Virus record (IMG/VR): IMGVR_UViG_3300032225_001048
Span: 1 to 24,493 of that record
From: a virus
Taxonomy: Duplodnaviria; Caudoviricetes
Strand: one strand, 5' to 3'
Length of the DNA stretch: 24,493 nt
Shown here: one piece after another, positions 1 through 24,493 of the stretch
How the letters are laid out: each line of letters opens with the position of its first letter
How positions within the stretch are numbered: the stretch's first letter is position 1
Program-made: the position numbers and the translations under genes
The notes under the pieces: generated by a model
Seen by the model: the letters and a program-made list of their open reading frames with translations, nothing else
Databases searched by the model: none
Told to the model about the DNA's origin: nothing

Positions 1-215
1 TGTTGGTATGTGACGGGAGTACCGTCAGGCAACTGGGGAGCCGCGCCGAAGCCGTACAGGACGGGCTCTTCGTGGTAGTTACGGGGGATACCGTCTTCCT
101 CGCGGAAAACACGTGACCATTCATCTGCGCGCTGGTCATATACGCCATCGAAACATTCGTTCAGGATTGGTTCAACAATCGAACGAAAGTCCGTACTTCT
201 CATTGGTGCGGCCAT
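1..215 (-). CDS. Major capsid protein, 5' part (truncated by window edge)
   Basis: Not in ORF track. ATG at 215 follows an AAGGAGG RBS. Reads MAAPMRSTDFRSIVEPILNECFDGVYDQRADEWSRVFREEDGIPRNYHEEPVLYGFGAAPQLPDGTPVTYQ. The pattern resembles Mu gpT-like capsid N-termini, and the position follows the scaffold/head genes. Confidence 0.8.
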   Translation of the reverse strand, partial: MAAPMRSTDFRSIVEPILNECFDGVYDQRADEWSRVFREEDGIPRNYHEEPVLYGFGAAPQLPDGTPVTYQ

Positions 216-228
216 TTTTTATGCCTCC

Positions 229-801
229 TTAGATTGCGTTGATGGTGGCAACATACTGCGACCGGCTGATTTGCACCTGCACGGTTGTATAGGCGTCACC
301 CCAAGCGTTATCCACGCCGTTGTACAGACCGATAATGCGCATATCGCCCACCGCGCTAGAACCAGCCAGCGTTGTGGAGATGGTTGCGGCAGACAGGCCG
401 GTGGTGGTGGAGCCAGCAGTGATGTTGGTGAAGTTAGCTTGATCTCCAATGGAGGTCTGGGCCAACGAGCCATCAGCTTGGATGTCGTACACGATGTTGG
501 GGTCGCTGTAGTAATAAGCTACGCACGAACCAGTCACATACGCGGTGGATGCGGGCCAGTAATTGGACACGCGGCGACGGCCGGTGGTATCAGTCCACTC
601 CACACCAGCAAACGCGCCTTGGTAGGCGCTGCCAGCGGTAGCAGCGATGATCACGCCAGAGCTGTTCAAAGCTACTGGTTGGCCTTTCAAAAGCGACGAG
701 CTGTAGCCCGAAGCAATGCCGTCAGTCAGCGCCACAGCCCGATCCAGTCCCGAAGGGTGGAAAGAAGGACGCAAACCAAACGGAGTAGAGGTTGCACTCA
801 T
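229..801 (-). CDS. Head-module protein, probable capsid decoration/cement protein (190 aa)
   Basis: Rich in Gly/Ala/Ser/Thr and likely beta-rich, with N-terminal PFGLRP and YYSDPNIVYDIQADG. Immediately upstream of the capsid gene, with an AAGGAG RBS. Confidence 0.6.
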   Translation of the reverse strand: MSATSTPFGLRPSFHPSGLDRAVALTDGIASGYSSSLLKGQPVALNSSGVIIAATAGSAYQGAFAGVEWTDTTGRRRVSNYWPASTAYVTGSCVAYYYSDPNIVYDIQADGSLAQTSIGDQANFTNITAGSTTTGLSAATISTTLAGSSAVGDMRIIGLYNGVDNAWGDAYTTVQVQISRSQYVATINAI

Positions 802-816
802 AAAATACTCCTTGAA

Positions 817-1362
817 TTAGCCGGTAAAAACCGGCGCTCGGTTGGGTTGCTGCGCAAAGTTCCCCAAACCGTCACCCTCAACGCCCACCAGCGACTTCCC
901 GCGACTGTCCCGTGCGCCCTGTAGATTTTCCACTTGAACGCGGATTTTTTCTTCCTCGTCTTGTGGCATATCGTGGTGCATGTGCGTCATGATGTCTTGG
1001 AAGACATCCATCGGCAATTTGAACAGCAACATCTCGTTGCATGAAATGAATCCAACGTGCTGTCCAGACTTCACGCGATATTCTTCGTACCCGGGTATCT
1101 CTTCAGACTTAACTGGAACGTACCCGAGTCGCATCCGTTTATCGATGGAATCGTAACTGTTGGTTGTTGAGAGCCAGCAAAGATGCCAACCGTCAAGGTC
1201 GGGCAATTTGGGCAATGCGGATTGTGTCCATTCCTCGCTCCACATACGTTTACGTTCCTGCGTGGAAATGAACTTTTCTTCAGGGGCTGCCCGGCTGCCG
1301 TCCTCGTTTGCACGAGTTTCGCGCTGACCGGTTCCTAGAGATTTCTTGAGACGTGATTCCAT
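817..1362 (-). CDS. Phage head-module hypothetical protein (181 aa)
   Basis: Tightly packed between scaffold and decoration genes. Motifs GWHLCWLST, RMRLGYVPV, NEMLLFKLP. Confidence 0.7.
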   Translation of the reverse strand: MESRLKKSLGTGQRETRANEDGSRAAPEEKFISTQERKRMWSEEWTQSALPKLPDLDGWHLCWLSTTNSYDSIDKRMRLGYVPVKSEEIPGYEEYRVKSGQHVGFISCNEMLLFKLPMDVFQDIMTHMHHDMPQDEEEKIRVQVENLQGARDSRGKSLVGVEGDGLGNFAQQPNRAPVFTG

Positions 1363-1364
1363 GA

Positions 1365-2315
1365 TTAGTTACTCCGTTGGGTGTTTCGTGCTTGCTCTGC
1401 GTATCGCTTGATCATCTTTGCGCGCTTTTCGGGGTTTTCCCACATGCCTGCATCCTTCATCGCACGCACTTGTTCAGCGGTGAGAGTGAAAGTACGGTTT
1501 GTGCCCCCGTATGCGGCTGATGCTTCGCGTCCTGAGCTTCCCACGGTATTCCTTGGAGTCCTGTTAGGTGATTCACGTCGGTCTGACGATTCATTATATC
1601 TATGGGGAAGCCGTTTCTGCAAGCGATTGTCTAATTCGTCCCAATAATCCGACGTTCCGGGGTTCCAGCCCTCTTTTACAAGGTCTTCGTCGATCAATTT
1701 GGCGATCCGGCTGTCGGTATCGGACAAATCCGGCTTGTACCAGTCGTTTCGGTCGATCCATTGGGCGGCTTGACGCTGAACACCGGGGTCAATGCGGGGT
1801 CCTTCGTTTGTTGGGCGGTCTGCCTGCTGTTTCAGGTGGTTTAACTGGTCCACCTTCTTCCGGGCCTCGTACAAAGCCTCCTGCGCGGCCACTGCGGCCT
1901 CTCCATCGCCCGAGCTGGTGGCCTCGGACAGCTTCATCCGGTGGTATTCCACCCGGACCTGCTCGTCGTCAATGGCTTTTTCCAGTCTGGCCATGTCCGC
2001 GCCCTGCGTACGGCGCTCAACTTGGGACAGCCGGTTGGCCATTTCCTCGTTTTGGCGCTGCAACATCTGCAAGCGGACGTCTTTTTCCTCATTGGTTTTG
2101 CGGATCAGGTCCTTTTTGGACCGGCGGCGGGCCCGGCGGGCGGCTCGAACGGCGTCCGAATCGTCAGGATGGTCCTCGTCACCAGCATCATCGCCGCGCG
2201 GGGTGGGCTCATCGTTGCTATCGGTGGGCAGCAGGTTCTCCGGCAGCTCAACTGTGGCTGTGCCGTCACCGCTTTCTTGTACGTACAACGGTTCTTCTTT
2301 CATTTCTGTGGCCAT
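1365..2315 (-). CDS. Probable capsid scaffolding protein (316 aa)
   Basis: Acidic N-terminus, long charged coiled-coil, short C-terminal helical cap (LTAEQVRAMKDAGMW). Lies between portal and capsid, with an AAGGAG RBS. Confidence 0.6.
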   Translation of the reverse strand: MATEMKEEPLYVQESGDGTATVELPENLLPTDSNDEPTPRGDDAGDEDHPDDSDAVRAARRARRRSKKDLIRKTNEEKDVRLQMLQRQNEEMANRLSQVERRTQGADMARLEKAIDDEQVRVEYHRMKLSEATSSGDGEAAVAAQEALYEARKKVDQLNHLKQQADRPTNEGPRIDPGVQRQAAQWIDRNDWYKPDLSDTDSRIAKLIDEDLVKEGWNPGTSDYWDELDNRLQKRLPHRYNESSDRRESPNRTPRNTVGSSGREASAAYGGTNRTFTLTAEQVRAMKDAGMWENPEKRAKMIKRYAEQARNTQRSN

Positions 2316-2324
2316 GGTATCTCC

Positions 2325-2780
2325 TTAGACGTAGGCTTTGAACGACAACGGGTTGTCGGTGACCTTGGCAATCAGCTCGTGATCGTTGATGGTCATGAAC
2401 AAGACGGGATTCAGGTCGCCGTTTTCCTCATTGGTTGCTGGCCGCTCCCAGCGGTCACCGCCCCAGCGTGGCACGCGGACATAATCCCCGATCTGGGCCC
2501 AGCTCCCCTCGGGCCACGACGCCATGGTGTCCTTGTTTTTGAACGCCAACGGTCCAATGGCCACGACCTTGCCGATCATGTTGTTCCACTTCTCGTTTTC
2601 CTTGGTTTCTTCCACCAAGATGATCTTGCCTGCGTTCTTTTTGATGCGACGTAGCTGGACAATTACTCGACCACCGTAGGGCGATTGGCCCGGATGTACA
2701 TCAGGAAATGCCCACGCCAGCTCTGCCGGTTCGGCCTCCGTCTGATCCCCGCTTACCACGGGGATTGGTTTCTCGCTCAT
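2325..2780 (-). CDS. groES: GroES/Cpn10-like co-chaperonin
   Basis: PYGGRVIVQ, GKIILVEETKE (mobile-loop equivalent), GKVVAIGP, QIGDYV, INDHELIAKV. ATG 2780 lies 5 nt after AGGAG and is preferred over the GTG at 2786. Confidence 0.85.
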   Translation of the reverse strand: MSEKPIPVVSGDQTEAEPAELAWAFPDVHPGQSPYGGRVIVQLRRIKKNAGKIILVEETKENEKWNNMIGKVVAIGPLAFKNKDTMASWPEGSWAQIGDYVRVPRWGGDRWERPATNEENGDLNPVLFMTINDHELIAKVTDNPLSFKAYV

Positions 2781-2799
2781 ACTCACTCCTAGTTACACA

Positions 2800-2856
2800 A
2801 ACCATATTTCAGGTTCAGAATGCGCATATTTCAGCGCGGCTTGGGACCTTTCGGTC
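2800..2856 (-). promoter_or_regulatory. Three-hairpin structured leader upstream of groES
   Basis: Minus strand: GACC-GAAA-GGTC (2845-2856), GCGC-TGAAATAT-GCGC (2822-2837), AACC-TGAAATAT-GGTT (2800-2815). Confidence 0.55.
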
Positions 2857-3027
2857 TTAATCTCTTTCGGCGAGTTTCGCGTTCAAGTTATCCATTACCC
2901 ACTGCAGGCCCTGATACTCGCCGACCAGTCGGACGTACGAGTCATAGTTTCCTACAGGGGTTTCCACGAGCGACTTCCGAATTTCGGATTGCCGCTCTAA
3001 AAGCATATGAAGTAGTTCTTTTATCAC
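2857..3027 (-). CDS. Small hypothetical head-module protein (56 aa)
   Basis: Below ORF-track cutoff. GTG overlaps the upstream TGA (GTGA). MIKELLHMLLERQSEIRKSLVETPVGNYDSYVRLVGEYQGLQWVMDNLNAKLAERD is a helical-hairpin type often seen between portal and GroES. Confidence 0.7.
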   Translation of the reverse strand: MIKELLHMLLERQSEIRKSLVETPVGNYDSYVRLVGEYQGLQWVMDNLNAKLAERD

Positions 3028-3188
3028 TTATTCTTCTTAGCGACGTGGCTCAGACCACCGGCCGGTTTGGCCGAAGACTTGCTGTCGCCTTTGGCTTGCA
3101 TGGACTGGCCGGTAATCGGCACGCCCATTGCCATGCGCTTGTGCTGGGGCACATTCACGCTCTTTTGTTCTGCATCACTGTTGGCCAT
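3024..3188 (-). CDS. Small basic hypothetical protein (54 aa)
   Basis: AAGGAG RBS. MANSDAEQKSVNVPQHKRMAMGVPITGQSMQAKGDSKSSAKPAGGLSHVAKKNK; overlaps the portal 3' end. Confidence 0.65.
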   Translation of the reverse strand: MANSDAEQKSVNVPQHKRMAMGVPITGQSMQAKGDSKSSAKPAGGLSHVAKKNK

Positions 3189-5637
3189 TTAATACTCCTT
3201 CGGGTGCAGCCGGGGCTGCGGGTTGCGCGACGGGTGCCGCAGGTTGAGCCATCTGTTGGATAGTCTCGTGGGTTAATTTGGCGTTCTCGATGGCGACCTT
3301 GGTGTCGTTGTCCATTTTGTGCTTGGCGATGTCCGCTTGCATCTGCTGGACATCGATCTGCACGTCCTGCTGGTCGCGGGCGGCCTTGCGCTGGGTTTCG
3401 GCCATGGCAGTGTCCTTGACGACCTGCGCGTCGGGCGGAAGCTGCGGTGGAGGCATGCTCTGCTGCAGCATCTGCTGGAGCTGCTGGATCTGCGGCAGGA
3501 TCTGCGCAAACACCTGCTGACTGTCCATGGCCACGTGCTGGCCAACGGTGGCGTAGAGCTGGTCAATGATGCCGGTCAGGTGCGGATTGTCGTAGTCGGT
3601 CACCGGCCTGCCACCACGCAAGTTGGACACGTAGCCGTTCATGCGGTTTAAGTACCACAGGGTCATGTGCTGCTTGATGTGCTCGATGCAGTTGGGCAGG
3701 AATTGCGGGGCGATGAATGGGTTTGCACCAAATGCCGGGTCCATGCCAAACATCAGGTGGCCTTGGATGTGCGCCAGATGGTCCTGCTGCATGTAAGCAT
3801 AGGACGGCTTGCCAATGGACATGGCGGCATTCTCGTCGGCCAACGTGCGCTGCTCGGGCGCTGGCACGTCCTTCATCAGCTCGGAGATGTTCGGGATCTT
3901 GATCTGCTTGAGGAAACGCTCTTCCACGGCTTTGGCGTCGTACAGCTCGGGGTGGGCATCCGCCCGTTGCAGCACCGCCTGCATCTGGGCCATGCGCTGG
4001 GTTTCGCTGAAGATGTGCGGGTCGGATACCGGGATGACGTCGGTGTTGCGCTCAAAATCCTCGCGTTCAATTTCCAGATCTTGAACGATCTCGCCCTTGC
4101 GCATCTCATCAAAATGCCAGCGGTTCAAGCGGCACAGAACCTTGATCAGGCGTGCTTGCGACTGGTGCAGCCGGGCGTGGATGGCCGAGTAGACCGCAGC
4201 ACCCTGCTCTATCAATGCTTGCGTGGTGCCCACAGGGGCGTTGCTGGTCACGTCAGCGATCTTTTCTTCGCTGGTGGTCACTACCCCCTTGGCGGCGTTA
4301 TCCAGCCAGCCCAGCAGCTCAAAGAGCACCGGCGACGGCGCGTTGAACGGCATGGGCATGGCAATCTTGCGGATGTCGTCCACGCCGGGCGCGCCTTCGA
4401 TCTCGGCAACCTGCGTCACCTCGATCTGCTGGGTCTGGCCGCTGATCTTCGCGCCCTTGAGCTTCAGCATGGTCGCGGCGTTGTTGATGTGCGCCGAGTC
4501 CAACAGCGCGCGCAGGGCACCGGTCAGGGCTGCGGAGAGCCCGCCAATCAGGTGCGGCAGGCCAATGGCATACGCGCCGCGCCACGGGATGAACTTGAAC
4601 TCAATGATCCAATCGAGCTTGGTCATCGTCTCGTCGCCCTCTTCCCAGTTGCGGTACAGGCCGATGACCTCGGAGCTTTGCTCGTCCACCATCATGATGT
4701 ACGGGGCCATTTCGCCCTTGGAGAACTTGTCGTCTTCAAACTCCAAAAATGCGTAGATGTGGTAGACCTTGCGCAGGCCGTCATCATTGTCTTGGAACTG
4801 CTTGCCCTCGATCTTGTCGTTGGCCTTTTGCGGGCGGCTCTGCTCGGGCTCTTGGCCGCTGGTCAGGTTGGAGCCGCCGACGTACATGCCGTTGGCCACG
4901 CGCCGGTTGTATTCCCACTCGGTGATCTCGTGGACCTCGGCCGCACGTTGGGCGGTGTAGAAGTTGGTGGCCGCAAAGGGCAGGATCACCCGGTCAATGG
5001 GCAGGAACTCCACCGTGGGGCGCTTCTTCTGCTCGTCATACCAGAGCTTCAGGAACTGCGATCCGCCCAGTGGTAGCTGGGTCAGCATCTGCTCTTGCTC
5101 GTCGCGGAACTCTTCAATCTGCTCAGTGATCTGCCAGTTGAGGAAGTCGCGCTTGCGCTCGGCGCGCTGGGTCTTCAAATCGTCAACTTGACCAATGATC
5201 TTGGTGCGGACCGGGCCGTCCGGTGGAAACAGCTCCTTGATGGCGCGGGATGCAAAGTCCACGCAGCCCTCGGCCATGACCGGATGCACCACCTTGGATG
5301 CGCCGTAGAAGTTGGCCCCGCCGGGTGCGTCCTTACCCAACCCGGTGCGCTTCATGCCCTCTTCGTACTGCTTGTCGCGCTCCTCGCGGGCGTTTTTGTC
5401 CTTGTCCAGCAGGTTGACGTAGCGCATGCCCAAGCTGTTCAGGTCGTAGCTGTCCATGGTCTCAACCATGTTGGAGTAGAAATCAGGCGACTCCTCCGGG
5501 CCGGACGTCTCCATGCTGACTACAGCAGAGCCGTCGGGCATCTCCACAACGTCGGATATGTCGTCGGGCAGCTCAACGTCCGCCGATCCGTCTTCGTTCA
5601 GCTCGGGGTCGTTTAGATCGTCTTGTTCTGCCATCAT
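3175..5637 (-). CDS. Portal protein (820 aa)
   Basis: Size and position fit. Motifs VVHPVMAEGCVDFASRAIKELFPPDGPV, LPLGGSQFLK, FKFIPWRGAYAIGLPHLIG, APVGTTQALIEQG. The Gln-rich C-terminal coil resembles P22-like portals. Confidence 0.85.
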   Translation of the reverse strand: MMAEQDDLNDPELNEDGSADVELPDDISDVVEMPDGSAVVSMETSGPEESPDFYSNMVETMDSYDLNSLGMRYVNLLDKDKNAREERDKQYEEGMKRTGLGKDAPGGANFYGASKVVHPVMAEGCVDFASRAIKELFPPDGPVRTKIIGQVDDLKTQRAERKRDFLNWQITEQIEEFRDEQEQMLTQLPLGGSQFLKLWYDEQKKRPTVEFLPIDRVILPFAATNFYTAQRAAEVHEITEWEYNRRVANGMYVGGSNLTSGQEPEQSRPQKANDKIEGKQFQDNDDGLRKVYHIYAFLEFEDDKFSKGEMAPYIMMVDEQSSEVIGLYRNWEEGDETMTKLDWIIEFKFIPWRGAYAIGLPHLIGGLSAALTGALRALLDSAHINNAATMLKLKGAKISGQTQQIEVTQVAEIEGAPGVDDIRKIAMPMPFNAPSPVLFELLGWLDNAAKGVVTTSEEKIADVTSNAPVGTTQALIEQGAAVYSAIHARLHQSQARLIKVLCRLNRWHFDEMRKGEIVQDLEIEREDFERNTDVIPVSDPHIFSETQRMAQMQAVLQRADAHPELYDAKAVEERFLKQIKIPNISELMKDVPAPEQRTLADENAAMSIGKPSYAYMQQDHLAHIQGHLMFGMDPAFGANPFIAPQFLPNCIEHIKQHMTLWYLNRMNGYVSNLRGGRPVTDYDNPHLTGIIDQLYATVGQHVAMDSQQVFAQILPQIQQLQQMLQQSMPPPQLPPDAQVVKDTAMAETQRKAARDQQDVQIDVQQMQADIAKHKMDNDTKVAIENAKLTHETIQQMAQPAAPVAQPAAPAAPEGVLNGQQ

Positions 5638-8411
5638 TTAACCTTTTTGGAATAGTGCTTCACGCTCTCCAACTCGTACCGCATAGCATCGAGGTTTGGT
5701 GAAACGGTGATTTTCTCTTTAGTGTAGCCCACGGGCTTGATGCTGCCGCCCTTGGCTTTGGTGATGTCGGGATCATTGGGGTTATACGTTCCACGATTGC
5801 CAATGGCAGACTTGATCATGCGGGGATCAAATACCGCATGCGTAATTCTTCCTGATTCTTTTGCGGTAATGCCGTCATACCCGCGCTTCATTGCGGCTTC
5901 AATAAATTCTGGGCTGTTCACCACATGGTATGGCTCCATTTCATCAGAATAAATTGAAGTATCAACCCCTAACCGTTTTGCGGTTTTGAGCGCGTCATCT
6001 AAGTGGCCGTTCAAGTCAAATCCCAAACGCAATGGTTTTTTTATATTGATGTGTACCGGCATCACGTAGCCGTTTTTTCCGGCATAAGTATTTGTTGTGT
6101 ATGGTTCTTTTGCTACCCAATTAGCAAGATTGGTAAATTGTTTAATGGCCGCGCCACTATCTTCTTCATAATCATCATGACTTTGCGTGCCGTGGTACAT
6201 CCGGCCTTTGACTTTGCTTTCGGACAGGAACTTGGCAAGATTGGCGTCGTGCTCTGCGCGTGACACTTTTCCGCCCTTCGCTTTACCCTGCGACGCCAGC
6301 CACTGCGCAAAGGTCGGCATCTGGTTGGTATACACGTTCTTCATGGCCTCGTCGTACGCCTTGTTCAGCGCGGACTGCTGGGCCATCTGCTCACGCAGGG
6401 CAGTAAGCTGTGGGCTCAATGGGCGCAGGGGCGGCACGGGTCCGCCTGTAGCGTAGTTCTCGCGCTTGCCGTAGGTGGGTTTATGCGCCAGCACCAGCGG
6501 GCCAATCTGAACTACGTGGGCGGAATGGGTGACCGGCTTCATGGTCTTGCGGTCGTAGAAAAACCCATGCCTGCGCGGGTCAAATCCAACCTGCGCATAG
6601 TCCGGGTCGTTCAAGTGGGTCTTCATGTGCTCCACCGCTTCGTCCTCAGACATGTGGTGCAGATCGCCCTTGATGCGGGCAAAAGATGACTTGCCCTTCT
6701 CCCCCATCCCAACTTCTTCGGCCTTGTGCGGGGTGGGATCGAACACGGCATTCTTTACCGACGACACGGGACCGTACGCAACTTTCAGATTGTCATCGCC
6801 CTTGCCCTCTTCGTCGTGAACCGAATTGACCCATACGCCGTGGGTCTCGTAGGCCGGGATATCCAAGCGCAACCCGACCTTGCGGCCCGCTGGCCACTGC
6901 TCGTGGCCGCGCCACTTTGGCTTTTGCGCGGGCTTCAGCGCACGCTCTGCGTCCTCGTCCGTCGCAGGCTGCGGCACGAACTCGTAGGGCTTGATGGGCT
7001 TGTGCTTGGCAATTAGCTTGTCGAGCTGCTTGTGCGTCGTAGTGCCCGCAGCGATGCCGCGTATGGCCGCTTCCAGCTCCGGGTGCTTGCGTTGCAGGTT
7101 AGGGTCGTAGTTAGTTGGCTTGACCTCAACCTCGCCGCCTTTGGCGTACAGCGGCACGCCGTTCTTGGTCACGTCCTCGCGCATGGCTGGGGTGATGGGA
7201 AATATGTGGACCGGAGCCATTTTGGGTGGTTGCTTGGCAGAATACTCGGCCATCATCTGTTGCGTCTGGGGGTAGGACAGTTGACCCCAGTTTTGTTCTG
7301 GTATGCCACTTGCCCGCAGCATTTCGGTCTGACTATGGCCGTTGGGGTCGTCAATGTTGACCTGCCCCTGCCCGACCTTTGCGCCGTACTTCTTGCCAAA
7401 CTGGTTCAGGAAGTTGGGCACGATTTTGTCGTAGAAGCCCTTCATGCCTTCACCACCGACCTTGATGTCGTCGCCTTCAAGGTAATGAAAACCGCCTTGT
7501 CTGGGCGAAGCCATTAACTTTTGCGCCAACTCTTTACCCACCAGTTGAGACACGCGTTCAGGTGTTGCCCCGTGCTCGTGCATAGCCGTTTCTCTGTTTG
7601 GTTTGAACGCAGCAAAATGTTGTCGTTCTGGGTCATACGACAACACGCCAATACGCTGGGCCAGCCCATACCGATCCGCTTGCTCTTGCCCCGGCGTAAT
7701 GGCGATGGCATCGTAGCCATTCTTGGCGGCGTGGTGGATCATCTTCTTGAGCGCCATCTCGTGCCAGTTTTTTTTGAACGGGGCATCGGGCACTTTGCCC
7801 GTTAATTTGCCCAACGCAGCAAGCCTATTTGCATAATTCTCGCTGTACGTATCAGGCTCAATGCTGCCGTCTGACCATTTAATTCCATACTCATCTTCAT
7901 CAACTTTGTAGGGCTCGCCTGTCAATTTTTTTGGTTGCCCCGCAGGCCGATAACCATGCTCACGCCCCTGTTGATGCCAATCAGATTGCAGCTCTTCAAT
8001 GTGCAGAATTTTTTCGCCGTTGGGCCCGGTACGGTCTTTGGCTCGGACGCTGGCCAGTATGTTGGGAGCGCCGCCAAAATGTTGTGGCACACCGGGAAAT
8101 CTTTCTGCTGATTTAGGATGCTGCAACAATATTTCACGGTAGTTGCTTCCACCCGGCAGTGTGTAACTTTCATGATGTTCTTCTTGAGTATGGCGAGCCG
8201 TAGGCACCACGGGCGGCTTACTTTTCAGCGCCTCCATGAACTGCGCCCGCTCCATCTTAGGCATGTTCACCAGCGCCTGCAGCCCACGGTCCTCAGCTTC
8301 CTGCGCCTTGTAGCCGGGCATCTTGCTCAACTCGGTCATGAACTCCGCGCCGGTCCCCTTTGGACGGGGCAGGGTCTGGGCCAGCCGGTCGATGGGAGAG
8401 TAGAAACTCAC
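5634..8411 (-). CDS. Large modular (polyvalent-type) protein: EELQSDW/GNAT-like domain, RLDIPAY domain, ART-PolyVal-like ADP-ribosyltransferase domain (925 aa)
   Basis: C-terminal SKV..MYHGT...VMPVHINIKKPL...GYDGI...VFDPRMIKSAIGNRGTY is typical of ART-PolyVal. Modules are separated by YAKGG, YATGG, KAKGG and KAKGG. 4-nt overlaps with both neighbours. Confidence 0.75.
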   Translation of the reverse strand: MSFYSPIDRLAQTLPRPKGTGAEFMTELSKMPGYKAQEAEDRGLQALVNMPKMERAQFMEALKSKPPVVPTARHTQEEHHESYTLPGGSNYREILLQHPKSAERFPGVPQHFGGAPNILASVRAKDRTGPNGEKILHIEELQSDWHQQGREHGYRPAGQPKKLTGEPYKVDEDEYGIKWSDGSIEPDTYSENYANRLAALGKLTGKVPDAPFKKNWHEMALKKMIHHAAKNGYDAIAITPGQEQADRYGLAQRIGVLSYDPERQHFAAFKPNRETAMHEHGATPERVSQLVGKELAQKLMASPRQGGFHYLEGDDIKVGGEGMKGFYDKIVPNFLNQFGKKYGAKVGQGQVNIDDPNGHSQTEMLRASGIPEQNWGQLSYPQTQQMMAEYSAKQPPKMAPVHIFPITPAMREDVTKNGVPLYAKGGEVEVKPTNYDPNLQRKHPELEAAIRGIAAGTTTHKQLDKLIAKHKPIKPYEFVPQPATDEDAERALKPAQKPKWRGHEQWPAGRKVGLRLDIPAYETHGVWVNSVHDEEGKGDDNLKVAYGPVSSVKNAVFDPTPHKAEEVGMGEKGKSSFARIKGDLHHMSEDEAVEHMKTHLNDPDYAQVGFDPRRHGFFYDRKTMKPVTHSAHVVQIGPLVLAHKPTYGKRENYATGGPVPPLRPLSPQLTALREQMAQQSALNKAYDEAMKNVYTNQMPTFAQWLASQGKAKGGKVSRAEHDANLAKFLSESKVKGRMYHGTQSHDDYEEDSGAAIKQFTNLANWVAKEPYTTNTYAGKNGYVMPVHINIKKPLRLGFDLNGHLDDALKTAKRLGVDTSIYSDEMEPYHVVNSPEFIEAAMKRGYDGITAKESGRITHAVFDPRMIKSAIGNRGTYNPNDPDITKAKGGSIKPVGYTKEKITVSPNLDAMRYELESVKHYSKKVK

Positions 8412-9751
8412 AGCTTGCGCTCCGTCAGTTGGATGTCATGGGTCGATCCACCGCGCTTCATGCTCAGGTCGTCCTTGGTCGTGTCGTAGGTCCCACGGTT
8501 GCCGATTGCGCTCTTGATCATGCGGGGATTGAAATGCACGACCTCGGTCAGTTTGCCGTCGCGGTACTGCATGATGGCGTCGTGACCAGCAGCTTGCGCC
8601 CGGGTTTTCACCTGATTGCCAATACCGCCTCTTTCATCGTAAGCCTTCTCCACAATCTTGTTGGCTTTGTCCCGGTCAACACCGAGCTGCGTCAGCGCAA
8701 GGATCATGGGATCTTCGGCACCCTTGGAATGCAGCACGAGCGGGTTCAGGATGCGGGCGTGGACCGGGAGCATATTGCCGCCCCGCTGCGATGGCAAGAC
8801 ATTGCCAGAGTCTCGCTGCCTCAATGCCTTGAGCCCGACGTCATGGTGGTGCTCGTTTGCCAGCATGGACAGGATTGCATCGTCGTTCGGAATGCCGCTG
8901 TAGCCGCTTGCATGGGATGCGTCAGGGGTCAGGTATACCCCAGCACCTAATGCGCCTTCCTTGCTAGGTTTAAAGCGGCGGATAGCCTCATTGCCTTTGC
9001 CGCCCTCGGTCGCAGTCGTACCGTGGTACAGGCGCATGGGCGTGTGGCTACCCTCAAGAAACTTTCCCAACGCTTTCCGCATATCCTCCACCGGGACTGG
9101 TCCGCCTCCGGCCATCTTTGGCATGGTCGGCCCGGGGCGTTGCGGCATCGCCTGTGGGTTCGGCCGCATGGCCTGCATGGCTTGGCCTTGGGGCGTCAGG
9201 GCAAGGATGTTGCTCTGCGGCTGGCCGGGCCGTGGTGGTGGAGCTCCGGGCGCTCCGGGTGGCGGCATGCCAGCTTGGGGCGGCTGGCCGGGTGACTGTC
9301 CGGGCGGCAGTCCACCTTGCGGCTGGCCGGGCTGCATGGGCATCAACTGGTTGCCCGGCGTCAGGGGCTGGAAGTCCACACCACCAATGGGCAGGCCAGC
9401 ACCGTTACCGCCGTTGGGCGACACGAACGCTTTGATGGGCAGGTCGGGTGCCTCATTGACGCCAACGTCCTTGATGTTCATCAAGTTGGGTGCCTTGCGC
9501 AGCATCAGGCTGGCCAGCATGGTGTCCTTATCGGGCTCTACGCTGCCGCCGTCGGCCATCTTGCGGGTGGGTTTGCGGGCAACATGCTTGACCGGGGTCC
9601 ATTCTTCGCGCTCTTCCGGGTCGTGGCGGTGGGCCAATTGGAACTGAGCCGCAAAGCTCATCTCGGGATTGGACATGTACTCGTCGAACTGGCTCTCGCG
9701 GTGGCTCGGGTGCAGGACGCCGGAGTGACCGACAGCGCCACCAGCGGCCAT
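5739..9751 (-). repeat. Eight dispersed [YMK]-[AK]-x-G-G-x-[VIT] peptide repeats
   Basis: KAKGGSI 5739-5759, KAKGGKV 6264-6284, YATGGPV 6435-6455, YAKGGEV 7128-7148, MKRGGST 8441-8461, MAGGGPV 9095-9115, MADGGSV 9539-9559, MAAGGAV 9731-9751. Confidence 0.8.
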
Positions 9752-11389
9752 GAACTTGATGGGCTGGGGTGCGGCGTACTCTTTGCCCGCGCTGGCTTCC
9801 TGTGCGTGCGGAGGATCAATCTCGTACTCGCCGTTGTTGCTTTTGGCGTGTTCGATGTGGCCTTGGTTCACGTGGTGGGTGAACGCTGACTGGTGCTGGA
9901 CAGTGCTCGTGGACGTGGTCGGCGTGGTCATCAGCAGGTGGCCAGCCTCTTTGCCGTTCTTGGTCTTGAACCGGTCCTTGGGCAGGAATTCCTCGTCCTT
10001 GAAACGGGAGTCGGTCGGGATCATGTGCTCGACGCTCTCCATCTTGCCGGTCGATTTGTTCTTCTTGCGCTCTGGGACGTTGACCAACCGAGGGTGCAGG
10101 ATGTGCTGCTTCTGGTAGTCGTAGCGCTGATCGTTCAGCGTGGTGTGGCCAAAGTGCGCCTTGTCGGGCGTTGTGGGCTTGCCAGTGGGTCCAAAGTGGC
10201 CAGATGGGCCCTCGGCCTTCTCTTCCTCGGAAAGCTCACTCACGGGCCTTCCAGTGGACCAGTACTTGGCATGGGTGATGTTTTTTTCCATGTTTTTGGC
10301 CAGCGGGGAGCCGCGCTTGACGTCGGTCACCATGTACGAACCCTTGGGCGGCGTCTTGTGGCCTTCGTCGTTCACTAGGTCATCACCCTTGGCGGTCGTG
10401 GCCGTTATGGTGGAGCGGACGCGCTGCTTGTCCCGGGCAATGTTCTCGGCCACCGAAGCGCCCTGCTTGGTCTTTGGCCCGACGTTGGAGTAGGTGACGT
10501 GGTAGCCGTTCTCCGGGTCGTGCATCTCGTTGGTCTTGCCGTACGAGTTTGCGGTGATGGGCGGCTTGCCTTCTTCGGCACGCTGCTTGTTCAGGCCCCG
10601 GATGACATGGCGGGATGACACGTCGGTCTCGTCCACTACATTGGGACGGAACAACAGGCGCATGTTTTTCTTGTCAGCTTTTTCGGCAGCCTCACGCATA
10701 GAGCCGGTGTGGGCTAGTATCCAGTCCTTGGTCATAGCCGGGTCGTGCTTGGCTTGCTCGTGGCATGCCCGGCGCACGGCAGCGTTGACGTACTGGGACT
10801 CGGCATTGGGCGCAAAGCATGTGCCCCGCATAGTGTCCACCACGCCGCTCTTATCAACCCCACCGCCGCAACCCTCGGTCTGGCCCGCGCAAGTGTTGAG
10901 CACGTGGCGCATCTCGTTCGTGCCATGGCCAGATGTGTACAGGGCATGGCCAGCGATACCCTTGGACGCAAAGCCTTCGTAGCCCCGACCCTTCTCGTCG
11001 TGCTCGTGGCGGACGGTGTCGAGCTTCTCGCTCTTGTCCAGAGTGTTGGCGGTTTTGCCAATGTGCTTGGCCATACGCAGCTTTTGCAGGGCGTCTTGTT
11101 CCGCGCCGATCTGCTCGTGCAGTGGCTTGTCAAAGTGCTCTTCTAGGGTTTCTTTGTGGAGGCGGCCCATCTGGCCAACGGTCAATGGGGGGCGATTCTC
11201 AGATCCGTAAACTGACGCACGGGCGTCGTTGATCTTGTTCATGCCCTCTGCGTGCTGGGTTCCTTCCAACATGTGCCGGGGAACTACGATGCCCTTGACG
11301 CCGCCAAAGCCCTTTGCGTTGACCAGAACTCGAGTGGGCTGCTTTTTCTGCGCCACTTCGGCGCGCATCTGTTCTACGGTTGGTGCCAC
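8408..11389 (-). CDS. Large modular protein: GP88-like Cys-triad domain, Pro/Gln/Gly-rich region, ART-PolyVal-like ADP-ribosyltransferase domain (993 aa)
   Basis: GTG start after GGAGG. C-terminal LYHGT...GALGAGVYLT...MLPVHARILNPL...GHDAI...EVVHFNPRMIKSAIGNRGTY. N-terminal NTCAGQTEGC...CFA. Linkers MAAGG, MADGG, MAGGG and MKRGG. Confidence 0.75.
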   Translation of the reverse strand: MAPTVEQMRAEVAQKKQPTRVLVNAKGFGGVKGIVVPRHMLEGTQHAEGMNKINDARASVYGSENRPPLTVGQMGRLHKETLEEHFDKPLHEQIGAEQDALQKLRMAKHIGKTANTLDKSEKLDTVRHEHDEKGRGYEGFASKGIAGHALYTSGHGTNEMRHVLNTCAGQTEGCGGGVDKSGVVDTMRGTCFAPNAESQYVNAAVRRACHEQAKHDPAMTKDWILAHTGSMREAAEKADKKNMRLLFRPNVVDETDVSSRHVIRGLNKQRAEEGKPPITANSYGKTNEMHDPENGYHVTYSNVGPKTKQGASVAENIARDKQRVRSTITATTAKGDDLVNDEGHKTPPKGSYMVTDVKRGSPLAKNMEKNITHAKYWSTGRPVSELSEEEKAEGPSGHFGPTGKPTTPDKAHFGHTTLNDQRYDYQKQHILHPRLVNVPERKKNKSTGKMESVEHMIPTDSRFKDEEFLPKDRFKTKNGKEAGHLLMTTPTTSTSTVQHQSAFTHHVNQGHIEHAKSNNGEYEIDPPHAQEASAGKEYAAPQPIKFMAAGGAVGHSGVLHPSHRESQFDEYMSNPEMSFAAQFQLAHRHDPEEREEWTPVKHVARKPTRKMADGGSVEPDKDTMLASLMLRKAPNLMNIKDVGVNEAPDLPIKAFVSPNGGNGAGLPIGGVDFQPLTPGNQLMPMQPGQPQGGLPPGQSPGQPPQAGMPPPGAPGAPPPRPGQPQSNILALTPQGQAMQAMRPNPQAMPQRPGPTMPKMAGGGPVPVEDMRKALGKFLEGSHTPMRLYHGTTATEGGKGNEAIRRFKPSKEGALGAGVYLTPDASHASGYSGIPNDDAILSMLANEHHHDVGLKALRQRDSGNVLPSQRGGNMLPVHARILNPLVLHSKGAEDPMILALTQLGVDRDKANKIVEKAYDERGGIGNQVKTRAQAAGHDAIMQYRDGKLTEVVHFNPRMIKSAIGNRGTYDTTKDDLSMKRGGSTHDIQLTERKL

Positions 11390-11419
11390 ATGACCTCCAA
11401 ATAGGGTTTGGCGCGCATT

Positions 11420-12835
11420 CTACGCGGCATAAGGATTTTCCCTGTTACGGTGACCAGCGTCAATGTAGTCGTCCTCGTCCACCCATTCCCGTGGGAAGTC
11501 GATGGTCAGCCACCCGGCATCACGCAGGTAGCGCAGGGCTTGGCTCATGGCGTCCACAAAGTCGTCATGGGCGGTATCCGGGAAGCTGCAGACCTGACTG
11601 ACCATGCCCTCGGCCCAGTCTCGCACAAACCCTTTGCGCTTGCTGGACTCGGGTATCCACACCCTGCCCGCCTTGATGATGTTGGAGACGATGCTCAGGC
11701 GCTGGATCTTGTCGGCCTTGCCCGGGTTCCACGGGATCACCGGCAGGCCAGCCCGGCGCAGGTCTTGGATCAAGCTGATACCGGCGCTCTTGTCCTCGAT
11801 CAGCAGGACGTCCACGCGCTTCTTTTCCCGGCCGTCGCCGTAGACTGTCTCATACTCGTCCACGATCCGGGGCCGCAGGTCGGGATACTGCAGCCGGTCC
11901 TGCCAGCAGTCGATCACCATCACGCACATGCCGCCATCAGTGGGCTTGAAAACCCCAAAGGTTATGTGAGCGGTCGGATCGTTCTGCGTCTTCTCGCTGG
12001 TTGCCACGTCCATGGACTGCACGATGTACTCAAACTTGGGAAACTCCCGGCCATCAGGCCACAGGCGGAACCAGTCGCGCTTGACGATGCCGCCTTCCTC
12101 GGGGTCAATGATCTCCGCATGGATCTCCTGCCGCCCGAGGTTCGTGCCCTCATAGCTCAGGATCTGCTTTTTGAACGACGGCGCAAGGTTGTCGATGTTG
12201 CTGTACGTGCTGGCCCGGGTTATCACCACGTCGTCGCCTTCACGGGCGATCAGGTCCATCACAACATCTTTTGGTTTTGGCGTGGTGGAGCAGATCAACC
12301 GGGTGTGCTTGCCCAGCCGGATGCCGAACTGGATCATGTCCCAGCTTTCCTGCAGGTACTCCCAAGCGGCCAGCTCGTCCAGCCAGCCACCGTGAAACTG
12401 CGGACCCCTGAACCTTTCGGGCTCGGACGCCGGGATGCCCTTGATGAGCGAGCCATTGATCAGGACAAGCTCATGCAAAGATTTGTTGTAGTCCTTGATC
12501 AAATCCGGCGGAATGACGGACATCAGGCCGGAGTCGCCCTCAAAGCAGGTTGCCCGCAGGTCGCTCGATGTCGGCGCGGATACCAGCCACCGGGTGCCGG
12601 GCTGCTCCCATGCCCACCATGCTAGGTTCTCTGCGGCCGACCGGGTCTTACCGGCTCCACGGCCTGCGCACATCAGCCAGACGGACCACCAATCGCCTAC
12701 GGGCTCAATTTGGTGCCGGTGGGCGGTCATGATCCACTTGGCCCGCCATGCGAACGCAATGCGATGGCTTTGCGGTAGCTGTGCGAACTGATCCCGGAGC
12801 TTGGGGTCGCGCAGGATGTCAGCTAGGTTGCCCAT
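11420..12835 (-). CDS. terL: Terminase large subunit (471 aa)
   Basis: Walker A AGRGAGKT, RFRGPQ, Walker B WLDELA, coupling motif TTP, RNase H-like nuclease SMDVA...IEDKSAG...FPDTAHDDFVDAMSQ. Confidence 0.95.
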   Translation of the reverse strand: MGNLADILRDPKLRDQFAQLPQSHRIAFAWRAKWIMTAHRHQIEPVGDWWSVWLMCAGRGAGKTRSAAENLAWWAWEQPGTRWLVSAPTSSDLRATCFEGDSGLMSVIPPDLIKDYNKSLHELVLINGSLIKGIPASEPERFRGPQFHGGWLDELAAWEYLQESWDMIQFGIRLGKHTRLICSTTPKPKDVVMDLIAREGDDVVITRASTYSNIDNLAPSFKKQILSYEGTNLGRQEIHAEIIDPEEGGIVKRDWFRLWPDGREFPKFEYIVQSMDVATSEKTQNDPTAHITFGVFKPTDGGMCVMVIDCWQDRLQYPDLRPRIVDEYETVYGDGREKKRVDVLLIEDKSAGISLIQDLRRAGLPVIPWNPGKADKIQRLSIVSNIIKAGRVWIPESSKRKGFVRDWAEGMVSQVCSFPDTAHDDFVDAMSQALRYLRDAGWLTIDFPREWVDEDDYIDAGHRNRENPYAA

Positions 12836-13122
12836 GGAGTAACGGCAACTCGATGCTGCTCTTCCACCGTCTTCAGGTCGGCCAGCACCTCTCGGGGCAC
12901 CAACTCGCAGTCAATGTTCCACAAGTGGTCGTCAATGACATTCCACTTGTTGACCGACCAAAAGATGCGCGGTCTTATATGCAGGCGCAGACGGAAGCGG
13001 TAGGAAGTCGCGGTGTAGGTGGCAAAGTCGTACCATGCCCATATAGCCAGAAAGCCACCCGGTGCCCGGCGTAGGTTCAGTCCCAGCTTCATGATATTGC
13101 CCTCTGGCGTGTGGTGGATCAT
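12823..13122 (-). CDS. Hypothetical protein between terS and terL (99 aa)
   Basis: ATGA overlap with the terS stop and overlap with the terL start. Aromatic-rich, no recognised motif. Confidence 0.6.
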   Translation of the reverse strand: MIHHTPEGNIMKLGLNLRRAPGGFLAIWAWYDFATYTATSYRFRLRLHIRPRIFWSVNKWNVIDDHLWNIDCELVPREVLADLKTVEEQHRVAVTPWAT

Positions 13123-13712
13123 CCCGGCTGGCCTTCGAGCTTGGCCATGGACATGTACTTCAGGACCTCACCGAACACGTCAAAGCTGGTCTCGACCACC
13201 AGCGGGTTCTTGTCGTCACCGGCCACCACGGTGCGGTTGCCATACTTGGAAGGGTCCCAGCAGGCCAGCAACTTTAGTCGGGTCTCAATGCGCAGCTTGC
13301 GGTGGCCGAGCATGTCCTCGATGGTCACCCGGCTGCCTTTGTCGTCCAGCACCTCGATCTGGCCAAGGTGAAAGTTGTCGGCGATCTCTAGCGTTTCCTC
13401 GGCCATTGCTTGGTATCCGGCCTCTCGCGCGCGTGTGACCTGTAGGGAAAGTTCTTTGTCTTTCGCCACCCAATCGTACATCACCGTCCAGTGCGGCATA
13501 TGCTCATCCCTACAGATTTTCCGTAGTGGCTCTCCGTCACTTAGGCGCATGCAGATCTCTGCTGCAAGTTCTGGGGTGTATTTGCTCGGGCGGCCCACTT
13601 TCTTTTTCGGGGCTACGAGCGCGTTATCGGCCACCACAGGTAGATTGCCCTCAACTTGGTCGTTTGGAGGCTTCTGTGGCCGTCTGGACGGCTTGGCGGT
13701 AGTTTCTGGCAT
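13119..13712 (-). CDS. terS: Terminase small subunit (Sf6 gp1-like, 197 aa)
   Basis: GRPSKYTPELAAEICMRLSDGEPLRKIC HTH, AREAG...LEIAD, RKLRIETRLKLLACWDPSKYG. Confidence 0.9.
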   Translation of the reverse strand: MPETTAKPSRRPQKPPNDQVEGNLPVVADNALVAPKKKVGRPSKYTPELAAEICMRLSDGEPLRKICRDEHMPHWTVMYDWVAKDKELSLQVTRAREAGYQAMAEETLEIADNFHLGQIEVLDDKGSRVTIEDMLGHRKLRIETRLKLLACWDPSKYGNRTVVAGDDKNPLVVETSFDVFGEVLKYMSMAKLEGQPG

Positions 13713-13750
13713 GGTGAATCCTTATTCCTATGCGGCCCAGTGTAACAAGT

Positions 13751-14010
13751 TGTTGGTGGCCGGTGCTGAACTCCGGCTTAGTGTCCTGACGTTTGCAGTG
13801 GTAGCCTATTGCATGTATTTCCCAACATGCCCGCTATTCCACGCACTTTGGGTCGTCTTTGTCGAACTGGACTTATATCCCAGCACCCGAGCGCATCAGC
13901 CTGCGCATCCACCAACACGGCTGAAGACTGGCTTGTTCTTGCGGCTCCGTCTATCACGGCAATTTCCGAAACCAATCCCCATGCGTGATGGTCACCCCTT
14001 GCGGGGGTGA
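13751..14010 (-). ncRNA. Candidate structured RNA region (tRNA-like element with kissing loops, plus long stem and hairpin)
   Basis: Closing stem TGTTGGTG/CACCAACA (13910-13917 with 13751-13758). Hairpins GCGCA-GGCTGA-TGCGC and GCCGG-AGTTCAGCA-CCGGC have complementary loops GCTGA/TCAGC. Adjacent stem at 13916-13987 and hairpin at 13992-14010. Confidence 0.6.
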
Positions 14011-14018
14011 GTCGTCAA

Positions 14019-14249
14019 CTACTCTTGCGATGTGCCCATTACCCGGCGCTCCATGGCTTTGTTCGCAATCTTGAGGCTTTTAATTTCCTCTTTCTGGCGC
14101 TCCACGGTGCTGGTCAGGTGCTGTATCCGGCTCATGGCGCTATCGATCCAGTTCGATACTTCGGCTGGCATGTTGTAAACCTTGTCGGTTTTTGCGGGCT
14201 CGATTTTAATCTCGGGCAAAACCTTTGTGGTTTTCTTTACGGTTGCCAT
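14019..14249 (-). CDS. Hypothetical coiled-coil protein (76 aa)
   Basis: ATG 14249 after a GAGGTG RBS (MATVKKTTK...). Heptad-like C-terminus. Confidence 0.7.
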   Translation of the reverse strand: MATVKKTTKVLPEIKIEPAKTDKVYNMPAEVSNWIDSAMSRIQHLTSTVERQKEEIKSLKIANKAMERRVMGTSQE

Positions 14250-14254
14250 CTGAT

Positions 14255-14350
14255 TCACCTCACTAAATCTGGCAGCCACGACATGCAGGCTACGAACAAA
14301 AAGAACATCGCCGCTATGAGCAGCTTGTCGCTGGTAGTTTCACTTTGCAT
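14255..14350 (-). CDS. Small membrane peptide (31 aa)
   Basis: MQSETTSDKLLIAAMFFLFVACMSWLPDLVR; fills the gap, with a TAATG overlap. Confidence 0.5.
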   Translation of the reverse strand: MQSETTSDKLLIAAMFFLFVACMSWLPDLVR

Positions 14351-14598
14351 TATATCTTTTTCCTTTTGTTGATGATGGATTGCGCCCACGGAACTACGAA
14401 TTCGTTGTAGGGAATTGGGACCTGTGGCTCATGGAAAAACTTGCGGCTGTTGAGCGTATGTTCAACCTGAAACTTCTCAGGTTCTGCCATCTTTATGGCG
14501 TGGATCAGGTCATCCAGCTCAGGCCGGGAAATGTGCATATCCTCCCGCTTAGGCCGGGCAATTTCTTTCAGCATTTTTTGATGTTGTTCATGTAGCAT
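14350..14598 (-). CDS. Hypothetical protein (82 aa)
   Basis: AGGAG RBS; operon packing. Confidence 0.7.
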   Translation of the reverse strand: MLHEQHQKMLKEIARPKREDMHISRPELDDLIHAIKMAEPEKFQVEHTLNSRKFFHEPQVPIPYNEFVVPWAQSIINKRKKI

Positions 14599-14608
14599 TG
14601 TTTAACTC

Positions 14609-14812
14609 CTATGTCATTGCGGCCATTGCCCAATGCAAGTCGTTTAACTTGGGCGTGTTTTTTTTGAGGATCTTTTCTGCCTTGCGATAGTCGGATTTGT
14701 ATTGCACTGCCAGTTTGTAGTCGCCGTTGACCACTCGGAACGGCACCCGCATCATGGCGCTGCTTAAAGCAGCCTTCAATCTGTCAATTTGTTCTTTTTC
14801 TTCAACGCTCAT
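14609..14812 (-). CDS. Hypothetical protein (67 aa, MSVEEKEQ...)
   Basis: GAGGAG RBS before ATG 14812. The longer ORF-track start overlaps the upstream gene. Confidence 0.65.
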   Translation of the reverse strand: MSVEEKEQIDRLKAALSSAMMRVPFRVVNGDYKLAVQYKSDYRKAEKILKKNTPKLNDLHWAMAAMT

Positions 14813-15203
14813 GTGTTCTCCTCGATTGTCTGTAATACCCAAGGACGTCACGCAACTCTGACTCAAGCGAATTAAGCAGTTCATCAAATGTGTCTGCATG
14901 ACCTGTTGCCAAGTCAAATGTACCCATGATGCGTATTAGCCGTTCCAAACATTGAACGCACAACTTGCATTTACCATCCTGCGCTGGCTCATCAAGATAC
15001 ACACTCATTGGGTCAATCCGCTCACCATCCTTTGACCACGATGTGCCGTACATAGCGCGGTCTTCATGCATCTTCTTGTACTCCGCATCAAAGTCGGAAT
15101 TGACTTTGTCCATTGCCGCTTGGCGCTTGGCTTGATAGCCGCCGCCCCACGCACCTTGCTTGCGGGCAAGGTCGTCAAACGCCTCGTCTTCAGGTGTTTT
15201 CAT
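14802..15203 (-). CDS. Hypothetical protein (133 aa)
   Basis: The MKTPEDEAFDDLARKQG N-terminus is typical of variable phage accessory ORFs. Contains CKLCVQC. Confidence 0.65.
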   Translation of the reverse strand: MKTPEDEAFDDLARKQGAWGGGYQAKRQAAMDKVNSDFDAEYKKMHEDRAMYGTSWSKDGERIDPMSVYLDEPAQDGKCKLCVQCLERLIRIMGTFDLATGHADTFDELLNSLESELRDVLGYYRQSRRTHER

Positions 15204-15354
15204 TTGCTTTTTCCTTTAGGTCACCCGGCAGCACTACGGAGCAATACTTCAGCTTGCTCCCGTCAACCAACAACACGTTGGTGGTCGCTGCGGCTAGGTT
15301 CGGACCGTATATCTTCTTCAGCGCATCCCACACTTTTTGTGCTTCAGTTTTCAT
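15190..15354 (-). CDS. Hypothetical protein (54 aa)
   Basis: MKTEAQKVWDALKKIYGPNLAAATTNVLLVDGSKLKYCSVVLPGDLKEKANENT; ATGA overlap with the upstream gene. Confidence 0.55.
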   Translation of the reverse strand: MKTEAQKVWDALKKIYGPNLAAATTNVLLVDGSKLKYCSVVLPGDLKEKANENT

Positions 15355-15563
15355 AGCATTCCGTTTCGTAAAGTTATGCAGGTGCCCTCAATGAGGGTAA
15401 TCGTGGCCTCGCCCTTCGCGGCCATCTTGCGTAGGTTGTCCTTCTGCGCGTCCACCGCGCTGCGGCATTGCTGCTCGGTTTTGTACCAAATCTGCGCTTG
15501 CATGAACTCGCAGTTGTTGTTCATGCAGACGAACAGGATGGGTATGAAGATGGTCTGGATCAT
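15351..15563 (-). CDS. Small Cys-containing, possibly exported protein (70 aa)
   Basis: MIQTIFIPILFVCMNNNC...QQC...GTC; ATGA overlap at the start. Confidence 0.65.
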   Translation of the reverse strand: MIQTIFIPILFVCMNNNCEFMQAQIWYKTEQQCRSAVDAQKDNLRKMAAKGEATITLIEGTCITLRNGML

Positions 15564-15685
15564 GCTACCAACCCCCACACCACGCTGCCTAGCACGGACA
15601 CAAACAGCAAGAAGAAAAGTATGGCGATTACGGTCTTCAACAAGTCGAAGAAAAATTCGCCACCGGAATCATCGTCGTCGTTCAT
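15560..15685 (-). CDS. Small single-pass membrane protein (41 aa)
   Basis: MNDDDDSGGEFFFDLLKTVIAILFFLLFVSVLGSVVWGLVA; ATGA overlaps on both sides. Confidence 0.6.
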   Translation of the reverse strand: MNDDDDSGGEFFFDLLKTVIAILFFLLFVSVLGSVVWGLVA

Positions 15686-15876
15686 TTCGCCCTCGCTTTG
15701 AGCATCCCGTCTGCCAATTCGTGGGCTTGCTTACACAGCAAGTCAAAATCCCAAATGTCATCTTTAAGCACTTGCATAGCCATCCCAGCGTACCAATCAC
15801 GCAGGGTCATGTCGCGGGCAAAGCCGCCTGTTTTGCTCATCCATGTGGGGTCGATGGTGGTGGTGTCTTCTTTCAT
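15682..15876 (-). CDS. Phage protein of the MTLRDYFAAKAMQ type (64 aa)
   Basis: DMTLRDWYAGMAMQ...AHELADGMLKAR motif; AGGAG RBS before ATG 15876. Confidence 0.75.
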   Translation of the reverse strand: MKEDTTTIDPTWMSKTGGFARDMTLRDWYAGMAMQVLKDDIWDFDLLCKQAHELADGMLKARAK

Positions 15877-15884
15877 GCTTGCTC

Positions 15885-16109
15885 CTACTTGCGCCCAACA
15901 GGGCAATAAAACTCATCCACCAGTACAAACACTGGCGGCGCGACAAGACCCATAAAGACAATACCCATCACCAAGTTCCACGCGCTCACTTTGTATAAAA
16001 GGTGGGGGTCTTTATCATCTGCGATCCCGATACACGGACCGTGGTCCGTGCGTGTTGTGCAGCCGCTCAGGACAAGACAAAGAACGGCAAGTGCGGTAAT
16101 TCGTTTCAT
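15885..16109 (-). CDS. Putative lipoprotein (74 aa)
   Basis: Signal peptide with lipobox LSG-C, and a second hydrophobic segment. Confidence 0.7.
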   Translation of the reverse strand: MKRITALAVLCLVLSGCTTRTDHGPCIGIADDKDPHLLYKVSAWNLVMGIVFMGLVAPPVFVLVDEFYCPVGRK

Positions 16110-16300
16110 GCTTGCTCCTTCAATTCATCTACTCGGCGCATCAATCGGTTGATGCGGGCGTCGTTGTACATCACCATGTGCGCGGCATAGTCCAATGCGG
16201 TCTCGGACTCCAGCTTGGCCCGCTGGGCCTGCATCAGCTCACGCGCGGCCATCTCCAACGGGGACGGCATGGTCAGCAAGCGCTTTGTCATGGCAATCAT
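16106..16300 (-). CDS. Hypothetical protein (64 aa)
   Basis: PSPLEMAAREL...YNDARINRL helical pattern; ATGA coupling. Confidence 0.7.
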   Translation of the reverse strand: MIAMTKRLLTMPSPLEMAARELMQAQRAKLESETALDYAAHMVMYNDARINRLMRRVDELKEQA

Positions 16301-16434
16301 TTGCAGTGCTCCGTAAAGACGGCCAACACGTTACCGCACGGCGGGCAGATGGTCATGTAGCCGACCCAGAAGAACACCACTGTCACGGTGCAGCTCAGGC
16401 CGATCAGGGCCAGCGTGGTTTCGATCAATCTCAT
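16297..16434 (-). CDS. Small membrane protein (45 aa)
   Basis: MRLIETTLALIGLSCTVTVVFFWVGYMTICPPCGNVLAVFTEHCK; ATGA overlaps. Confidence 0.6.
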   Translation of the reverse strand: MRLIETTLALIGLSCTVTVVFFWVGYMTICPPCGNVLAVFTEHCK

Positions 16435-16691
16435 AGCATCACCCCGCTTCGTTTTGCTTGCCTAGAGGGCCTTCCGCCAAATTTCAGAACCTCCCACGAG
16501 TTCCTGCGGCATGTATCGGCCCGGATCATTTTGTTTTGGTACTCCATCGTGCAGTCATCGCAGATGGCCAATGTGTCCCCGGCCATATTGGCCAGCTCTT
16601 TCCACTCGACAAACTGTTCCTCGGAAAAGCATCTCGGTATGTCGTAGTGCGTCACGGGAAAAAATATGCGGCGTGCTTTGTTCATGATCAA
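16431..16691 (-). CDS. Hypothetical Cys-containing protein (86 aa)
   Basis: PRCF...ICDDCT.EYQNKMIRADTC, possibly Zn-binding. Confidence 0.65.
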   Translation of the reverse strand: MIMNKARRIFFPVTHYDIPRCFSEEQFVEWKELANMAGDTLAICDDCTMEYQNKMIRADTCRRNSWEVLKFGGRPSRQAKRSGVML

Positions 16692-16999
16692 TGCTTCAGG
16701 TAGTCCAAAAGGCGCGCTAGGATCACCGTGTGCTCGTCGTAAGGGTGACGGCTCATCTGGTCCTCAAAAGCGTTCAGAATGAACGATACACCCGCTTCAA
16801 AGCCCTTCTCGTACTCCGACGGTGGTGGCGCTGGCTTAACGCAATTGCCATGCTCGGCGGTGAACATGTCCATGTGGCCAATCAAGTCGCTGATGGGCAC
16901 AGGCATCTTGGGCGGTGACTGGGTAGCACCGCAGTGCTGGCACTCGTACGTGCCGGTTGCGGTGTTGATGACGACGTGATCAAATTTCATTTTGGGCAT
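16688..16999 (-). CDS. Hypothetical Zn-ribbon protein (about 103 aa)
   Basis: YECQHCG...EHGNC. Start placed at ATG 16999, just after the upstream stop. Confidence 0.65.
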   Translation of the reverse strand: MPKMKFDHVVINTATGTYECQHCGATQSPPKMPVPISDLIGHMDMFTAEHGNCVKPAPPPSEYEKGFEAGVSFILNAFEDQMSRHPYDEHTVILARLLDYLKH

Positions 17000-17001
17000 C
17001 C

Positions 17002-17256
17002 TTATCCTTCGTATACGGACATGCGTCCGGGGTTTTGCCATTCGGCAAACAGTCCAAATTTTTGCAGAGCTGCGTCCATTACGGGGTTAGTGTTTTCCCC
17101 ACCCCATTGGTGGTGGTCGGAGTAGTAGTTGATCCACTTGTAGCTTTCGGGTTCTTCTCCGCTGATGCTGAAGTTGCCGTTGTCTTCGCAGTGCTCGTAG
17201 ACCGGCACGCCCATCTTCTTCAGCAGGTTGTACGCCTTGATGTACTTGCGTTTCAT
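17002..17256 (-). CDS. Hypothetical protein (84 aa)
   Basis: FSISGEE...GLFAEWQNPG pattern; ATGA coupling. Confidence 0.75.
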   Translation of the reverse strand: MKRKYIKAYNLLKKMGVPVYEHCEDNGNFSISGEEPESYKWINYYSDHHQWGGENTNPVMDAALQKFGLFAEWQNPGRMSVYEG

Positions 17257-17447
17257 GCTGTCACCTTTTTGGCCAGTATCTCTTGCAGCCCGGCCACCAG
17301 CGCCTGCGCCTCAGCGCGTGTGAGCACCGTGCTCATGCTGCCGTTGGTCCCGGCAAGGTACAGCCATGCGCTGTCCTCGTCCCACTCGCTGACATTGACG
17401 CGCACGCCATGTTCGGTGTTGATGACGGTTTCGATCTCTTGTTCCAT
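17253..17447 (-). CDS. Hypothetical protein (64 aa)
   Basis: AGGAG RBS; LTRAEAQALVAGL. Confidence 0.7.
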   Translation of the reverse strand: MEQEIETVINTEHGVRVNVSEWDEDSAWLYLAGTNGSMSTVLTRAEAQALVAGLQEILAKKVTA

Positions 17448-17487
17448 GGTGTTCTCCTGTGTGGGTGTGTAAGAGGGGCCGGGCCGG

Positions 17488-17796
17488 TTAGAAGTTGTAG
17501 TCGTAAAACTTGACGGGCTTTTCGTTCAGGCGGAACTTGCGGCCATGGGCGTCTTTCCATCCTTGCTTGCCGAGGCGGATACGCAGAACTTGGTTGGTGG
17601 AGTTGCTCACAATGTTCCAACGCTGATCGCATTGGTTGGAGCAGTGGGCGGCAAAGCCGCCAACATGAAACTCCAGCTTGACGCTGTCATCGCGCTCGGC
17701 ATCCATCTCACGCACTTCGATGGTTTTGTCACTGATAACCCGGACTACTTCGTAGGGGGTAACGTCGCTGTAGCTGTAATGGTTCGCATAGTTCAT
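17488..17796 (-). CDS. Phage hypothetical protein (102 aa)
   Basis: YSDVTPYEVVRVISDKTIEVR...GGFAAHC...KFYDYNF; first gene after an AT-rich promoter-like gap. Confidence 0.8.
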   Translation of the reverse strand: MNYANHYSYSDVTPYEVVRVISDKTIEVREMDAERDDSVKLEFHVGGFAAHCSNQCDQRWNIVSNSTNQVLRIRLGKQGWKDAHGRKFRLNEKPVKFYDYNF

Positions 17797-17829
17797 TTTT
17801 AGGTCCTAGTGGTTGGTTGCTGACGCCTC

Positions 17830-17887
17830 AATTATTACTCTAAATTACAGTAAATTGCGTTTTGCTTTGTAAAGATTGTGTAAAGAC
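17830..17887 (-). promoter_or_regulatory. AT-rich promoter-like region
   Basis: Minus strand TCTTTACA direct repeat, then TGTAATTTAGAGTAATAATT, which shares 14/20 nt with 18512-18531. Confidence 0.45.
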
Positions 17888-18054
17888 TACAGCGCGGTGA
17901 ACCGGCCGAGGATGCTGGCCATGTTGGTCGGCGTGTTGTCCGCGTCCCACTTGGGCAGGTCCTCCGGCCACTGCAGCATGCGGGCGAGGGCTTGGTAATC
18001 CTTCTCGGTCAGGGGGATGTCCGTGTGGGCTTGGTCTTGAGTTTCTTCGTTCAT
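17887..18054 (-). CDS. Hypothetical protein (55 aa)
   Basis: AAGGA RBS; MNEETQDQAHTDIPLTEKDYQALARMLQWPEDLPKWDADNTPTNMASILGRFTAL. Confidence 0.6.
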   Translation of the reverse strand: MNEETQDQAHTDIPLTEKDYQALARMLQWPEDLPKWDADNTPTNMASILGRFTAL

Positions 18055-18068
18055 GGTGTGTCCTTTCT

Positions 18069-18082
18069 GGGGCCGAAGCCCC
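18069..18082 (-). other. GC-rich UUCG hairpin (stability/processing element; no U tract)
   Basis: Intergenic, minus strand GGGGC-TTCG-GCCCC. Confidence 0.55.
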
Positions 18083-18090
18083 GTGGTTGA

Positions 18091-18456
18091 TTAGCGGCTG
18101 GTGACCTTGACCGTGAACACGGCGGTGGTCTTGGTATTGGCGGCAATTGCTTTTGGCACGTCTTGCTCTTCGTAGCCAATCTTGACTGCAACTTTTTTCC
18201 AGTCAGCCTCGACTTCGAGCTTGGCTGCAACCAGAGCCAGCCAGTCAATGCTGGAACGGTTGGATTCGATGTAGGTGGCTTTGAACAGGTCACCCTCGAC
18301 AACTTTGTCGCCGCCCATGCTGGCGGAATCTTTGATGCCATCCTTGATGGCGTCGGCCTGCTTTGTCAGCTCGGCGATGCGGGCAAGCAGGTTACCCAGC
18401 AGGTCCACTTCGTTGATTGCGACTGCGGACATTTCGGTGTTGGTCATTGCGTTCAT
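18091..18456 (-). CDS. Phage hypothetical protein (121 aa)
   Basis: VDLLGNLLARIAELTKQADAIKD...EGDLFKAT...VKVTSR; AAGGA RBS. Confidence 0.8.
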   Translation of the reverse strand: MNAMTNTEMSAVAINEVDLLGNLLARIAELTKQADAIKDGIKDSASMGGDKVVEGDLFKATYIESNRSSIDWLALVAAKLEVEADWKKVAVKIGYEEQDVPKAIAANTKTTAVFTVKVTSR

Positions 18457-18511
18457 TTCACTATCCTTCGTTGTTGCCTGCCTTGCAAACCGTTTGCTTG
18501 GTCAGTACGGA

Positions 18512-18531
18512 AATTGTAACGAGGAATTACA
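18512..18531 (-). promoter_or_regulatory. Promoter-like site with -10 TACAAT inside a TGTAA..TTACA inverted repeat
   Basis: Minus strand TGTAATTCCTCGTTACAATT in an AT-rich gap. Confidence 0.45.
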
Positions 18532-18570
18532 CCAAAAAACGCGCCGACTAAAAATTTTTCACAATAATTT

Positions 18571-18876
18571 CTATCGGATTCTCAAACTGATTAGTTTTTT
18601 TAATTCTGCTCTGGTGTCCTCCAGCAATTCGGGTTCTCCGTACCCCCAATGCTTGGGAAATCCTTTGGTGCCTAGCCCGTGGACGCCGGTTTTTCCCCGG
18701 TGGTGCTCAGGGCATAGAGGGATTACGTCCATGTGGCTGGCCCTGCGGCCACCGCCCGTTCCCTCCCGGGGGTGGTGCAGCTCTGCAGGAGTGCCCTCAT
18801 GGCCCATCCGCCTGCAGACGGCACATCCCAACTCAGCCACCAGCGACATGTGCCGTTTTTCTTCTTGAGTGGCCAT
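18571..18876 (-). CDS. Ref/DUF968-like Zn-binding HNH-type nuclease (101 aa)
   Basis: LGCAVC...PAELHH...GGGRRASH..VIPLCPEHH..G..GVH. Confidence 0.75.
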   Translation of the reverse strand: MATQEEKRHMSLVAELGCAVCRRMGHEGTPAELHHPREGTGGGRRASHMDVIPLCPEHHRGKTGVHGLGTKGFPKHWGYGEPELLEDTRAELKKLISLRIR

Positions 18877-19211
18877 CAGACGGTCACCCGGCCTTCGGCG
18901 CGATCATTGGCGCATTGGGTTCGCCAGATCTCCACGCGGGCCTGTGCGGCTATCAGCTCCCACCGGAGCTTTTCTTCCGCCTCTACAGCGGCACGTAGGC
19001 CGTCTAGGAGCTGCCGATACTCCGGGTGGGCATAGGCATCCCTCTCTTGCGCTGAAATGGCGCTCTCGGCGCTTTTCTGCATCAGGATGGCTTTGAGGGA
19101 CTTGCGGTATTCCTCGATGTACGTGCGCTCGGCTTTGGCCTTGGCAAACTGCTTGGCGTTGATCAAGATGTAATCAACGGCCTTGTCGGGATCTGTTTCG
19201 CGGTCTTTCAT
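18876..19211 (-). CDS. Coiled-coil phage hypothetical protein (111 aa)
   Basis: AKAKAERTYIEEYRKS...QERDAYAHPEY...EIWRTQCANDR; lies between RusA and the Ref-like gene. Confidence 0.75.
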   Translation of the reverse strand: MKDRETDPDKAVDYILINAKQFAKAKAERTYIEEYRKSLKAILMQKSAESAISAQERDAYAHPEYRQLLDGLRAAVEAEEKLRWELIAAQARVEIWRTQCANDRAEGRVTV

Positions 19212-19561
19212 AGCATTTCCTCAATGGTTATTTTTAACATTCCGCCCAATGGAGCGGCCCAATAAATTCGCAGGTCTTGTATCTGCGAATCGTCTTCGTA
19301 CACACCGGCATGGGCCAGCGAGTCAAGCGTGGCTTTCAGCAGGTTGTCCAAATCGCGTCGGCGCTTGTCTGGCCGGTAAACCTCCACCGTGAGCTGCAGG
19401 GGCCCGTCAAAGTGCTTCTGAGCCCTTTGCAGCAGCATCTGGTCGGCAACGGCTTTGCGGTAGTCCCGGCCAGCCTCGCTGATCAGCATCCGCCCTTGGA
19501 ACGTGCGCCAATAGGTGTTGACCGACGGCGGCCACGGCAGGGTGATCTGCAATGGCATCAT
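19208..19561 (-). CDS. rusA: RusA-family Holliday junction resolvase
   Basis: LPWPPSVNTYWR, PDKRRRDLDNLLK, DDSQI catalytic motifs. Confidence 0.92.
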   Translation of the reverse strand: MMPLQITLPWPPSVNTYWRTFQGRMLISEAGRDYRKAVADQMLLQRAQKHFDGPLQLTVEVYRPDKRRRDLDNLLKATLDSLAHAGVYEDDSQIQDLRIYWAAPLGGMLKITIEEML

Positions 19562-19815
19562 TGCACTGGACCCTTGGCCCGGCGGGCGCGGATCTGATCG
19601 GCCAGTTTCTCAATGTCTACGCATTCGTCGGCCATGCGTGCGCACATCTCGTTCTCCATGTCCACGGCCTGCCGGGCGGCATCAATCGCAAAGCTCATGA
19701 TCTCAGCCTTGGCGTCTTCCAGCGCCCGGTCAAATTCTTTTTGCGTGAACATCTGCATGGTGTTGCTGTGGCCAAGGATTTGGCGGGCAAGGGGGCTAAG
19801 TTCTGGTTTGGTCAT
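19558..19815 (-). CDS. Hypothetical protein (85 aa, MTKPELSPLARQ...)
   Basis: AGGAG RBS before ATG 19815; ENEMCARMAD...IRAR motif typical of phage accessory ORFs. Confidence 0.7.
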   Translation of the reverse strand: MTKPELSPLARQILGHSNTMQMFTQKEFDRALEDAKAEIMSFAIDAARQAVDMENEMCARMADECVDIEKLADQIRARRAKGPVQ

Positions 19816-20102
19816 TTTTTCTCCTGTGTTATTTGTTTGACTCTGCGCTTGTGGGTGTAATACACCGCATTCGAAGTAAGACCAAATGTTTTTATTCCAA
19901 CTTCGTTGCCCCAAAAATTTTTATCTTCTTCATCTCTGTGAGGAAAAACCCAACCTTTTTCCAAAGTAACCATAATCTCCTGAAACCATGGGCGCGCTTT
20001 TTCGTACTGAACGTCTACGCGATAAACCCATGGGCGCTGCAAAACAATGATCAGACCTTTGTTTAACTTGCCATCATCATCAATTCCATAAGTTTTTTTC
20101 AT
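19812..20102 (-). CDS. AT-rich hypothetical protein (96 aa)
   Basis: Fits between its neighbours with ATGA coupling; visibly lower GC. Confidence 0.6.
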   Translation of the reverse strand: MKKTYGIDDDGKLNKGLIIVLQRPWVYRVDVQYEKARPWFQEIMVTLEKGWVFPHRDEEDKNFWGNEVGIKTFGLTSNAVYYTHKRRVKQITQEKK

Positions 20103-20105
20103 TTT

Positions 20106-20282
20106 TTATTCCTGTGATTGTTTTTTAATTTCATTGAGTACATGATTTTTGATGCCCTTGAACAGCTCTTCCTCGTCCAAGCGCTTCACTTCGTCCCAAG
20201 CCCATGCCTTCCATGCCGGTTCTTTGCAGAGTCGAACGTGGTCGGCAAACACCCGGGAGCGGATCTCGTCTGAATCAAACAT
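20106..20282 (-). CDS. Hypothetical protein (58 aa, MFDSDEIRSR...)
   Basis: ATG 20282 overlaps the upstream gene end; PAWKAWAW. Confidence 0.6.
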   Translation of the reverse strand: MFDSDEIRSRVFADHVRLCKEPAWKAWAWDEVKRLDEEELFKGIKNHVLNEIKKQSQE

Positions 20283-20550
20283 TGAGCCGCAACGCTTCTT
20301 TAGCAAACTTGACCTGCAGCGCGCTACGCGGGATGCCGCGCTCGTAATCGCGCAGGATTTTCTTGGCCCACCACTTCGGGTCGTTGCTCATGTTGCGATC
20401 CTCGTCGGTCGTCACCGGCGCGGTGTACTGGCTTGGCCACACGCCCCAGCGGTGGTAGCTGCACTTCGGATTACCGGAATTAACCGACCATGGTTCGTTG
20501 CACAACGGGGTGCTGCACTTTAAGCTGTTTTCATCAATCTGATTTTTCAT
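20275..20550 (-). CDS. Hypothetical replication-module protein (91 aa)
   Basis: CSTPLC..PWSV....KCSYH Zn-like N-terminus; DPKWWAKKIL...AKEAL C-terminus; AAGGA RBS. Confidence 0.7.
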   Translation of the reverse strand: MKNQIDENSLKCSTPLCNEPWSVNSGNPKCSYHRWGVWPSQYTAPVTTDEDRNMSNDPKWWAKKILRDYERGIPRSALQVKFAKEALRLNV

Positions 20551-20559
20551 ATTTTTTCC

Positions 20560-20910
20560 TTAATGGCTCATTCTCAATTTCATTTCTGCTATCTGCTTCC
20601 GGATCGCATCTGGCATCGGAGTCAGCTTGGGCTGGTGCTCGATCACGTCGTTTCTCGGGATCGATGGTGCATGCATGCACAATGACTTGAACTTCAAAGC
20701 GCTCGGGGGGAAGTCAGGGGGGCAGCAGTTAATCGCGTAATCCATGGTTGGACGGTAGGTCAAGTAGATACCCAATTGGTTCTTCCATTCCTGCCGGATC
20801 ATCTGCGGGTCAATCCCATCCCAATGCCGGGCAAAGGACGCACCATAAATCGCGGACAGTCTGGCAAAAATGTAGTTGAAGCCGTCGTCTTCATCGCAGA
20901 AATTGTTCAT
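20560..20910 (-). CDS. Putative lambda P-like replication/helicase-loader protein (116 aa)
   Basis: IFARLSAIYG..F...W...EW...L...FPPSALKFKSLC; directly downstream of the initiator. Confidence 0.5.
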   Translation of the reverse strand: MNNFCDEDDGFNYIFARLSAIYGASFARHWDGIDPQMIRQEWKNQLGIYLTYRPTMDYAINCCPPDFPPSALKFKSLCMHAPSIPRNDVIEHQPKLTPMPDAIRKQIAEMKLRMSH

Positions 20911-21659
20911 TTGTCACCCCCGGCCAACAAAGCAACATCTGAAATTGCCGCATCAGCTTTTTCCCAAAACGGCTTTGGAGCTGTCAATCCTCGCGTCAGC
21001 ACATGCATGTTTTTCGCAGCTTTCTGCGTCGGGGTCAAATGCTCAATCTTCGGAGCCATCCATTCGGCCTTGAAACCGGTCCAGCCACGCGCACAGCAGG
21101 TTTCCAAGGCCACCTGAAGGCTTACCCCTGCCTTTCGTGCTTCGCGCTCTATGCCGTCCACAGCAGTCTGGGTGACGGCTGCCTTTTTGGCTTTGCGAAG
21201 CTGCAACCAATCTTGCCAAACTGATTCCGTGACGCCGTCAGGCGGAGCGATGGCTTTCTTCTTTGGTACTGTGTCTTGTGTCTTGGGTATTGTGTTATGT
21301 GTAGCATTGCCTTCGGATTGCGATTGCAATGCGTTCGCATGTTTTGCCTTTGCCCAACGGACTTTGGCGCTTTCTGCGGCCTTCTCGGACTTCACGCCAA
21401 CCTTGGAAATTTCCAGCAGCACTCGGGGCGAAATCCAACCTTCGTCGGTGCGTTGGAAATACTCCTGCAAAACGGTCGCAATGCTTTCGCTTTGCGTACG
21501 CATGCGGATCAACCGAGCAACATCGGCAGGGTCCGGCGGCAGTGGTTTCTCGTGGAGATAGGACCAATCCAGCATCCTGCGGTATGCAAGATCCTCGGTC
21601 TCGGTCAGGTGCGCCGTATGGCTCTGGTAGTCACCAATATTGAACTGGTAGTAATGCAT
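20907..21659 (-). CDS. DUF1376/YdaU-family replication initiator (250 aa)
   Basis: MHYYQFNIGDYQSHTAHLT..EDLAYRRMLDWSY..EKPL; C-terminal WQDWLQLRKAKK...RGWTGFKAEW. Confidence 0.85.
   Translation of the reverse strand: MHYYQFNIGDYQSHTAHLTETEDLAYRRMLDWSYLHEKPLPPDPADVARLIRMRTQSESIATVLQEYFQRTDEGWISPRVLLEISKVGVKSEKAAESAKVRWAKAKHANALQSQSEGNATHNTIPKTQDTVPKKKAIAPPDGVTESVWQDWLQLRKAKKAAVTQTAVDGIEREARKAGVSLQVALETCCARGWTGFKAEWMAPKIEHLTPTQKAAKNMHVLTRGLTAPKPFWEKADAAISDVALLAGGDK
21270..21340. repeat. Heptamer tandem repeats in the initiator linker; putative replication origin
   Basis: TGTGTCT-TGTGTCT-TGGGTAT-TGTGTTA-TGTGTAG (21270-21304), followed by ATTGC-containing repeats. Confidence 0.5.
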
Positions 21660-21688
21660 CGTTCACCCCAAAATACACCCCAACAAAG

Positions 21689-21754
21689 GAAACTCCGGCG
21701 GCGGGGGTGTGACGCTTTTCGGCACGCTCATGACTTCGTGCCTAGCCGGGTTTC
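21689..21754 (-). ncRNA. Candidate three-way-junction leader RNA upstream of the initiator
   Basis: P1 GAAAC-CCGGC/GCCGG-A-GTTTC, P2 GGCACG/CGTGCC, GAAAA linker, P3 GCG/CGC. A TAGAAT -10-like hexamer at 21760-21765 lies just upstream. Confidence 0.5.
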
Positions 21755-21762
21755 GCAAAATT

Positions 21763-22077
21763 CTACACCAATTTCTTGGGCCTGCCGCCAAGCCTGCCAG
21801 ATTTTTGGTTTAACTGTGTACGGTCCTGTCTTTTAACAAGCTCCTCATCCAGCCATGGTAGATGATAGAACCCTTCTTTTAACACAAAAAATTCATCGAG
21901 CACGCGCTCGGACTCAAAAATGTCTAACTTTGTGATTCGTTTTATTTCACCCTCGGCGATGGGCTTCTCGGACATCCAGTACCAATCGAGCAGCCGCCGA
22001 AATGCAAGGTCCTCGGTGTCCACCAGATGGGATGTCTGGTTCCAGTAATCGGTGACGGGGAACTTGTACCACTTCAT
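21763..22077 (-). CDS. Second, short DUF1376/YdaU-family protein (104 aa)
   Basis: MKWYKFPVTDYWNQTSHL..TEDLAFRRLLDWYW.SEKPI...SGRLGGRPKK; ATG 22077 in an ATGA overlap. Confidence 0.8.
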   Translation of the reverse strand: MKWYKFPVTDYWNQTSHLVDTEDLAFRRLLDWYWMSEKPIAEGEIKRITKLDIFESERVLDEFFVLKEGFYHLPWLDEELVKRQDRTQLNQKSGRLGGRPKKLV

Positions 22078-22277
22078 TTTTTGAACAGATCTGGCCGCAG
22101 GTCGCGGGCTGCCACGGCGCTGCGGGTGTACTTCTCGATGGCCACAGACAGCATCGGGCTGGGGCGGCGGCGGTTGGAGCAGAGCAGGGATAGCCACGTC
22201 CGGGTGATCTTGAGCTCGTTGCACATGCTGGTCTTAGCCCCTCTTGGCAGGGTCTGGAAATACTCACTAAGTGTCAT
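22074..22277 (-). CDS. Cro/YdaS-like HTH regulator (67 aa)
   Basis: MTLSEYF..LPRGAK..MCNELKITRTWLS...PSP.L...IE..T...V...DLRPD; first gene of the leftward arm; AAGGAG RBS. Confidence 0.8.
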   Translation of the reverse strand: MTLSEYFQTLPRGAKTSMCNELKITRTWLSLLCSNRRRPSPMLSVAIEKYTRSAVAARDLRPDLFKK

Positions 22278-22389
22278 GCGTTCTCCTTAAAGTTTTAATC
22301 ATATCACGGCAAAAAACAATATTGCAGGTTGCTACAACCTCACGTTAAAGTGTGTTACAGTTGGGCTCTGTTTAACTTGGAGGCGCGTT
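22278..22389. promoter_or_regulatory. Divergent promoter region
   Basis: AT-rich gap at the strand switch, with extended -10-like TGaTATGAT (minus, about 22299-22307) and TGtTACAGT (plus, about 22353-22361). Confidence 0.55.
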
Positions 22390-22569
22390 ATGAGTGAATA
22401 CGAAGAGCTCGTCACTGAGCGAAAACGGATGCTGGAAGACGCCATGCACAGGGCCGAAATGGGCATGGCAACAGCACAAGATTGGGACATCCTGCGCTTT
22501 GAGTGTGGGCTGCCCCGCCGTGAAGTAATTTATTTTGAAAGAACCATCAATGATCATCAGTGCGAATAG
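22390..22569 (+). CDS. Hypothetical protein (59 aa)
   Basis: GGAGG RBS; MSEYEELVTERKRMLEDAMHRAEMGMATAQDWDILRFECGLPRREVIYFERTINDHQCE. Confidence 0.7.
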   Translation: MSEYEELVTERKRMLEDAMHRAEMGMATAQDWDILRFECGLPRREVIYFERTINDHQCE

Positions 22570-23194
22570 CGACAACTCAGACTTCAAGCAAGTCCCAGCC
22601 GGGATGCACCTTGCGCGGTGCTACCGGATCACAGACCTTGGGACGCAAAAAAGCGAATTCCAAGGGCAAGTGAAATACAACCGAAAAATCATGGTGCAGT
22701 TTGAGGTTCATGGCGAAGATGCCGATGGCAGCCCGCTGCTCACGGACAAGCAGGAGCCTATGTCGGTCAGCAAGCGGTACACCCGTTCGCTTGCCGAAAA
22801 AGCCGCGCTGCGGGCCGATTTGATCTCTTGGCGGGGCCGGGAGTTCACCAAGGAAGAACTGAACAGCTTTGACCTAAAAAACATTTTGGGCGCATGGGCC
22901 ATGTTGACCATTGTGAAAAGCACCAGCCAGAACGGCAAGGAATACACCAACATCGCCAACGTCAACCCGGTGCCCGCCAGCATCAAAAAGGCCGGTCTGC
23001 CGCAAGGCCACAACGAGCTGGTCGAGTTTGACATTGACAGCTTCGACCCGACGGTTTACGAAAAAATGTCCAAGGGCATCAAAGCCGTTATCGAAGGGTC
23101 ACCGGAGTGGAAAGCACGCAAGGACCCGGTGCGCGCGCAGCCAGCCCCTGCTGGAAACGGCTTTGACGACATGGACGACGACATCCCTTTTTGA
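22550..23194 (+). CDS. Phage ssDNA-binding-like protein (214 aa)
   Basis: F..VPAG.HLARCY.I.DLGTQ core with acidic tail DDMDDDIPF, as in SSB C-termini. Confidence 0.75.
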   Translation: MIISANSDNSDFKQVPAGMHLARCYRITDLGTQKSEFQGQVKYNRKIMVQFEVHGEDADGSPLLTDKQEPMSVSKRYTRSLAEKAALRADLISWRGREFTKEELNSFDLKNILGAWAMLTIVKSTSQNGKEYTNIANVNPVPASIKKAGLPQGHNELVEFDIDSFDPTVYEKMSKGIKAVIEGSPEWKARKDPVRAQPAPAGNGFDDMDDDIPF

Positions 23195-23199
23195 TTTAC

Positions 23200-23266
23200 G
23201 GGGGAAAGCGGATGCTGGATGGCGACGAGTACGAAAGCCTATGTTGCCAGTGCAGCGAGTACCCCA
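23200..23266 (+). ncRNA. Candidate structured RNA with loop-E/sarcin-ricin-like motif
   Basis: GGG-GAA-AGC...GCG-AGTA-CCC enclosing GCTG/CAGC and TGGCGAC/GTTGCCA stems. Confidence 0.5.
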
Positions 23267-23293
23267 CCTATTTTTTAACCACTGGAAAAACTC

Positions 23294-23737
23294 ATGACAA
23301 CTGAAACACCAAAACGTATTCAACGCAGTCGATTGACTCATGTCAATTCTTACAAACTTGTGCAATGGTTAAAAGACAATCCGGACATTGTTCGGACTAT
23401 GACCAAAAGAGCATTAGCAGAAAAAGCATCTCAAGAGCTCGGATTTTCGGTTGATTGGTCTAGTATGAGTGACCTTGCAAGAGATTTAAATATTGAGATT
23501 GGACTTCCAAAAGTTATTCGTCAATCTAAAAAAGAAAAATTTAAAAATTTTACATTGCAGGAAGAAGTAATGAAATCGTTAATAAGGGAGATATTGATAA
23601 ACCGCAAATGGATTGAAGTGCTATTGAAAAAAACATTTAAAAATCAAGAAGAATCTAATGCGGCTTTCAAAGAACTTTTTGGCTCCCCTGACTCAATAAT
23701 TTTAAGAAGTGAACCTGTGCAAGCTCCATCGCAATAA
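23294..23737 (+). CDS. AT-rich hypothetical protein, possible N-terminal HTH (147 aa)
   Basis: TKRALAEKASQELGFSVDWSSMSDLAR is HTH-like; about 28% GC over 23461-23640 (hand count). Confidence 0.65.
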   Translation: MTTETPKRIQRSRLTHVNSYKLVQWLKDNPDIVRTMTKRALAEKASQELGFSVDWSSMSDLARDLNIEIGLPKVIRQSKKEKFKNFTLQEEVMKSLIREILINRKWIEVLLKKTFKNQEESNAAFKELFGSPDSIILRSEPVQAPSQ

Positions 23738-24226
23738 ATGGACATCCTTTCATCCCGTGGCCAAGACTCGCTCATGCACGAGCGGATTATGTCCATGTGG
23801 ATTGAGACGGCTTGGAAGTGCCGGTACATCGAGACCCCAAAGGACTCACCGGCACTCATTGACGCAATCATCACCGACGAGCGCGGCGGAACTATGCGCG
23901 CAGTAGTGGAGACCAAATGCCGGTACAACTTAAAACTGGCGCAGCTTAAAAATTCATTTAACAACGAATGGCTTGTGACATGGACAAAAGTGCAAAACGC
24001 GATGCAGATAGCGACATCCCTTGGAGTTCCATGCGTGGGGCTGCTGTATTTGGTGGAAGAGAAAACCCTCCTCGTACAAAAGCTATCCGATCAGTATGGG
24101 AATTTGATGGCGAAGCTAAGAATCGAAAACACCGAAACGCAGGCAACTATCAACGGCGGAAAAGCCGTCAGGAATAACGCCTTCATCGACATGACCAACG
24201 CAAAAATTTATCAGATTGGAAAATAA
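23738..24226 (+). CDS. PD-(D/E)xK-superfamily nuclease-like protein (162 aa)
   Basis: HE...LIDAII...VVETKCR fits the E, D, E-x-K catalytic pattern; later LVTWTKV. Confidence 0.65.
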   Translation: MDILSSRGQDSLMHERIMSMWIETAWKCRYIETPKDSPALIDAIITDERGGTMRAVVETKCRYNLKLAQLKNSFNNEWLVTWTKVQNAMQIATSLGVPCVGLLYLVEEKTLLVQKLSDQYGNLMAKLRIENTETQATINGGKAVRNNAFIDMTNAKIYQIGK

Positions 24227-24227
24227 C

Positions 24228-24493
24228 GTGCAGATATCACAACCCCGAGCTTCTGAGTCAAATCACTGGTATACCCGTGACGGCATCCCCCGGTACACGG
24301 TCACTGGAAAGAATGGCCAGCAGCGCAATACGACGCTCAGAGACGCCCGCGTGCAGAGCTTGGTGCCCTCGGTCACCACTATCCTGAACACGGCTGCAAA
24401 GCCCGCCCTGACGGCTTGGCTCATGAATCAGGTGCTGATGGCCGCGCTGACTTTGCCTAAACGGGCGGATGAGCCGGACGAGGACTATTGCAA
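24228..24493 (+). CDS. Phage exonuclease (PD-(D/E)xK/Cas4-like), 5' part
   Basis: Not in ORF track. GTG start, HWYTRDG...TTLRDAR...LVPSVTTIL...KPALTAW; runs off the window. Confidence 0.75.
   Translation, partial: MQISQPRASESNHWYTRDGIPRYTVTGKNGQQRNTTLRDARVQSLVPSVTTILNTAAKPALTAWLMNQVLMAALTLPKRADEPDEDYC

Follow-up and report, generated by a model that had tools for sequence, protein, structure and literature searches.

A seven-residue motif, [YMK]-[AK]-x-G-G-x-[VIT], punctuates two polyproteins encoded between the terminase large subunit (terL) and portal genes of an uncultured HTVC023P-type podovirus. In our leading reading, to which we give a probability of roughly 45%, this motif would be a signal marking virion cargo, recognised by a small domain of the first ejection-type protein, probably with cutting at that point and separate injection of the modules. 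Several observations point to such a signal: the polyproteins are encoded among late genes, the motif stands at module ends and modules are exchanged there, it recurs both flanking the small domain and on a filler-type basic protein, and motif system and domain co-occur. How podoviruses choose the cargo of their heads and how large multidomain cargo passes through a narrow tail are largely open questions; both become testable once a signal of seven residues and a candidate for its reader can be named, and the borders of modules can be predicted in hundreds of proteins that lack annotation; if the tag proved portable it would provide a means of loading chosen proteins into phage heads.

The terL-portal slot and its two polyproteins

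The window, that is the whole stretch of 24,493 nucleotides analysed, represents 43% of a genome. As the first-pass annotation had proposed, two tandem genes, A and B, fill the 5783-nt gap between the end of terL (11420) and the start of the portal gene (5637); both open reading frames were recovered, with a GTGA overlap shared by A and B and an ATGA overlap shared by B and the portal gene. HTVC023P-type pelagiphages and their kin (HTVC027P, DSL-LC04, Caulobacter RW, Roseobacter CRP-901) have the head order of the window (terL, portal, GroES, scaffold-like, two small genes, capsid) and portal homology to it of 30-69%, but differ in the content of the slot, which ranges from none (RW, CRP-901) up to 1-3 polyproteins. 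Our slot set comprises 111 distinct terL-portal slot proteins, the window's two included; the occurrence of single modules is given for 57 loci.

11420..12835, minus strand: terminase large subunit, motif-free (context)
8408..11389, minus strand: putative cargo polyprotein A, 993 aa (GP88-like module, 64-aa spacer, Pro/Gln-rich module, ART-PolyVal module, 12-aa tail)
9737..11389, minus strand: module A-1, GP88-like, weak Pfam match at residues 156-251
9731..9751, minus strand: motif copy A1, MAAGGAV, residues 547-553
9539..9559, minus strand: motif copy A2, MADGGSV, residues 611-617, then a DxMxxxL helix-type motif
9101..9544, minus strand: module A-3, Pro/Gln-rich, the slot's most constant module (52/57 loci)
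9095..9115, minus strand: motif copy A3, MAGGGPV, residues 759-765, then a DxMxxxL-like helix-type motif
8447..9100, minus strand: module A-4, ADP-ribosyltransferase of polyvalent proteins (PF18760), 43.6 bits
8441..8461, minus strand: motif copy A4, MKRGGST, residues 977-983; the tail behind it overlaps a GGAG ribosome-binding site of gene B
5634..8411, minus strand: putative cargo polyprotein B, 925 aa (N-terminal module with no assigned family, 231-aa module, 57-aa segment, ART-PolyVal module, 36-aa tail)
7134..8411, minus strand: module B-1, in 39/57 loci
7128..7148, minus strand: motif copy B1, YAKGGEV, residues 422-428
6441..7133, minus strand: module B-2, no family assigned, in 22/57 loci
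6435..6455, minus strand: motif copy B2, YATGGPV, residues 653-659
6264..6284, minus strand: motif copy B3, KAKGGKV, residues 710-716
5745..6269, minus strand: module B-4, ADP-ribosyltransferase of polyvalent proteins (PF18760), 54.7 bits
5739..5759, minus strand: motif copy B4, KAKGGSI, residues 885-891, then the tail with a DxMxxEL helix-type motif
3175..5637, minus strand: portal protein, motif-free (context)
229..2786, minus strand: head genes downstream, all motif-free, namely the next four
2325-2786, minus strand: GroES-like gene
1365-2315, minus strand: scaffold-like gene
817-1362, minus strand: gene of a conserved 181-aa protein
229-801, minus strand: gene of a 190-aa protein
1..215, minus strand: beginning of the gene for the major capsid protein, truncated where the window ends

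Both ART domains (residues 867-967 of A and 738-875 of B) score above the Pfam ART-PolyVal cut-off of 31.2 bits and have a motif on either side, as first described. The GP88-like label of A corresponds to an existing Pfam match, but one under the cut-off (E 3e-4); this module stands first in 9 slot proteins and internally in 12. A GNAT-like identity for the N-terminal module of B was not recovered by Pfam or PDB search, phrog_7348 being its sole family match. In the slots of relatives, Pfam searches with 39 module representatives gave LPD23, PcfJ, ASCH, GNAT and GDSL modules, and a 499-aa slot protein with HDxxxH, absent from the window, occurs in 14 of the 57 loci.

The phage-type polyvalent proteins are large multidomain proteins of portal-terminase phages with shuffled conflict domains, including ART-PolyVal, which Iyer et al. 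2017 (PMC5512222) regard as packaged and partly processed. A and B resemble them in joining unrelated conflict domains in one chain, in their shuffled architectures, in having ART-PolyVal above the cut-off and in being encoded by a portal-terminase phage, adjoining head genes. Neither has a Pfam match to MuF or a zincin metallopeptidase, an anchor that is common but not universal among such proteins. The window group also has a fixed short motif at module borders, 'glycine' giving no match in the accessible text of PMC5512222.

The earlier observation that no protease is recognisable in the window agrees with our scan of nine window proteins, which gave no protease family. Adenovirus AVP and ASFV pS273R are Gly-Gly-specific viral maturation proteases, and these enzymes, as well as the T4 and phiKZ prohead proteases with their internal proteins, act within immature particles on precursors and basic core proteins that carry repeats of a short site. 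The window polyproteins share with AVP/ASFV-type processed polyproteins a site that recurs at the borders of domains, but the analogy drawn with these proteases found no enzyme to match: no AVP/ASFV-like, T4- or phiKZ-type homologue was detected among the nine window proteins or 38 proteins of the near-complete relative G002, and the suggested peptidase search, run by Pfam on the same 38 proteins of the relative, gave no classical prohead protease and only an M15 endolysin-type peptidase. The 181-aa head protein matched only unnamed clusters in the ESM Atlas.

Distribution of the motif among relatives

All eight copies reported for A and B, four in each, were found, compared with means of 0.031 and 0.030 copies per protein in shuffled A and B and four or more in none of 5000 shuffles; the pattern was chosen after viewing A and B, relatives being a fairer test than these window shuffles. 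The motif has no copy in the eight other window genes tested, and a motif profile trained on slot proteins (window copies included) retrieves exactly these eight sites across the six frames of the window.

In the 111 slot proteins we observed 338 copies where 15.9 were expected (maximum of 23 in 100 shuffles), and 100 of these proteins bear the motif, which is thus conserved in homologues. Its location at module boundaries, proposed from the two window proteins, is seen in 251 of the 255 copies of 11 recurrent module clusters, which end in the motif. The slot proteins display 75 architectures from 35 module clusters, and 42 of 60 ends of internal homology lie within 20 aa of a motif, compared with 14-18% of positions, which upholds the suggestion that modules are exchanged there. 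Identical modules are found both at native N-termini and directly after a motif, often sharing a DxMxxEL helix start, and 118 of 175 DxMxxEL-type helices stand after a motif or at a protein start (11% expected). The motif is conserved as a peptide, its synonymous codons being as variable as background, so we rejected the idea that a DNA microhomology is what is conserved. We also rejected internal initiation of translation at copies that begin with Met, as no Shine-Dalgarno sequence lies upstream and just 23% of copies begin in this way.

In five near-complete relatives (G001-G005) the motif is nearly confined to head and ejection-region proteins, with only scattered single matches elsewhere. 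Besides the slot proteins, its carriers are a basic low-complexity protein with 8-10 copies and a net charge of +28 to +44, the first ejection-type protein and some small basic proteins. It is absent from the capsid, portal and scaffold-like proteins, except for one weak match in one scaffold. The motif first noticed in A and B is not special to them: it is shared with the basic protein, the ejection-type protein, tape measure proteins such as lambda gpH, and crAss gp45. Our literature search found no paper on virion proteins of the HTVC023P-type group and no description of the motif, with the limits that a degenerate motif cannot be text-matched and that subscription papers are poorly covered.

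A candidate reader domain and its counterparts in other phages

The first ejection-type protein of G001-G005 ends in a small, motif-flagged domain with a core of only about 45-60 aa, the pattern G-x-G-x-G-x-S-D-x-I-x-A-x-L-x-x-G-E-[YF]-V, an invariant Glu and a near-invariant Asp. The ejection region lies outside the window, and we infer the presence of the domain in the source phage from its relatives. Among the 12 phages with this type of head that we examined, nine have it, six of the nine being close kin, and the three that do not (CRP-901, QDWS535, MW202796) all lack the motif system and have terL adjoining portal. In HTVC103P, the domain ends gp79, which is located between the portal gene and the scaffold-like and capsid genes; prohead proteases are usually located between portal and capsid genes. 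Across unrelated phage types and host phyla the motif co-occurs with the domain: 61 of 77 loci have a copy no more than 65 aa upstream, and among 64 tape measure proteins 49 have the motif before the domain and 39 after it.

The domain profile matches the tape measure proteins of Douge, JBD30 and lambda (E 5e-36, 6e-15 and 2e-11, respectively); the alignment behind the lambda match (A6) included one lambda row, and a lambda-free profile (A3) matched Douge and JBD30, but gpH only weakly. By these comparisons the small domain matches the lambda gpH-type C-terminal tape-measure module, flanking motif included. Two structure models of the domain (pLDDT 60.7 and 74.3) gave no protease or clear fold match, using Foldseek against the PDB for both and VIA-align, helices only, for the first, and a BFVD search returned uncharacterised homologues only; with models of such modest confidence, these null searches are no evidence on the fold.

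Lambda gpH carries a motif-domain-motif unit, with FATGG at 733-737, the domain at about 738-770 including GEFVF, and YATGG at 778-782. According to PMC12617516, gpH is cleaved near this region, and neither site nor catalyst is known. A cut after FATGG would give 80.1 and 12.2 kDa, compared with the fragments of about 78 and 14 kDa in that paper, sizes that fit a Gly-rich stretch at 707-721 better. Because the unit sits where gpH is cut, this 50-year-old question becomes addressable in lambda. Siphophage tape measure proteins have the motif once or twice in cis, whereas in the podovirus group it stands in trans on separate head-cargo proteins.

The same motif surrounds the two distant pieces of gp45 in crAss001 (PDB 7QOG; PMC10172136), a protein proven to be virion cargo and bearing at least 7 motif copies: the resolved pieces, 214-245 in the tail and 425-552 at the portal, are 420 A apart and each lies between copies. 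The cryo-EM model begins at Ala425 of an AFGG copy and continues into the portal-bound domain, so that in mature virions the chain apparently remains joined behind the GG of this copy. As in the window group, the motif punctuates crassvirus cargo protein 1 (crAss_CARG1, PF25725) and brackets its portal-bound domain, as 18 of 30 homologues have AxGG where the domain starts and 26 of 30 have it 126-147 aa downstream, and GG is invariant across 29 aligned homologues. Of the crAss001 cargo proteins examined, gp45 alone has the motif; gp46, gp47, gp49 and the examined part of gp50 are motif-free cargo, which counts against the cargo-signal reading. PMC10172136 treats gp45 as one uncut chain, whereas we model the window group as probably cut. 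P23-45 gp96, which we left out of this comparison, is reported as full length in virions (PMC10770324). Homology between the gp45 domain and the small domain is at most a weak lead from sequence: their profile link was rejected as not significant (no PF25725 match at E <= 1 in five records searched; hhalign 1.7% and 1.4%). Among the structure matches listed for the modest-confidence models of the small domain, 7QOG did not appear.

Possible functions of the motif

According to the cargo-signal reading, the polyproteins would be made late and taken into the prohead, where the small domain, probably an oligomer at the portal, would bind the motif in trans and its invariant Glu and near-invariant Asp would catalyse a cut at or next to GG. 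Pieces of 6-60 kDa would then precede the DNA through portal and tail and affect the host by ADP-ribosylation and other activities. In a wider and distinctly tentative version the small domain would stand for a protease family not recognised so far, oligomeric maturation enzymes of the acid (Glu/Asp) kind that cut [YFMK]-A-x-G-G-x-V: in cis in siphophages (trimming gpH to gpH*), in crassviruses by splitting gp45 into a tail and a portal piece, and in trans in an abundant freshwater podovirus group, where it would pack and release swappable anti-host enzymes. Six of 82 copies leave C-terminal tails of at most 8 aa, some standing 5-6 aa from the C-terminus, and in nine cases copies are only 8 aa apart; this counts against cutting, because cutting there separates nothing useful, and agrees with a close rival that we consider doubtful yet possible, in which the motif is a non-cutting docking tag. 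It would bind the small domain or complete its fold, tethering cargo to the ejection-type protein and portal so that it is packaged and pulled out full length, with many copies providing avidity. One cryo-EM model favours this rival, as it keeps the gp45 copy ordered and attached to the portal-bound domain, and so do the 8-10 copies on one disordered basic protein, a reader domain that is small and matches no peptidase, and the published account of JBD30, in which the same region (gp46) was modelled as a 'hook' and no peptidase motif was found (PMC11445458). Docking leaves unexplained, however, that nearly every module, and not merely every protein, ends in the motif, that internal modules restart with the helix of native N-termini, and that the Glu/Asp pair is kept invariant or nearly so from lambda to these phages, and it has to accommodate the known gpH cut in this neighbourhood (PMC12617516).

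All the boundary evidence for cutting would equally suit cleavage by another phage protein, such as the conserved 181-aa head protein (817-1362), which has no assigned function, or by a host protease, with the small domain, which has no protease fold match, as one more substrate module. We consider this improbable, as a homologue of the 181-aa gene is found in RW, which has no cargo cassette, motif-free CRP-901 has a gene of similar size and position, and a host enzyme does not predict that motif and small domain go together in phages of unrelated types whose hosts belong to different phyla. It also seems quite unlikely that the motif serves only as a flexible linker, or marks a joint where module shuffling has recombined the genes, in proteins that act late in the cytoplasm and are not packaged: it is Gly-rich and homology breaks cluster at it, but its conservation is at the peptide and not the DNA level, with a fixed Ala and Val/Ile, and it occurs at C-termini with nothing to link, on single-domain basic proteins and on the proven virion proteins gp45 and gpH.

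Motif-punctuated proteins between terminase and portal

The window covers 43% of the virus record and carries its two large proteins between terL and the portal gene, in the following arrangement.

11420-12835, minus strand: terL, upstream of the slot genes
8408-11389, minus strand: gene of the 993-aa protein, next after terL
5634-8411, minus strand: gene of the 925-aa protein, next after the 993-aa gene
3175-5637, minus strand: portal gene, next after the 925-aa gene
3024-3188, minus strand: small ORF, 54 aa, under the 60-aa listing limit
2857-3027, minus strand: small ORF, 56 aa, under the same limit

The 993-aa, 925-aa and portal genes are coupled via four-base overlaps. The first-pass annotation had described tandem proteins punctuated by [YMK]-[AK]-x-G-G-x-[VIT], and this observation is real: the sequence check recovered four copies in each large protein at the positions claimed, shuffled versions hold 0.03 copies each (four being reached in 0/5000), and the eight other window genes scanned contain none. 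Both ART-PolyVal domains score above the cut-off and are indeed flanked by two copies; the GP88-like label corresponds to a match, yet one below the cut-off, and the GNAT label of the 925-aa protein was not recovered in family and structure searches. Of the features that excerpts of PMC5512222 set out for phage polyvalent proteins, both proteins show those that can be tested, and by sequence they are a form of candidate packaged polyvalent cargo.

The tail encoded at window 8408-8446 (minus strand), ending TERKL/EERPL, recurs in many relatives and may be conserved at the RNA level, since the same sequence provides the following gene with its GGAG ribosome-binding site. The two small ORFs, also conserved, lie between the portal and a GroES-like gene (2857-3188, minus strand). 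A head-region gene of 181 aa (817-1362, minus strand) is highly conserved (81-87% among the five near-complete relatives G001-G005), and Pfam, PHROGs and ESM Atlas assign its product to no family.

The motif in related phages

Portal relatives number 18 among 50,697 phage records, including HTVC023P, HTVC027P, DSL-LC04, Caulobacter RW and CRP-901. The slot between terL and portal was surveyed in the best 80 of 580 IMG/VR portal relatives, 67 of which extend to terL, giving, window included, 133 proteins of at least 400 aa (111 distinct). The motif is kept in these homologues, with 338 copies of a slightly relaxed pattern in the 111 distinct proteins versus 15.9 expected; 100 of the 111 have at least one copy, the last lying within 45 aa of the C-terminus in 80 of the 100, and 10 of the 11 motif-free proteins fall in a single 497-530-aa family. 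The logo reads [YKMLF]-A(89%)-[KED]-G-G-x-[V 68%, I 13%]; the residues on either side are little conserved, and the codons vary like background codons, which argues that selection acts on the peptide. The 497-530-aa protein, which carries HDxxxH, is the first slot gene (L085:8272-9771 in relative G002 and 13 other loci); ten distinct versions have no GG motif and four have it 5-6 aa from the C-terminus.

Split at the motif, slot proteins yield 449 segments, of which 309 exceed 60 aa and form 35 clusters (13 with at least three members) and 75 architectures, single-linkage clustering having merged some unrelated modules into the ART cluster. As proposed earlier, the motif marks module borders: it closes 251 of 255 members of 11 recurrent clusters, whose modules start at a native N-terminus or directly behind a motif, and 42 of 60 internal alignment ends between window proteins and relatives, which come from related sequences and are hence not 60 independent events, fall within 20 aa of it, where 14-18% of positions lie. 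A second short motif, [DE]xM[RLKQ]xx[LIVM], stands behind 110 of the 338 copies; it occurs 175 times in all, 118 of them behind a GG motif or at the start of a protein. Pfam names few of 39 module representatives (ART-PolyVal, GP88 (weak), ASCH, PcfJ, LPD23, GDSL, GNAT).

A motif-profile scan of the G001-G005 genomes matched slot proteins, yet the motif is not confined to the two-protein type: a low-complexity basic protein, small basic proteins and the first ejection-type protein, encoded after a gp10-like stabilisation gene, match too. One scaffold-like protein has one match and a few single matches occur elsewhere; portal, capsid and terminase have none. Pfam recovered no head protease when 38 proteins of G002 were scanned. 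The low-complexity protein, encoded behind the capsid genes in G001-G005 and MW202545, has 337-464 aa, 8-10 copies and a net charge of +28 to +44. This basic multi-copy protein (L086:2520-3533 in G002; homologues in G001, G003-G005 and at L083:18808-20157) has a second, GG-ended repeat just ahead of many motif copies, and looks like an internal DNA-neutralising filler. The head genes of G002 are 70-85% identical to those of G004, G005 and MW202545 while the replication modules differ, indicating that head and replication modules are exchanged; the PolA/SNF2-type module of G002 (L084:10470-16301) has no homologues in these three.

A candidate reader domain

The window ends short of the ejection-type gene, and the candidate reader was seen in relatives, where this small domain (consensus GxGxGxSDxIxAxLxxGE[YF]V) ends the ejection-type protein. 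Across 115 aligned sequences the Glu alone is invariant and the Ser-Asp and glycines nearly so, a conservation partly built in by gathering patterns that include these residues. A motif lies at most 65 aa upstream in 61/77 loci. Tape measure proteins commonly carry the domain; of the 64 pattern-readable prophage loci (of 120), 49 have a motif upstream of it and 39 have one downstream.

Of 12 phages that share the window's head type (HTVC027P and DSL-LC04 being covered in part), nine showed the domain (G001-G005, MW202545, RW, HTVC027P and DSL-LC04); it was not found in CRP-901, QDWS535 and MW202796, which have no motif system and whose portal gene directly adjoins terL. In RW the motif flanks the small domain only, and the slot holds a tRNA. 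In the slot, the motif occurs on proteins without the small domain; such domain-free carriers, and the matching presence or absence of motif system and domain, are what is distinctive here. No description of the motif, its use in trans on head cargo or the candidate reader was found in the literature searched, which is weak evidence of absence.

HTVC103P gp79 (L149:6136-7431), acidic and with several motif copies, bears the domain at its C-terminus and is encoded with the portal gene on one side and scaffold-like and capsid genes on the other. HTVC103P gp59 (L149:23497-25584), of ejection type, opens with a short basic stretch and then GG, which hints at a leader that may be removed. The domain is duplicated in tandem in MW202545 (L099:20074-21993), G004 and G005, the second copy without Ser-Asp.

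Solved virions and the role of the motif

The nearest named ESM Atlas cluster for the candidate reader is crAss_CARG1, a weak match (0.85). In crAss001, gp45 (L145:30988-33516) has at least seven motif copies and was resolved by cryo-EM as portal-bound and tail pieces (PMC10172136, in excerpt); the portal-bound piece (425-552) runs from the Ala of one copy to a point short of the following copy, and two further copies flank the tail piece (214-245). The main text of that paper does not mention cleav-, proteoly- or protease. The motif stands at the start of the gp45 domain in 18 and downstream of it in 26 of 30 crass-like homologues. This domain has no established sequence homology to the candidate reader, the alignment being limited to a G-E-x-V register. 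By eye, the small basic segments between gp45 copies look like small basic genes that stand alone in HTVC027P; gp45 may be a polyprotein.

In PDB, the domain profile, whose alignment includes one lambda row, hits the proteins of Douge and JBD30 as well as lambda gpH (727-799); a lambda-free profile reached gpH at E 0.04 only. About 14 kDa is removed from the Gly-rich C-terminal region of gpH, the cut site and catalyst being given as unknown in excerpts of PMC12617516. A computed cut behind FATGG gives 80.1 + 12.2 kDa; placing it in the Gly-rich stretch that immediately precedes this site yields 77.7-78.5 + 13.8-14.6 kDa, a closer fit to the published sizes. For JBD30, the authors predict a 'hook' at the domain region and found no peptidase motif there (PMC11445458, in excerpt); the portions consulted of the Douge (PMC13033339) and phi14:2 (10.1101/2020.03.07.982082) accounts hold nothing on the motif.

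The distribution of the motif suggests a signal on proteins carried inside the particle that would be read by the small domain, a reading to which we give a probability of about three in four. That the domain would also cut at the motif after reading it, close to the protease site of the first-pass annotation, is a tentative proposal at somewhat less than even odds. Modules closed by the motif, internal modules that restart like native N-termini, the conserved acidic pair of the domain, a domain-bearing gene able to occupy the protease slot and the nearby cut of gpH all speak for cutting; against it stand the very small size of the domain, two models of it whose fold comparisons gave neither protease nor other fold, the motif copy still attached in the gp45 model and copies that precede tails of few residues. 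A docking tag without any cut comes next, as a close rival that is somewhat less probable. Cutting by a different protease would likewise account for closed modules, and is unlikely. A mere linker would suit the position at module borders and is slightly less probable again, given a motif selected as peptide and found near the C-terminus of most slot proteins.
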